Source of the DNA: an uncultured delta proteobacterium
GTDB lineage: Bacteria > Desulfobacterota > Desulfomonilia > UBA1062
DNA: 64,000 nucleotides
NCBI GenBank assembly: GCA_963798485.1
Contig: CAWCTR010000017.1
Span: 244,512 to 308,511 of the forward strand
Direction of reading: 5' to 3'
Shown piece by piece: positions 1-64,000 of this stretch; the stretch's first letter is position 1; each line of letters starts with the position of its first letter. The notes below the pieces were generated by a model, which ran no database searches, was not told where the DNA came from, and saw only the letters and a program-made list of their open reading frames with translations. The translations under genes were made by a program, and so were the position numbers.

Positions 1-1
1 C

Positions 2-1192
2 CGCTATTTGGCGAGCACTCAGGTCACCAAGGAAGATGCCCTGGATTATTATGAAAGTCATAAAACCGAGTTCAGCGAGCCGGCCAAATATCATGTCCGT
101 CAGATCCTCATTAAGATCCCCGAAGGAGCCGATGCCAATCTGATTGCACAGAAAGAACAGCTGATAAAGAAGATCTTGGCTGAGGCGAATGCGGGTAAGG
201 ATTTTACCGCCCTGGCCGCACAATATTCCGAGGATGAGCAGACCGCCAAAAAAGGCGGAGATATGGGTACACTGCCACGTGAAGGATATCCCCAGGGTGT
301 GGGTGAGGTCCTCGAATCCATGAAACCGGGCATGGTGAAAGGGCCGGTAAGGTCTCCTCTGGGCATACATATTTTAAAGCTTGAGGGCAAGGAGGAGAAA
401 AAGGCCATACCCTTTAAGAAGGTTGAAGCCACCGTGACGGATACCTTAAGGCTTCAACGGGCCAAGATGACTGCCCGTGCAGAAGCAGAAAAGGCATTCA
501 TGCAGCTTTATGAACAGTCAAAACCCGACCTCGATGCATTTGCCAAGGCAAATAACCTCCTTGTCAAGCATGCAGGGCCTTTCTCCGAGGGGCAGGATTC
601 AGGACTCTCCATGAGTTCTGAGGCGGTAAAGAAGGCGTTTACCTTCCAGACAGGAGAGCTTGGCGAGGTTGCAAGCACCCCGGTAGGGTTCCTTATTTAC
701 ATGGTAACCAAGAAGGAACCTTCCCGTATACCTGATCTGAAGGAAGTAGCGGACCGTGTTACGGCGGACATCAGGGCAAGGACCGCTGTTGAAAGGGCAA
801 AGGAGTATGCAAAGAAGCTTGCTGCCGGATCACCCGAGCAGTTGAACGTCCAGAACCATGGAACAACAGGAGAGTTCACACGTGCAGCGTCTGCCGTGCC
901 TAAGCTCTCCATGATACCCAAGATCGCAGATGATCTTGATTCGCTGAAAGGCCCCAAGGTCTTTGAGAATAAGGGCTCAATATACCTCGTATGGATGAAG
1001 TCCAAGAAGACGGCAGACATCAGGGCTATGGATAAGAAGCAAAATGATATGATCAAGAGGCAGCTCCTTATGAAAAAACAGGAAATGACCCTCAAGTCCT
1101 ACCTTGATCAGGCCAAGGATGAAAAGCAGGGATGGTATAAGGTAGTGAAGAATGAAGGTAATATGGAAGAAGGCGGCACAGGGGGCAGGTAG
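2..1192 (+). CDS. PpiD/SurA-family peptidyl-prolyl isomerase (5' end outside window)
   Basis: Parvulin/rotamase motifs (RQILIK, FTALAAQYSED, KKGGDMG, GPVRSPLGIHIL); frame is open from the window edge. Confidence 0.85.
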   Translation, partial: RYLASTQVTKEDALDYYESHKTEFSEPAKYHVRQILIKIPEGADANLIAQKEQLIKKILAEANAGKDFTALAAQYSEDEQTAKKGGDMGTLPREGYPQGVGEVLESMKPGMVKGPVRSPLGIHILKLEGKEEKKAIPFKKVEATVTDTLRLQRAKMTARAEAEKAFMQLYEQSKPDLDAFAKANNLLVKHAGPFSEGQDSGLSMSSEAVKKAFTFQTGELGEVASTPVGFLIYMVTKKEPSRIPDLKEVADRVTADIRARTAVERAKEYAKKLAAGSPEQLNVQNHGTTGEFTRAASAVPKLSMIPKIADDLDSLKGPKVFENKGSIYLVWMKSKKTADIRAMDKKQNDMIKRQLLMKKQEMTLKSYLDQAKDEKQGWYKVVKNEGNMEEGGTGGR

Positions 1193-1248
1193 AAGGGGCG
1201 CACACCTTCAGACTTCAACGAAGCTCATTAATCAGATAGGGAGATATA

Positions 1249-1515
1249 TCACTCTTTACTGTAGCGGCTTGCCAGGATCTCCCGTATGTCCGCTTCTTCT
1301 TGGGGAGTTACCTTGAGTCCGCGGGCCTTCATGCCATAGACGAGGCGGTCCCATTCTTTCAGGGGCCGTTTTTGCTGGTAGACCAGCGCAGATGGATGGC
1401 AGGTGGAGCACTTCTGCTCGATTATCTCGGGTTTACCCCAAGTGCATCCCAGGAATATAACCGGAATGATCATAAATATTGCCATCATCAAACTACATCC
1501 CTTTTGTGTTGTCAT
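1249..1515 (-). CDS. Small monoheme c-type cytochrome lipoprotein
   Basis: Hydrophobic leader with FLGC lipobox, CSTCH heme-binding motif, downstream Met candidate axial ligand; start uncertain (1488/1515). Confidence 0.65.
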   Translation of the reverse strand: MTTQKGCSLMMAIFMIIPVIFLGCTWGKPEIIEQKCSTCHPSALVYQQKRPLKEWDRLVYGMKARGLKVTPQEEADIREILASRYSKE

Positions 1516-1571
1516 CACACTTCCCCTATAACTTATCACTATTTTGATGAAAAGACCCGATAAACATCTTT

Positions 1572-2285
1572 ATGCAGACGATCTCTGTCCGATACTGCTT
1601 TATCTATAACAAGGGAAGGGAGGAGGTCTTTGATCTTGTAATTGATGCCCATGATCTCAGCCTGCTTGCTGACATACCTGAAACCCTGCCGGCATGGACC
1701 AAACTCGGGTTTCATCAATGCCCGCATTGTCCCCTGGAAACTCCGGGGCATCTCAGATGCCCGTTGGCGGCACATCTTGTTGATGTAGTGAGGTGTTTTG
1801 AAGGCCTGGTATCTTATGACAAGATCCAACTTACGGTAATAACCCTAGAGAGGACAGTATCCCAGGAGACAACGGCCCAGAGGGCCATCAGCTCTTTGAT
1901 AGGCCTTATCAGTGCTACATCAGGCTGCCCGCATACCGTTTTTTTCAGGCCTATGGCAAGGTATCATCTGCCTCTGGCCAGCGAGGATGAGACCGTATAC
2001 CGGGCCACATCCATGTACCTTCTGGCCCAATATTTCAAGAAGAAAGAGGGCCATGACCCGGATATCGAATTTAAGGGGCTCAAGGAATTATATAAGAAGA
2101 TCGAAATTGTGAACCAGAACATGGCAAAGCGATTGAAGGCCGCTTCGGATACTGATTCAACAGTGAACGCCATAATCTTTTTGGATTTATATGCCAAGGC
2201 AGTACCCTTTGTTATCGAAGAGTCACTTGAGGATATTCACCACCTGTTTAAGCACTTTCTCGCCGAAGCCCCAAGGGTTAAATGA
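1572..2285 (+). CDS. Conserved hypothetical protein (DUF6901-like)
   Basis: WTKLGFHQCPHCPL, CPLA, TSGCP, FRPMARYHLP motifs recalled from this family. Confidence 0.6.
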   Translation: MQTISVRYCFIYNKGREEVFDLVIDAHDLSLLADIPETLPAWTKLGFHQCPHCPLETPGHLRCPLAAHLVDVVRCFEGLVSYDKIQLTVITLERTVSQETTAQRAISSLIGLISATSGCPHTVFFRPMARYHLPLASEDETVYRATSMYLLAQYFKKKEGHDPDIEFKGLKELYKKIEIVNQNMAKRLKAASDTDSTVNAIIFLDLYAKAVPFVIEESLEDIHHLFKHFLAEAPRVK

Positions 2286-2286
2286 T

Positions 2287-3231
2287 TTATTGGATAGTAT
2301 CCAAGACTCTTCTTGCCTCAACGATCTTAGGCAGGTAGCGGTCCTTATCCAGGTCTTCGATCTTTATCTCCCGTGAGTGGGTTGACGAGGCATGAATGAA
2401 TTGACCCTTTCCTATGTAAAGCCCCACGTGGTCTATATGCTGATGTTTCCTGCCGTGCATGTTGAAAAAGAGAAGGTCGCCAGGTTTCAGATCGTACAAG
2501 GAGACCTGTTTGCCTTCGAGGGCCTGATCCCTTGATGACCGGCCCAAAGAAATGCCGTTTTCACTGAATACCTGACGGACGAAACCTGAACAATCAAACC
2601 CATCCGGTGTGGTCCCCCCATAGCGATAGGGAGTCCCAATGTAGCTATATGCCGATTCAAGGATCTTCAGCGTCTGTTCATCAAGCTCTCCATCATTTAA
2701 ACCCTGTCTGGATTTATCTGGTGCATCCTTTGCGAGCTGGAGGTCAATAGGTTCGGTTGGCGTGAGCCCGGTGCGTGAAACAGCTTCGATGGTATGATCC
2801 GGTTTTGAAGCCCTGGCGTGCCGGTGCTTTGCGTTCTCCCCGGAATGTTTGGCAAGGTTAATCTTATGATGGTGTTTATTGCCGGCAACAACTGATTTAC
2901 CCGCAGGCTTCTTTTTTGTGGCACATTTGGCTATATGTGCCTTCTTAGAGGATTGTCCGGCCTGTTTTTTATTGACTCGGTGCCGGTGGTGGGTCTTTTT
3001 TGTCTTAGCAGACCCTTTCTTGATTGCTTCTTCCTGAGAGGATGCAGCGTTTTTCGTACCGTCTTGCGGCTTCTGGAGCGTCTGTTCCGTGGCGGTTTTA
3101 TTTTTGATGGTGACATCCGGTGATGCAAAGGTATTTGTCGTGCGTGCGAAGGCGACTTGTCCGGAACCTACCCCTATGATCCCCATGACTATGAAGAACA
3201 TAACTGGAGCGAGCAAGAACTTCCTCAGCAT
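2287..3231 (-). CDS. NlpC/P60 (C40) cell-wall peptidase with signal peptide and basic low-complexity linker
   Basis: GTPYRYGG, DCSGF, PGDLLFF, HVGLY, FIHASS catalytic motifs. Confidence 0.9.
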   Translation of the reverse strand: MLRKFLLAPVMFFIVMGIIGVGSGQVAFARTTNTFASPDVTIKNKTATEQTLQKPQDGTKNAASSQEEAIKKGSAKTKKTHHRHRVNKKQAGQSSKKAHIAKCATKKKPAGKSVVAGNKHHHKINLAKHSGENAKHRHARASKPDHTIEAVSRTGLTPTEPIDLQLAKDAPDKSRQGLNDGELDEQTLKILESAYSYIGTPYRYGGTTPDGFDCSGFVRQVFSENGISLGRSSRDQALEGKQVSLYDLKPGDLLFFNMHGRKHQHIDHVGLYIGKGQFIHASSTHSREIKIEDLDKDRYLPKIVEARRVLDTIQ

Positions 3232-3311
3232 AACAAACCCCCTCGTTCTCAGTTAAATAAATATTATCTCGGTCCTGAGTTCGGACCACTGAAGTATTAA
3301 TAGTAATTATT

Positions 3312-3340
3312 CTTTTAGCATCCATTATAGGGTATGTCAA
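3312..3340 (-). promoter_or_regulatory. Putative sigma70 promoter of the NlpC/P60 gene
   Basis: Minus-strand TTGACA, 17 nt spacer, TAAAAG preceded by TGn. Confidence 0.35.
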
Positions 3341-3595
3341 GAATGAGGGTGAAAAGTATACTATTACAATAAGTTAAATCATATTTATCCCAAGGGCTTT
3401 CATGTAACCATCTGATTTTCTTAATACCACAAAAAATAGTCATGAAAGCTCACAAATAATTCGAAAAACAACCCAGTCCATTACTAAATTGCATTATATC
3501 CCCTTATACTATTACCTTTATCTGCGTAACCTTTTTTTGGGGGGGAATATCCATTGACAAGGGGTTTGGGCGGGGAATATATCATGCTGCAAATA

Positions 3596-3714
3596 TAGCC
3601 AAAAACCGTCCTTGAGATGGATAGGGGAGACCCGGTAACCGGGGCGTATTCTTGAACAAGATAGGGCACTTCCAGGTCCGAGCCCGTCAGCTAACTTCGT
3701 AGGCCTTTGGAAGG
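3596..3714 (+). promoter_or_regulatory. Cyclic di-AMP (ydaO/yuaA) riboswitch
   Basis: Conserved core GGGGAGACC...GGGGCGTAT...ATAGGG...CCGAGCCCGTCAGCTAACTTCGTAGGC; pseudoknot pairing CTTCCA/TGGAAG; lies upstream of a kimA(ydaO)-type gene. Confidence 0.88.
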
Positions 3715-3808
3715 ATATTATTATGGATGATGATAGTAGTTGTAATCTCCCTGTTCGGGACCTGACCGGCGGTATTTCATGTTAGTGAAATTCTCAAGGT
3801 AGCATCCG

Positions 3809-5791
3809 ATGCCCTCGAACAATCTCAATGACCTTAACCCCTTGCAGCGGATAAAACGGAAACTTATCGGGGAACCAAAGGATCTGAAAGAGGCATCCAT
3901 CTTTCACAAGCTGAGCCTGGTTCCGCTCCTTGCATGGATTGGTCTGGGCGCGGACGGTCTTTCATCCTCCTCATACGGGCCTGAAGAGGCGTTCCGGGCA
4001 CTTGGAAATCACACATACCTGGCACTGTTCCTCGCGCTTGCTACTGCGTTCACGGTTTTCGTGATCTCATATGCCTACTCCCACATCATCGAGCACTTCC
4101 CGTACGGAGGCGGCGGGTATATAGTAGCCACCCATACAATAGGCCAGACCGCGGGTGTAGTCTCCGGGAGCGCCTTGCTCGTCGACTATGTGCTCACCAT
4201 CACCGTATCCCTCGCATCCTGCGGCGATGCCATCTTCAGCTTCCTCCCGGCACAATACCATATGTTAAAGGTTCCCTTCGTCGTTCTCCTCCTCATCTTC
4301 CTCGTTTTGATGAACCTCAGGGGGGTGAAGGAATCCGTCTCCGTACTTGTACCGATCTTCCTGATATTTCTTGCAACCCACGTGCTCTTGCTGGGTTACG
4401 GGATTGGGACCCACCTATCCAAGGCGGGTATTATAGCGCAGCAGCTCCATGGTGAAATCGCGACAGACATGCAGGCCATTGGCCTGGTCGGAGTCATGGC
4501 GATCTTCCTCAGGGCCTTTTCCATGGGTGGTGGGACTTACACAGGCATTGAGGCGGTCTCCAACAGCATGCAGGTTATACGTGAGCCCAAGGTGGGAAAC
4601 GGCAAGCGTACCATGCTCTATATGGCGCTGTCCTTGGCCATTATGGCGGGTGGACTCATTGTATGCTACCTCTTCTTCGATATCAGGCCCACTCCGGGCC
4701 GGACCATGAACGCCATGCTGGCGGATGGGGTCTTCGGTGCATGGCCTTTGGGAGGAATCATCGCCTTGATTACGATATTCTCTGAAGGGGCGCTGCTCAT
4801 GGTCGGCGCCCAGGCGGGGTTCATAGGCGGGCCGAGGATCATGGGCAACATGGCAATTGACCTGTGGTTCCCCAGGAGATTTGCCGCACTTTCGGAACGC
4901 CTCACCATGCAGCATGGTGTCCTACTTATGGGGATATCATCACTTGCCCTGCTTCTCTATACCCATGGGTCAGTCTCTGCACTGGTGGTCATGTATTCTA
5001 TCAACGTGTTTCTCACCTTCTCGCTCTCCCAGTACGGCATGATCAATTACTACCTGAAGAGGAGGAAGAAGGAGACATCATGGAAGCGGTACATCATGGT
5101 CCATCTCCTCGGGTTCATTTTGTGCTTAACAATCCTTATTGTCACCTTGGTGGTGAAGTTTGAAGAAGGCGGGTGGATGACATTGCTCATCACCGGGTGT
5201 CTTATTACCTTGTGCTATATCATCCGCGGGCATTACCGGAACGTAAGAAAAGGGGCGCGCTCACTGGACGACATACTCATGGGTATGTATCTGGAGGGCT
5301 CCAAGGTGAACACGGATCCGTGCAACTCCGAGGACATGACTGCCATTCTCCTCGTAGGGGGCTACAACGGATTCGGCCTGCACTCCTTCCTTTCCATATT
5401 GAGGATCTTTCCGAACGTGTACAAGAATTTCATCTTTGTCTCCATCGGCGAGATAGACTCGGGTTCTTTCAAGGGTGTTGAAGAAATGGAGGCGCTGAAG
5501 CACTCCGTTGAAGACGGATTGAAGAAATACGTGAATCTTGCCCGCAAGCTCGGGTTCGCTGCGGATTACCGAGTGGATATCGGCATCGATGTGGTCGAGA
5601 CGGCCACCAGCCTCTGCCAGAGCGTTGCAGGTGAATATGCGCGTTCAACGGTTTTTGCAGGCCAGCTGATCTTCCAGAAGCAGAGCCTGTTCCAACGGTT
5701 TCTCCACAACGAGACGGCCTTTGCCATACAGCGCCGCCTCCAGTGGGAGGGCATCGCCATGATGATCCTGCCTATCCGGGTCATGATGTAA
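3809..5791 (+). CDS. kimA: KimA/YdaO-like APC-family potassium transporter
   Basis: DGLSSSSYGPEE, GGGGYIVA, LLVDYVLT, TGIEAVSN motifs; ~12 TM segments; C-terminal FLHNETA cytosolic domain. Confidence 0.85.
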   Translation: MPSNNLNDLNPLQRIKRKLIGEPKDLKEASIFHKLSLVPLLAWIGLGADGLSSSSYGPEEAFRALGNHTYLALFLALATAFTVFVISYAYSHIIEHFPYGGGGYIVATHTIGQTAGVVSGSALLVDYVLTITVSLASCGDAIFSFLPAQYHMLKVPFVVLLLIFLVLMNLRGVKESVSVLVPIFLIFLATHVLLLGYGIGTHLSKAGIIAQQLHGEIATDMQAIGLVGVMAIFLRAFSMGGGTYTGIEAVSNSMQVIREPKVGNGKRTMLYMALSLAIMAGGLIVCYLFFDIRPTPGRTMNAMLADGVFGAWPLGGIIALITIFSEGALLMVGAQAGFIGGPRIMGNMAIDLWFPRRFAALSERLTMQHGVLLMGISSLALLLYTHGSVSALVVMYSINVFLTFSLSQYGMINYYLKRRKKETSWKRYIMVHLLGFILCLTILIVTLVVKFEEGGWMTLLITGCLITLCYIIRGHYRNVRKGARSLDDILMGMYLEGSKVNTDPCNSEDMTAILLVGGYNGFGLHSFLSILRIFPNVYKNFIFVSIGEIDSGSFKGVEEMEALKHSVEDGLKKYVNLARKLGFAADYRVDIGIDVVETATSLCQSVAGEYARSTVFAGQLIFQKQSLFQRFLHNETAFAIQRRLQWEGIAMMILPIRVMM

Positions 5792-5808
5792 ATGACTAAA
5801 ACAAGGAT

Positions 5809-5833
5809 GTAGGGGCAGGCCTAGTGCCTGCCC
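5809..5833 (+). repeat. GTAG-type REP-like palindrome, possibly also a bidirectional terminator
   Basis: GTAG-led GGGCAGGC-CTAGT-GCCTGCCC hairpin between convergent genes. Confidence 0.55.
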
Positions 5834-5849
5834 TTTACTATGTTCCCCT

Positions 5850-6446
5850 TCAGACTTTGGGGAAGTAGGTTGAGACAATACCCCTGACTTCCTGCAGCCA
5901 CTTGCGCCGCTGGTCTACCGTGCTCGTGACGATGACGCTGAAGGTCCTGCGCTCGAACATCTGCACACCGCACAGGCCGAAGATACAATTCTTCCACAGG
6001 GTTTCAAGTGGATCGCCAAAGACCCGGATCTCACGCTCAGCTTGGGTGTTTGAGGTGTTAAACACAAGGGCCGTTTTTGCCCTTAGGAGGCCGTTCGGAA
6101 CCCCTTCGCCCAAGTCTCCCTCCTCGAATTCATACGACACCCCCGGCCGTAAAACCCGGTCGATCCACCCCTTAAGGATGGCGGGCGGCTGGCCCCACCA
6201 GTTGGGGTGGACCACGATAATACCGTCAGACTTTGCGATTTCATCGCAGTGCAGTGTGAGCTGCGGTGCCAATTGGGCATCTCTTGAGATCTCATCAGAG
6301 GTAAGTATAGGGTCGAACCCTTCTTCATAGAGATCGTGAAAGATTACCTTGTGTCCATTCTCTTGAAGTTTGTCTATGGCAAATTCCGCAATGGCATGGT
6401 TAAAGCTCCCTGTGACGGGATGGGCCAGGATCACTGATACCTTCAT
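5850..6446 (-). CDS. Flavodoxin-fold NAD(P)H dehydrogenase (quinone), MdaB/KefF family
   Basis: ILAHP..SFNHAI, DLY..GFDP, PNWWGQPPAILKGWIDRV. Confidence 0.88.
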   Translation of the reverse strand: MKVSVILAHPVTGSFNHAIAEFAIDKLQENGHKVIFHDLYEEGFDPILTSDEISRDAQLAPQLTLHCDEIAKSDGIIVVHPNWWGQPPAILKGWIDRVLRPGVSYEFEEGDLGEGVPNGLLRAKTALVFNTSNTQAEREIRVFGDPLETLWKNCIFGLCGVQMFERRTFSVIVTSTVDQRRKWLQEVRGIVSTYFPKV

Positions 6447-6483
6447 GGCATATTCCTTTTGCGGTAAGGATTGATTATGCATA

Positions 6484-7623
6484 CTAATCCCTCAGGAGCT
6501 CCCGTGCAATGACCAGTCTCTGGATTTCAGACGTACCCTCATAGATAGTGGTGGCCCTGGCGTCCCGGTAGAGCCGCTCTACCTTGAAGTCTTTGATATA
6601 ACCGTACCCGCCATGGATCTGCAGGGCGAGATATGCCGTCTTGTTCGCAGCCTCCGAGGCAAAGAGCTTTGCCATGGATGCCTCTTTCGTGAAAGGCACA
6701 CCCTGGTCCTTTTTCCCGGCAGCAGAAAGGGAAAGGAGATGAGCCGCCTCGATGCCGGTTGCCATGTCGGCGATCATCCACTGGATTGCCTGGAACGACC
6801 CGATGGTGCGTCCGAATTGCTTGCGCTCCTTCGCATACCTGATGGCCTCATCCAGGCAGGCCCGTGCGATCCCGATGGCCTGGGAGGCAATGCCGATGCG
6901 GCCGCTGTCCAGGGCAGACATGGCTATCTTGAACCCGATCCCTGTCTTTCCAATCAGGTTCTCTTTGGGCACCTTGCAGTCTTCAAAGATGAGCTCCACC
7001 GTGTTGGATGCCCTCAGTCCCATCTTGTCTTCACGTGAACCGATGGAAAACCCTGGCGTGCCCTTCTCCACGATGATTGCCGAAAGACCCTTGCCGCCCT
7101 TTTCCTCTCCGGTCCTGACAATGAGGTTCACAACATCCGCATATGCGCCATGGGTGATGAAGATTTTAGTGCCATTGACAAGATAGTGATTCCCCTTGTC
7201 CTCGGCCCTGATGCTCAGGCTTGCAGGGTCAGAGCCGGCCCCCGGTTCGGTAAGGGCAAAGCAGCCGAGCAGATCGCCCTGAGCGAGTCTTATGAGGTAT
7301 TTTATCTTCTGGCCTTCATCGCCGAACTTGAGCAACGGCTCGGTGGAGAGGTTCGCCACCGACATGGTTACCGCCGTGGATGCACATGAATAAGCAATCT
7401 CCTGGAGGGCCAGGCAGTAGCTGACAGCCCCGGCGGCTGCCCCGCCATACTCTGCCGGCACCATCATACCGAGCAGGCCGAGCCGGCCCATCTTTTTTAT
7501 CACATCCAAGGGGAAGATCTCCTCCTTGTCTCTTTTTGCAGCCAACGGCTCCAGCTCCTTCCTGGCAAAGTCCCTGGCCATGAGCCTGACCATTTCCTGT
7601 TCTGCGCTGAGATTCAAAGGCAT
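6484..7623 (-). CDS. Acyl-CoA dehydrogenase (butyryl-CoA dehydrogenase-like)
   Basis: FALTEPGAGSD, NGTKIFIT, RKQFG, QIHGGYGY, IYEGTSEIQR. Confidence 0.93.
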   Translation of the reverse strand: MPLNLSAEQEMVRLMARDFARKELEPLAAKRDKEEIFPLDVIKKMGRLGLLGMMVPAEYGGAAAGAVSYCLALQEIAYSCASTAVTMSVANLSTEPLLKFGDEGQKIKYLIRLAQGDLLGCFALTEPGAGSDPASLSIRAEDKGNHYLVNGTKIFITHGAYADVVNLIVRTGEEKGGKGLSAIIVEKGTPGFSIGSREDKMGLRASNTVELIFEDCKVPKENLIGKTGIGFKIAMSALDSGRIGIASQAIGIARACLDEAIRYAKERKQFGRTIGSFQAIQWMIADMATGIEAAHLLSLSAAGKKDQGVPFTKEASMAKLFASEAANKTAYLALQIHGGYGYIKDFKVERLYRDARATTIYEGTSEIQRLVIARELLRD

Positions 7624-7632
7624 ATCCCCTCC

Positions 7633-8181
7633 TCAGGGAACGTAGATAACAACCAGGAGCTCGGCAACCACCTTTGTAGGGTTGCTGAGCTTGTGGTGCA
7701 AAGAGGAATTGAAATGGATGCTCCCGCCCTTCTTGAGCGTGGTAGTGTTCTGGCCTACCTGGATGGTCAGCCCGCCGTCCAGGACATAGATGAATTCTTC
7801 CCCCTCGTGGTGGTATTCAACCCCCTTGTGCTCAGTGGCCGGATCGATAGTGACCCGGTATGCCCGCAGGTGTTTTTCCTCACCGGGCTGTGTCAGCGGT
7901 GCATAGGCGTAGGAGGCAACACGCTTTTTATGGCTTTTCGTACGCTTTTTTGAGGCCTGTTTTTCCTGAGGCCCCTGGAGTAGTTGCTCGATATCTATCT
8001 TGAAGGTTCGGCCAAGCTGGAGCACGAGGGCTACAGGAGGGGCAACATGACCTTCCTCGACCTCTTTCAGCAGTTCGATAGTGTAGCCTGTATCTTGTGA
8101 GAGGTCTTCCAGGCTGAGCCCCTTTTCCTCCCGCATGGTGCTGATTCTCTTGCCGAATGATTCTTCTTGCTTTCTGCTCAT
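7633..8181 (-). CDS. XRE-family HTH plus cupin transcriptional regulator
   Basis: N-terminal HTH (GLSLEDLS); C-terminal cupin HEGEEFIYVL...GGSIHFNSSLHH. Confidence 0.88.
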   Translation of the reverse strand: MSRKQEESFGKRISTMREEKGLSLEDLSQDTGYTIELLKEVEEGHVAPPVALVLQLGRTFKIDIEQLLQGPQEKQASKKRTKSHKKRVASYAYAPLTQPGEEKHLRAYRVTIDPATEHKGVEYHHEGEEFIYVLDGGLTIQVGQNTTTLKKGGSIHFNSSLHHKLSNPTKVVAELLVVIYVP

Positions 8182-8372
8182 GCAACCCCCTGTGTGTATG
8201 CAATGCTCTCAGGCATCATGAGTATCAATTACGAATAAAGACATGATACCATAAGAACATAGCACAAGGACAGATATTAAGAGTGGTTAATGATCTTATT
8301 ATATTACATGCTCTCATACCCGAAACCAACCATGCCCGTGCCGGATTATTGAACATACATCACACCCATGTC

Positions 8373-11162
8373 TTACTTGGCCTTTTCCTGGATGATCGTA
8401 TTGCCTTGGTCGATGATTTGTATGCTCCGCTTCTTGGGTAGCGCCTTAATGGTGATTTCCTGTGTCTGGCCGGGGCCGATTTCAAGACTGATAGAGTTTT
8501 TATCATAGCCGTAATACTTCGGAAGCGTGTCTGTGGCAACTTGCAGAGTCTTTCTGCCCGGCCTCACCTCATTAAACCGGAATCTCCCCTGGCTATCGGT
8601 GAGCACATGCATTGTTTCATCCGTAGTTGCAAGCACAACGAGCACATTTGCAAGGCCCGAAATCTCTTTGAGCTCAAGGGGTTGTCCTTTCGAAGAACCG
8701 ATCCCAGCAGCCTGGTCAACTTCATAGAGCGATGTGCTTTTATCATTGCCTATCCCATAGAGTACCACTCTGCCTGTGAGGACGGCCTTTTTCGTAACGC
8801 CGATCTCAATTACTTTCTCTTGGCCGCCTTCCAGCTTGATGGGCAATGGGTTCCGGCATGTAGGTATCCGGTCAATGCCAAGCCTTGATGCATCAATTCC
8901 CAGATAAGGGATACCGGGTTTGACAGAGGAGAATATGAACCTTCCGTCTTTTCCTGTTGCAGTGGTCATGTCATCGAGTCTTAACAGGACATTCGCCAGG
9001 GCCTCGCCGGTATTGGCATCTCGAATAACCCCGGAGACAGTGCTGCTACCCTTTTTCCTGCCCACAGGAAGATTGAATGGATATGAGTACTCCAGCTGGA
9101 TTGATGTCTCATCATTATTATTCTCATGATGGGCATAGAAGGTGTGGGCGGCCTGAAAAGAGACAGTGTCCTTGCTGAAAAATGTGTAGTTGAGAGAAGA
9201 GGTGAGCATATACTTATTCCCGATAGTGGAATCCGAGTAGGTATCCATCTGAGCGCTGCATTGGAATTGAGTGTTGTTTGCGATGATCAGTGAGCTGTTG
9301 ATGCCGGCTGTAAGGTTCCGGTCCTTTCCCACTTCTGCATTCTGGCCCTGGGCATAGCGGAGATAACCGCCATAGGTCTGCCCATTTGTCAGGTGGAGGT
9401 ACATGGATGATGACACCTGATAGATGAGCCCAGAGCTCGACGTCAGTTGATCATCTTTTTCGCCGGCTTCTCCAAAGAGGTTCAGCGACAGGTTTGAATA
9501 GTTCTGAAGTACCCCGACCCTGAGTGTGTTTGTCGAATAGTCAAATACAGGGACATCCATGCGGTCTTTTGTCGTACGATACTGCCAGGTGGCGGTATAG
9601 GTCGTGTCTCTCCCATACCGGTAATCCAGACCTGTCTGATAGAGGGTATCAAAGGCTGCGCTTCGTTTAAGCTCATCCATATCCAGATTATCTTTTTCCT
9701 GGTTAAAGACTGCATTCACATTAACAGAATCGGTCAAAGGGCTTGAGAGGTCCAGGGAGAACAACTCCTTGTCCTGGTAATATCCGGGAAAGTTCGGCGC
9801 TGCATAGAGATATTTGATTCGGGAGGCAATGGAGTTGCTGAGGTAGGAGAGCTTTACAAGGTATGCATTATCTTCTTCTTCAAGGTGTTTACCCATACCC
9901 CCTTCGAGTTGGATGTTTAAAAATTGAATGGGTCTCAGTTCCGCTGTTGTGGTCAAGAGCTTATCGCTGCCCTCAATATTCTCTTGGTCTTTGTTGAGGC
10001 AGTTCACGGCAAAGCGTGCACCCTCTGCCGGGGCGTACCCAAAGGTTGCTGCCGTTTCCGTAGTTTTGGGGGCGATCCATTGGGATTTTACATAATAGCT
10101 CCGCAGGTTCAGCCCTTTATATGCAATAAGCCCGTCTGCGCCTCGTGCGGTAAGATATTGCTCGGTGAGCTCTGATAGAGAGAACTGGCCATCCCCTGCA
10201 GTGAGATCATAGCCATTGCCCCATGTCCGGATAGTGTAATTGTCCCTGGTCCCGGACAATGATTTATCCAGGGTATCAGGCCCCCTGAAGAGAAATGAGA
10301 TATACTTGGTGCCTGCTTCATCAAGTGCGCCTTCACCTTGCATCTCAGCCTGGAATGGTGTGGTCGTCTTATCCTTTGTCTCAAAGTCCTGCCTGAGGCG
10401 TATCGTTGTCGGTACGGTGTTGTATATATCCTTCCGGCCTTGAAGCGGGATGATCTCTACAAAGGATTGGGTCTGGGCGTGAATCTCCTCTTTTCCGGTA
10501 ACTGTGGCTGTGCATTCTACCCTATGCGTCAATCCGGCATCAGTCATTTGATGGGTTTGAACGGTCACATGGACTGCTTGAGAACCCCCTGGACCAAGAG
10601 TGAATTCATGGGCATCCGTACTAAAGGGAAAATCATTACTGCTCGAGATAGAGAGCGTTATGTCCTGTTCTTGGTTGCTCTCGTTGGTGATAAGGAATGA
10701 AGCAACATACCCTTGACCTGATATCACTGACCGGGGTGAATCGATGAGGCGGACCTTCAACCCGGTGACCGACAGGACCTTTACAAGTATGGATTGATTT
10801 GTGCTTATGGAGGGGTCATGTGTAGATGCAAAGTAACACTCTATGTCATAAGCTTTGGCAAGGGCATCATCAGGGATATAAAAGCTCACCAGGATTACTG
10901 AAGTCTGGTTGCGCTCCAGCCAAAAGGAATTCAAAGAGGTGATAAGTTTCCAACCCGGAGGGAGCTTGATGTCAGACATGCATTCTATACGCTGATCTGT
11001 TGAATTGGTTATTTCAAAGGCTGCGGTAATTACGTTTTTCGGCTTGGACTCGAATAGCTGATTTCCTGTAGCCCTGCTTTCAAGGCCCCGTGCATGACCA
11101 GGAGGAGCCCCGAATAAAAACACTATGAGCATACAGATCAGATATGTCGGTACCTTTTTCAA
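8373..11162 (-). CDS. Large exported protein, putative divergent fimbrial usher / outer-membrane assembly platform
   Basis: Signal peptide, two N-terminal Ig-like (NEW3-like) repeats, long central amphipathic beta-strand region, two C-terminal carboxypeptidase-regulatory-like domains (T..DGRF.F..V.PG); coupled to the chaperone-like gene. Confidence 0.55.
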   Translation of the reverse strand: MKKVPTYLICMLIVFLFGAPPGHARGLESRATGNQLFESKPKNVITAAFEITNSTDQRIECMSDIKLPPGWKLITSLNSFWLERNQTSVILVSFYIPDDALAKAYDIECYFASTHDPSISTNQSILVKVLSVTGLKVRLIDSPRSVISGQGYVASFLITNESNQEQDITLSISSSNDFPFSTDAHEFTLGPGGSQAVHVTVQTHQMTDAGLTHRVECTATVTGKEEIHAQTQSFVEIIPLQGRKDIYNTVPTTIRLRQDFETKDKTTTPFQAEMQGEGALDEAGTKYISFLFRGPDTLDKSLSGTRDNYTIRTWGNGYDLTAGDGQFSLSELTEQYLTARGADGLIAYKGLNLRSYYVKSQWIAPKTTETAATFGYAPAEGARFAVNCLNKDQENIEGSDKLLTTTAELRPIQFLNIQLEGGMGKHLEEEDNAYLVKLSYLSNSIASRIKYLYAAPNFPGYYQDKELFSLDLSSPLTDSVNVNAVFNQEKDNLDMDELKRSAAFDTLYQTGLDYRYGRDTTYTATWQYRTTKDRMDVPVFDYSTNTLRVGVLQNYSNLSLNLFGEAGEKDDQLTSSSGLIYQVSSSMYLHLTNGQTYGGYLRYAQGQNAEVGKDRNLTAGINSSLIIANNTQFQCSAQMDTYSDSTIGNKYMLTSSLNYTFFSKDTVSFQAAHTFYAHHENNNDETSIQLEYSYPFNLPVGRKKGSSTVSGVIRDANTGEALANVLLRLDDMTTATGKDGRFIFSSVKPGIPYLGIDASRLGIDRIPTCRNPLPIKLEGGQEKVIEIGVTKKAVLTGRVVLYGIGNDKSTSLYEVDQAAGIGSSKGQPLELKEISGLANVLVVLATTDETMHVLTDSQGRFRFNEVRPGRKTLQVATDTLPKYYGYDKNSISLEIGPGQTQEITIKALPKKRSIQIIDQGNTIIQEKAK

Positions 11163-11980
11163 TTATCAAATTTCAGTGTATACTGGATCCCGATGAGGTC
11201 GTTCTCTCCGCAATCTGCAACCACAAGTGCCTTGTAGGTACCGGCAGGAACCTTTGAGATATCGATCCTGAACCGCTTGGATGTGTCCGGATAGACGCGG
11301 TATTGCTCGCCTTGAAACCGGCCCATGGAAGTTCCATCCTGGGCGTAGAGCTCTGTCCAGAGCTGAGGATGAAGGAGCCTTTCTCCATCATTTTCCACGT
11401 CAATCTGCAGGATCCTTGCATCCGTTTCTTTCAGGATTTTTGTCTGGAGGAACTTGATCTTTCTGGTCCCGGTATCGCCGATATGGGTCACAACCTGAAC
11501 GGCATAGCGCATGATCTGGGTGATGCCCAAAGAGAGCTTCTTCTCTTTTTGTGCGCCTGCAGATTCCGGGGAACCCGTAGGGAGGCCTTCAATCATGAGC
11601 ATGCTCCAGAAAGTGCCCACAAGGGCCCGATCGCCCGGAACTGTCACGGTGTAATTTATGGTCGCCTTTTCATTAGGCGGCACAGTGAGCCTGCTGGGGC
11701 TGAACGAGATCCAGCGGGCGTTCGACCGTGCATCTTTGCCCGGCTCCCCATAGGTAGTCTCCCCTTCATAGTTGAACCGGTAATCCGATTGATAAATTTT
11801 CAATTCCTGGGGCGTATCTTCCTGGTTTTTTATTACAATCTCACCCTGGTACGTTTCGCCTGCCTTGGAAACCTTCTCGTTGGTAAGCCCCCCTTCGATG
11901 GAGATCCCGGCTATCGCAACAGTGGGGATAACCATGATCGCACATGCGATCAAATAAATGAAAAAGAGTGATCTCCTCAT
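11159..11980 (-). CDS. Putative periplasmic pilus chaperone-like protein (two Ig domains)
   Basis: Signal peptide; RSNARWISFSPSRLTVPP, GTFWSMLMIE, DVENDG, RVYP, GTYKALVV resemble PapD/DUF916-type two-domain proteins. Confidence 0.6.
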   Translation of the reverse strand: MRRSLFFIYLIACAIMVIPTVAIAGISIEGGLTNEKVSKAGETYQGEIVIKNQEDTPQELKIYQSDYRFNYEGETTYGEPGKDARSNARWISFSPSRLTVPPNEKATINYTVTVPGDRALVGTFWSMLMIEGLPTGSPESAGAQKEKKLSLGITQIMRYAVQVVTHIGDTGTRKIKFLQTKILKETDARILQIDVENDGERLLHPQLWTELYAQDGTSMGRFQGEQYRVYPDTSKRFRIDISKVPAGTYKALVVADCGENDLIGIQYTLKFDN

Positions 11981-11993
11981 TGCACATACTCCT

Positions 11994-12506
11994 TTATGGC
12001 GTATCAATTATTGTATACTGAATCGTTGCAGAATATTGACTCGGAGCTATTTGCAGGGATGCGCCGGTAAGCTGAAATTGTATCTGTATGCCGTTTCGAT
12101 TGCCTGCACCGGTAAAGAAGATGGTATCATTAGTGGTTACCTGGATATATGCCTGCCCCCCTGATACGGAGCCTTTTCCTGTACCGCTCGATGTCCTTAT
12201 TGCAAAAATCTGCAGGGAGCCGTTCCAGGCGGTGTTTATACGCTTGATGTTTATCTGCCAGTTGTCGTTCTTGTTTTTTGCACCGGAAATGGTGATCAGG
12301 TTTGCATTCTGTGCGCTTGTAAAGGTGCCGGTTATATCCGTTCCCGGGCCCCCGGTTAGGTTATTCTTGTCAACGCTCTGGGTCCAGCTTCCGGTGACAG
12401 TGATGTTGATGACAGCAGCGGCCGGACCAGCTTCAAGAAGGACCATGAAGAGCCCCATGGTAAATATCACGATCCCTTTCGCAATGCCATGGCCTAGGCT
12501 CTTCAT
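11994..12506 (-). CDS. Putative pilus subunit (minor/adaptor), secreted beta-rich protein
   Basis: Signal peptide ending AAA, Thr/Gly/Asn-rich, C-terminal PSQYSATIQYTI strand. Confidence 0.55.
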   Translation of the reverse strand: MKSLGHGIAKGIVIFTMGLFMVLLEAGPAAAVINITVTGSWTQSVDKNNLTGGPGTDITGTFTSAQNANLITISGAKNKNDNWQINIKRINTAWNGSLQIFAIRTSSGTGKGSVSGGQAYIQVTTNDTIFFTGAGNRNGIQIQFQLTGASLQIAPSQYSATIQYTIIDTP

Positions 12507-12514
12507 GCGCCCCT

Positions 12515-13030
12515 TCAATCGGTCAGGGTCAGCGTTACCGTGCACGATTTAGTGAGCACGCCTGCGGCAGTGGTTGCACTGAACCGGTAGGTTATGGTCT
12601 TACTGGCGGCCGCCACATAGCTGATGCCCGTCACCACATCCGCGGCAACGGTTGATAATGTCTTGTAACCCATGCTTGTGCCCGAACCAGGGGCTGTCAG
12701 CTGAATTTCAAGGGTGGTGTTCGCCGGCATCTGCGTATTGATGCTCGCCGTGATCCTTTTATTGGTGCCGTTTGTGGAGATAGAGTATGTCGATGATGCG
12801 TCTATTGCCGGTTTGGGTTGCTGTCCGGCGATTGCAGAGTTGATGGTAAGGGTGGGGGAGCCTGTTACGGCAATCTCATTGATTGCCTGAAAGGTAAACG
12901 TAACCGCAGTGGTGCCGGTCTGTGCCCCGTGAGCCGTACCCTGAAGAAGGGCAACAACAACGCATATGAAAGAGAGTGCACGAAAGTCCTTTTCCCTAAG
13001 CGCACCTGGAGATATACACTTCCATTTCAC
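12515..13030 (-). CDS. Putative pilus subunit
   Basis: Signal peptide (AHG), N-terminal alternating VTFTFQAI strand, KRITA motif shared with the 14885 and 15512 proteins, C-terminal TVTLTLTD. Confidence 0.6.
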   Translation of the reverse strand: MKWKCISPGALREKDFRALSFICVVVALLQGTAHGAQTGTTAVTFTFQAINEIAVTGSPTLTINSAIAGQQPKPAIDASSTYSISTNGTNKRITASINTQMPANTTLEIQLTAPGSGTSMGYKTLSTVAADVVTGISYVAAASKTITYRFSATTAAGVLTKSCTVTLTLTD

Positions 13031-13256
13031 CGGAGATTAGCCCCCCTCATAATTATATTCCCCATGCAGGGCCCAATGAGAAAGGTCATGGATGGTCATA
13101 ATAACAATTCAAAAATAAGTTACATTCACGTACGCACGTACGATTTGTTATGGTATGATATACAATATTTTGAGATAGTCAATTCTGAATTAATATGAGG
13201 ATGGTTTTATGATTCTGTTGAGAATCATGACAAGATTATTTGAGTATTGAATAAGG

Positions 13257-13273
13257 ACTATCATTTTGATAGT
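13257..13273. promoter_or_regulatory. Palindromic operator ACTATCA-TTT-TGATAGT upstream of the sigma54 activator gene
   Basis: Perfect 7-bp arms; a near-identical copy occurs at 14777-14791. Confidence 0.6.
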
Positions 13274-13309
13274 GTATTCTCATCGAGGTGAAGGCCTGGA
13301 GGCGGATAC

Positions 13310-14707
13310 ATGGATGAGACGACAACGACTCAAGGACAGTTCCACCTTTTATGTGTTGATGATGACCCTGCCATTCTCAGATTGCTCAAGAATATATTCC
13401 GGCAGGAGAACTATGGCATTTTTACTGCCAAGGATGCTGCAGAGGCCCTGCGGTTAATAAGAGAGACAAGAATCGATGCCGCGCTTGTCGATTACATGAT
13501 GCCCGATACTGACGGACTGAGTCTGTTAAAGATGATTCATGAAGTATATCCATCCACCATGGTGATTATTATAACAGGCCATGGGGGGATAGATGAGGCG
13601 ATCCAAGCCATTAAGCTTGGTGCGGTTGACTTTCTGGAAAAGCCCTTTTCTGTGGAAGTTATCAGGACACGTGTAGCCCATCTCTATCAGATCTGGAAAC
13701 TGCATGACGAAAACTTCAAGCGTAAAGAGAATGTAACCCATAAGTTCGGTTTTGATCAACTCATAGGTAATTCACCTAAAATGCTCAAACTGAAAGAGAA
13801 GATCGCTGTCGTGGGTCCGACCGATGCCTCTGTCCTTATTGAGGGAGAAACCGGAACAGGCAAAGAACTTGTGGCCCGGGCCATTCACCATCACAGCCAG
13901 CGCGCACTGAACATCTTTATGCCCGTAGATTGCGGGGCCATAGCGGAATCGGTTATTGAGAACGAGCTGTTCGGACATGCAAAAGGCGCCTTTACCGGCG
14001 CCCATATCTCTACTTTGGGGCTCATCCGTTCGGCCGATAACGGGACCCTCTTCCTTGATGAAATAGGTGAGCTCTCTAATGCCATGCAGGTGAAATTATT
14101 AAGGACAATCCAGGAACGTGAGGTAAGACCAGTCGGCAGCAATAAGAGTTTCCCGCTCGATGTAAGGATCATAGCAGCTACAAACAAGAATCTTCTCGAG
14201 GAGGTCGCAAAGGGTAATTTCCGGGAAGATCTTTTCTACAGGCTTAATGTCGTGCGCCTCCTTGTGCCTCCCTTGAAAGAGCGCAAGGAGGATATCGCCC
14301 TGCTGGTGAGATACTTTGTTAAAAATTTCAGCACTGATTTTTCAACCGTAAAGGATATCACCAGAGAAGCTATTGCCTGTCTCGAAAATTATAACTGGCC
14401 GGGTAATGTCCGGGAACTGGCAAATGCAATCCGGCTGGCAACGGCGCTGGGTACACAAGAGCGCATACTCCCAAGTGATCTTCCCCCTCATATCGGTTCT
14501 GCGCAGGAACCAGCGCAAAGGTTTCTCCCGCAATCAGATGGTACCCTGGCTTCGTATGAAAAGGCAGCCATTCTCAATGCCCTTGAACTCAGTGGCGGAA
14601 ATCGGAAAAAGGCATCCAAGATCCTCAAGATCGGAGAAGCGACCCTGTACCGCAAGATTGCCGGATATCATATTAAATACGAGGCCCCTGGTAAACCAGA
14701 ACAATAG
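13310..14707 (+). CDS. Sigma54-dependent response regulator (NtrC/AtoC family)
   Basis: REC domain, GETGTGKE, ELFGHAKGAFTGA, FLDEIGE, WPGNVREL, Fis-type HTH. Confidence 0.95.
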   Translation: MDETTTTQGQFHLLCVDDDPAILRLLKNIFRQENYGIFTAKDAAEALRLIRETRIDAALVDYMMPDTDGLSLLKMIHEVYPSTMVIIITGHGGIDEAIQAIKLGAVDFLEKPFSVEVIRTRVAHLYQIWKLHDENFKRKENVTHKFGFDQLIGNSPKMLKLKEKIAVVGPTDASVLIEGETGTGKELVARAIHHHSQRALNIFMPVDCGAIAESVIENELFGHAKGAFTGAHISTLGLIRSADNGTLFLDEIGELSNAMQVKLLRTIQEREVRPVGSNKSFPLDVRIIAATNKNLLEEVAKGNFREDLFYRLNVVRLLVPPLKERKEDIALLVRYFVKNFSTDFSTVKDITREAIACLENYNWPGNVRELANAIRLATALGTQERILPSDLPPHIGSAQEPAQRFLPQSDGTLASYEKAAILNALELSGGNRKKASKILKIGEATLYRKIAGYHIKYEAPGKPEQ

Positions 14708-14747
14708 AGGGCATATATTGGGACCGGGTGTAATAGTAATGAGAATC

Positions 14748-14791
14748 GATCAAAATGAGAAAACCGGAGGTTGGCACTATCATTATGATAG
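14748..14791. promoter_or_regulatory. Paired enhancer (UAS) sites
   Basis: GATCA-AAA-TGAGA (14748-14760) and CTATCA-TTA-TGATAG (14777-14791); centres 30 bp apart, about 100-130 bp upstream of a sigma54 start. Confidence 0.55.
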
Positions 14792-14855
14792 AATGAAATT
14801 AGAAAATTCTTTCCACAATAAATTAATAATTAAGTAAAAACAGTTGGTTATTCTT

Positions 14856-14872
14856 TTGGCATGGAAGCTGCT
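14856..14872 (+). promoter_or_regulatory. Sigma54 (-24/-12) promoter
   Basis: TTGGCATGGAAGCTGCT: GG-N10-GC spacing is exact. Confidence 0.7.
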
Positions 14873-14884
14873 GTGAAACAACAT

Positions 14885-15409
14885 ATGGGTCAACTCCGAA
14901 ACAAGATCCTGGCTGTTAACTTGATATGCCTTTTGGCATTCCTGACTCTATACCCTTCTTTCCTTATAGCAGCACAATCTGTGTCCCGAGTGAAAGTAAC
15001 CGTTGCTCCAATCGATAATCTACAAGTAAGTGATGCAACACGTGGGATTCTGCTCCGCGCCGACAGCACACCCGGTTCCAATGCGCTCATAGGGGATCCT
15101 GATCCGACAGCCCGCTTAAGCTATTCTCACAATTCGGCTGCCAACAAGAAGATAACAGCGCAGGTAAGCCCGGCAGGCATCCCTGCAGGGCTTCAAGACA
15201 TTACCCTTACGGTGGTGGTCATGGGGGGTGCGGAGCAGAGTATTGTACAAGGCGGGGTGACCCAGGGCGCAAAGAATGTGCTGACTGGTATCACCTCAGG
15301 TTATAGGGAAAATGTGCCGGTAACATACAGCGCAGCGGCTACCATCTCGGGCTCGCGCCCGGGCGATTATGCGTTTAGGGTTACGTTCACCAGTCTTGAC
15401 GATGATTAA
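14885..15409 (+). CDS. Putative pilus subunit (paralog of 15512..16012)
   Basis: Signal peptide; TARLSYSHNS..KKITA; C-terminal PGDYAFRVTFTS; ATG 14861 lies inside the promoter so 14885 is preferred. Confidence 0.6.
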   Translation: MGQLRNKILAVNLICLLAFLTLYPSFLIAAQSVSRVKVTVAPIDNLQVSDATRGILLRADSTPGSNALIGDPDPTARLSYSHNSAANKKITAQVSPAGIPAGLQDITLTVVVMGGAEQSIVQGGVTQGAKNVLTGITSGYRENVPVTYSAAATISGSRPGDYAFRVTFTSLDDD

Positions 15410-15421
15410 CGGAGAAAGAAT

Positions 15422-15449
15422 AGAGAAAGCCCCCGGCAATGCCGGGGGC
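15422..15449 (-). terminator. Intrinsic terminator between convergent subunit genes
   Basis: GCCCCCGGCA-A-TGCCGGGGGC inverted repeat followed on the minus strand by TTTCTCT. Confidence 0.7.
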
Positions 15450-15511
15450 CTGTATGCAGCAATAGGGAATGTGCTTTGTCCCGAACCGCAATCGGGACGG
15501 GCCTCTTGTTG

Positions 15512-16012
15512 TTATCCTGCTGTACTGGTGAACGTAACCGTGAATGTGTAGGTATTCGCAACAGTAGCTGTAGTACAGGATGCTCCGTAGGTTACCACTG
15601 CATTGGTTATGGCCCCTGCAGCAATACCGGTTCTTACATCCTTGGATCCTTGTGTTATTCCTCCGGCGACAAGTGTAACTGGTCCGGGACCGCCTGCAAC
15701 TGTTGTAGTCAGGGTAATATTCTGCGTACCAACAGGCATACCCCCTGTTAAGACCTCAGCTGTGATCTTTCTTGTGGAGGCCGAGTTATGTGTGTAATTT
15801 AAACGAGCAGTGGTACTATCAGTCCCTGTTATTGTGTTGCTACCTAGGGTTGCCGTATCCAGCGTGATAGTTCCACCATCGGTAACATCAAGTGCATCAA
15901 CGGAAGCAACTGTTACCTGAATCTGCGATGTGTCTGATGAGGCAGCCATGACAACACTTCCAACACCCAAAACAATGACCCCGGCCAACAATACTGCTAA
16001 AAATTTTTTCAT
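15512..16012 (-). CDS. Putative major pilus subunit
   Basis: AGGAGG RBS, classic MKKFLAVLLA signal peptide, QIQVTVASVDAL N-terminal strand, Thr/Gly/Ala-rich, C-terminal NTYTFTVTFTS. Confidence 0.65.
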   Translation of the reverse strand: MKKFLAVLLAGVIVLGVGSVVMAASSDTSQIQVTVASVDALDVTDGGTITLDTATLGSNTITGTDSTTARLNYTHNSASTRKITAEVLTGGMPVGTQNITLTTTVAGGPGPVTLVAGGITQGSKDVRTGIAAGAITNAVVTYGASCTTATVANTYTFTVTFTSTAG

Positions 16013-16346
16013 TCTCATTCCTCCTTGAATTGTATTGCACAAATCCCTTATGCTGATTTTCAATGATCGGTTAACAGAAAATAAAACTTTAATACATCCA
16101 TATTTTTTAAAAAGACATAAGACTTATGGATTATAGACAATAAATGAACAGTAGGCAGGGTTTCTTATAGCCGTCGGGTAGTTGATAACGAAAGGCGCTG
16201 GAACAGGCCAAATCAACAGAATCACGACTTGGAAAGGGGCGGGGGCAGCAACAGTGGCAGGAATGCAGGCTACCGGGAACATAGGATTGAACGGCCATAA
16301 GACGGTAGTTCTGCTTTTTGCCTTTACAATGGAGGAGGTGCAATTC

Positions 16347-16928
16347 ATGTCAAAGGATATCCCGGGTGAGGGAAATACGATTTCCTCCTCTGGCCGCATG
16401 GTCAATCCGGACTTGAGCCCACAAGAGATGGTAGTGATTGTCGATGAACATAACGTCATCATCAGCAGCGCACCGAGGGCGGTTATGCGCAAGGAGGGTC
16501 TTATTCACCGCGCCACATACATCCTGGTGTTTAGCTCGGATGGTAGGTTCTTTGTCCAGGACCGCACCATGACCAAGGACATTTTCCCAGGCTATCACGA
16601 TCTGGCCGCCGGCGGGGTGGTGCTTGCCGGCGAGGAATATGAGGAATCGGCAAGGCGCGAGCTCGAAGAGGAGCTTGGCATCACAGGTGTGCCGCTTGCC
16701 TTTCTCTTTGATTTCTATGGGGAGTATGCCGGGCAGAAGGTCTGGGGCAGGGCATTTTCCTGTATTACCGACGGTCCGTTCGTTCTTCAAAAAGAGGAGC
16801 TGACCGGCGGGGCATTCCATGAAATCGACAAGGTAAAAGAATTGATAAGCAAGGAGCCGTGCACCCCTGACAGTGTATATGTGCTTGAACGCTATCTCAA
16901 TATGCCCGGATCTTTTCCTGGGGCATGA
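16347..16928 (+). CDS. NUDIX hydrolase (YfcD/IDI-like)
   Basis: GLIHRAT, QDRTMTKD.FPGY.D, GGVVLAGE.YEESARRELEEELG Nudix box; GGAGG RBS. Confidence 0.88.
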   Translation: MSKDIPGEGNTISSSGRMVNPDLSPQEMVVIVDEHNVIISSAPRAVMRKEGLIHRATYILVFSSDGRFFVQDRTMTKDIFPGYHDLAAGGVVLAGEEYEESARRELEEELGITGVPLAFLFDFYGEYAGQKVWGRAFSCITDGPFVLQKEELTGGAFHEIDKVKELISKEPCTPDSVYVLERYLNMPGSFPGA

Positions 16929-17138
16929 CAATATTTCTATTCCGGGTATATACTGAGAAGAGCGCATGAATCTGACAGCCGCAGCAGTATTATCTCTCTG
17001 ACGGAAAAGGGAAGGGCCATGCAGAAGAATTTCTGGGATGTATCCGAGGCCCTGCGGAAGAAGGCATACCGGGGACTGACGGATGAGGAGATGGAGACGC
17101 TCATGCGCTTGCTTACCAAGATCCATGATAACTTCTAG
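16929..17138 (+). pseudogene. 5'-truncated MarR-family regulator remnant
   Basis: Translates as ...GYILRRAHESDSRSSIISLTEKGRAM...YRGLTDEEMETLMRLLTKIHDNF*, the MarR wing and C-terminal helices, with no N-terminal half. Confidence 0.7.
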
Positions 17139-17141
17139 AAA

Positions 17142-17549
17142 ATGATGATGACAAAAGAACAGGCCAGGGAATTTGCTTCACGGTGGCTGCCTGCCTGGAC
17201 CGGCAACAATCCGGAAAGACTTGCGGCCTTTTATTCCCATGATGTGGTGTACCTCGACCCGACTGTCCCCCAGGGTCTGAAGGGCAACGATGCATTGCTG
17301 AAGTACTTCCGCAAGTTACTTGCCTTCAACCCGGACTGGGTTTGGACACAGATCGAACCCATTCCCATGGAAGATGGCTTTTTGAATAAGTGGCATGCAA
17401 AAATCCCTGTCGGCCCAAAGACAATAGAATGCATCGGCGTGTGTTTCGTGCAGTTCGACGATAAGGGACTGATCCGGCGCAACGAGGTTTATTTTGATTG
17501 TACTGAATTAAATAATGAAATAAAAAGATTAAAGCAATCAATAGAGTGA
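17142..17549 (+). CDS. SnoaL/NTF2-like protein
   Basis: WLPAW....ERLAAFYS.DVVYLDP, GLIRRNEVYFD. Confidence 0.82.
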   Translation: MMMTKEQAREFASRWLPAWTGNNPERLAAFYSHDVVYLDPTVPQGLKGNDALLKYFRKLLAFNPDWVWTQIEPIPMEDGFLNKWHAKIPVGPKTIECIGVCFVQFDDKGLIRRNEVYFDCTELNNEIKRLKQSIE

Positions 17550-17638
17550 ATGACTAAGGTGGAAAAGGGCATGGTTCTCTCTTCATTTCCATCCGTTTAA
17601 GGTCAGGTTGTTTGATTTTGATGCAAGAGGTGCTGTTT

Positions 17639-18505
17639 GTGAAAACGTATGAAAAGGTTGTGGACGGTTTCAGATTCTTGCCGCCTACCTTGCGCGTCTT
17701 GCTGAAAAAAGAGATCCCTGAGACTGAGTACACAGGAGATATCCCCTGGACCCCGCTGACCAAGCCGGCTTCACAAACCATTTTTTCCCTCATGACGTCG
17801 GCCGGTGTTAGCCTGAAGACAGACCTGCCCTTCGACATGGCCCGCGAGAAGCAAGAGCCATTCTGGGGCGACCCCACGCACCGGGAGATTCCCCGAGACA
17901 CATCACAAGACCTGATTGATGCGAACCACCTCCATGTCGATACCAGCTTCATGGAGGAAGATATGAATGTGATCCTGCCGCTTGCACGGTTTGCTGAGTT
18001 CGAGAAGGAGGGCGTGATAGGAAGGCTTGCACCGAGTAGCTATTCGTTTTACGGATACCAGCACGATTTCACGTTTCTTCTGGACAAGACCATGCCCAAG
18101 GTAGCCTCACATATGCATGATGAGGGGGTGGAAGCCGTCGTGCTCACCCCTGCGTGCCCCTTGTGCTGCCGGTCCGTGGGGCTTGTCGCAAGATACCTCG
18201 AGGCACAGGGCTTTTCCACGATATGTCTTACCATGATCCCGGAATTCCACCGGCAGATCGGCATCCCACGGGTGGCGGCCATTGAACACCCCTTCGGAAG
18301 GCCGGTGGGCCAGGTACACGATGTGATGGGCCAGCGGCAGGTCCTTCGAGAGATGATTGCCTGCCTGGAAAAGATCAATAAGCCGGGCGGAATATGCCAC
18401 CTGCCGTTTACCTGGCCGGAAGAGCCGAAGGAAACCAAATGGCACCCACCTGAGATCTCTCCGATTCTTAAATTCTTCAAAGATGAGATCTTAGAAGGTA
18501 CGTAA
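17639..18505 (+). CDS. Glycine/betaine/proline reductase component-B-like protein (GrdB/PrdB family), Cys form
   Basis: PWTPL.KP, LMTSAGV, GDPTHREIP, DMNVILPL, EGVEAVVLTPACPLCCRSVGLVAR, PFGRP; start uncertain. Confidence 0.75.
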   Translation: MKTYEKVVDGFRFLPPTLRVLLKKEIPETEYTGDIPWTPLTKPASQTIFSLMTSAGVSLKTDLPFDMAREKQEPFWGDPTHREIPRDTSQDLIDANHLHVDTSFMEEDMNVILPLARFAEFEKEGVIGRLAPSSYSFYGYQHDFTFLLDKTMPKVASHMHDEGVEAVVLTPACPLCCRSVGLVARYLEAQGFSTICLTMIPEFHRQIGIPRVAAIEHPFGRPVGQVHDVMGQRQVLREMIACLEKINKPGGICHLPFTWPEEPKETKWHPPEISPILKFFKDEILEGT

Positions 18506-18735
18506 GCAGGAAAGGAAATAATTGTGCTGCTACGATCCTTTGGCCTTCAGCTTCGCTTCTATGAGCTGGGAATGGGAGAGGCGGAGCAGAACGGCAAGAC
18601 TGTGAACCAGCTGGTCTTCGTGACCATCGAGCCTGCCGTCTGCATAGATCACCTTCCAGACAAGCTCTGTCACGCGATATTTATACTGGCCATCCACCTG
18701 TGAATTCGGGTAAAGGAAAGAAAGAGGAGACGCCT

Positions 18736-19935
18736 ATGAAGCGAAGAGACTTTCTGAAAGCGGCAGTAGGTGTATCAGTAATGGCAGTATGTCCGGTCAC
18801 AGGCGGTATAGGTAAAACTCAAGTCCCTCGCAAGGGTAAGCCGCATTCACCAGGTAGTCTTGCAAAAGTCTATCTGGCAGGGGTTAACAAAGGCGCCTCT
18901 GAAAAGGCAATAAAGTCGGCTGTTAGCGAATCGGCCCGGGCAGCCACTGACTTCTCCTGGCTGTGCAAAGGCGATACGGTATTTATAAAACCGGTTGTAA
19001 ACTCGGGCAACCCTTATCCCGCCACCACCAGCCCTTTTGCCGTAGCCGCCATGGTCGAGCTCCTCAAGGAAAAGGGGGCCGGCCGGGTGATCGTGGGGGA
19101 CATGTCGGGCGTTGAGAACGTGAGGTTCTCTTCAACAGGGCTTTCCGGCAGCTCACGCAAGTTGATGGAGTCTTCCGGTATGGCTAAGGTTGTGCAGGCC
19201 GTGGGCGCTGAGCTCCATTGTTTTGAAGAAGCCGGGTGGAATGCCTTCTATGAAGACATGCCGGCCCCAGGTTCCCAATGGAAGCGGCCCCTTATGATGC
19301 CGAATATCCTCAAAGAGGCGCAGCATATAGTCCTCATGCCCCGTTGTAGTCGCCATATACTGGCTGGAAGCACTCTCGGTCTGAAGGCTGCGGTGGGATA
19401 TTGGCGCCATGACACGCGCCTGGAATATCACCGGGATGCCGCCACTTTCCAGGAGAAGACCGCCGAAGGCAATACCGTTGACACCTTGCGCAAGAAACAG
19501 CGGCTTGTTATCACCGCCGCAGATAAGATACTCACCACCTTCGGTCCGGATAAGGGTTATGTCTTTGCTCCGGATAACGGCCTTATCATCGCCTCACCCT
19601 CGGTAGTGGCCCATGATATGGTTTCGCTCGCCTGGCTCCTGGAAAACAGGCGGTCCATACCTCAGTCGCAAAAGGATGATTTTATGGATACCAGCACGGT
19701 TGCCCCCAGGTTTGCCAATCACATAGTAACTAGCTGGCTTGGCGGATGGGGGCCGGCTATTGCCTCTGAAACGCTTACCAAGAATGAACTCAAAACCATC
19801 TGGGATGACCGGGTCATCACCCGTGCCTGTGAGGTCTTTGGAGGCGTGCCCGGGATTACCCTCGAACCGGTCAACAAAGCGCTACCCGAACTGCTGAAGC
19901 AGCGTCTGGGCGGGATGATAGTCCTTCCAGCCTAG
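18736..19935 (+). CDS. Tat-exported DUF362-domain protein
   Basis: MKRRDFLK twin-arginine leader; GDTVFIKP..NS, TLGLKAAVG. Confidence 0.75.
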   Translation: MKRRDFLKAAVGVSVMAVCPVTGGIGKTQVPRKGKPHSPGSLAKVYLAGVNKGASEKAIKSAVSESARAATDFSWLCKGDTVFIKPVVNSGNPYPATTSPFAVAAMVELLKEKGAGRVIVGDMSGVENVRFSSTGLSGSSRKLMESSGMAKVVQAVGAELHCFEEAGWNAFYEDMPAPGSQWKRPLMMPNILKEAQHIVLMPRCSRHILAGSTLGLKAAVGYWRHDTRLEYHRDAATFQEKTAEGNTVDTLRKKQRLVITAADKILTTFGPDKGYVFAPDNGLIIASPSVVAHDMVSLAWLLENRRSIPQSQKDDFMDTSTVAPRFANHIVTSWLGGWGPAIASETLTKNELKTIWDDRVITRACEVFGGVPGITLEPVNKALPELLKQRLGGMIVLPA

Positions 19936-19991
19936 ACAACAAAGAATAACCTGTTGTCCGCTCCCCCTGGCTGGTGTGAGGGGAACATGCT

Positions 19992-20014
19992 GTAGGAGCG
20001 GCTTAAGCCGCGAT
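19992..20014 (+). repeat. GTAG-type REP element
   Basis: GTAGGAGCGGCTTAAGCCGCGAT; related copies at 40141-40196. Confidence 0.65.
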
Positions 20015-20037
20015 GAATTTAATAAGGCCGTTGTGCC

Positions 20038-21363
20038 TCATGGCCTGCCAATGCTGTAATAGGTGAAACCATTCGAGCGCACCTCAGAGGCATTAAGGAT
20101 ATTACGGCTATCAACAATCACCGGCCTTTTCAGGAGTGATTTGATACGCTTTATATCCGGGCTCTTGAACATGTTCCACTCTGTGATAATGGCGAGGCAG
20201 TCGGCTCCATCGAGGGCCTCATAGGCATCGTCAGTATACCGGATACGATCTTGGAATATCTCGCGGGCATTGTCCATGCCCTTGGGGTCATATGCCCTGA
20301 TCTTTACTCCATGGCTCATGAGGTTGTTGATGATGTCGATGGCCGGAGACTCCCTCACATCGTCGGTCTTGGGCTTGAAGGTGAGTCCCCATATTGCAAC
20401 GGTAAGGCTGCTTACATCTTCATCTTTGAAATGGTTCAGAATTCTTTCTGCGACATAGTGTTTCTGACGCTTATTTGCCCGCCACGTAGCCTCGCAGATC
20501 TCAAGGGTATGGTCGTTGCTTCTGGCTGTTGCAATAAGGGCCTGGACGTCTTTTGGAAAGCAGGAACCGCCGAAGCCGGGCCCGGCAAGCAGAAACCTGG
20601 GGCCGATGCGCTCGTCCGTTCCCATGCCTTCACGCACAAGGTCTATGTTCGCACCGAGTTTGTCGCAGAGAATGGCGAGTTCATTGATGAATGAAACCTT
20701 GGTTGCCAGGAAGCAGTTAGATGCATATTTCGTGAGCTCAGCGCTCCTTATGTCCATTACCAGGATAGGGTGGTTCGTAGTACGGGTAAAGGGGTTGTAC
20801 AATTCCTTGAGGATTTCGGCCGTTCGCACGTTATCGGTACCGATAATCACCCGGTCAGGACGCATGAAATCCTGGATGGCATTGCCCTCCTTGAGAAATT
20901 CAGGATTGGATACCACGTCGAATTCTATGTTTTTCAGGCCGCGGCCACCCAGTTTTTCCCGGATGGTGGTGCGGACCTTTTCCGCAGTCCCGACGGGTAC
21001 GGTGGATTTGTCCACGATGATCTTGTACTCATCGATGATATCGCCCAGCTGAGAAGCGACGGTAAGGACAGAGGAGAGGTCGGCCGATCCGTCTTTGTCC
21101 TGGGGCGTGCCGACACAGATGAAGCAGAGCAGGCTCTGGCTGACACCTTCGGTCATATCCGTGGTGAATTTTATCCGGCCTTCTTGTGCGTTACGGGCTA
21201 TGATCTCCTTAAGCCCCGGCTCATAGATGGGGATCTCACCATGCAGCAATGATGAGATCTTTTCAGGGTTTTCATCCACGCAGATAATATCATTACCCAT
21301 CTCGGCCAGGCATGCCCCGGTTACTAAACCAACATAACCGCTGCCAATCATGCAAATTTTCAT
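20038..21363 (-). CDS. ugd: UDP-glucose 6-dehydrogenase
   Basis: GSGYVGL, KSTVPVGT, NPEFLKEG, GFGGSCFPKD, FKPKTDDVRESP. Confidence 0.95.
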   Translation of the reverse strand: MKICMIGSGYVGLVTGACLAEMGNDIICVDENPEKISSLLHGEIPIYEPGLKEIIARNAQEGRIKFTTDMTEGVSQSLLCFICVGTPQDKDGSADLSSVLTVASQLGDIIDEYKIIVDKSTVPVGTAEKVRTTIREKLGGRGLKNIEFDVVSNPEFLKEGNAIQDFMRPDRVIIGTDNVRTAEILKELYNPFTRTTNHPILVMDIRSAELTKYASNCFLATKVSFINELAILCDKLGANIDLVREGMGTDERIGPRFLLAGPGFGGSCFPKDVQALIATARSNDHTLEICEATWRANKRQKHYVAERILNHFKDEDVSSLTVAIWGLTFKPKTDDVRESPAIDIINNLMSHGVKIRAYDPKGMDNAREIFQDRIRYTDDAYEALDGADCLAIITEWNMFKSPDIKRIKSLLKRPVIVDSRNILNASEVRSNGFTYYSIGRP

Positions 21364-21653
21364 TTCTTCTCCCTAAAGAATATTGCCCATTAATTTTTTT
21401 ATGTCCTTTTACTTATGAACTTGCAAAAAGTCAAAAGGGTTGTCAGTTAATATGGAGACAAGAGGCCAGGGAATACAACTATTTCAAGAGAACATGCCGA
21501 TAGATATGCTATCCCTTGACAATACTAAAAAGTAACAAATGACAAGCTCAGTGAAAAAATCATGAATGATATGGACTCTATCTGCCTGTGCGCTATCAAG
21601 CATATCTCCACTCATGTATGCGCATGATCCCTAATCCCTAATCAGATGGGTGG

Positions 21654-22112
21654 TCAAGGCATTTCGAATTCCGTATCCGGATGCCTTACTGAGAGTACGG
21701 GGCAGGGGGCCTTCTTGACGATCTTTTCTGCCGTGTGTCCAAAAAGCACTTGTTTGAGCCCTGTGCGGCCATGGGATCCGACCACGATGAGATCTATCTG
21801 ATCGTTTCGGGCGAACTGAATGATCTCGTAGAAGGGGACTCCATGTAGGATATAGGTATCACAGTGCATTTCGTTCGGTACGATCGTACTAACCATCTCT
21901 TCAAGCTTGGTTGATGCATTCTGCTCGAATTCAAGATAGAGTTGCGGGAGGATGGCTGGGCTAAGGGTGTATTCAGAGAACTCTGTGAAGTCCTGTAAGA
22001 CATGCGCGAGATAGAGCCTCGCTCGGAACAACTTGTTCAGATCTACTGCAAAACTGAATGCATACTGGGAAGTAATACTGAAGTCGGTAGGTATGAGTAT
22101 TTTATTTATCAT
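21654..22112 (-). CDS. Universal stress protein (UspA)
   Basis: KILIPTDFS, DLIVVGSHGRTG, GHTAEKIVKKAPCPVL. Confidence 0.92.
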   Translation of the reverse strand: MINKILIPTDFSITSQYAFSFAVDLNKLFRARLYLAHVLQDFTEFSEYTLSPAILPQLYLEFEQNASTKLEEMVSTIVPNEMHCDTYILHGVPFYEIIQFARNDQIDLIVVGSHGRTGLKQVLFGHTAEKIVKKAPCPVLSVRHPDTEFEMP

Positions 22113-22185
22113 GATGTAAGAAATTAACTTTGATTTCGCATTTGTCAATACAGCGATTCTTGCCATTATCCCCCCAACCCTGTAT

Positions 22186-22767
22186 ATGAGGCCTCAGATG
22201 AAGCTTTCTGTACATATTCTTGCATGTATAATCCTCCTGGCCGGTTGCGCTCATATGGAGGTGCCGGTACAAAAGGTATATCCATTCCGCGCCGAGTTCA
22301 TTGCACAGGGGAACATTCAAGGTAAGAATATGAGTGTGAGCGGCGCTATATATCTCACCTCCAGCAAGACAGGCATTATTCAGACCTACCTTCCCGGTGG
22401 TATGCCGTCCAACACGATCGACATCCAGGAGGATAAGCTCGTCATCAAGGATCTATGGGGTAGAGAGATGGACATGATAAAACTTCCGATAAGTGGGGTA
22501 TCAGGCCTGATTGCCGGTGACATGCCCTCACAGAGGTACCTGTATAAACAAAAGATCCCGGGCGGAATGAAGGTTGTATATACGTGGGGGGTCTTACGGG
22601 TTAATGATGCCACTCTCCCTACGGAAGTTCATGTGCCAAGTGTCGTGGCGCTTGATCTTTTCTTCAAGCCTGCTGGAAAAAATGTTACTATGGAAGTGAA
22701 CTATGGAAAGGATGTTATATCGATTTTGTTTATGGTCAAACAAGGGGGAAGGTGGGCCTCATCATGA
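22186..22767 (+). CDS. Hypothetical lipoprotein
   Basis: LLAGC lipobox; beta-rich body. Confidence 0.55.
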   Translation: MRPQMKLSVHILACIILLAGCAHMEVPVQKVYPFRAEFIAQGNIQGKNMSVSGAIYLTSSKTGIIQTYLPGGMPSNTIDIQEDKLVIKDLWGREMDMIKLPISGVSGLIAGDMPSQRYLYKQKIPGGMKVVYTWGVLRVNDATLPTEVHVPSVVALDLFFKPAGKNVTMEVNYGKDVISILFMVKQGGRWASS

Positions 22768-22801
22768 AGGGCAATGATAAATAAAGGGGAGATCTGTATC
22801 C

Positions 22802-23134
22802 ATGTTTATAGTCAAGTGTCAGACTTGCGGCAAAAAAACGGTGTGGGATGACTTCCAGCCCACTGACATACGGTGCGGCAAATGTGGAGAGCGCCTGAAT
22901 GTTCATAAAGAACTAAAGAGAAACATCAGCGCAAGGGAACAGGGAGAGGTCGGAATAATACATTACTGCCCGCGTTGCAGGGGTATTGTCCGGCGCAGGT
23001 GGTTTATTAAGTGCCCTCACTGCAACTATTGGCTCTTGGGCCCATTTTCATTTTACGATAAATTGGCAATTACCCTGTTGATCGGCGTGGCATATATCAT
23101 CTTCTCCGTCATCTACCTTGTCTATTTCCACTAA
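22802..23134 (+). CDS. Double zinc-ribbon protein with C-terminal TM helix
   Basis: Four CxxC pairs (CQTC, CGKC, CPRC, CPHC) and a hydrophobic C-terminus. Confidence 0.65.
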   Translation: MFIVKCQTCGKKTVWDDFQPTDIRCGKCGERLNVHKELKRNISAREQGEVGIIHYCPRCRGIVRRRWFIKCPHCNYWLLGPFSFYDKLAITLLIGVAYIIFSVIYLVYFH

Positions 23135-23187
23135 GTTCATGGATCAAGGTATGCAGCGCCTAAAATATTTCTGTTTCTGATTATTAT

Positions 23188-23553
23188 ATGGGTGATTCGC
23201 ACATAAGCCCTGAAAAGATTCATGCACTTGAAGAACGTATGAAGGATCTCGGGATACAAGAGAAGGACATTGAAGAAAAGTTCATCCGTTCTCAGGGCAG
23301 AGGGGGGCAGAAGGTGAACAAATCTTCCTCATGTGTATACTTGAGGCATACTCCTACCGGCATCAAGGTGAAGTGCCAGAAGGACAGGAGTCAGGCCATG
23401 AATCGATTTTTCGCGAGGCGCTTGCTTGCAGATAAGGTCGAAATTATCCTCCTCGGTAGGGATGCTTCATCAGCCCGAAACTCGGACAAGATCCGCAAAC
23501 AGAAACAAAAACGTACAAAGAGGGCGCGAGAGAAGGCAAACCGGGCGCTATGA
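23188..23553 (+). CDS. ArfB-like peptide chain release factor-family ribosome rescue protein
   Basis: RSQGRGGQKVNK GGQ motif, RSQAMNR, basic C-terminal tail. Confidence 0.85.
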   Translation: MGDSHISPEKIHALEERMKDLGIQEKDIEEKFIRSQGRGGQKVNKSSSCVYLRHTPTGIKVKCQKDRSQAMNRFFARRLLADKVEIILLGRDASSARNSDKIRKQKQKRTKRAREKANRAL

Positions 23554-23654
23554 ACAAATCAAAGGATCCATCTTTTATCATTTAGGGTGTCTTATAGGAG
23601 AGTAATATCTTGAGATACCTCCCTTTAAGATGCCATACGTTAAGGAGATGATAT

Positions 23655-24492
23655 ATGGACAATAAAGACGGATATCTTATGGATAATCCCGACGAAGCAT
23701 TAAGGCTTGATGTGAAGACTGACCCCGATGCGGTACGAAAGCAGGCGCTCCTGTGTGGAATCGGACCCGGAGCGAGGATCCTTGATGGCGGATGTGGTTC
23801 TGGGAAGACGACATCCATACTCTATGAGATGAGTCAGCCGAATGGGTTCACTATGGGTGATAGATTATTCCGAGGATCGCATTCGCTTTGCAAAAGAGCA
23901 CTACGGAAAAACAAATGGTATCGGATTCTTACAACGGGATCTCAGGGGATCCCTTGCCGACCTTGGACAGTTTGATTTCATATGGATCCGGTTCGTTTTA
24001 GAACACTACCGAGAAGGGGCCATTGATATAATCAAGAACATCACAGCTTGCCTGAGACCGAATGGAAGTTTATGCCTGCTTGATCTCGATTACAATTGCC
24101 TGAGCCACTTTCCAATGAAGCCCGAGATGGAATCGATGCTCCAGAAACTGATAGGTAAGATGATGAATAAGTTCAACTTCGATCCATTTGTGGGCAGGAA
24201 GCTCTACACCTATCTCTATGACCTCGGATACCGGCACATCGAGGTAAATCTCTTTCCCCATCACCTGATCTACGGAGAGCTCAGATCCAGTGATGACTTT
24301 AACTGGATCAAGAAGATAGAGATGGCCTCAATGAAGGCAAAGGACCTTTTTCAGGAATACCCGGGTGGTTATGATACCTTCTTCCATGACTTCAATACAT
24401 TCTTCCATGATCCGAGGAGGTTCACCTATACCCCCCTCATGATATGTACCGGGAAAAAACCGAGAAATAAATTGAAAATACCGTCTGAGTAA
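23655..24492 (+). pseudogene. Class I SAM-dependent methyltransferase interrupted by a 1-nt frameshift (or sequencing error)
   Basis: ORF 23655..23975 has motif I (LDGGCGSG); ORF 23842..24492 continues IDYSEDRI...FDFIWIRFVLEH...LRPNG; removing one base near 23857-23859 joins them. Confidence 0.8.
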
Positions 24493-24620
24493 TATAGTAT
24501 TGAAATCAAGAATATAATAGTATAGTAATATCACAAGGTGTATAGTATAATGAAGATAAACGATATCTTGATATTATTCTATATTATTCTTCATATTAAG
24601 GCATAGGGGGATTAACAACA

Positions 24621-25451
24621 GTGAGTCTGAATTATTTAAATTGGAAAGATGAGCATAAGTCAACACTAGAAACTTTTCCGAATAAGAAAGTATTGATGCT
24701 GTACACGGGAGGAAAAGACAGTTCAATCATCTTGCATTTTCTCCTTTCCGCAGGGAAAGAGTTTGGGTTTGATTTCGACACAATTGCTGCAACTTATCCG
24801 AATCAAGTTTTTCCAGATAGTGAGATAAAAGAGCTTGATACCTACTGGCGTTCAAAGAATATAGAAATCAAATGGCATAATCTGAACACCTCCGATTCAT
24901 TGCTTTCAGATGCTGAGAAGGATGGGAAAAATCCATGTTATGTTTGTCATAAGATAAAGAGGGACTACCTTTTAACCCTATTGCGTGGGATTGAACAACA
25001 AAATAAAGATATTATCATTATTTTAAGTTTTACCCTATGGGATCTCGTAAGCTATACGGTTGAATATCTGGTGGGCGGAATTTACAGCCAGAAAAGCAAT
25101 AATGAAAATCATAATGAAAAATCTCCTGAACAGAGATTTATCGAAACATCTCAACGTTTCTATCCGGTTATACAATTGAAAGATGACCTTACAATCTTCA
25201 AGCCTCTGCTGAAGTATAATGACAACGAAATATCGAAAATAGTAACCGAAGAGAAGATCCCCTTATCACGTGCAGTATGCACATATAAAAGATTTACGCC
25301 GAAACGCATATTGTCTGATTACTATCATCAAATAAATGCAGATTATGATTATGATAATGTATTAAGGTATGCGAAAAGCTCCCTTAAATTGAATGAAATA
25401 TCTTATTACACGGATCTTGCTAAAGACGATTTCATAAAAAATGTGTTATAG
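24621..25451 (+). CDS. Divergent PP-loop ATPase (TtcA/TilS-like adenine nucleotide alpha hydrolase)
   Basis: LYTGGKDS PP-loop, NPCYVCH..KR, IFKPLL. Confidence 0.7.
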   Translation: MSLNYLNWKDEHKSTLETFPNKKVLMLYTGGKDSSIILHFLLSAGKEFGFDFDTIAATYPNQVFPDSEIKELDTYWRSKNIEIKWHNLNTSDSLLSDAEKDGKNPCYVCHKIKRDYLLTLLRGIEQQNKDIIIILSFTLWDLVSYTVEYLVGGIYSQKSNNENHNEKSPEQRFIETSQRFYPVIQLKDDLTIFKPLLKYNDNEISKIVTEEKIPLSRAVCTYKRFTPKRILSDYYHQINADYDYDNVLRYAKSSLKLNEISYYTDLAKDDFIKNVL

Positions 25452-25519
25452 AGAATACATGCGGGTGATTTTATGATCTGCATCTGTATATATGCTTTAA
25501 AGGATACGGGGGCATTGCT

Positions 25520-27598
25520 ATGGAAGGCATTGATATTTCGAATGGGAAGATGTCACAGGTCATTCTGTTTAAGCGATCTGATCTGAAAAAATCAATAATT
25601 TCGAAATCAACGATCAACCAGAGAAATTTCATCAACTTTTTCAACTTCAGGAAATTTACTGATGGGCAATTGTTTGCTATCATGATTTACCCTCTTACGA
25701 AAGAGGAGTTTCTATTCAAGGTAATACCTGGTTCGTGCATAGGATCAGAAGTAACCTTATCCCTGTCTGAAGGATCGAATCTGAAATTCGAAGGTTTTCT
25801 CTTCAAAGGTCTGCTGATCGACACAGGGAAGTCGGTGATTATAATGCAAGGGGATCCGATTCTAAGCACATCTCGTGAGTTAACCATAAGACTACGGAAA
25901 TCAGGGACTATCTACAATGCCCGTCAAGCCAAGAGATACCTGTGTCAAAACGTGAATGCCAGGATCTATTCCGGCAGTGGAGAATATTCTGGAACTCTCT
26001 GGGAATTTAATCCCACAGGTTTGCGCATAGATCTGCTAGACTTCAAATCCCCGGAATCCGGCCCCCATGTTTATACTGAGCTCATAAAGGTGGAGCTGAG
26101 ACGTGACGACAAGCTGATATTCTCTGGTATATCCAAACTCATTCGCATTGAGAACAACGGCAAGACGGTCGTTCTCGCACCCATGAACATCCCCCAGATA
26201 CGATACAGCGAGAGAAAAAACCGCAATCCACGCTTGAACCTCGTCCCTAGACCTGATGTGAAATTTACCCACCCTTTAACCGGCAAGAGGGTTTCCTATG
26301 ATATCATCAACATCAACTCTTCGGGCTTCTCCGTCATGGTGGAGTCCGATTCAACGCTCCTCATGCCGGGTATGATTATTGATGAAGCCTCCATAGAGTT
26401 TGCAGGCGGTCTTAACATAAAGTGCCCGGTGCAGGTCATTTATGGAGAAAAGAAAAGGAACAAGTTCATACAGTATGGGTTTATGATAACTGATATTGAT
26501 GTTAAATCCTATAACCATCTGTTCAATGTTATTACCAGGGCCGATGACCCCTATGCACGTGTCTCTTATGATGTGGAGATGTTATCACTCTGGGACTTTT
26601 TCTTTGAATCCGGGTTTATTTACCCGGAAAAGTATACTTGTATCGAACAGTATAAAGACGATTTCAAAAATACATATGAGAAGCTCTACCACCATTGTCC
26701 TGATTTGTTCGCGAATCTCACCTATGAACGTAATGGGTTGATATATGGTCATGTCTCCCTGATAAAGGCATATGAAAGGTCCTGGCTCGTCAATCACCTA
26801 GCAGCGAAGCGAATGGGGCTCAAGATCACCGGGTTAAATGTCCTGAGACAGATCCTGAACTATTTTGATATCTTCTCCCGTATGCCCTCAATAGATATGA
26901 AGTATTTAATTATGTATTTCAGGCCTGACAATAATTTCCCGAATTATTTTTTCGGAGGATACTGCAGGGCTGTTGATAATCCGTCGCACCTCTCCATGGA
27001 TATCTTTGCCTATTTAACCTTGGAGGTTTCTAACTCGATTCCGGCACTGCCTGACAATTGGGCTCTTAGACAAGGGACAACTCAGGACATCCAGGATCTG
27101 CGTTCTTCATATAAGGAACTTTCCGGCGGGCTCATGGTGGATGCCTTCTGCCTTGATGTACCAAAAATGCCTGGGGAATCTATTGAGGACTTATATGAAA
27201 AGCATGGCCTCAGAAGGCAATGCAATATATACACGCTGTTTTACGATGATAAACCCCAGGCATACTTTGTGGCTGACCACAGCGACAAAGGAATCAATCT
27301 CTCAGATCTTATCAACAGTATAAAAGTCATCGTCCCTCATAACAGCTCGGTTCCCTGGCATGTGCTCCATGAAGCCATCTGTGAATGCAGCAGAGATTAT
27401 GGCACAAAGACGATCACCATCCAGGTCTTTCCTTGCGAATACCTGGACAAGCAGGGTATCCAGTATAAAAAAAAGTATGTAATGTGGGTGCTGGACACCA
27501 AGTATTTCCATGCCAGCATTGATATAATTAAAAGCATGGCACGTTTCAGCCTTATTAAATATTTGAAGAGAACTATCAGTAATTTTATAAGAAGGTAA
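25520..27598 (+). CDS. Tandem-PilZ protein with uncharacterised (possibly GNAT-like) C-terminal half
   Basis: RQAKR/EFNPTG and RNPR/NINSSG PilZ-like motif pairs; C-terminal GHVSLIKAYERSWLVNHLAA. Confidence 0.65.
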   Translation: MEGIDISNGKMSQVILFKRSDLKKSIISKSTINQRNFINFFNFRKFTDGQLFAIMIYPLTKEEFLFKVIPGSCIGSEVTLSLSEGSNLKFEGFLFKGLLIDTGKSVIIMQGDPILSTSRELTIRLRKSGTIYNARQAKRYLCQNVNARIYSGSGEYSGTLWEFNPTGLRIDLLDFKSPESGPHVYTELIKVELRRDDKLIFSGISKLIRIENNGKTVVLAPMNIPQIRYSERKNRNPRLNLVPRPDVKFTHPLTGKRVSYDIININSSGFSVMVESDSTLLMPGMIIDEASIEFAGGLNIKCPVQVIYGEKKRNKFIQYGFMITDIDVKSYNHLFNVITRADDPYARVSYDVEMLSLWDFFFESGFIYPEKYTCIEQYKDDFKNTYEKLYHHCPDLFANLTYERNGLIYGHVSLIKAYERSWLVNHLAAKRMGLKITGLNVLRQILNYFDIFSRMPSIDMKYLIMYFRPDNNFPNYFFGGYCRAVDNPSHLSMDIFAYLTLEVSNSIPALPDNWALRQGTTQDIQDLRSSYKELSGGLMVDAFCLDVPKMPGESIEDLYEKHGLRRQCNIYTLFYDDKPQAYFVADHSDKGINLSDLINSIKVIVPHNSSVPWHVLHEAICECSRDYGTKTITIQVFPCEYLDKQGIQYKKKYVMWVLDTKYFHASIDIIKSMARFSLIKYLKRTISNFIRR

Positions 27599-27902
27599 TG
27601 AATACATCTCCATTTTTCCTTTAGTGTTGTGACCATTACTTCAGGGTGAAGATCATAAATAGAGATTTGTAAGAAACTCCTGATCTTTTTTGAGGAAACT
27701 GAAATCTTACCCCGCTAAAGCACACTTTCTCCCACACCAGCATGATCAGTTCATTATGAAAGAATCACTTAATGTTTTACCCTCATAATGACGATACTTT
27801 TAAATTAGTAAAGATATATAATTTTCTAAAAAGGATCCTGAGAGCCTATAATTTTTTTGATGTTAATAAATATATGTATCACCTGAAAGGCAGCATGAAT
27901 AT

Positions 27903-30833
27903 ATGAATGGTAGCCACCATGAGTTACCACGACTCTATAATGTTCGTATATTCCGGACGAACATCGAATACCTGGAAAAATTTTATCCAGAGATAAATAT
28001 TGATGATGTTCTGGCATTTACAGGTGTTACCAGATCTGAAATTGATGATGATGGATATTGGTGCACACAGGAGCAGGTCGACCGTTATCATAAGAAAATA
28101 GTTCATCTCACAAAAAATCCTAACATCACACGGGAGACAGGAAGATATGTACTATCATCCCGCGCATATAGTACCCTCAGACAATTCATTTTCGGATTCA
28201 TATCTCCATCAATGGCCTACTCCCTCCTGCCTAAGATCCATGCAAAGGTCAGTAAGGGTGCCACAATAAAGGTAAACAATCTAGGACCCAGCAAGGTCGA
28301 GGTTATTGCAAAACCTGCCCCGAATGTTTCAGAAAAACCTTATCAGTGTCTGAATCGCCTTGGCCAATTTGAAGCCCTCAGTGCAATACTGGCTGGAAAT
28401 TATGCAACGGTTGAACACCCTCAATGCTTTCACCAGGGTGATGACGAGTGTCAATACATCATATCGTGGGTTGAACCCCTGTTTTTAAAGATTCGCCGGT
28501 GGAGGAATTATTTCCTTCTCTACGGTATAATAATGTGTTTGATCTTATCATTTTTTCTTTCCCTTCCCGATGATCTATTATTGTTGTTCGCTTTTCTTTT
28601 GCTGATTATTTCTCTTACTAATGTTGCGATACAGTTTGAAAGTAAGGTCTATAAAATGCAGGTTTCAGACCAGGCACGTACGGCTGAGCGCCTGATGCAT
28701 GAAAGCAACATCCGGAGAAATGAGGCAATACTTGTCCAGGAGATTGGACAAGCCATTTCTTCCATTCAACATATCGATACATTTCTTTCAACAATTATGA
28801 GCACTATCGAGCATCGGCTTGAATTTGACAGGGGCATGGTACTCCTTGCGAATAATGAAAAGACCCGCCTGATATATAAAGCCGGATTCGGATTTACCCA
28901 GGAACAAGAGGATATCTTCATTCAAAACTACCTCCACCTCGACCGCCCCGAGTCCAAGGGCCCTTTTGTAATGGCTTTCAGAAGCAAGAAACCTTATTTT
29001 GTGGAGGATATTAGTAAGGTGGCCGATGAACTGTCTGAGAGGAGCCAGGGGCTTCTCCAGTTGTCCGGCACAAATTCTTTCATCTGCGTCCCTATTATTT
29101 TTGAGGGTGAGCCCCTCGGTGTTCTTTCGGTTGATCGCGCCAATACATCTTCCCCGCTTAAACAAAGTGACCTTGATACACTCATGGGTATAGCTCCCCA
29201 GATCGCCATAAGTTTGAATAATGCCAGAATATATGAAATGTTGCAGGAGAGTAAGCAGGAGTACCATAACCTTGTCGAGGGAGCCAACAGTATCATTCTC
29301 AGGCTTGATACGAGAGGCATCATAACCTTTGCAAACAAATATGCTATGGATTTTTATGGATATTCGAGATCCGAAATGATTGGGAGAAATGTTGCGGGTC
29401 TGATCGTGCCTGAGAAAGATAACAAAGGGAGAGACTTTCATGTTCAGATGGAAAAATATTTGAAGAATCCTGAACGTTATATCACCCTGGAAGCCGAGCA
29501 TCTCCTGAAAGACGGAAAGTCTGTATGGGTAAGCTGGAGCAACAAAGCGATCAGGAATAAAGATGGTTACATCACAGAAATCCTCAGTGTAGGCAATGAT
29601 ATTACCTCGCGTAAACAAGCCGAAGAAGAAAAGAGACAGCTTGAAGATCAGTTGGTAAGGGCACAGAAGATGGAGGCCATCGGTGCATTGGCCGGTGGTG
29701 TGGCCCATGACTTGAACAATATTTTAAGCGGTATCACGAGTTATCCCGAACTTCTCCTTATGGAAATCCCGGAGGGAAGCCCCATGAGGAAGGCGGTACT
29801 AACCATCAAGAAATCCGGAGACAAGGCTGCCGCCATTGTCCAGGACCTTCTCACCCTTGCCCGCAGGGGGGTCAATATCTCGAATGTAGTTGATCTGAAT
29901 ACTATAGCAAGAGACTACTTTGAGAGTCCGGAGTTCTCAAAACTCCAGGAATATCATCCTCATACTAATTTTGAGATCAGGCTTGAAGATGAACTCAAGT
30001 ATATACTAGGTTCCGAGATACACCTCGGGAAGACCCTGATGAACCTTGTTTCGAATGCAGCCGAGGCTATGTCCAATGGTGGCACTGTTACGGTGAGCAC
30101 CGGCAACAAGTATCTTGAAAAGCCTCTCAAAGGCTATGATATGGTATCCCAGGGTGAATATGTGGTTCTTACCGTTGCTGATACCGGCATTGGGATTTCA
30201 GAAGATGACTTAAAGAAGATTTTTGAGCCGTTCTTCTCAAAAAAGACAATGGGCAGGAGCGGTACAGGTCTTGGCATGACGGTTGTCTGGTCCACCGTAA
30301 AGGACCACAAAGGTTACATAGACGTAGAGAGCGAGGAGGGCAGGGGAACCAGATTTAACCTCTATTTCCCAGTCACCAGGCACATCCTTAAAGAAAAAAA
30401 CGCTAAGGGATCGATCCAGGATTATTCAGGCACGGAGCATATCCTTGTCGTGGATGATGCCGAGCAACAGCGGGATATCACCAAGAATGTGTTAATGAAG
30501 CTCGGGTACAAGGTGGATATAGCCATGAGCGGTGAAGATGCTGTGGAGTTCATCAAACTGTATGCAGTAGACCTTGTTATACTCGACATGATTATGAACC
30601 CCGGGATAGATGGTTTGGAGACCTATAAAAGGATGCTTGCCGTACGGGGTCTCCAGAAGGCCATTGTCGTAAGTGGTTTCTCTGAGACAGATAGCGTAAG
30701 AGAAGCCCTTAAACTGGGTGTGGGGGCATATATTCGTAAACCCTATGCCTTAAGTGATCTTGCTAAGGCGGTAAGGTCGGAACTCGATAAGACAAAAGAC
30801 ACACTTCCCTGTCCACCAGTATCAATACCATAA
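27903..30833 (+). CDS. Hybrid sensor histidine kinase (V4R-like N-domain, 2 TM, GAF, PAS, HisKA, HATPase, REC)
   Basis: [15 protein letters not shown]4R-like motif; [10 protein letters not shown]; DTGIG/FEPFF/GTGLG; C-terminal receiver. Confidence 0.92.
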
Positions 30834-30973
30834 AAAAGCTGATCGTCTTTAGTGCCCTTCCTGCTGACCCCAATAATCATCCCTGTTGTGCTTACGAAGT
30901 TTCATGCCGGATACGAAGTGTGATACAAAGTCAGTAATAGATGATCCTTAGAGGAGCTTGATACGACCCTGCC

Positions 30974-31933
30974 ATGGATATATCGATAAGATTCATTCTC
31001 TTCCAGGTATTGATCATCGTCCCCTTTGCCTCCGGCATGGCTGCGAAAAGCCTATGCAGAATACCTGACCTATCAGGTTTTACCAAGAAGCTCATCAGGG
31101 TCAATCTGGTCATTATCGAGCCCACTATCGCCTTGTGGAGCACATGGGGGCTGACCCTCACTCGAGAGCTTATCCTGCTTCCTCTTTCCGGCCTCTTCCT
31201 TGTGATGGCGGGCATGATCTTTGGCAAGGTATTCAAGCGCATTCTCAGCCTTTCTGGAAAAAAGGGAGCAACCTTTCTGATCAGTTCAACACTGGCCAAC
31301 CACGGGTTTACCATGGGGGCCTTTCTGTGTTACCTCCTTATTGGAGAGAAGGGGCTCGGGTTGGCGTTTCTCTTTCTTTCCTATTTCATGCCCTTTATCT
31401 TTCTCGTCATCTTCCCCTATGCCCGCAAACAATCAACAGGAAAACGCCTTGACCTTTCATTTGCTTTTGATTTTTTCCTGAGCCTCCAGAACATGCCGCT
31501 CTTTGCCATTATCCTATCGCTCTTTTTTCTTGCCCTTGGATTTAAAAGGCCTCATATTTCATTCCCCGTTGATATCTTCATCATCATATCCATGGCGCTG
31601 TACTATTTTACCCTTGGGCTCAATTTCGAGTTGCCAGCCTTCTTTGCCTCAGGAAAAGAGAATGCAGCCCTTGCAGCAATAAAATTCTTACTCGTACCGG
31701 CTGTAACGCTCCTCATCCTTAAGACACTCCATCTTAGCCCTGCCATTGAGACAGTAATATTTGTCCAGTCGTTCATGCCTGCTGCCATTTATTCCGTGGT
31801 ATCATCCGTCCTGTTCGATCTGGATGCCGGGTTTGCATCAAATCTGTTTGTGTGGAATTCTATTATATTTCTTGCAGGGATATTGCCTGTGCTCTTTATC
31901 TTCAGGGGCTTTTTCTTAGGGCTCCTGGTCTAA
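30974..31933 (+). CDS. AEC (auxin efflux carrier)-family transporter
   Basis: About 10 TM segments; N.GF.MG and MPAA motifs. Confidence 0.75.
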   Translation: MDISIRFILFQVLIIVPFASGMAAKSLCRIPDLSGFTKKLIRVNLVIIEPTIALWSTWGLTLTRELILLPLSGLFLVMAGMIFGKVFKRILSLSGKKGATFLISSTLANHGFTMGAFLCYLLIGEKGLGLAFLFLSYFMPFIFLVIFPYARKQSTGKRLDLSFAFDFFLSLQNMPLFAIILSLFFLALGFKRPHISFPVDIFIIISMALYYFTLGLNFELPAFFASGKENAALAAIKFLLVPAVTLLILKTLHLSPAIETVIFVQSFMPAAIYSVVSSVLFDLDAGFASNLFVWNSIIFLAGILPVLFIFRGFFLGLLV

Positions 31934-31947
31934 TAGGGGAGGGATTA

Positions 31948-32562
31948 ATGACCATACATGCAGTATTGTTCGACTTTGGCGGGGTGATTGCAGAAGAGGG
32001 GTTCAAAAACGGGATCACGCATATCGCTTCTGTGAATTCATTGGATGCGGCTGAATTCTTTAAAACAGCCCAGGACCTGATTTTCTCTATCGGATACCTA
32101 ACCGGCCATGGCAGCGAGGCCTCTTTATGGGAACGACTAAGAGCGCAAGCAGGGATCAAAGGCAGCGATGAAGAGCTGAAGGCCATCATCCTGGGACGCT
32201 TTATCCTGAGGGACTGGATGATGACACTGGTAAAAAGGTTGAGAGAGGCATCTGTTCGCGTGGCCATCCTGAGCGATCAGACCAACTGGCTTGACGAGCT
32301 TGATTCAAAATTGCATTTCTTCGACCAGTTTGAGCGTGTTTTCAACAGCTTTCATCTGGGCAAGAGCAAGAACGACCCGAGCATCTTCACCGATGTCATT
32401 GCAGTCATGGGCATCAGGCCAAGCGAGACACTTTTTATCGACGATACCCTTGGCCATGTGGAAAGGGCTCGCTCAAAAGGCCTGCATGCCATCCACTATA
32501 CAGGCAAACAACAATTCTTAGACGAAATGAAAAGGTTTTTCCCCGGCATGGTGTTTTTTTGA
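31948..32562 (+). CDS. HAD-superfamily phosphatase (YihX-like)
   Basis: FDFGGV, ILSD, GKSK.DP, FIDD. Confidence 0.88.
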   Translation: MTIHAVLFDFGGVIAEEGFKNGITHIASVNSLDAAEFFKTAQDLIFSIGYLTGHGSEASLWERLRAQAGIKGSDEELKAIILGRFILRDWMMTLVKRLREASVRVAILSDQTNWLDELDSKLHFFDQFERVFNSFHLGKSKNDPSIFTDVIAVMGIRPSETLFIDDTLGHVERARSKGLHAIHYTGKQQFLDEMKRFFPGMVFF

Positions 32563-32659
32563 TTTACCATGGTGACACGCCTTGATTTTTGAGCGGTGAG
32601 AACTTATGTAATCCTATGATATCCGACATAATTTATACGCCAGTACAAACGGAGGAGCT

Positions 32660-34633
32660 ATGGAGCAGGCAGAGCATAAGAAAGAGACACACCAGTTCAA
32701 GGCAGAGGTCGTCAAGGTTCTGAATCTCATCATCAATTCGCTGTATTCGCATCCCGAGATCTTTTTAAGGGAACTCATCTCGAATTCCTCAGATGCTATC
32801 GACAAGATCAGGTTCAAGTCGCAGACCGAACCAGATATCCTTGGCAAAGATACCGAATTCAAGATCAGGATAATCCCTGATATCAAGGCCAGGACCATCA
32901 CCATAGAGGACAATGGGATCGGCATGACGTATGACGAGGTGGTGGAAAACATCGGGACCATTGCCCAGAGCGGCACAAAGGCCTTCCTTGAAGCCATCGA
33001 CGCGATGAAGAAGAAGGAAAGCATCGCGCCCGAGCTCATCGGGCAATTCGGTGTAGGGTTCTACAGCTCATTCATCGTGGCGGAAAAGGTCACCCTCATC
33101 ACGAAGGCGGCGGGCGCTTCGAGCGCTACCCGATGGGAATCCACAGGAGACGGCTCATATACCATCGAAGAGACCACAAAGAAGGGAAGGGGAACATCGG
33201 TCACCCTCAAGCTCAAAGACCTGGGCGAAGACGAGCCCGAGTATACGGACGAATGGACCATCAGGGACGTGGTGAAGCGCCACTCAGACTTCGTGAACTA
33301 CCCCATTGTCATGGATGTGGAGCGCGATGAGCCCATCCCTGATGCCGAGCTCCTCAAGGACAGCGAAGGGCAACCCATAGGTGAGACGACCAGGAAGGTG
33401 AAGCGCGAAGAGATATTGAACTCCATGAAGGCCATCTGGACCAGGAACAAGACCGATATCACAGAAGAGGAGTATACCGAGTTCTACAAGCACATCAGCC
33501 ATGACTGGAATCCGCCCTTGGAGCATATGCACATCAGGTTCGAAGGGACCACCGAATACAATGCCCTGCTGTATATCCCCTCCAAGATTCCATTCGACTT
33601 TACCATACGCGAGCGCAAGCACGGGATCCACCTTTACTGTAAGCGCGTTTTCATCATGGATGACTGCAAGGAGCTCATGCCCGAATACTTCAGCTTCATC
33701 CAGGGTGTGGTGGATGCCCCTGACCTGAACCTCAACATCAGCCGCGAGATCCTCCAGCAGGACAGCCTGGTGAGGAACATCCGCAAGAACCTCATCAAGA
33801 GGCTCTTCGACCTTTTAGAAGGCATGGACAAGGAGAAATATGACCAGTTCTATGCCGAGTTCGGACCTGTCATGAAGATCGGCATCCCCACCGACCACGA
33901 CAACCGGGACAGGATCTCCAAGCTCCTCAGGTATCAGACCACAAACACCGAGGGGAAATATGTCTCGTTGGACGACTATGCGGCCCGCATGCAGCCCGAT
34001 CAGGATGCAATCTATTACATCACAGGCGAGAACGCCGCTACCCTATTGAACAGCCCCCACCTGGAGCGACTTAAGGAAAAGGGCATCGAGGTGGTGCTCA
34101 TGACCGACCCCATTGATGAGTTTGTCGTGCAGGTCTTGAGGGAATTCGACGGTAAGAAATTCATAAGCGCAGAGAAGGGCGACCTCAGCCTCACAGAGGT
34201 GGATGAGAAGAAAAAGCACGAATTCAGCGACTTCTTCGTCTTCCTCAAGGAAGAGCTGAAAGACCGGGTAAGGGACGTGAAGGCATCCACGCACCTGAAG
34301 GACTCCCTTGCCTGCCTGTCCGGGGAGACCTATGACATGAGCCCCTATTTGGAGAAGATCATGAAGGCGAGCGGGCAGAAGACCGAACCTGCCAAGAGGA
34401 TCCTTGAACTCAATATCGACCATCCGGCCGTATCCAACATCAAATTCATGTTCGATAAGAACAGGAAAGACCCTCTCCTGAAGGATTATGCCCGTCTCCT
34501 CTTGGATCTTGCGCTCATATCAGAAGGCTCAAAACTGGATAACCCGGCAAGCTTTTCAAAGACCATCGGCACTATCCTGGCTGAGGCGATCACCGTGGAA
34601 GAGCTCATAGCAGGAGATGCCATAGAGGTCTGA
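32660..34633 (+). CDS. htpG: Molecular chaperone HtpG (Hsp90)
   Basis: [38 protein letters not shown]. Confidence 0.97.
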
Positions 34634-34686
34634 GAGAGAGAAAAGCGAAGGGAGCCTTATAGAAAATTGACTCTGACCCCCGACCC

Positions 34687-35031
34687 CTAAATTTTCCCAA
34701 GACTGATGAGGGTCTCTTTCAGAATTTGTGCCGAACGATGCAGGGACTGCATTTCATCCCCGGAGTGCGGCCCTTCGATGATCTTCTCCACACCACTTCG
34801 GGTAACGATACAGGGGAGGCTCAGACAGACATCCTTAACCCCGTATTCCCCATCCAGCATGGTGGATACGGTCAGCACACCGTGCTGGTTCCGGAGGATA
34901 GCCGAGACGACCTGGACCAGAGCCAGCCCTATGGCAAAGTAGGTTGACCCCTTGTAGTCTATGATATGGTAGGCGGAATTCCTGACTTCGTCCATTATCC
35001 TCGTTCGCCCTTCTTCCCAGTCTTCGCACCT
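34687..35031 (-). pseudogene. ldh: C-terminal fragment of L-lactate dehydrogenase
   Basis: VRNSAYHIIDYKGSTYFAIG...VLTVS.MLDGEYG...LSLP; the NAD-binding domain is missing and there is an in-frame stop just upstream. Confidence 0.8.
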
Positions 35032-35144
35032 ATGTCGATAAAAGGATTGACTCCTTCATGCATTGTCGATACAAATTTCCTATCGGTAAAGTCAGTTCTC
35101 GTGCGTATCCATGATGATATGCCGGAGGGGCCTTGAAATCCAGT

Positions 35145-35981
35145 ATGGTTGATCAGGTATCCATAGGCATTTGCCAAAACTCTTTAACATACGATTTCGA
35201 GCATAACATCAAAAGGGCTGCGGCCATGGCGGATCAGGCGGCAGATATGGGTGCGGACATCGTTGTATTTACCGAGATGTTCTTCACGCCCTATGAGCCA
35301 AAGGCGATTTGCTCTGCTGCGCAATTCAGCCCCCAGGCCCTCGATGACATGAAGGTAAAGGCATCCAGCCGTAAAATTTATATTGTCGCCGGCTCCATGC
35401 CTTGGAAATCGCAGGGAACTCGGTTATACAACCGCGCATATGTACTTGACCCTGAGGGAGAGATTATCTTTCACCATGATAAGATCCACCTTTTTGATTG
35501 TACCACGCCTGGTGGTCCTTTGGTGAAGGAATCAGAGGTGATTATCCCCGGCGGCTCACTTACACATTTTGAAACCCCATGGGGGAATGCATCGGTGATC
35601 ATTTGTTACGACATCAGGTTCACCCCCCTTACCCAACTCCTGGCAGATAAGGAGGTCAGGCTCTTGTTTATACCGGCTGCATTTTCTCAAGCAACAGGTA
35701 ATGCCCACTGGGAGATGCTGGTCAGGATGCGGGCAGTGGAGTTGCAGGCCTTTGTCATTGGGGTGCAGCCGGCATACAACCCGGAACTGAAATATATCCC
35801 CTGGGGCCATTCCATGGTAGCATCCCCTTGGGGAGGGATGCTCCTTGATGCCGGCATCGACGAGACTGTTCAGGTCGTGAAGCTGGATCTTACGGAAATC
35901 GATAGGATCAGGGCACAGTTCCCCTTATGTGCCCATCGCAGGGTTGATCTCTACCAGACTGTATGGAAGGGTGGTTCATGA
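35145..35981 (+). CDS. Carbon-nitrogen hydrolase (Nit/omega-amidase family)
   Basis: E-K-C triad: FTEMF, HDKIHLFD, ICYDIRF; PAAF, WGHS. Confidence 0.88.
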   Translation: MVDQVSIGICQNSLTYDFEHNIKRAAAMADQAADMGADIVVFTEMFFTPYEPKAICSAAQFSPQALDDMKVKASSRKIYIVAGSMPWKSQGTRLYNRAYVLDPEGEIIFHHDKIHLFDCTTPGGPLVKESEVIIPGGSLTHFETPWGNASVIICYDIRFTPLTQLLADKEVRLLFIPAAFSQATGNAHWEMLVRMRAVELQAFVIGVQPAYNPELKYIPWGHSMVASPWGGMLLDAGIDETVQVVKLDLTEIDRIRAQFPLCAHRRVDLYQTVWKGGS

Positions 35982-36727
35982 TAGAGATCCGGTCGCTTTG
36001 CAAGACATTCAAGACACAGAAGGTACTTGATAATCTTGATATCGATATACCCGAAGGGAAAATAACGGTAATCTTGGGTCCCACCGGCACTGGAAAGAGC
36101 GTCCTGCTGAAGCTCATCCTTGGGCTCATGAAACCTGACTCAGGGCAGATCCTCTTTGATGGCAAGGATATTGTTGCCATGAATGAAGAGGAGCTTTCCG
36201 AGATCAGAAAAAAATTCGGTGTATGCTTCCAGGATTCGGCATTATTCGATTCAATGTCCGTGGGAGAGAATGTAGGGTTTCCTTTTGCCATGCATACGAA
36301 ACTTGAGAAAGACAAGATTGCAACCGAGGTGGCCGCATTGCTCAGAGAGGTAGGCCTGGCAGGCATTGAGGCCAAAATGCCAGCCCAGCTCTCAGGCGGC
36401 ATGCGTAAGAGGGTAGGTCTTGCCCGGGCGCTTGCCATGAACCCGCAGGTTTTGCTTTTTGATGAGCCCACTACAGGGCTTGACCCGGTAATGACAAGTG
36501 CCATAAATTCGCTGATCAAGGGGGTCCAGGGCAAGTCGGGTGCAACGAGCCTCGTGATCAGCCATGACATCCATGGTGCCTTTGAAATGGCCGATAACAT
36601 GGCAATTCTCTATGAGGGAAAGGTGGCATTTCATGGGTCGCCGGATGACTTCAATAAAACAAAAGAACCACTTGTAAGACAGTTTGTTGAAGGATTGCTG
36701 GAAGGCCCCATCAATCCGATCCGATAA
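35978..36727 (+). CDS. ABC transporter ATP-binding protein, MlaF/Ttg2A family
   Basis: GPTGTGKS, FQDSALFDSM, LSGGMRKRVGLARA, DEPTTGLDP. Confidence 0.88.
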   Translation: MIEIRSLCKTFKTQKVLDNLDIDIPEGKITVILGPTGTGKSVLLKLILGLMKPDSGQILFDGKDIVAMNEEELSEIRKKFGVCFQDSALFDSMSVGENVGFPFAMHTKLEKDKIATEVAALLREVGLAGIEAKMPAQLSGGMRKRVGLARALAMNPQVLLFDEPTTGLDPVMTSAINSLIKGVQGKSGATSLVISHDIHGAFEMADNMAILYEGKVAFHGSPDDFNKTKEPLVRQFVEGLLEGPINPIR

Positions 36728-36904
36728 GCCGGCTTTCGATATTATCATCTTTCCTCATTTTGATACTTTATTATTCCTTTCATTATCCACTCTACTTTAT
36801 CTTATGGGCATTGGCATTTTTATTGTTTTTCTGCTATCTACTTTCGTTGAACATACGATGTATTATCATATGCTCAACAGTTGAAAAGCACCGGGAGCTG
36901 GAAT

Positions 36905-39900
36905 ATGAAGAAAAAGGATACAACAAGAGAGCCTCTGCGGTTCATCACTGCAACATCGCTTTTTGACGGGCATGACGCGTCCATCAATATCATGCGTCGG
37001 ATCCTGCAAGACAGCGGGGCAGAGGTAATCCACCTGGGCCACAACATGGGTGTTGCCGAGATCGTAAATGCGGCCGTACAGGAAGGGGCACACGGCATTG
37101 CCGTCAGCTCCTACCAGGGCGGCCATCTCGAGTATTTCAAATATCTCATCGATCTCCTCAAAGGGCAGGGATGCAGCTACGTGAAGGTCTTCGGCGGCGG
37201 CGGCGGGGTCATCGTGCCGGATGAAATTAAGGATCTTGAGGCATACGGAGTCGCGAAGATCTATTCGCCCGATGACGGCAAGGTCATGGGCCTCAAGGGT
37301 ATGATTTCGCATATGATGGGAATCGCCGCAGGTGTGCAGATACCGGAGGTGGCCATGGACAATAAGGCCATCCTCGCCAGGGACCCGGTGCTTATGGGCA
37401 GGCTCATCAGTTATGCCGAGCGGGCCAGGTTCTTCAAAGACAAGAGTTTTGAGCCCATGCGTGCCTATCTCAAGGGAATAAAGACTCATAGTCCCGTCGT
37501 GGGCATCACCGGTACCGGCGGATCGGGCAAGAGCTCCATCATTGACGAGCTGCTTCGCAGGGCGCTCTATCACTATCCTGATAAGACCATTGCCGTCATC
37601 TCGGTTGACCCCACGCGCTCACGGAGCGGGGGGGCATTGCTGGGAGACAGGATCCGCATGAACCAGATCGACGACAGCCGGGTATACATGCGCTCCATGG
37701 CTACCCGTGCGTCCAAGGACGAGCTGTCTGAGGCCATCCATGACGCGCTGGATATCGTGAAGGCGGCGGGCTATGACCTTATAATCGTGGAGACCAGCGG
37801 CATCGGCCAGGGTGATACGGCCATTACCACCGTGAGCGACTATTCGCTCTATGTCATGACCTCGGAGTTCGGTGCGCCGTCACAGCTGGAAAAGATCGAC
37901 ATGCTCGATTTTGCGGATATGGTGCTGATCAACAAGTTCGAACAGGAAAAGGCCCTGGATGCGCTCAAGCATGTGAGAAAGCAGTTCATGCGCAATCATG
38001 ATCTGTTTGAGACGGACCCGGAGAATCTGCCCATCTACGGCACAGTGGCCAGTAGGTACAGTGATGCCGGGATGGACAAGGCCTTTGCCCATCTCGTTGA
38101 CACCCTTGTGGAAAAGGGGTTCATCAACTGGCACATGCTGCCCGAGTCCACGGTGGACCAGGAAAAGGCCCACGAGGGCATCGTGCCTTCCGGAAGGCAG
38201 CATTATTTAAGCGAGATAGCCAAGTCCTTAAGGGGATACCATGCCCGCACCAAAGAGGTGAGCGAGAGACTGAGAAGGCTCTATGCCATTGAAGACCTCC
38301 TTCAGGACAAGGCTGACAAACTCACATCGGAAGGGCTACGAAAGTTGCTTTCCCAGGTGAAAAAGGGCATTGCCAAGGACGACCTGGAGCTTATCCATGG
38401 CTGGGAGAAACAGCATGAGCGGTATAAGTCCAAGTCTTACTCATACACGGTAAGGGACAAGAAGATCCACGTATCGCTCACAAAGGAGTCGCTGGCCGGC
38501 CTTGAGATCCCAAAGATAGCCCTGCCTGCATTCACTGACAAGGGCGACCTCTTTGCCTGGCTCAGGAAGGAGAACCTTCCGGGCTTTTTCCCCTATACCG
38601 CCGGTGTGTTCCCCTTCAAACGCGATTGGGAAGACCCCAAGAGGCAGTTCGCAGGCGAAGGCGGACCGGAAAAGACCAACAAGCGGTTCCACTATCTATG
38701 CAGGCACGACGAGGCCAAGCGCTTGAGCACGGCCTTCGACAGCGTGACGCTCTACGGAGAAGACCCCCACGAGAAGCCGGACATCTTCGGCAAGATCGGC
38801 GAGAGCGGGGTGAGCATCTGTACGCTTTCCGACATGAAGAAGCTCTATGCAGGCTTTGACCTCTGCTCGCCTACCACGAGCGTGTCCATGACCATTAACG
38901 GCCCGGCCCCCATCATGACCGCCATGTTCTTCAACACGGCCATAGACCAGCAGGTGGAGGTGTTCAAGAAGGAAAAGGGCAGGGCGCCCAAAGCAGAAGA
39001 GCTCGATGCCATCAGGGACCATGTGCTCAGAACAGTTCGCGGAACGGTCCAGGCCGACATCCTCAAGGAGGACCAGGGTCAGAATACCTGTATTTTTTCC
39101 ACCGAATTTGCCTTGAAGATGATGGGCGATATCCAGACATATTTCATCGAAAAGGGCGTGGAGAACTTCTATTCCGTGAGCATCAGCGGTTACCATATCG
39201 CCGAGGCAGGGGCGAATCCTATCAGTCAGCTGGCCTTTACCCTTGCCAACGGCTTCACCTATGTGGAGTACTACCTGTCGCGCGGTATGAACATAGATGA
39301 CTTTGCCAAGAACTTCTCGTTCTTCTTTTCCAGCGGCATGGACCCTGAGTACAGCGTTCTCGGCAGGGTTGCCCGCAGGATCTGGGCCGTTGCCATGAGG
39401 GACCTCTATGGGGCCGACGAGTCTTCCCAGAGGCTCAAATACCATATCCAGACCTCCGGCAGGTCGCTGCACAGCATGGAGATCCAGTTCAATGACATCC
39501 GTACCACGCTGCAGGCCTTGACCGCCCTGAACGACAACTGCAACTCGCTGCATACCAATGCCTACGACGAGGCCATAACCACGCCCACCGAGGAGTCGGT
39601 GCGCCGTGCCATGGCCATACAGATGATCATCAATCGTGAGTTCGGCCTTTCCATGAACGAGAACCAGCTCCAGGGATCGTTCTTCATGGACTGGCTCACG
39701 GATGCTGTGGAGGAGGCGGTGCTTAAGGAGTTCGATCGCATCAGCGACCGCAAAGGTGTGCTGGGTGCCATGGAGACCCAGTACCAGCGCTCCAAGATCC
39801 AGGATGAGTCGCTCTACTACGAGCACCTCAAGCATTCGGGCAAGATGCCCATCATCGGCGTGAATACCTTTGAAAACCCCAATGCCGATAACCAGAGCGC

Positions 39901-40144
39901 AGGGAGCTGCATCGCACTTACCCGCTCAACCTACGAAGAGAAGCAAGCCCAGCTCGATAGTGTCCGGAAGTTCCAGAAGAGTCATGCCAAGCAGGCCGAT
40001 GCAGCCTTGAAGAAACTCGAGGAGACGGCATTGAATGGAGGGAATATTTTTGCCGTTCTCATGGACACGGTGCGCGTAGCCAGTCTCGGTCAGATCTCCC
40101 ATGCCCTTTACGAGGTAGGCGGGAAATACAGAAGGAACATGTAG
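36905..40144 (+). CDS. icmF: Fused isobutyryl-CoA mutase / MeaB-type GTPase
   Basis: N-terminal B12-binding SLFDGHDAS, GTGGSGKSS, GDRIRMN, RQFAGEG, RLSTAFDSVTLYG, HIQTSGRSLH. Confidence 0.95.
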   Translation: MKKKDTTREPLRFITATSLFDGHDASINIMRRILQDSGAEVIHLGHNMGVAEIVNAAVQEGAHGIAVSSYQGGHLEYFKYLIDLLKGQGCSYVKVFGGGGGVIVPDEIKDLEAYGVAKIYSPDDGKVMGLKGMISHMMGIAAGVQIPEVAMDNKAILARDPVLMGRLISYAERARFFKDKSFEPMRAYLKGIKTHSPVVGITGTGGSGKSSIIDELLRRALYHYPDKTIAVISVDPTRSRSGGALLGDRIRMNQIDDSRVYMRSMATRASKDELSEAIHDALDIVKAAGYDLIIVETSGIGQGDTAITTVSDYSLYVMTSEFGAPSQLEKIDMLDFADMVLINKFEQEKALDALKHVRKQFMRNHDLFETDPENLPIYGTVASRYSDAGMDKAFAHLVDTLVEKGFINWHMLPESTVDQEKAHEGIVPSGRQHYLSEIAKSLRGYHARTKEVSERLRRLYAIEDLLQDKADKLTSEGLRKLLSQVKKGIAKDDLELIHGWEKQHERYKSKSYSYTVRDKKIHVSLTKESLAGLEIPKIALPAFTDKGDLFAWLRKENLPGFFPYTAGVFPFKRDWEDPKRQFAGEGGPEKTNKRFHYLCRHDEAKRLSTAFDSVTLYGEDPHEKPDIFGKIGESGVSICTLSDMKKLYAGFDLCSPTTSVSMTINGPAPIMTAMFFNTAIDQQVEVFKKEKGRAPKAEELDAIRDHVLRTVRGTVQADILKEDQGQNTCIFSTEFALKMMGDIQTYFIEKGVENFYSVSISGYHIAEAGANPISQLAFTLANGFTYVEYYLSRGMNIDDFAKNFSFFFSSGMDPEYSVLGRVARRIWAVAMRDLYGADESSQRLKYHIQTSGRSLHSMEIQFNDIRTTLQALTALNDNCNSLHTNAYDEAITTPTEESVRRAMAIQMIINREFGLSMNENQLQGSFFMDWLTDAVEEAVLKEFDRISDRKGVLGAMETQYQRSKIQDESLYYEHLKHSGKMPIIGVNTFENPNADNQSAGSCIALTRSTYEEKQAQLDSVRKFQKSHAKQADAALKKLEETALNGGNIFAVLMDTVRVASLGQISHALYEVGGKYRRNM

Positions 40145-40196
40145 GAGCGCCTTCAGGCGCGATAGTTTTGTAATCGCGGCTAAAGCCGCACCTCCA
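40141..40196. repeat. Inverted pair of GTAG-type REP elements (REPIN-like)
   Basis: GTAGGAGCGCCTTCAGGCGCGAT ... ATCGCGGCTAAAGCCGCACCTCCA. Confidence 0.65.
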
Positions 40197-40214
40197 GCCT
40201 GTGAAAGGTTTTTT

Positions 40215-40748
40215 ATGAAGACCATCGGAAAAGGTTATGTCCACATCTACACTGGCGACGGCAAGGGCAAGACCAGCGCCGCCCTTGGCCTTGCCCTGCG
40301 GGCAGCCGGACGAGGCCTGAAGACCCATATGGTCCAGTTCATGAAGGGCCAGCACTATGGCGAGCTCGAAGGGGTAAAGACGACCGGCGGGCTCATCACC
40401 ATCGAACAGTTCGGACACAGAGCCTTTTGCAGATTCGTTGAAACCCCTGATCCTAAGGATGTGAAAAGGGCATGCTCGGCCCTTGCGCGCATACACGAGC
40501 TCATGCAGGCCCATGCCTGTGTCATCCTCATCGCAGATGAGATCATCACGGCATGCATGTTCAAGCTCCTCACCGAAGATGATATCCTTGATGTCATCCG
40601 CGTTAAACCCGACGGCATGGAGCTTGTGCTCACCGGCAGGGGCGCCACGGACCGGATGATTGAGGCCGCAGATCTGGTGACCGAGATGAAAGAGGTGAAG
40701 CACTACTACCTCAAAGGCGTCGAAGCCCGGGAAGGTATTGAAAGCTGA
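40215..40748 (+). CDS. cobO: Cob(I)alamin adenosyltransferase (CobA/CobO/BtuR)
   Basis: YTGDGKGKTSAALG, VQFMKG, ELVLTGR, ADLVTEMKEVKH. Confidence 0.92.
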   Translation: MKTIGKGYVHIYTGDGKGKTSAALGLALRAAGRGLKTHMVQFMKGQHYGELEGVKTTGGLITIEQFGHRAFCRFVETPDPKDVKRACSALARIHELMQAHACVILIADEIITACMFKLLTEDDILDVIRVKPDGMELVLTGRGATDRMIEAADLVTEMKEVKHYYLKGVEAREGIES

Positions 40749-40994
40749 ACTTTCAGGATAATTGAGGATAAACCCGGATTTTACGTTTGCGATGTATCCA
40801 TAATTGCTTCATGCTACCTCTGGTAGCTTTATGTATAACGCTCATAGTGACCATGGAATTATTTTTAAATAGGTCCGATCAGTTTTTACGCTTCTTAAAC
40901 GCAAAATCTGGGATAAAAGACTTGGCCAGTTCAAACCTGTGATTTGCCCAAACGGGCAAATCACAGGTTTGAACTGGTTGATTTTTTATTCTGA

Positions 40995-42248
40995 CTACAT
41001 GATCTCGATAGCCGCTGCCATGGACACACCGCCGCCGCCGCACAGGGTGGCCAGGCCCAGGGACTTTCCGCGCTTCTTCAGTGCATGGATCAGCGTAACC
41101 ATGACCCGGCATCCCGTGCTGCCCACCGGATGACCTAGCCCGATGCCGCTCCCATTCACATTAACCTTATCTCTGTTGAGTTTGAGGTCTCTCTCGCAGG
41201 CAATGTACTGGGCGGCAAAGGCCTCGTTGACCTCGATGAGATCAAAGCTGTCCACGCTGAATTTAGGCTTTTTCTTCAGTAGGTCCCGGACGGCCGGCAC
41301 CGGGCTGATGCCCATGACCGAGGGATGGCATCCGCCGCGGCCTGTCGCAACGATCTTTGCAAGGGGCTTCAGACCCAGCTCTTTTGCCTTGTCCGCGGAC
41401 ATGATGATCATGGCAGATGCGCCGTCGTTCAGCCCTGAGGAGTTACCTGCCGTAACCTTGCCGGTCTTGGGGATGAAGGCTGGGGGAAGACTTCCAAGGT
41501 CATTCATGGTGAGGTTGGGCCTGAAGTGCTCGTCCTTCTCGAAGATAACAGGCGGTTTGCCCCTCTTCTGGGGCAGCTCGACGGGAACGATTTCAACGGC
41601 AAAATCGCCTTCCTTGTTCGCCCGCTCGGCGCCGTTATGACTTTTGAGTGCCACCTCGTCCATCTCCTGGCGGCTGATGTCGTACATCTGGGCCAGGAAC
41701 TCAGCGGTCTGCCCCATGATATAGGGCTTGCCCTTGAATACCTCGAAGAGCGGGAAGTTCTTTACCGGGCTGTCATCTGCCAGGGGCTGAATGAATGATC
41801 CGCAGTGGAGCGCCCGGATCATGGCATCCACAAAGACCTTGTCCTGAAGCCTGCACCCCCAGCGTGCATCCGGAGAGATATACGGGACCCCGGACATGTT
41901 CTCCGCGCCGCCTGCTAAGATGATATCAGCCATATCGGACTGGATCATGGCCATGCCGCTGAGTACCGCCTCCATGCCCGAGATGCATACCCGGTTGATG
42001 GTTACCGCGGTCACACCCTCAGGGACGCCGGCAAGCAGTGCCCCCACCCTGGCCATATTCAGGGTGTCCGCCGGGTCCATGCAGCACCCGAAACGAACAT
42101 CATCGATGGTTGCCGGATCTATGCCCGCACGTTTGATGGCCTCTTTCATGACAACGCTTGCGAGACGGGCCGTGATCATATCCTTGAGCGTCCCGCCGAA
42201 TGTACCAATGGCTGTCCTGCACGCGGAAACAATGACTACATCCTTCAT
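40995..42248 (-). CDS. Acetyl-CoA C-acyltransferase (thiolase)
   Basis: NRVCISG, TAGNSSGLNDGA, NEAFA, GHPVGSTG, LCGGGG. Confidence 0.95.
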   Translation of the reverse strand: MKDVVIVSACRTAIGTFGGTLKDMITARLASVVMKEAIKRAGIDPATIDDVRFGCCMDPADTLNMARVGALLAGVPEGVTAVTINRVCISGMEAVLSGMAMIQSDMADIILAGGAENMSGVPYISPDARWGCRLQDKVFVDAMIRALHCGSFIQPLADDSPVKNFPLFEVFKGKPYIMGQTAEFLAQMYDISRQEMDEVALKSHNGAERANKEGDFAVEIVPVELPQKRGKPPVIFEKDEHFRPNLTMNDLGSLPPAFIPKTGKVTAGNSSGLNDGASAMIIMSADKAKELGLKPLAKIVATGRGGCHPSVMGISPVPAVRDLLKKKPKFSVDSFDLIEVNEAFAAQYIACERDLKLNRDKVNVNGSGIGLGHPVGSTGCRVMVTLIHALKKRGKSLGLATLCGGGGVSMAAAIEIM

Positions 42249-42386
42249 GAGAATCCCCCTTTTTAACTTAATTGGCGCCAGTTATAAACTTTGCGCGTCC
42301 TTTCATGGTGGAAATGAATTGCCATTCATTCTAAAGGAAAGGATGGTGCATGTAAAGCGCAAACTGATCCGCGGATCGGGATAAAT

Positions 42387-42451
42387 AAGTTTTAAGTTTG
42401 AAGCGTTAAGTTTTAAGTGGGGCCTGACTTAAAACTTAAAATCTAAAACTT
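42387..42451. repeat. Inverted array of degenerate 7-bp repeats
   Basis: (AAGTTTT)-like units, a GC spacer, then complementary (AAAACTT)-like units; perfect AAGTTTTAAGT/ACTTAAAACTT stem. Confidence 0.6.
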
Positions 42452-42503
42452 GATCTTTTATATCCTACTTGCACACATGCCGCAGCTGCGTTATATCTTG
42501 AAA

Positions 42504-42824
42504 GTGAACCATCCGGGAACGTTCATCTGTCAGAGATGCGGGACGTGCTGCCTTGCCGACATGATCGCCTATGTCACCACCGAAGACATGGACCGGTGGA
42601 TCATCCAGGGCAGGAACGACATCCTACATATCATTGAGAACGAGCAGGCATTCTGGGCCGGAGATCACCTCGTCTCGGCCCGTGACGGCAGACCGCTTTT
42701 AAGCTGCCCCTTCCTCACCTGGGAAAAGGGCGGATATGCCTGCGGCATCTACGAGACCAGACCTGGTGTGTGCAGAGACTACGAGCCTGCTTCTTCGCAG
42801 ATCTGCCCATTATGGAAATCTTAA
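42504..42824 (+). CDS. YkgJ-family cysteine-cluster (zinc/iron-chelating) protein
   Basis: CQRCGTCC, CPFL, CGIYETRPGVCRDY; start uncertain. Confidence 0.8.
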   Translation: MNHPGTFICQRCGTCCLADMIAYVTTEDMDRWIIQGRNDILHIIENEQAFWAGDHLVSARDGRPLLSCPFLTWEKGGYACGIYETRPGVCRDYEPASSQICPLWKS

Positions 42825-42932
42825 AGGGTGATCAGGGAGAAAAGTTTTAACCGGCTTAAGATGAATGGTACTACACAAACCCCTCTTTTAGGGCGAGATC
42901 GTCCAGTTCCAGGGTCAGGGCCTCCTCCTGTC

Positions 42933-44303
42933 TCAAGGTACGCCATATTTCTTCAGCTTCTTGTGGAGGGTCGCCCTCGTGATACCGAGTTTTCTTGCAG
43001 CCTCGCTTTTGTTCCCCCGGACTGATTCCAGCGTCTTCAGTATACTCAGGCGTTCAATTTCATCCAGGCTGAATTCACCTGTACCCCCATTTGGCAGGGG
43101 CGCATTGTACGATTCTTCCAGACGGAAAACAGGGATATCCTCGTCCCTTAGGTAGTCCGAACTGGACAGGACAACAGCGCTCTCAACCGTATTCATCATC
43201 TCGCGCACGTTACCGGGCCATGGATATTTGATGAGCCGATCCATGGCCTGGGGTGAGAATCCTTTCAAGGGTTTGTTGTTCCTGATGGCAAACATTTTGA
43301 GAAAGTGTTCAGCCAGAACAGGTAAATCCTCGTTGCGATCTCGTAGCGGCGGCACGGAAAGGTTGATTACATTGAGCCGATAGTAAAGGTCTTCTCTGAA
43401 TCTCGCACTCTTGACAAGGGTAGGGAGATCTTTATTCGTCGCTGCAATGATCCTGGCATCCACCGGGATCACCTCTTCGCCGCCGACACGGGTGATCTCT
43501 TTTTCCTGGAGCACACGCAGGAGCTTGACCTGCATGGACAGGGGCATCTCGCTGACCTCATCGAGGAAGAGACTGCCTCCATGGGCCTGTTTGAAGCGGC
43601 CCTCCCTGCGGCGCAATGCCCCGGTGAATGAGCCCTTTTCATGCCCGAACAGTTCGGATTCGAGTAATCCTTCGGATATGGCGGCACAGTTCATCTTAAT
43701 GAAGGGGTGGTCCTTCCGGTGCGAATTGAAGTGGATGGCACCGGCGATCATTTCCTTGCCGGTCCCGGATTCACCGGTGATAAGAACTGTTGCGTCCGAT
43801 GAAGAGGCCCTGGCCGTAGTTTCAAGAAGACGGATCATGGCAGGGCTCCTGCCTATGATATTCCCGGTGTCGAAGCGCTCTCCCACGAGTTCTCTTAAGA
43901 GACGGTTCTCCTCTTTGAGCATGTTGTGTTCCATTGCCTGTTCCATCTTTAAACGCAGCTCATCAAAGTCGAGCGGTTTTGTCAGATATTCATAGGCCCC
44001 CTTCTTCATGGCATCGATTGCCGTGTCGATGGAGGAATAAGCGGTCATGATGAGGACAGGGATGGAAGGGTTGATCTCCTTGATGGCCGCAAGGGCAGTA
44101 AGCCCTGATACTTTGACCATGCGGATGTCCAGGAGGATCAGATCAAAGGGCCGTTCCTGGACCATATCGATTGCCGCCTGGCCGTCTTCAGCCTCGCTTA
44201 CCTCATATTCCCAGCCTGAGAGCAAGGTTTTGAGCATGGTTCGATGACTGAAGTCATCATCCACTACCAAGATGTTTCTCCTTGTGCCGACTGACATGAT
44301 CAT
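42933..44303 (-). CDS. zraR: ZraR/HydG-like sigma54-dependent response regulator
   Basis: ILVVDDDFSHRTMLK, PVLIMTAYSSIDTA, LTKPLDFDEL, ESELFGHEKGSFTGA, Fis-type HTH. Confidence 0.8.
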   Translation of the reverse strand: MIMSVGTRRNILVVDDDFSHRTMLKTLLSGWEYEVSEAEDGQAAIDMVQERPFDLILLDIRMVKVSGLTALAAIKEINPSIPVLIMTAYSSIDTAIDAMKKGAYEYLTKPLDFDELRLKMEQAMEHNMLKEENRLLRELVGERFDTGNIIGRSPAMIRLLETTARASSSDATVLITGESGTGKEMIAGAIHFNSHRKDHPFIKMNCAAISEGLLESELFGHEKGSFTGALRRREGRFKQAHGGSLFLDEVSEMPLSMQVKLLRVLQEKEITRVGGEEVIPVDARIIAATNKDLPTLVKSARFREDLYYRLNVINLSVPPLRDRNEDLPVLAEHFLKMFAIRNNKPLKGFSPQAMDRLIKYPWPGNVREMMNTVESAVVLSSSDYLRDEDIPVFRLEESYNAPLPNGGTGEFSLDEIERLSILKTLESVRGNKSEAARKLGITRATLHKKLKKYGVP

Positions 44304-46057
44304 ACTCCTGCTTCAGGTATGCCCAGTATGGCCGTTGTGCCTTCTCCGGGCGTGCTTTCAATTGTGATCTCACCGCCATGTGCCTCTATTATTCTATGGA
44401 CAATGGCAAGCCCGAGGCCGGTGCCGGACTGTTTTGTGGTGAAGTATGGGTCAAATATGTGGGGAAGGTCCTCTTGTGAGATCCCCCCTCCGGTGTCTGA
44501 TACATTGATGGAAAACCGACAGGACAGTTCATCATGCCTGATAGCCACAGTAAGGGTCCCCCCTCCGGTCATGGCCTCCATGGCGTTGAGAAAGAGGTTG
44601 AGCAGCACCTGGCCTGTCTTGTCAGGGTCTACCTCTGCATAGCACGGGTCAGTCGGAAGCCCGGAGCGGTCGATAGAGATGTCTTTCTCCAATGCCTGCT
44701 TCTCAATCATTTCCAGAGAGCGGTTTACCAGATCTACCAGGGAGGTCTCCTTCATTTTCAGATTCATTGGCCGGGAGAGATCCAGGAGCTGGCTGATGGC
44801 ACGGTTGAGGCGCTCAACCTCGCCGACCATGATCCCGGCAATTTTCTGATCTTCCGGGATATCACGGTAGCGCTCCTTGAAGTAAGTGGCGAAACCCTTG
44901 ATGGAGCTCAACGGGTTCCTGATCTCATGGGCGACACCGGCCGCAAGGCTGCCGATAGCGGCAAGCCTCTCTTTGCGCTCCATCTCCCTTTTCAGCTGTT
45001 CGATCTCGGTAATATCGCGCAGCAGCACGATATAGCCAAGGAACGTGCGGTCTTCATCGGTAAGGAAGCTGGCGCTGGCTTCATACACCATGACTTTGTC
45101 CAGCAGAGGAATACGCAGGTCACGCACAGCTATGTCATGGGGGTTCTGTATATCTTCAACGAGTTTTGTTATTTGTTCGGGGAGGACGTCTTCGGCCTTT
45201 TTGCCTGCGGTGTCCGCGGTGGTGACCATAAGAAGACTTTCCGATACATCGTTTAGTGTAACAAGATCTCCTTTTTGATCGATAAAAATAAGTCCGATGG
45301 GCATATTGTCCACCAGCGTATCAGAAAAGGCCTTTATCCTGGATAATGAGGCCTTTGTAGACCGATAATTCTGTGCAATGACGATGGCTACAATCCCAAG
45401 CAGTCCATACATCGACAGGATTACCGCCAGGAAGATTCTCTGTTTGATGCTCTCACTGATAATCTGCTCAACCGGCTGCATATTGAGCCCTATAAAGATA
45501 CTCTGTACGGGAGGTCTTTCGATCTGAGGCAGGGTGTGGGGATAAAACCAGTCGTGGAGCGGTCTCTTGCGTCTGATGATTATCATCCCGTTCCGGGAGG
45601 GGTGGAACCTTCGATATACCTCAAAGGACTGCCTTCCATTCTCATCTTTGAGCACCCTCCACATGAGGACATGACTCAGCCTGGCCTGGTCGATGTCGAG
45701 TCCGTATGTCTTGCCGATGTTCATGGGCTGGTTATGGGCAACAATCTTTCCATCCTTGTCTGTTATAAGGATATAGAGGATATCCGGCTCTTCTGCGGTT
45801 TCCATAATAAGGCGCTGAACCTGGACGCCGCTCCAGCCCGGGCCCATCATGCCCGTTCTGGTGCCGGCTTCAAAAGATCGGATAAGGGCATCTCCCTTGT
45901 CGCTGAGCATATGGTACATATTCTTTCTCTGGGTCCTTATGCTCTCCATGGTTGTAAAGATGAAGATAGGCACCATCACGATGAGAGAACCCATAATCAC
46001 CCAGGGCGATATTCTGATCCAGGCTTTCTTTGAATGTATTGAGTTGTTATTATCCAT
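44300..46057 (-). CDS. zraS: ZraS/HydH-like sensor histidine kinase (2 TM, PAS)
   Basis: GDALIRSFEAGTRTGM typical of ZraS; AHEIRNPLSSIKGFA; FDPYFTTK..GTGLGL. Confidence 0.8.
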   Translation of the reverse strand: MDNNNSIHSKKAWIRISPWVIMGSLIVMVPIFIFTTMESIRTQRKNMYHMLSDKGDALIRSFEAGTRTGMMGPGWSGVQVQRLIMETAEEPDILYILITDKDGKIVAHNQPMNIGKTYGLDIDQARLSHVLMWRVLKDENGRQSFEVYRRFHPSRNGMIIIRRKRPLHDWFYPHTLPQIERPPVQSIFIGLNMQPVEQIISESIKQRIFLAVILSMYGLLGIVAIVIAQNYRSTKASLSRIKAFSDTLVDNMPIGLIFIDQKGDLVTLNDVSESLLMVTTADTAGKKAEDVLPEQITKLVEDIQNPHDIAVRDLRIPLLDKVMVYEASASFLTDEDRTFLGYIVLLRDITEIEQLKREMERKERLAAIGSLAAGVAHEIRNPLSSIKGFATYFKERYRDIPEDQKIAGIMVGEVERLNRAISQLLDLSRPMNLKMKETSLVDLVNRSLEMIEKQALEKDISIDRSGLPTDPCYAEVDPDKTGQVLLNLFLNAMEAMTGGGTLTVAIRHDELSCRFSINVSDTGGGISQEDLPHIFDPYFTTKQSGTGLGLAIVHRIIEAHGGEITIESTPGEGTTAILGIPEAGV

Positions 46058-46078
46058 AAAATAATCCGGTATATGCCT

Positions 46079-46094
46079 TACAACTCTCATGCCA
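46079..46094 (-). promoter_or_regulatory. Putative sigma54 promoter of zraSR (degenerate -12)
   Basis: Minus-strand TGGCATGAGAGTTGTA (GG-N10-GT). Confidence 0.45.
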
Positions 46095-46147
46095 TCGGCC
46101 CCTGACAAGCATTAACCACGTAGAGAAGGTCCTTCCTCGAAGAAACA

Positions 46148-46197
46148 GTGTATACCTTTTATACACCTGTATACTCTTAATGTATATTTTGTATACA
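46148..46197. promoter_or_regulatory. Paired palindromic enhancer sites TGTATA-N5-TATACA
   Basis: GTGTATA-CCTTT-TATACAC (46148-46166) and TGTATA-TTTTG-TATACA (46181-46197); centres 32 bp apart. Confidence 0.7.
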
Positions 46198-46293
46198 CCT
46201 ATGGATAGTGTTGATAGCGAACATACAGGGGAAATCCTCCTTATTATCAGAAACTACCTTTAAATGCAGCCTTATAGATAGTTATCACTATTG

Positions 46294-46310
46294 TTGGCAT
46301 GACCATTGCT
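46294..46310 (+). promoter_or_regulatory. Sigma54 (-24/-12) promoter
   Basis: TTGGCATGACCATTGCT, near consensus. Confidence 0.8.
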
Positions 46311-46320
46311 CATACAAGGG

Positions 46321-46427
46321 CATCAAAAAGTGAAAAAAACAGGGAAACATCTTCAAAGCCATATAACTCCTATCTACCTCCTCTAAGGATGGCGGGCAAA
46401 AGCCCAAACCGCCATCCTTTTTTCTTT
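46321..46427 (+). ncRNA. Candidate sigma54-dependent small RNA
   Basis: Bounded by the sigma54 promoter and an intrinsic terminator; no credible ORF; ACCTCCT directly 5' of the terminator stem. Confidence 0.55.
46385..46427 (+). terminator. Intrinsic terminator
   Basis: AAGGATGGCGG/CCGCCATCCTT 11-bp stem followed by TTTTCTTT. Confidence 0.8.
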
Positions 46428-46485
46428 AATGCCGGATTGACTCGCTCAATATTCTCATATAGTAGGTAGAGAGTTGGGGGTATAC

Positions 46486-47523
46486 ATGTCTTTGACGTAT
46501 CGTGATGCAGGGGTTGATATTGACAAACAGAACCTACTTGTCAAGGCTATCAAATCAAGTGTGAAGTCTACCCATGGGCCTGAGGTCATCGGTGGTATAG
46601 GTGGATTTGCCGGCCTTTTTAAACTGGATATCAGAAATTATAGCGAACCTATCCTTGTCTCATCTACCGATGGCGTTGGGACCAAGCTGAAGATTGCATC
46701 CATGGCGGACAACCATGCGGGTATCGGAATTGATCTTGTGGCTATGGTAGTAAATGACCTCATCGTCGTAGGGGCGCAGCCCCTGTTTTTTCTCGATTAT
46801 TTTGCCACCGGCAAGCTCAACCTGGATCGTGCCAAGGTCGTCATATCAAGCATTACAAGTGGGTGCCAGGAGGCTGGCTGCGCGCTTATCGGCGGTGAAA
46901 CCGCCGAGATGCCCGGTTTTTATCGAGAGGATGAATATGACGTAGCAGGGTTCGGCGTCGGTGTGGTGGATAGTGATAAGATAATAGATGGATCCCGCAT
47001 TGCTGCAAAGGATGTTCTCATCGGGATACATTCATCAGGACTGCATAGTAACGGTTTTTCTCTGGTGAGGAAGGCCCTCTTCGAGCGTGCAAAGATGCGC
47101 ATTGATGATTATCTCGAAGACCTGGGTAAGTCGTTAGCGGAAGAACTCCTAACACCTACAAGGATCTATGTTAAAAGTGTGCTCAATATCATTAGAGGGT
47201 TCGAGATAAAAGGCATTGTCCACATTACCGGAGGCGGGTTTATCGACAATATCCCCAGGGTACTCCCTGCACGTTCATCTGCTGTTATCGAGAAAGGCTC
47301 GTGGGGCATACCACCCATATTTCGATTTATTCAGGATGTCGGGAAGATCGAAGATACGGAGATGTACAGGACCTTCAATATGGGTGTCGGCATGGTGCTG
47401 GTCGTTTCTCCGAAAGAGGCAGATGATGTAATGCTCAGGCTGAAGGGTCTTAAAGAATCTGCTGATATCATTGGCTATATCGAGACGCGATCCAAGGGTG
47501 GAGAGGCGGTTATCCTCTCATAG
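46486..47523 (+). CDS. purM: Phosphoribosylformylglycinamidine cyclo-ligase
   Basis: YRDAGVDI, STDGVGTK, GGETAEMPG, SSGLHSNGFS, TFNMGVG. Confidence 0.97.
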   Translation: MSLTYRDAGVDIDKQNLLVKAIKSSVKSTHGPEVIGGIGGFAGLFKLDIRNYSEPILVSSTDGVGTKLKIASMADNHAGIGIDLVAMVVNDLIVVGAQPLFFLDYFATGKLNLDRAKVVISSITSGCQEAGCALIGGETAEMPGFYREDEYDVAGFGVGVVDSDKIIDGSRIAAKDVLIGIHSSGLHSNGFSLVRKALFERAKMRIDDYLEDLGKSLAEELLTPTRIYVKSVLNIIRGFEIKGIVHITGGGFIDNIPRVLPARSSAVIEKGSWGIPPIFRFIQDVGKIEDTEMYRTFNMGVGMVLVVSPKEADDVMLRLKGLKESADIIGYIETRSKGGEAVILS

Positions 47524-47533
47524 AGGTAAATAC

Positions 47534-48187
47534 GTGGTTCGCATTGGCGTCCTGGTCTCGGGCAGCGGAAGCAATCTCCAATCCATAATTGGCGCTTGCG
47601 AGGACAAGGATATTGACGGGAAGGTCAGCATCGTCATCAGCAATCTTCCTGGTGTTTATGCCCTTGAGCGTGCGCGTGTAAAAGGCATACCTACCAAGGT
47701 TGTATCTCATGCCGAATACCCAGATAGGGAAAACTTTGATGAGGAACTGGTAAAGATCCTTAGAGGCTACCAGGTAGACTTGGTTGTCCTGGCAGGATTC
47801 ATGCGAGTTCTTACCCCTACATTTCTCAGGCAGTTTCTAGGCAGGGTAATGAACATACACCCGGCCCTGCTGCCGTCCTTCCCCGGCCTGGGAGTTCGCC
47901 AAAAGGCGATCGACTATGGGGTGAGGTTCTCCGGATGCACTGTCCATTTTGTGGACGAGGGTGTTGATACCGGGCCCATTATCATACAGGCTGTTGTCCC
48001 GGTATATCCAGAGGATACCGAAGGCCTCCTGAAAGAGCGTATCCTTCGGTTAGAGCACAAGATCTATCCCAAGGCTATAGAGCTCTTTGCACAAGGCAGG
48101 CTTTCCATCAAAGGGAGAAAGGTATTCATCAGGGACCTTGAAAAGGATGAAGAGGCGTGCCTTGTAAATCCGCCTTTGCCCGGCTAG
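47534..48187 (+). CDS. purN: Phosphoribosylglycinamide formyltransferase
   Basis: SGSGSNLQ, LAGFMRVL, NIHPALLPSFPG, GCTVHFVDEGVDTGPII. Confidence 0.97.
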   Translation: MVRIGVLVSGSGSNLQSIIGACEDKDIDGKVSIVISNLPGVYALERARVKGIPTKVVSHAEYPDRENFDEELVKILRGYQVDLVVLAGFMRVLTPTFLRQFLGRVMNIHPALLPSFPGLGVRQKAIDYGVRFSGCTVHFVDEGVDTGPIIIQAVVPVYPEDTEGLLKERILRLEHKIYPKAIELFAQGRLSIKGRKVFIRDLEKDEEACLVNPPLPG

Positions 48188-48630
48188 AAGGCACGGTCCT
48201 TGTGAGTGCCTGTCTTTTGGGCATTCAATGCAGATATGATGGATCTTCCAAGACTCACCGACCTATCCTGAAGATACCGGGGATTTTCTTGATTCCCATA
48301 TGTCCCGAGCAGCTTGGAGGGTTAGCCACACCGCGCCCGAGTGCACATCTCGTCGGGGGTGACGGCCAGGCGGTTGTGGTTGGCAAGGCCCAGGTTATTA
48401 CTGAACAAGGCCAGGCTGTAACCTCAGCATTTCTCCTTGGTGCATCTCAGGCATGTAAGATAGCTCGCATTCTTCGGACCAGATATGCTATACTAAAAGA
48501 AAGAAGTCCATCTTGTGGAACTCATTCGATCTGGATTGAAGGGCACTTGAAAGATGGTCCGGGGGTGACTGCAGCCATGCTCAGTGCTCAGGGCGTTTGC
48601 ATAATGAATGAACACGGGCTTATGTTGTGA
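48157..48630 (+). CDS. DUF523 / 2-thiouracil desulfurase-family protein
   Basis: VSACLLG..CRYDG, CPEQLGGL.TPR, LKERSPSCG, GPGVTAAML. Confidence 0.88.
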   Translation: MPCKSAFARLEGTVLVSACLLGIQCRYDGSSKTHRPILKIPGIFLIPICPEQLGGLATPRPSAHLVGGDGQAVVVGKAQVITEQGQAVTSAFLLGASQACKIARILRTRYAILKERSPSCGTHSIWIEGHLKDGPGVTAAMLSAQGVCIMNEHGLML

Positions 48631-49853
48631 AGACGACGTATGATGTCATAGGATCCGGTGAGGGTATATCAGGGCTTTTTGTCTGTGTCCTCCTTGCGAG
48701 TAAAGGTATGAAGTGTTTGTGGGTAGACACTGCAGAACAAAAGTCCGGATCAATGCTCTGGGCAGATACTCCGTTCATCTTGACAGAGACGTTTTTCCAA
48801 AATCTTCTTGAACCTGTCTTAAGCAGGATCGATCTGCATATGAAAAATACCCTTAAAACGGAGCGGGGTCTTGTCATGAAACTTATTGGTTCGACCGATG
48901 CCCTTACTACCGATTCCGGCCAGACACAACGCGACTATTCAAGGGTACAGAAACTCAATGACAAATATCTCACCTTGCTGAAGAAGTCACTCCCTAAGCC
49001 ACGGCTTTACCTGCGGGAGCTTCGGAGCAGTGCAGTCACATATGGGAAGTGGGAAGGTGTCATAGGATCTGCATTGAGCACTCCTGAGGCAGGTCGTATG
49101 GCTCAAATGAAGGCATATGTATCAACCCTTGGTATGAGCGCTATGGAGCTTGGGAAGATAAAAGAAGCATTCAAAGCATATTTATATAGAAGTATGGGTG
49201 AATATAGAGAAGATCCCAGTGCTGAACTGGTGATGAATAAAAAAGAGGTGCTCGGACTTAAGCTTAACGAAGGTATTTATAGAGGGGATTGCTATCTCAC
49301 AGAAGACCCTCCCGGACAAGGTCCATATCATGGGTTTTATTTTTATGGACAGTGCAAAGCCCGTCTTGGGATGATTCCCAAAGGGGTAGAGGATCTTTTG
49401 GTAATATCGCCCCCTGAAGACCTGAAGTACCCTATCATAATAAAAGTGAACAGAAACCCACACAACCCAACTCTTACTGTTCAGACAAAGATAACCCTTG
49501 AACCGGGTCTGACCTCGTTCACCGAGATCATCTCATGGGCCTCAGGGATGATAACGAAGAGGCTGTCGCGGATCATGCCTTTCCTGTCCGGGCCCCTTCA
49601 TGCCTTTGAAGTGGTAAATCCTCTATCGCATGAGACCATACGCCCCTGGTTTCGTTTCTCAGAAGCAGTCAACCCCCCTTCACTTTTCCACTGGCGGCGT
49701 TATATTACTCCCATTGAGAGGATATATGCCTGTGACCGCGACAAATATGCCTGTCTTGGCAATGAAGGCGATTTTTTCTGGGGTATATGTATTGCAAATG
49801 CTGTTCTGAAAGAAGCAGGAAGGTCGGATCTCATAACATTAAGGCACGTATGA
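48627..49853 (+). CDS. Hypothetical protein with a degenerate N-terminal FAD-binding-like motif
   Basis: YDVIGSGEGISGL resembles a Rossmann start; overlaps both neighbouring genes. Confidence 0.5.
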   Translation: MKTTYDVIGSGEGISGLFVCVLLASKGMKCLWVDTAEQKSGSMLWADTPFILTETFFQNLLEPVLSRIDLHMKNTLKTERGLVMKLIGSTDALTTDSGQTQRDYSRVQKLNDKYLTLLKKSLPKPRLYLRELRSSAVTYGKWEGVIGSALSTPEAGRMAQMKAYVSTLGMSAMELGKIKEAFKAYLYRSMGEYREDPSAELVMNKKEVLGLKLNEGIYRGDCYLTEDPPGQGPYHGFYFYGQCKARLGMIPKGVEDLLVISPPEDLKYPIIIKVNRNPHNPTLTVQTKITLEPGLTSFTEIISWASGMITKRLSRIMPFLSGPLHAFEVVNPLSHETIRPWFRFSEAVNPPSLFHWRRYITPIERIYACDRDKYACLGNEGDFFWGICIANAVLKEAGRSDLITLRHV

Positions 49854-50380
49854 ACCCTCGTGCAGGGGTTACCCTTGCAGAACTCATGGTGGTACTCGCC
49901 ATTATCTGTATCTTGGCTGCTATAGCCCTGCCTGGCCTGGGGGCATTTTCTTCAAGGAAGACAATTGAGCATCAGGCAGATCAGATGGGCGCATACTTCC
50001 ATCAGGCGCGTGAGCGGGCTATCCGTGAAGGTATATACTGGCGGATTATTTTTAAACCTGGAGAACGGCAATGGTTCGCCTTCGGTGATGTCAATGGCAA
50101 TACTCGATACGATTCAGGGGAGCAGCAGATTGGGACATGTATACTTCAACAGGGCATAACATTCGGATGCCATGCAGCTGGCGGACCGAATGATAGCGAC
50201 ATATCTCCTGACGGAATCACCTTTGCAAGCAACCGGATAAACTTTTCACCGATGGGCGCCTGCAATTCCGGAACTGTTTACCTATGCACCCGCGATAAGT
50301 CTATGGCACTACGTGTCCTTTCGGCATCCGGAACAGTATTGATTTATGAATATATCAGCTCTTGGAGGCTGGTTAGATGA
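49850..50380 (+). CDS. FimT/GspH-family prepilin
   Basis: AG/VTLAELMVVLAI prepilin cleavage motif, ARERAI, INFSPMG, GTVYL. Confidence 0.85.
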   Translation: MNPRAGVTLAELMVVLAIICILAAIALPGLGAFSSRKTIEHQADQMGAYFHQARERAIREGIYWRIIFKPGERQWFAFGDVNGNTRYDSGEQQIGTCILQQGITFGCHAAGGPNDSDISPDGITFASNRINFSPMGACNSGTVYLCTRDKSMALRVLSASGTVLIYEYISSWRLVR

Positions 50381-50793
50381 GAAAAGGCTTCACTCTCATC
50401 GAGGTGATGATTGCCTTGTGCATCCTCATGATCTGTATCGCTGCCTTTGCCAGGATGCAGCTTGTGTGCATTCATGCAAAGGGCTATGGAGAGCGTCTCA
50501 CCAGGGCGACAGTGCTGGGGAGCACAAGGCTTAGTGTCTTGAGGAACCAGCTTTTTACCATACAGGATCTTCAAGCGGGATGGCATCCGGATCAAAACAA
50601 CCCGATTAAAGAAGGCAATATTGATTTTTACCGGTTCTGGTCAGTGGAGGATGTTGCCGAGGGAAAGGATGTGATGATGTATATTGCATGGGGTGACAAG
50701 GCCAAGGCATGGAACTTTGGTTCCTTTGAAGAATTGAATTCAAGCCATTGTCCTCGGATAGATCTTCGTGAGCTCTTCTTAAACCTGAGGTAA
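50377..50793 (+). CDS. PilV-like type IV minor prepilin
   Basis: KG/FTLIEVMIAL. Confidence 0.8.
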   Translation: MRKGFTLIEVMIALCILMICIAAFARMQLVCIHAKGYGERLTRATVLGSTRLSVLRNQLFTIQDLQAGWHPDQNNPIKEGNIDFYRFWSVEDVAEGKDVMMYIAWGDKAKAWNFGSFEELNSSHCPRIDLRELFLNLR

Positions 50794-50828
50794 AATGGAG
50801 CCAAGAATATATTTAGGGTTGGGATCAC

Positions 50829-51776
50829 TCAAAAAATGAGGATCGTTTCCATAAAAGGCCCCTGGAAGATTCCCTCCGAGACTATGTCATGTGCCTTGAA
50901 CTTAATGTAATCAAGACGATAGCCTGCTGCCAAGTGCAATGGACCAGTTATGTGCATCCGGATTCGTCCAATGAGGCTATAGGTGTAATCATTCCTATAA
51001 CGCAATCCCCTTGATTCTGCCTCAATAGATATCCCATCTTTATTTCTGAGTTGTGCAGCAAGATAGAGCATGGGCAGTGGCACGATATGGTTCGCGGATG
51101 CAGACAGGTTTGTATATTTCTGGGATATCTGGGCATAAAAATCGACTATACGCGCATTCACGCCTACTTCGGTGTTCAATTTCCAGTTTTTTTCTGCGGA
51201 AAGATCCGGAAGATCAATAAAATATGCCAGGTCATAATGGGTAAGCCTGAGCTTCGATTCAAATGTCTGCGCTGAAACGAAGGTCACGCCAAGGAAATTA
51301 AAATCAAGATTCTTCTTCCCAGGACCCTCGAACTCAAGTGGGGTTGCCATAAAAGAAAAGTTCACAAAAGGGCTCACTCGAATCGTAAGCCTTCCTGTGG
51401 ATCGGATAACAGGATCATAGCTACAGTCATGTTGGAAGTTTATCGTGTCGGTTCTGGTAAAGATCTTGTCGAGGACGCCATTAGGATTCGCACCGGGGAT
51501 AAGATCTCCGATGAAGTTGTTAATCCTATGATCAAGCTGTTCGAGGAGATTAGTGTTAATTGGAATCATGTCATGAACGATACCCTCTGTTGTATTGGTG
51601 GCGATATCAGCCACATTGTATGTATATGAGACACTCCCCCTCGGGATTTGTTGCCACGCACCAACACCAAGTTCAAACGTCGCCGCTTTGAGTGGAATTC
51701 CAGATCCAAAGAATACAGAAGTGAGTATTAAAAAACCCCATCCCTTCAGATACCTACTCGCTGAAAAAAGATCCAT
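50829..51776 (-). CDS. Outer-membrane beta-barrel protein (TIGR04219-like)
   Basis: Signal peptide, GVGAWQQ.P.G, VPLPMLY, AGYR, C-terminal GPF.....F. Confidence 0.7.
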   Translation of the reverse strand: MDLFSASRYLKGWGFLILTSVFFGSGIPLKAATFELGVGAWQQIPRGSVSYTYNVADIATNTTEGIVHDMIPINTNLLEQLDHRINNFIGDLIPGANPNGVLDKIFTRTDTINFQHDCSYDPVIRSTGRLTIRVSPFVNFSFMATPLEFEGPGKKNLDFNFLGVTFVSAQTFESKLRLTHYDLAYFIDLPDLSAEKNWKLNTEVGVNARIVDFYAQISQKYTNLSASANHIVPLPMLYLAAQLRNKDGISIEAESRGLRYRNDYTYSLIGRIRMHITGPLHLAAGYRLDYIKFKAHDIVSEGIFQGPFMETILIF

Positions 51777-52298
51777 GCAATCTCCATTCAAGAAGTTAGA
51801 TTAAACAGAATGGGGACTTTTTACAATCAAATTGAGTAATACAAATTACTAAGACAATATTTTTGGTGTACCTCAAAAGAGAATCTCTATGGCATGATGC
51901 GCCCATAATGAACCTTGTTATTGAAAGGAGAAAATTTTCCAATTCATGAGAAAATCATTTCCTTTTTCGGGGGAGGAACACATTTTAGCCATATATTCAA
52001 TGTGCCATAATTTAAAACTCAAATTATAAAGAAATGCCATCAGCACAGAAGGTTATTTATATTTTTCAGACAGTACCGCTTAATAAAGCTGCAACTGCTT
52101 GGGAGGAATGAATATTGCAAACAAGCGATGTCAGGAGTAATTAATAGTAATGATAATTCATTATTTAATAACCTGCCATGAGCATGGCATATTTAATAAT
52201 AACATTTCGGTGATTTTCGGTGTGTAGTGCTATGTATGAAAGGTGAGGGATGATCGCATTTATGAAAAATAAACGGGTAATCTAATGAGATTGATCAT

Positions 52299-54731
52299 AT
52301 GAAAGGGTATAAATTATCTCAGATAGCGCTTCTTTCGATTTTTATTTCCTTTTTTGTGATCTCCTGCTCTGGTGGTGGTTCAAGCAACAAAGTCAATAGT
52401 GAATCCATAGATGATCCGGGGGCCTCTGTTGATGCATTAGGTTTTCAGGATTCTAACCCGATTGAGCTTCAAATTCAGACGACATCGGGCGAGTATGTTC
52501 CAGTGTACAATGGACAATATGTTCAGCCGGGCAATAAGCGGTTTGCTGTCACTATACAGGGAGATACATCCAATATTGACAAAGTTTTCCTCAGTGATGG
52601 CGGGACGTATCAAGTTGAAGCAATAAAACAAGGTGATACTTATCAGGCTGATTTCACTATTAATAGCGATAGATTATATTCAAGTGTCCTTGTGCAGGCA
52701 ATTAATAAAACCCAACTGGCATCTAAAGAGAAAATCGTATTCAAGACCGTCGATGATGTTTCCGGTGATAAACTCATTCTTAACGGAGTCGGTGTAGTCC
52801 TTTCTAAGGATTTACTGGATGGGACTCGTGATCTGTTGGCATCTACGCTCGATAAATTAGTGGGAGAAGCCTTTAAGAATATATTAACTCAGAATTCAAG
52901 CACCATATCGAGCCTAAGCTATGGCGATAATGATGCCAATTTCCTTGGTATTGAAGTTAACACCTTTGAACCTGTACACGATGATGCCTATCCAAATGCC
53001 ATAATGCATCTCACGTTCACGATACCTAATGTGAATCTGACAGCAGTAAATCTCTATGGTCAGAATCTCATAACCACGAATGATAATAATCTCATGGTAG
53101 ACATGTATATCGCCCTTGAAGATCAAGAGAGTGATGGCCAGCGTGGCTTGGTTTTCGATTTTTTAGGAACCCCTCAAGTTTCTTTCCAGAATGATTTCTT
53201 CTTGAGGTCTGCCATAGAGGAAAAAATTGCTTCTGGCCTTAAGGTTGTTGAACGTTCTCCCCTTGTGGTGGACATCCAGTCCCTTTTCAGTAAACTTGGC
53301 AATCAGCTGCCGTTAAGCCTTTCGGTAAATAATTCCAATGTTGATTTAGGTTCCTTATTTGACGCCCAAAACATGGATCTCTCGAAATATTTTTTTGTAG
53401 ACCTCTATGGGATCCCAGAGGATACATCTTCAAATGCCCTTGCCCTCGGTGCAGGTTTATATATTGCAGAAAAAAACTCGGTACAGGCAAGCACCCATCA
53501 AGATCAATCCGGGAAAAGTCTTAACCTCAATGGAATAATTATTGATCTCTGCCAGCTCATGGTAAATAAGGCCTTTGATAACATTAAGTCGCAATATTAT
53601 GGGCTTATTACCAATCTAACCTATGGCAACAATGATTCGCAGACATCGGATATTGTAATAAATTCCCTTTCTATTCAGGACACAGAAAATTCAAATACAA
53701 AAAGTGTCCAGGCAGTTTTCACTATTAAGGATGTAAATCTCAATGCGATCTCCCTCTTCGGTTTTTCTCTCATAAACACTAAGGATAATGATCTTACAAT
53801 AAATGCAACATTCTCCATTTCATCCTCGAACAATTCGAGCGAATATATGCTTACTCTCGATGTTCAGGATGTTGCATCAGTCAGCTTCAAAGATTACTTC
53901 TTAGGGGAACTCCTAGTTGAGGCTTTAGCAAAGGATACTGTTAAGAATCTGGAAAATCTCTCCACAAGTATCGATAGTATCCTGGCTTCAATATCACTTC
54001 CTATAGATATTTCTAACAATGGATCTCAAGTTCTCGATTTCCCTAATGTCCCAGGCATACTCTCATCATATGTCTGGGACTTGAGCCTGCCACCTGGAGA
54101 TAGTCTGAGCCTGGCTATCTCACAAGACAATATAAACTGGATTTTATCTCAGCTTTTCACAAGTGGATTCCAGTGGAATACCTATCAAATATTAAGTCCT
54201 ATTTTAGGCAAAGATTTTCCTGGGTTTATTAATAATCAGAGCGATACGCAGGAAACCATAATGAGTTTCAGCGTCCCACCCATATTAGACCTTCGTTCTT
54301 CCCAGGTAAGAATGGAGGTTGATGGCATAATCTTAGAATATCGTCTTAATGGTCAGCCCCAATGGCAGGCATCGGTTGATCTCGATCTCACCTTTGATAT
54401 AAGGGTAATAAACAATGAGCTTGCATTCTACATCAGTTCAATGCCTAAAAATTGTCACTTCCATGTGATGAGGGATAATATTGGCAAACTGGGTATATTT
54501 GATCACTCCAACCTTGTGAATGACATTATTGATCAATTGCCGGTGATGCTTGGTAATTCTCCCGGTGGCCCTGTTTTCACCGTCAGCCTTGATGCGTTTA
54601 ACCCGCTTATCGTTTTCAATAGTTTGGGGAATCCCATTACAGTATCTTCAGGAGGCGGTTACCTGTATATAGATATTAATGCACTGGATGTTGATCTTTC
54701 TTGGTTAAAGGACTTCTTTACTAATCTTTGA
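52299..54731 (+). CDS. Large acidic hypothetical lipoprotein with internal duplication
   Basis: VISC-SGGGSS lipobox; two related ~120-aa segments; 810-aa open frame in AT-rich DNA. Confidence 0.7.
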   Translation: MKGYKLSQIALLSIFISFFVISCSGGGSSNKVNSESIDDPGASVDALGFQDSNPIELQIQTTSGEYVPVYNGQYVQPGNKRFAVTIQGDTSNIDKVFLSDGGTYQVEAIKQGDTYQADFTINSDRLYSSVLVQAINKTQLASKEKIVFKTVDDVSGDKLILNGVGVVLSKDLLDGTRDLLASTLDKLVGEAFKNILTQNSSTISSLSYGDNDANFLGIEVNTFEPVHDDAYPNAIMHLTFTIPNVNLTAVNLYGQNLITTNDNNLMVDMYIALEDQESDGQRGLVFDFLGTPQVSFQNDFFLRSAIEEKIASGLKVVERSPLVVDIQSLFSKLGNQLPLSLSVNNSNVDLGSLFDAQNMDLSKYFFVDLYGIPEDTSSNALALGAGLYIAEKNSVQASTHQDQSGKSLNLNGIIIDLCQLMVNKAFDNIKSQYYGLITNLTYGNNDSQTSDIVINSLSIQDTENSNTKSVQAVFTIKDVNLNAISLFGFSLINTKDNDLTINATFSISSSNNSSEYMLTLDVQDVASVSFKDYFLGELLVEALAKDTVKNLENLSTSIDSILASISLPIDISNNGSQVLDFPNVPGILSSYVWDLSLPPGDSLSLAISQDNINWILSQLFTSGFQWNTYQILSPILGKDFPGFINNQSDTQETIMSFSVPPILDLRSSQVRMEVDGIILEYRLNGQPQWQASVDLDLTFDIRVINNELAFYISSMPKNCHFHVMRDNIGKLGIFDHSNLVNDIIDQLPVMLGNSPGGPVFTVSLDAFNPLIVFNSLGNPITVSSGGGYLYIDINALDVDLSWLKDFFTNL

Positions 54732-54970
54732 TAAGGAGCACGGTGTAGGAAAGGGGAATGTTTTCGAAATGGATCATTATTTTTTGTTGCGGAGGGCATT
54801 TTTTATTGGTATATAGATAATGATGTTTCATTACTTATTAATATATCATATTCCCTTGCGTTTGTTATTGAGTGATTTGAAATATGAAAACGGTATGTAA
54901 TTAGTAAGTTAAGCAATCATGTTAAGGAATCGGGCCATCTTGTGCGGATATCTTATTCTGAGGAGTAATT

Positions 54971-57595
54971 ATGAAAATAAGTAATGATACAATCATCTAT
55001 ACCGTGGTGTTCGCACTAAGCTTCATTACTTTCTACACTTTCTTGAGAATCGGTGTCAAAAAAATCGCTGAAACAGTGACGGCAAAACCGCTACGCTTTA
55101 TCTCTATCTCATTGATTATCGTGGGAATCCTTGGGATCGGCATCAAGAACCTCGCCTTAGAACCTGATACAAAGGTGCTGCTCCCGGAGAAAATTCCTGC
55201 ACGAACAACATTCGATAAGATTGAACGGTTGTTTGGTGGCGTCGACACCGTCTATTTCTGCGTGACAGCAAAGAATGGGACTATCTGGGACCCGCACATC
55301 CTCTCTCAGATACGTGGGATCAGTAAAAAATTAAAGACTTCTCCTTATGTAGACAAAATCCTCTCTATCACAGAAACTAAATCCATCTCGAACAAAGAAG
55401 ATATAATGGAAGTCACTAATGTTGTTCCGGAAGATATGACTTTCATTAGGCCGGAAGATGTCGACAAGATCCGGAATAATGCGAAAGCCAATGACGTGCT
55501 TTTTAGGCGCCTGATAAGCCCAGATGAAAAATCGGCGTTGATCGTTGCGTCGGTCAATCTTCATACCCAGGTAACCTCGGCCGATGGCAGGAAAACATAC
55601 CGGTGGATCCAGGACAAGGACCTCTGCGCGCGCCTTGCAGACAAGCCTGATGAACCAACCTTGCTCAATATCATGGATAAATACACTGATCCTGCGTACA
55701 AGCTCACACTCACCGGCTTCCCATACCTCAGATATAATATCTGGATGCAGATGGCTTCAGACATGAAGCTTTTCCTCGTACTCGGCATCATTGTCATGCT
55801 GGCTTTTTTATATGCAAGCTTTAGAACCCTACGAGGGATGCTCCTTCCGCTAATCGTAGTATTGCTCTCAGTCACGGCATCCTTCGGTTTCATGGGGTGG
55901 ATGAGAGAGAAGATAACGCTTCCTTTCCTCATCATGGGCCCGATGCTCATCGCTATTGCGCATAACTATGGTACACAGCTCATTGCAAAGTATTACGAGG
56001 ATGTGCAGGATGCTCGCGGCCATCTAACCAGAGAGGATGTAAAGCACATCGCCGGAAAGGGCATCATCTCGATCGGTGCGCCTGTCCTTATTTCTGCGAT
56101 CACCGTTATCGTGGGGTTCGTGACAATGATCACTCATCCAGTCAGGGGCCTTGCAATGTTGGGGTTTTTCTGCGCCTTCGGGATCATTGCCGCGTTCATC
56201 CTGACGATCCTCTTCCACACGGCGATCCTTTCCTACATCAGCGTACCGCAGATGCTCATGGATAAACCCCATGGAACAAAAACAGATAAGGTACTGAAAT
56301 CTATTGCGCAGTTCACTATCAACAGAAAGATTGAAATGCTCGCTGGTGTATTCCTTCTTGCAGCCCTTTGCGTGTACTTTATCCCGAAGATAGAGGCTGA
56401 TGCAAATGTGATGAATCAATTCTCGAAAAATTCGTCGATCTACAAAGATGCAGAGTTCATCAGTGATAACTTCGGCGGATACAGCACACTCAACGTCCTT
56501 ATCGAGGCAACCCATCCCGTTGCTGATGACTCCCCGGAAGACGGACCCATGAAGAATCCTGGGATACTCAAGTGGATGGAAGGCTTCCAGAAATTTGCAC
56601 TTGAGCAAACAGATCCCAAAACGAACAAGAAGCTCATTGGTGATGCGTTATCCATGTCTGATTTTATCTCATACATGAACAGGATCATGAAAAACGACCC
56701 CAATGAGAACAGGGTCCCGGACAGCCGTAATCTTATTGCCCAATATTTACTGTCTTATGAGAATCAGAGCTCGGGAGAATTTGCCAGTCTTGTCGACTAT
56801 AAGTACAACAAGGGGCAGATTATTGTCCGGCTGCCCGATATGAGCTCCCCCCGCCTGCACGTCCTTATCGCTCACCTGAAACAGTATATAAAGGATCATC
56901 CGAACAGAGAAATCCAGGTCACGTTTGGTGGAGCTGTCGAGATAAACGCCGAGCTCGGGACCATGATCGTTGATGGGCAGATCTGGAGCCTTACGCTCAG
57001 TGTTATAATCATTATCATCTGTTATATGATATTCTTCAGGTCCTTTATCGCAGGACTGATCGCGGCTGTACCGTTATTCTGTGCGATAACGCTCGTCTTC
57101 GGCATCATGGGGGCCCTCCATATTCCCCTCGATTATATCACAGCAACATTGACCGGCATCAGTATCGGTGTAGGAACTGACTATACGGCATACTTCCTCT
57201 GGAGGCTCAGGGAACGGTCTCGATCACGTGGAAACCTTGAGGCCGGCTATATCGACACAATGACATCCATCGGTAAAGGGATTGTGTATAACGGATTCTC
57301 CGTTGTTGTAGGATTTTTTGTATTCTTTTTCAGCAACTTTATTCCGATCCGCTTCTTCGGCTTCCTGATCTCGTTCTCGATCCTTGCCTGCATCGTCAGT
57401 ACCCTCACTGTACTTCCTGTTGTTATATTCATGGTGAAACCGAAGTTCCTCATGCAGAGAGCAACAGAAAGGCGCGAAGGCTTGGAAGGCTTGATGAGGA
57501 TGCCTAAACAGGAACCTCAGCCCGAAGCAGTGAAAATCTCCGAGTATCCGTATGGGGCTCCTTTAGAGAGAGGATATAGGGAAGACCAATCATAA
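54971..57595 (+). CDS. MMPL/RND-family exporter
   Basis: Two repeats of a periplasmic domain plus TM bundle; FGG, SAITVIVGF, IGVGTDY motifs. Confidence 0.88.
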   Translation: MKISNDTIIYTVVFALSFITFYTFLRIGVKKIAETVTAKPLRFISISLIIVGILGIGIKNLALEPDTKVLLPEKIPARTTFDKIERLFGGVDTVYFCVTAKNGTIWDPHILSQIRGISKKLKTSPYVDKILSITETKSISNKEDIMEVTNVVPEDMTFIRPEDVDKIRNNAKANDVLFRRLISPDEKSALIVASVNLHTQVTSADGRKTYRWIQDKDLCARLADKPDEPTLLNIMDKYTDPAYKLTLTGFPYLRYNIWMQMASDMKLFLVLGIIVMLAFLYASFRTLRGMLLPLIVVLLSVTASFGFMGWMREKITLPFLIMGPMLIAIAHNYGTQLIAKYYEDVQDARGHLTREDVKHIAGKGIISIGAPVLISAITVIVGFVTMITHPVRGLAMLGFFCAFGIIAAFILTILFHTAILSYISVPQMLMDKPHGTKTDKVLKSIAQFTINRKIEMLAGVFLLAALCVYFIPKIEADANVMNQFSKNSSIYKDAEFISDNFGGYSTLNVLIEATHPVADDSPEDGPMKNPGILKWMEGFQKFALEQTDPKTNKKLIGDALSMSDFISYMNRIMKNDPNENRVPDSRNLIAQYLLSYENQSSGEFASLVDYKYNKGQIIVRLPDMSSPRLHVLIAHLKQYIKDHPNREIQVTFGGAVEINAELGTMIVDGQIWSLTLSVIIIIICYMIFFRSFIAGLIAAVPLFCAITLVFGIMGALHIPLDYITATLTGISIGVGTDYTAYFLWRLRERSRSRGNLEAGYIDTMTSIGKGIVYNGFSVVVGFFVFFFSNFIPIRFFGFLISFSILACIVSTLTVLPVVIFMVKPKFLMQRATERREGLEGLMRMPKQEPQPEAVKISEYPYGAPLERGYREDQS

Positions 57596-57650
57596 AGCTA
57601 TCACCCCATATGATCATCTCATCACGAAAGTAGATGAATGCAATATGTAA

Positions 57651-59340
57651 TCACGATCTGTTCATTATTTTCCTGAGCTCACGCTTCAAGACCTTGCCCA
57701 CAGCACTTGTAGGAAGCTGATCCATGAACTCGATCGCTTTCGGTACCTTGTAGGGGGCCACGTTTTCCCTCAGATATTTGATGATCTTCTCTTTTTCAGC
57801 CTCGTCCCTTTCAATGCCGGGCTTGAGCACTATGGCGACCCCAACCCGCTCGGATCCGGGCCGATCCGGATCTTGAATGCCGACGGAGGCTGCGAGTTCG
57901 ATATCAGGATGTTTTATGAGAATATCGTCGAGTTCACGGGTGAAGACCTTGAACCCGGATACAATGACCATGTCTTTTATCCGATCTACAAGGTAGAAGT
58001 AACCGTCTTCATCCATCCTGGCCACATCTCCCGTGAAAAGCCAGCCGTCCCTGATGGTGTTGGCCGTTTCCTCGGGCTGGTTGTAGTATCCCTTCATGAG
58101 TTGTGGCCCCCGTATGGCAATCTCACCTGGCTCACCGGGTTTCGCTGCCTGTTTCGTCTCGGGATCGATGAGCATGAACTCGGTGTCCGGCAGGGGCATG
58201 CCTATGGAGGACGGGCTTCTTTTTCCCATAGCGGGGATTGCAGCACGTCACTGGGGAGGTTTCCGTCATCCCGTACAACTCGATGAAATTGCCCTTTCCG
58301 ATGATACCCTCGAGTTCCCCGATATACTCGGGCGGGAACGGTGCAGCGGCACTAAGGCACCACTTGATGCTGCTCAAGTCCAGTTTTTTGAATTCGGATT
58401 TTTTCATCAATTCAAAGAACACGGTCGGCACATTCACTATAGCATGAGGCTTATAGTCCTTGATTGCATTGATAATAAATTGGGTATCCCGCGGATTCGG
58501 CACGCAGATCTGGGTGCCGCCGACGGTAAGGCAAAACCCTCCGAAAGCGAGGCCTGCGATGTGGAAGAGCGGGAAGGCCGAGAGTGCTAAGAAATCGGGG
58601 CCTATGTCAAGCCATGCAAGCGTCTGCGCCCGATTGGACATATAGCTGCGCTGGGTGATCAGTGCACCTTTTGAGGGTCCGGTAGTCCCTCCGGTGTACA
58701 TCATAAAGATCGTATCGTTGATGGTACGTTTTACGGCAAGGTGATCTTTCGGCATCCCCTTAATGGCATCCATGAATTTCAACACGTCCTTGCCGGGGAG
58801 AGGCTTTATCTCGCCTGTGGGTATTTTCTTCAACACCTTGCCGAGGACCCTCTTCACACCGGGCAGAAAATCGGCGATCTCGGAGACAATCACAGAGGAG
58901 AATTTCGTCTTGTCTGCAATTTCCGCAATCTTCTCGAAAAGGAGATCTACGCTTATGATAATCTTCGCCTGTGAGTCATTCAACTGATGCTCCATCTCAT
59001 TGGGCGTAAGCAGGGGGCTCAGTCCTGTGGATACGCAACCCGCCTTCTGGACTGCGATAATACTGATATAATGGGCGGGTATATTGGGCATGTGGAGACC
59101 CACCACGTCGTTCGGCTTGAGGCCGGACTTGATGAGATACTGGGCAAGCCGGTTTGACAGCTCATCGAGGTCGCGGTAGGTGAGCTGCCTGCCCATGTAA
59201 ATAAGGGCTGTCTTGTTCGGGTATTTTTCTACGACTTCCTGGAACTTTTCTGCAAAGGTCTTTTCTTCGTACTTCAGCGTCGGTGGTACGTGCTTGTCAT
59301 AATTCTTCAGCCATGGTTTTTCCGAATAGATATCCCCCAT
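57651..59340 (-). pseudogene. Long-chain fatty acid-CoA ligase interrupted by a 1-nt frameshift (or sequencing error)
   Basis: YTGGTTGPSKG and YGMTETSP in ORF 58132..59340; SIGMP, TGDVA, DRIKDM, PYKVPK in ORF 57651..58229; junction near 58210-58216. Confidence 0.85.
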
Positions 59341-59442
59341 TCCAGTACCTCCTATTTCAATTTATTATAAATCTATAATAATACTAATTAAGCTAATTGT
59401 AAATCGCAGAGGAGGTGGTCATGATCCGAGTAAAAGTAAGTA

Positions 59443-59820
59443 TCAGGCTAATACGTCCCGAATAGCTTCTGCTAATTCAGATCTTGAAAACGGTTTAGGC
59501 AGGAATCTCTGGATGTCTTCCCTTTGCTCTTGAAGTTCCTGTAGGGTCTCATCCGAACCGGAACAGAGAATCACAGGAATGTCTTCACGAATTTGGCGTA
59601 TATGGGTAACAAACTCATGACCTTTCATCCCTGGCATGAATTGATCGGTTATGATCAGTTGAAATTTATCAGGTTCTTCACGGAAGAAACGAAGGGCTTG
59701 GCGAGGATCATTTGTCGAGGTCACTCCATGTCCCAAATAGGCGAGCAGACTGTTGATACTCCGTAAATCATTCATGTTGTCATCTACAAGAAGAATGTGC
59801 TTTTGTTGCTGCCTATTCAT
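59443..59820 (-). CDS. Single-domain response regulator
   Basis: ILLVDD, ITDQFMPGM, ILCSG, KPF. Confidence 0.9.
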   Translation of the reverse strand: MNRQQQKHILLVDDNMNDLRSINSLLAYLGHGVTSTNDPRQALRFFREEPDKFQLIITDQFMPGMKGHEFVTHIRQIREDIPVILCSGSDETLQELQEQREDIQRFLPKPFSRSELAEAIRDVLA

Positions 59821-59843
59821 ATGAGCAATAGATACTTAAGGGA

Positions 59844-61637
59844 CTAATTCAGAGAATCAAGATGCACGGGAAAGAAAATTTCGAAGCGGGTGCCTTTCCC
59901 AATTACACTTCTAATAAGTATTGAGCCTTGAACATTTTTTACTACATTATATACAACTGCAAGACCTAACCCGGTTCCCTTATCTTCCTTCTTGGTAGTA
60001 AAAAATGGATCAAATATTTTATCCAGTATTTCCTGGTTAATCCCAACTCCTGTATCACGAATTGTGAGTTTCATATATCTACCGGGTTTGAGATCAGAAA
60101 CCATGGCAGGAATGTTCTCCGTAATCTCTTTCTCCTTAAGGGATACACCGAGAAACCCCTTACTTGGTCCCATTGCCTGTATTGCATTCATGCATAGATT
60201 AAGAACCAGCTGATAGATCTGTGTCGCATCTGCTCGAACAAGGCTATCTTTTGCTGTTACCCATTGTTTAAGCTTAATATTAGGAGGTATCAATCGCTTG
60301 AAAAAGGTCAGTGCTTCCTGAACAACCTGACCGATGTGAATGGGTTTGTATAGTGACTTTTTCCCAGGGCTGAATAATTTGATCTGACTGACAAGGTTTT
60401 TTCCTAGATGTACAGCATCAATAATCTGGTCAAGGTATTCACGCTCCTGAGTTCCTTGAGGGATCACGTCAGAGATGAGCTCTGTATTAATCAGGATGGG
60501 TTGGAGTACATTCTTAAAATCATGGGCTATCCCACTAGCCAATATACCGAGAGCCTCCATCTTCTGGGCCTGAATAAGTTGCAACTCTAGGTTCTTCTTA
60601 TCTTCTTCAAGGGCAAGCTGCCTGCGATACGCTTCAGCCTGTCTCCCCCGATACCACATGCCGATCAAAGTCGCGACCGTGATGATTATAAGTGAGAATG
60701 TAATAGTGATCATAAGGGCGGTCTTGCGGATAGGGGCATAGATTTCGTCCTGATCCACTTTGGCAACCATGAACCAAGGGGTATCAGGGATTTTCTTTAA
60801 TGCAGCCAAAACTGCATGGCCATTATAGTCAATCCCTTCGACTATCCCCTCCTTGCCACGTACAGCCATGGCTGCGGGAAGATTTGGCCGGGATATGGGC
60901 AGACGGTAGGTAAGGGCGGCATTTCTTTGCTGGCGAAGATCATTCAAATACACAACATCATTGCCCTCCCTTCGAACGATATAAGTCTCAGCCGTTCGAC
61001 TTGGTGTCGGCCATGATTGTACGAATGGATAGACAGACACCTCAGGGTCGATCTCTATAAGGATATAGCCCAGTGGAGAATTATCTTTCGGCGGATCATT
61101 GGGAATCATAATAATCATTCCCATCCTTACAGGATGGCTGGGCGTACAACGATAGAAATCAATGAATGTTATCTTTCCCGGTGGCAGGCCTTTGGAGATA
61201 ATACTCTTCACTAAGGGACATAAAGGTTCACCGGTTTCAGGTACTGATAGCGCCCGCCCTTCATCAGCACTAAAGACCGATACTTTACTATATTTATAAT
61301 AAGCTTGTTGTGATTCCAGCCATGATATAATATCTTGACGCAGCTCCTTAGATGTATTGCCTTTAAAAAAAAGAGCAAGGGAACGTCTGAGCATGGTGCT
61401 TTCATATTCTGATATGGTGTCTGCGATGCGTTCCTTGCGCCAAGCAATCAATTGGTTAATCTTCAGTTCTGCTATAGCGTTCAATTCTTCTTGTTTATCC
61501 TTTTTTATGGCCTGTTTCTCATGTTCATAATAGAGAGTTCCCGAAGCTATGATACCTGTGGATAGAACAAGAAATACGACAAAGAGATACATGGGAGTTA
61601 TGAGATTTTTTCGCACAAGTATGTTTTTTTCTTTCAT
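59844..61637 (-). CDS. Membrane sensor histidine kinase with Cache-like periplasmic domain
   Basis: 2 TM segments, DYNGHAVLAA...WFMVAKVD, AHDFKN, FDPFFTTK, GTGLGL. Confidence 0.9.
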   Translation of the reverse strand: MKEKNILVRKNLITPMYLFVVFLVLSTGIIASGTLYYEHEKQAIKKDKQEELNAIAELKINQLIAWRKERIADTISEYESTMLRRSLALFFKGNTSKELRQDIISWLESQQAYYKYSKVSVFSADEGRALSVPETGEPLCPLVKSIISKGLPPGKITFIDFYRCTPSHPVRMGMIIMIPNDPPKDNSPLGYILIEIDPEVSVYPFVQSWPTPSRTAETYIVRREGNDVVYLNDLRQQRNAALTYRLPISRPNLPAAMAVRGKEGIVEGIDYNGHAVLAALKKIPDTPWFMVAKVDQDEIYAPIRKTALMITITFSLIIITVATLIGMWYRGRQAEAYRRQLALEEDKKNLELQLIQAQKMEALGILASGIAHDFKNVLQPILINTELISDVIPQGTQEREYLDQIIDAVHLGKNLVSQIKLFSPGKKSLYKPIHIGQVVQEALTFFKRLIPPNIKLKQWVTAKDSLVRADATQIYQLVLNLCMNAIQAMGPSKGFLGVSLKEKEITENIPAMVSDLKPGRYMKLTIRDTGVGINQEILDKIFDPFFTTKKEDKGTGLGLAVVYNVVKNVQGSILIRSVIGKGTRFEIFFPVHLDSLN

Positions 61638-62506
61638 AGAATCATTTAAATAATAAAAGCGGACAATATTTTCCAATAATCACAATTAATCTTATGACTT
61701 CAAGTTCCTTTTGTATAAAGGGCACCTATCATAATCCCCCCTCCATGCTTCTTTCCATGTTACCAACTAAGACGCCTAAGCATACAGTCCTGTTTACAGG
61801 AAGACGAGGAATATTTGTAACGGCCCTTACCCAGAAGAGATTATATAGCAAAAATAAGGTCACCTCGAATAATCAACTTTTTCAGAAAGCATCATGTTGG
61901 AGTTGATTCATCTACGCATTACCCATGAAATCTGCCCGTTGAGATGCGCAGTTAACGGGTTTTGACGGCCTCACCTGTGGTTTATGACCTCCCAGCAATA
62001 TGATATCACGATATCTTCTGTTTAGAACGATCAGAAATACCTTGAGATATATAGTCTTTTGAAAGACCAAATTTATTGAGGATCGTATAATGATCTAGCT
62101 ATGTCTCTCTACTTCCCCTTTAACGACACTCTAGGTATAGGTGAAGAAGAAAGCGTACTCTATATTGTTAGCTTAAGTGATGATTCCTTCGATTTCTTCT
62201 CGGTTTTGAGAGGCCTGAAAACCGTGTATCTTGGTTTCAAATCTATGGTAGTCAGGCCATGGGCTCGGACCACCGATCGTGGCACATTATCATCAGTTTC
62301 TAAGGACTTGTGGAACCGATCATTTAGTGCAATAATCATCGCTTTAGCCAATATGAATAGTTCTGATCATAATCTACGGTTTCCAGGCATCTTAAAACCG
62401 AGGTGTTTTGCAGGTATCTACATTTTGAGGTAACAAGGTTGAAAGATAGTCTTCAAAAGTTATCATGAACCTATATTATTTATAATGTATTGCCGAAAAG
62501 ATTCAT

Positions 62507-63487
62507 ATGGAATTATTTCGGCCTATTCCTATCGATGTCATTCAGATCGACGAGAAGTCTGTCGTGGATCTGCTTATAAAGCATGAAGATAGGTTTATAC
62601 CCTTTCTTGAGAAAGGGGGTATATTCACCAGGGATCATCTTATCGAACTCAACAATTACGGCATCAGTATGGTATACATTCGGGGAGCCGAAGCCAGTGC
62701 CTTTGAAGGATACGTCCATGCCTACTCAGAAATGATCCTCAATGACTCGACTGTTCCCTACAAGGTCAAGGAGGCAACATTTTACGTATCATCCACTCAT
62801 GCGCTCAGGAAAGCAATTATTGACCCGAGCGCAGAGCGGATCGAGGAGATAAAAAATACCCTTAAACCCTTGTTCAAGAGCATAATGAAGGACAAGGTAC
62901 TGCTGAATGACCTTTTCTCTATCACGGATCACGATTTCAATACCTACAAACACTGTATCAATGTCGGCATCTATGCAACCTCGCTTGCCATGCATTTCTA
63001 TGAGGGCGATAGTACGGTAAACATTGAAAGTCTTGAACGCCAGAGCTATGGATATTTCCTCCATGATATAGGGAAAACCAAATTACCTCTCAGTATTCTA
63101 AGGAAGCAGGGAAAACTGAGCCAAGAAGAATGGACAATCATGAAGAAGCATCCCGAGTGGGGTTATAACATTCTCATGGAAACAGGTCACCTCACCGACG
63201 AGGCTGCATATATCTCGATGCAACATCATGAGCGACCTGACGGCTCTGGGTATCCCTTTGGTATGAAGGATATACATCCATGTGCCCGTATCTGTGCCAT
63301 AGCTGATATCTTTGATGCATTAATATCTGTTAGACCCTACAAATCCCCCATGAAGCCATTAGAAGCCATAGAGATCATCAAGAAGGAAGCCTACACAGAA
63401 TTTGATAAAAGCCTTGTTAACACCTTTATCAAAATGTTGGGGCTGCATGAGGAACACATACAATTATCTCAAGAAACATATGGCTAA
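62507..63487 (+). CDS. HD-GYP domain cyclic dinucleotide phosphodiesterase
   Basis: TYKHCINV, LHDIGK, HHERPDGSGYP, DIFDAL..RPYK. Confidence 0.9.
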   Translation: MELFRPIPIDVIQIDEKSVVDLLIKHEDRFIPFLEKGGIFTRDHLIELNNYGISMVYIRGAEASAFEGYVHAYSEMILNDSTVPYKVKEATFYVSSTHALRKAIIDPSAERIEEIKNTLKPLFKSIMKDKVLLNDLFSITDHDFNTYKHCINVGIYATSLAMHFYEGDSTVNIESLERQSYGYFLHDIGKTKLPLSILRKQGKLSQEEWTIMKKHPEWGYNILMETGHLTDEAAYISMQHHERPDGSGYPFGMKDIHPCARICAIADIFDALISVRPYKSPMKPLEAIEIIKKEAYTEFDKSLVNTFIKMLGLHEEHIQLSQETYG

Positions 63488-63570
63488 CGCTCTGGAGCAT
63501 AGCCGTAAAAATAGTTATGACAATGAACATAAAAGATATTTAGAACCTAACATGTTATCAAAGAGGAGCT

Positions 63571-63981
63571 ATGAAGGAGCACGTTAAAGTTGTAGTTCAT
63601 TTCATAGATGATATTATTGTTAAGGGTTATGTCAATAATTTCAATGCAAACCGGCCCTCATTTCATTTCTATAAAGACATTACTGGTTCTTCACCTAATC
63701 AACCAATTCTGTTGGAGATGAAAGAAATCAAAGCAATTTTCTTTGTGAAGACTTTTGAGGGCAACAAGGGATATGTTGAAAGAAAAGAATTCATTGAGGG
63801 TGATCGCGTTTTTGGGCGTAGGGTAGAGGTTACTTTTATAGATGGTGAAGTGATACGAGGATCTACCGTAGATTATGATCCTCTACATATTGGATTTTTC
63901 TTAATACCTGTTGATCCTAACAGTAATAATATTCAAATATTTGTGGTCTCAAATGCTGTTATGAAAATTTGTTTCATATGA
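63571..63981 (+). CDS. Conserved hypothetical protein (DUF6982-like)
   Basis: KVVVHF, KAIFFVKTFEG, VEVTFIDGE, GFFLIPVDPNSNN. Confidence 0.65.
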   Translation: MKEHVKVVVHFIDDIIVKGYVNNFNANRPSFHFYKDITGSSPNQPILLEMKEIKAIFFVKTFEGNKGYVERKEFIEGDRVFGRRVEVTFIDGEVIRGSTVDYDPLHIGFFLIPVDPNSNNIQIFVVSNAVMKICFI

Positions 63982-64000
63982 TTTCATAGGTATTCTATAA

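Follow-up and report, generated by a model that had tools for sequence, protein, structure and literature searches.

Gene content of the locus

An ORF check of the window (i.e., the whole stretch of DNA analysed, 64,000 nucleotides) recovered six ORFs at exactly the positions reported in a preliminary description of this DNA, which had read them as a divergent chaperone-usher-like pilus system. The genes and intergenic features are as follows:

8373..11162, minus strand: outer-membrane protein, 929 aa, proposed fibre translocon (usher analogue)
11159..12007, minus strand: secreted two-domain protein, 282 aa, proposed periplasmic chaperone
11994..12545, minus strand: secreted 11994-type protein, 183 aa, of a separate family, candidate tip, adaptor or terminator subunit
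12515..13030, minus strand: operon-encoded member of the subunit family, 171 aa, minor-subunit candidate (A3 profile, 2e-37)
13310..14707, plus strand: sigma-54-dependent response regulator (Pfam Response_reg, Sigma54_activat, HTH_8), candidate regulator of the cluster
14861..15409, plus strand: subunit-family protein, 182 aa, 43% identical to the 15512 protein, terminator-like hairpin downstream
15427..15501, strand unspecified: two terminator-like hairpins (11-pair and 10-pair stems, consensus scan) between the convergent 14861 and 15512 genes
15512..16063, minus strand: subunit-family protein, 183-aa ORF, likely start at 16012 giving 166 aa, major-subunit candidate

The four minus-strand genes encoding the 929-, 282-, 183- and 171-aa proteins overlap or abut in an operon-like manner, as had been described for a run of subunit, subunit, two-domain protein and 929-aa protein. 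The 14861 gene is probably transcribed alone, and the 15512 ORF begins in databases at an inner methionine, giving 166 aa (P0019). Several paralogous subunits have terminators of their own, in a region where the consensus scan counts no more terminator-like sites than expected by chance.

A family of pilin-like subunits

Of the four small proteins secreted from the locus, three (15512, 14861 and 12515) are paralogues within a large, unnamed family of 991 representative clusters, the 15512 protein matching 14861 at E 1e-37 and 12515 at 29% identity (E 6e-8). The claim that all four are related subunits fails for the 11994 protein, which shows no kinship with the family (E 22; hhalign probability 7.6%, over 16 C-terminal columns) and has only the C-terminal strand in common with it, the sole element found in all small-protein families. 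The strands quoted in the preliminary description (QIQVTVASVD, VKVTVAPID, VTFTFQAIN and the ending TVTLTLTD) are all present in the translations.

The model of the 15512 protein (pLDDT 92.1) has no Foldseek match at E<=1e-3. In a scan independent of Foldseek, each of the best 20 of 48,161 PDB representative chains was a pilin domain or a subunit of a donor-strand fibre (Z 6.1-7.5), with bundling pili (7ueg) and cannulae (9h8b) on top, and so was every one of the re-ranked Foldseek candidates (50 of 50 rows), headed by the CfaE pilin domain (Z 7.6, rmsd 3.4, 117 aligned residues), all of these Z-scores being below 8, a range that according to the tool can mean merely a common arrangement. Thus, as had been suggested, the three proteins are predicted, at modest Z, to be Sec-exported beta-sandwich proteins of pilin-type fold with an amphipathic N-terminal extension. 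Two of their strands deserve attention:

15905..15943, minus strand: proposed N-terminal donor strand (residues 24-36 of the 166-aa form)
15515..15565, minus strand: C-terminal strand (residues 150-166), predicted chaperone-binding edge of the predicted acceptor groove

The first DSSP strand of the model does not begin before residue 39; the alignment of truncated pilins starts at model residue 36-38, that of in-fibre FimF at residue 24. In an alignment of 145 members, positions 31, 33, 35, 38, 41 and 43 of the N-terminal segment are hydrophobic at 97-100%, and no part of the family is better conserved than the C-terminal V-T-F/Y-T. Given that the mature part carries no cysteine in 94 of these 145 members, there is no conserved disulfide, which agrees with the preliminary description.

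In 12 of 14 related loci the gene for the 11994-type protein is flanked by those for the subunit and the 282-type protein; its product is a candidate tip, adaptor or terminator subunit. In its nearest named Atlas cluster, 19% of the members carry Pfam WxL (score 0.93, a lead only); none of 18 small proteins, and nothing in the genome, matches Pfam WxL (PF13731) at E<=10.

A two-domain protein with a predicted donor strand

The 282-aa protein carries a signal peptide, and the C-terminal segment of its family (682 clusters at E<=1e-3) is conserved, polar and rich in beta structure, with neither a hydrophobic stretch nor a membrane helix. All 11 members searched contain fn3_5, none matches PapD_N at E<=1, and the only match to PapD_N/PapD_C (PF00345/PF02753) in the genome lies elsewhere (E 0.65). 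Matches to WxLIP_PGBD recur below the gathering score in 5 of 11 and in 3 of 5 members (top scores 19.6-20.1 bits, the cut-off being 27.3), and WxLIP_HBD appears in one of 11 (E 0.087). At the level of sequence the protein leans weakly toward Fn3-like/DUF916 proteins, and not toward PapD/CfaA.

Complex prediction with the subunit returned ipSAE values of 0.80, 0.81 and 0.79, against 0.00 in the best of three controls; at least 92% of contacts recur from run to run, and the partner has a pLDDT of 90. Of 157 solved complexes 116 attain this ipSAE mark, as do 2 of 215 mismatched pairs, a calibration that holds only roughly here because our own alignments served as input, and the score may mirror solved chaperone-pilin complexes that the model has memorised. 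The strand involved is:

11495..11542, minus strand: predicted donor strand of the 282-aa protein (residues 156-171)

The lowest-error contacts run from 161:156 through 167:162, between this strand and the subunit's C-terminal strand, and since their offset is constant the pairing is parallel. In the predicted complex the donor strand also touches subunit residues 48-49, and the N-terminal extension of the subunit falls outside the interface. As modelled, such parallel pairing is the geometry of chaperone donor-strand complementation. Of the PapD/CfaA-like chaperone originally proposed, the mode of action is thus retained as a prediction and the family assignment is not.

A predicted plug-less outer-membrane barrel

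The 929-aa protein, whose homologues form 18 clusters, all unnamed, gave an AF2 model (pLDDT 84.7) with three parts:

10449..11084, minus strand: two N-terminal Ig-like domains (residues 27-238, DSSP of the model), presumably periplasmic
9057..10424, minus strand: 26-stranded beta-barrel without a plug domain (residues 247-702, predicted model)
8436..9044, minus strand: two C-terminal CarboxypepD_reg/SdrD_B-like beta-sandwich domains (residues 707-909), presumably periplasmic

The model thus contains the extra N-terminal Ig domains that had been proposed, and also the transmembrane barrel whose absence had been named as evidence against a pilus system. Residues 141-234 match Pfam Ig_VWA7 (3.9e-8) and FixG_C (3.1e-6). 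Among the matches listed, 9i1y_A ("WxLIP from Enterococcus faecium"; Z 12.0, rmsd 14.8, 197 aligned) alone spans both N-terminal domains; PDB sequence searches did not find 9i1y. The second of these domains is related to domain 1 of the 282-aa family (hhalign 82.6%, E 9.6e-6). The C-terminal domains match Pfam CarboxypepD_reg (9e-14), and homologues append peptidoglycan-binding domains, OmpA (L026, 6.7e-13) or SPOR (P0014), after them, which suggests a periplasmic C-terminus.

Ig-like and CarboxypepD_reg domains are common across many kinds of envelope protein. This, and the fact that all families of the cluster are without known function, would suit a fibre-less module of the periplasm or envelope with a structural or uptake role, in which the barrel is a large-substrate channel, the 282-aa protein an accessory and the small proteins binding or envelope components. 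We consider such a module very improbable, as it leaves unexplained the pilin-specific structural matches, the predicted donor-strand complex and the conserved free N-terminal strand.

The barrel has 26 DSSP strands in the predicted model, and its longest inter-strand segment is 16 residues. Usher barrels have 24 strands and a plug domain inserted within the barrel. The usher-type barrel with plug that had been expected is therefore borne out as an outer-membrane barrel with flanking beta-sandwich domains, and contradicted in strand number and plug. Its closest structure is MtrB (6r2q_B; Z 21.1, rmsd 4.2 Å, 422 aligned; next best 16.0-16.8), and ushers score Z 12.4-16.7, level with porins and TonB receptors.

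Could the cluster nevertheless be a true, very divergent member of the classical chaperone-usher family, its sequences having drifted past Pfam detection? FimD and PapC rank first in a Foldseek search with the whole 929-aa model (E 1.5e-14), the alignment with FimD being collinear over the barrel and C-terminal domains; the best structural matches of the subunit include CfaE, CfaB and Fim subunits, and the predicted chaperone mode is identical. However, the TM-scores of the FimD and PapC matches are just 0.27-0.36, by Z ushers fall well under MtrB, the strand count, missing plug and folds of the flanking domains differ, and neither family is matched: Usher (PF00577) has no match at E<=1 in the 929-aa protein or anywhere in the genome (97.5% complete), and PapD_N is absent as described above. 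We regard this kinship, and with it the remote fimbrial clade of the preliminary description, as improbable. According to the model, the 929-aa protein resides in the outer membrane and has periplasmic domains on both sides of a 26-stranded barrel that lacks a plug, and on the basis of synteny and architecture we propose the barrel as a fibre translocon.

Conservation of the gene cluster and its regulation

The genes co-occur in other genomes, as anticipated: 12 of 14 related loci have the order subunit, 11994-type, 282-type, barrel, and five of five divergent loci retain the 282-like/barrel pair. At one locus (L012) the barrel gene is fragmented and its partner genes are absent, with 10 kb upstream covered.

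A barrel without internal plug implies a protein partner inside its lumen. MtrB houses MtrA and LptD houses LptE. The cluster might by analogy encode a static surface-display complex of the outer membrane and no fibre, the barrel permanently housing the 282-aa protein or one of the small proteins as its plug, and the small proteins being exposed at the surface, singly or in short oligomers. The lead of MtrB by 5 Z units, the empty barrel that something must fill and the status of the 282-like/barrel pair as the most conserved core all speak for such a complex, but in the predicted complex the 282-aa protein binds the subunit in a specific parallel donor-strand mode, the conserved, free amphipathic N-terminal strand would have no role in a monomer, and multiple paralogous subunits with their own terminators are expected of structural polymers. 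We therefore hold static display to be rather unlikely.

The same resemblance, together with the occurrence of the family mainly in Desulfobacterota MAGs, raises the question of an MtrB-type porin for extracellular electron transfer. Almost no weight can be given to this, as the CxxCH motif is absent from the operon proteins and from every ORF of at least 100 aa in positions 1-25000 of the window, no ORF with at least two such motifs occurs in the 14 related loci, and Pfam MtrB_PioB has no match at E<=1 in the 929-aa protein. As a candidate identity, an MtrB/PioB porin was rejected: the 26-strand architecture is there, the sequence match and the multihaem cytochrome partner are not.

Of the 12 loci with the operon, 10 have a sigma-54 response regulator close by, and the one adjacent to the present cluster probably controls its expression. 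No convincing -24/-12 sigma-54 promoter was seen (61 matches against 55 expected).

Relation to known donor-strand systems

Like the classical, alternate and archaic chaperone-usher pili (Fim, Pap, CFA/I, Caf1, Csu), the cluster has Ig-like subunits exported by Sec, which are extended at the N-terminus and end in a conserved strand; a two-domain helper of the periplasm that, by prediction, donates a strand running parallel to this last strand; a barrel in the outer membrane with periplasmic beta-sandwich domains on either side; and an operon with major and minor subunits. It differs in that its proteins lie outside the Usher and PapD families by sequence, its predicted barrel has 26 strands and no plug, the folds flanking it are two Ig-like domains (N-terminal) and CarboxypepD_reg-like domains (C-terminal), and its subunit family has no conserved disulfide. 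With MtrB of MtrCAB it has in common an equally sized 26-stranded barrel lacking an internal plug; unlike MtrB, it has no cytochromes nearby, no MtrB_PioB sequence match, and large periplasmic domains at both ends of the barrel.

A precedent for a donor-strand chaperone that is not PapD is found in the WxL/Elr pilus of Enterococcus faecalis, whose chaperone ElrE is a DUF916/DUF3324 protein according to a preprint account (bioRxiv 10.64898/2026.10.17.759780), in which the system is reported, with gathering thresholds applied, to be confined to Bacillota. The likenesses, as far as that account describes the pilus, are a non-PapD two-domain chaperone, parallel complementation of small beta-sandwich pilins and a pilin N-terminal strand left free (here all predicted). 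To these can be added the weak recurring WxLIP_PGBD matches of the 282-aa family, leads from the Atlas to WxLIP_HBD and WxL, the 9i1y_A match of the 929-aa N-terminal module, and the ending of the cluster's small proteins in Y-x-x-x-hydrophobic-x-aromatic-T-hydrophobic, in some followed by P. On the other side, every Pfam match here to these families is below the gathering score and WxL is lacking from all 18 small proteins; in contrast to the Elr system as described there, the 282-aa protein is soluble, with no C-terminal membrane helix, and the cluster has an outer-membrane barrel and no sortase anchor. Perhaps the system is a diderm equivalent of this Gram-positive pilus. Ig-like or jelly-roll subunits linked by donor strands are likewise described for the Pam pili of CPR bacteria, whose operon is said to encode chaperone-like and usher-like factors too (PMC13278184), and for archaeal bundling pili, cannulae and TasA; no sequence relation to these recently solved fibres was seen here.

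Proposed fibre assembly

On evidence that is computational throughout, we favour with moderate confidence the view that the cluster encodes a non-canonical pathway of a chaperone plus an outer-membrane pore whose product is a thin fibre built by donor-strand exchange, the helper and pore most likely falling in no recognised pilus family. The 282-aa protein is predicted to insert its strand 156-171 into a subunit, in parallel with the subunit's C-terminal strand, leaving the N-terminal extension free. Such chaperone-subunit complexes could then dock on the N-terminal Ig module of the 929-aa protein, itself related to the chaperone, where the chaperone strand would be displaced by the N-terminal strand of the next incoming subunit, and the growing chain of folded subunits would thread outward via the barrel, rather as MtrA is sheathed by MtrB; the 11994-type protein may act at the tip, as an adaptor or as a terminator. 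Probably, then, the system functions like a chaperone-usher pilus yet stands outside that family, i.e., as a functional analogue, and it likely serves in adhesion or in cell-cell or matrix contact.

The gene cluster and its protein families

Four genes on the minus strand (12515, 11994, 11159 and 8373) are closely packed in a row, and a sigma-54 response regulator and two further small genes lie beside them.

Genes of the cluster (window positions)
8373-11162, minus strand: 929-aa barrel protein, the proposed fibre translocon; Sec-type leader
11159-12007, minus strand: 282-aa helper protein, the proposed periplasmic chaperone; Sec-type leader
11994-12545, minus strand: 183-aa protein (11994-type); Sec-type leader
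12515-13030, minus strand: 171-aa protein of the subunit family; Sec-type leader
13310-14707: sigma-54 response regulator, divergent from the minus-strand genes
14861-15409, plus strand: small protein of the subunit family, convergent with the 15512 gene; Sec-type leader
15512-16063, minus strand: small protein of the subunit family, convergent with the 14861 gene; Sec-type leader

The Sec leaders that the preliminary description saw on the small proteins are borne out, as all six proteins other than the regulator begin with one, and the strands it quoted are found in the translated proteins. Its count of four subunit-like genes holds for three of them: the 15512 protein shares 43% identity with the 14861 protein (E 1e-37), and the 12515 protein belongs with this pair (29% identity, E 6e-8), whereas the 11994 protein has no detectable kinship with the subunit family (E 22; hhalign probability 7.6% over 16 C-terminal columns). 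We thus distinguish three subunits that are paralogues from a fourth small protein with a family of its own. The small proteins match nothing in Pfam or NCBIfam, and none of 26 subunit-family representatives scanned against Pfam rose above a family's cut-off (one gave a DUF4436 match, below threshold). The subunit profile gathers 991 representatives (clusters at 50% identity) at E<=1e-3 and 242 at 1e-10. A PDB 'Needle protein' (9vzi_B, 197 aa), which may be a phage tail-needle beta-sandwich, matched the subunit profile A3 at E 4e-4 (positions 56-133); none of the fold-search lists contains it, and it was set aside as uninformative.

A pilin-type fold for the subunit

The 166-aa form of the 15512 protein, modelled from a 145-sequence alignment (pLDDT 92.1), begins with a leader helix, lacks strands as far as residue 38 and continues as a beta-sandwich. 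Foldseek gave no match to this model at E<=1e-3, its best rows, all weaker than that, being Caf1, FimF, TasA, CfaB and archaeal bundling pili. In a Foldseek-independent scan of 48,161 chains, ranks 1-20 went without exception to subunits of donor-strand fibres or to pilin domains (Z 6.1-7.5), the first unrelated beta-sandwiches appearing at rank 21. Chains of this kind also occupied 50 of 50 rows of the re-ranked Foldseek list, where the pilin domain of CfaE came first (Z 7.6, rmsd 3.4 Å, 117 residues). As the Z-scores are modest, these comparisons show a pilin-type fold for the modelled subunit, and not kinship with pilins. Alignments to pilins that are N-terminally truncated or peptide-complemented start at model residue 36-38, and that to full-length, in-fibre FimF starts at residue 24, where the mature protein begins. 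In position, residues 24-36 thus match the pilin N-terminal extension, and they carry conserved hydrophobics in alternation across the subunit family. The most conserved element of the family is the C-terminal V-T-F/Y-T strand.

A predicted complex of helper and subunit

The 282-aa protein, expected to be a PapD/CfaA-like chaperone, has no PapD match in Pfam (and nothing in NCBIfam); a PapD_N search of the whole genome (97.5% complete) likewise returned no match of note. What Pfam does report is fn3_5 (1.2e-6, barely over cut-off) and WxLIP_PGBD, i.e., DUF916 (9.7e-4, under cut-off). The family comprises 682 clusters at E<=1e-3 (clusters at 90% identity), the best 120 of which are 48-89% identical.

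When helper residues 34-282 were predicted in complex with subunit residues 24-166, three runs scored 0.80, 0.81 and 0.79, versus 0.00 for the best of three controls, with at least 92% contact agreement and a partner pLDDT of 90. Among solved complexes, 116 of 157 attain the mark for this score, as do 2 of 215 mismatched pairs; custom alignments make this calibration rough, and a pass can reflect the model's memory of solved complexes. The lowest-error contacts (161:156, 162:157, 163:158, 164:159, 165:160, 166:161 and 167:162) keep a constant offset, so that helper strand 156-171 is predicted to run parallel to the subunit's C-terminal strand; on its other side this strand contacts subunit residues 48-49, the N-terminal strand of the helper (34-42) lies against residues 36-43 of the subunit, and subunit residues 24-35 remain outside the predicted interface. 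Such a geometry is that of donor-strand complementation by PapD-type chaperones and, as far as the available part of the preprint describes it, of ElrE-ElrD in the Gram-positive WxL/Elr pilus (10.64898/2026.10.17.759780). The prediction thus lends support to binding of the subunit by the helper, short of a demonstration.

The edge predicted to bind the chaperone, the C-terminal strand, is common to the small-protein families. Divergent loci encode small secreted ORFs with the C-terminal end G-x-Y-x-x-x-V-x-Y-T-L-x-x-P, very like that of the 11994-type protein, and hhalign links them, over the C-terminal strand only, to the subunit family (93.8% probability, 16 columns) and to the 11994-type family (17.9%, 34 columns). 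Recognition by a common chaperone could be one explanation of this conservation.

A 26-stranded barrel nearest to MtrB

The 929-aa protein had been taken for an usher with extra N-terminal Ig domains, expected to form a large usher-type barrel with a plug. In Pfam its only matches are Ig-like ones (residues 141-234) and CarboxypepD_reg towards the C-terminal end; Usher does not match (the genome, 97.5% complete, also lacks a match of note), and none of its 18 homologous clusters is named. An AF2 model from an 18-sequence alignment (pLDDT 84.7, pTM 0.56) divides it as follows.

Modelled regions of the 929-aa protein
Residues 27-238: two Ig-like domains
Residues 247-702: 26 long antiparallel strands
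Residues 707-909: two beta-sandwich domains

Connections between the barrel strands are short and longer in alternation, none exceeding 16 residues. FimD and PapC head the Foldseek list (E 1.5e-14), yet their TM-scores are no higher than 0.27-0.36. By VIA-align, applied to Foldseek's candidates and to all 48,161 representatives, the nearest structure is MtrB (6r2q_B; Z 21.1, rmsd 4.2 Å, 422 residues), the next chains reaching 16.0-16.8, whereas ushers score 12.4-16.7, the same level as OccK porins and TonB receptors (LptD, 12.4-15.3). The model is thus a 26-stranded, plug-less barrel and not an usher; the barrel and the N-terminal Ig domains of the preliminary description are borne out by the model, its usher identity and plug are not. 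Haem motifs are absent in and around the operon and in 14 related loci, making electron conduction of the Mtr kind less likely.

Homologues of the barrel protein bear C-terminal additions, i.e., OmpA (6.7e-13, in the related locus L026), SPOR (in the homologous cluster P0014) and PKD. These additions differ between L026:6249-9227, L024:1154-4273 and P0014, suggesting that peptidoglycan anchoring is variable. Given the peptidoglycan-binding additions, the C-terminus of the barrel protein would be periplasmic and, the strand number being even, so would its N-terminal module. The second N-terminal Ig-like domain (module 10449-11084) is related to domain 1 of the helper (hhalign 82.6%, E 9.6e-6), and the pore may possess a built-in chaperone-like module.

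Conservation and regulation

Using an alignment of nine closer members, we found 14 loci with a barrel relative in other genomes. The order subunit(s), 11994-type, 282-type, barrel is preserved in 12 of them, ten of which have a sigma-54 regulator nearby; one of the remaining two (L013) ends at a contig edge and the other (L012) has barrel-gene fragments only. The latter locus comes from a MAG; its barrel gene is broken into three ORFs (L012:10122-11716), no partner genes were detected, 10 kb upstream included, and either gene decay or faulty assembly may be the cause. A 282-type gene occurs in 8 of 301 sampled genomes of the phylum (the source genome among the eight), a barrel-like gene directly adjoins it in all five divergent genomes that have it, and the complete genome G264 contains the whole gene set. 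The genes do, then, co-occur in other genomes, as the proposal required, in a system that is sporadic and has a very stable core pair. The families are found in Desulfobacterota and in a MAG of Thiodiazotropha; source names or Atlas leads point to Bacteroidota, Elusimicrobia and Phycisphaerales as well.

A scan for sigma-54 promoters gave 61 matches against 55 expected, the overall count of promoter and terminator scans was not above chance, and no convincing -24/-12 element emerged on reading three upstream regions. A block of ~80 nt (window 16020-16100, minus strand; 20-110 nt upstream of the 15512 start codon) is strongly conserved in five loci, the window and L001-L004, between which protein identity is only 46-79%. 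The block matches no Rfam family, shows no covariation, and may be a promoter or operator. The window holds a second sigma-54 response regulator (42933-44303, minus strand), which is as close to that of the cluster (3e-99) as are the regulators beside more distant loci, rendering the orthology of the neighbouring regulators uncertain.

Relation to known donor-strand fibres

According to the available part of a preprint of 17 October 2026 (10.64898/2026.10.17.759780), WxL pilins of Enterococcus are chaperoned by a membrane protein with DUF916/DUF3324, which complements them with a donor strand; this adds a non-PapD chaperone, from Gram-positives, as the second kind in donor-strand exchange. The preprint's screen, which required Pfam gathering thresholds, detected no carriers outside Bacillota, and the available part makes no mention of a diderm counterpart. 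Among 282-like proteins, WxLIP_PGBD matches 5 of 11 close members and 3 of 5 divergent ones, below threshold and with near full-length profile coverage. In the Atlas, the 282-aa protein has a neighbouring cluster in which 12% carry WxLIP_HBD, the 11994-type protein one in which 19% carry WxL (score 0.93), and 9i1y_A, the solved WxLIP of Enterococcus faecium, is the only match, among those listed, across both barrel N-terminal domains (Z 12.0, rmsd 14.8 Å). Together with the hhalign relation of this N-terminal module to the 282-aa family, these weak leads all point toward WxL/Elr kinship. Against this, the WxL model matched none of 18 small proteins, a WxL search of the whole genome (97.5% complete) gave no match of note, and the profiles of the 282-aa, 11994-type and 929-aa proteins drew nothing relevant from PDB sequences, 9i1y never being recovered; moreover, the WxL/Elr chaperone is, in the available part of the preprint, a membrane protein, whereas the 282-aa helper has no membrane helix. 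We consider homology to the WxL/Elr system possible but less likely than not. Only tentatively, then, might the cluster be a diderm branch of an ancient WxL/Elr chaperone-pilin system, in which the 282-aa protein would be a soluble, genuine DUF916/DUF3324 homologue, the small proteins WxL-type pilins with their tryptophans replaced, and the 26-stranded MtrB-like barrel, with its own chaperone-like N-terminal module, a recruit serving as plug-less 'usher'. If so, it would constitute a third, independent outer-membrane solution for donor-strand fibre secretion and overturn the reported Bacillota-only range.

Cyanobacterial CT pili (PMC12397347) and Pam pili (PMC13278184) were ruled out as different families, judging from the available parts of these papers, and none of the papers listed by a literature search joined donor-strand pili with Desulfobacterota.

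Proposed function and significance

The most likely reading, and one we hold to be reasonably probable, is a chaperone-assisted donor-strand fibre exported via a new kind of outer-membrane pore. The cluster would most likely resemble a chaperone-usher pilus in its working, yet by the tests of membership it falls outside that family, as it does outside the WxL system and the MtrB porins. To our knowledge, a single machinery, a PapD-type chaperone with a 24-stranded, plugged usher, has long stood for chaperone-assisted donor-strand exchange in diderms. If the cluster works as proposed, diderms would have another pathway, combining a non-PapD chaperone with a different, larger and plug-less barrel, and as its families are large and entirely unnamed, many hypothetical proteins would gain a function. 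The cultured Desulfotalea psychrophila has the 282-aa chaperone family (cluster P0265), which makes experiments feasible. Such a system would allow a test of MtrB-type barrels as general sheaths for protein rods, and would bear on the evolution of donor-strand assembly across the monoderm-diderm divide.
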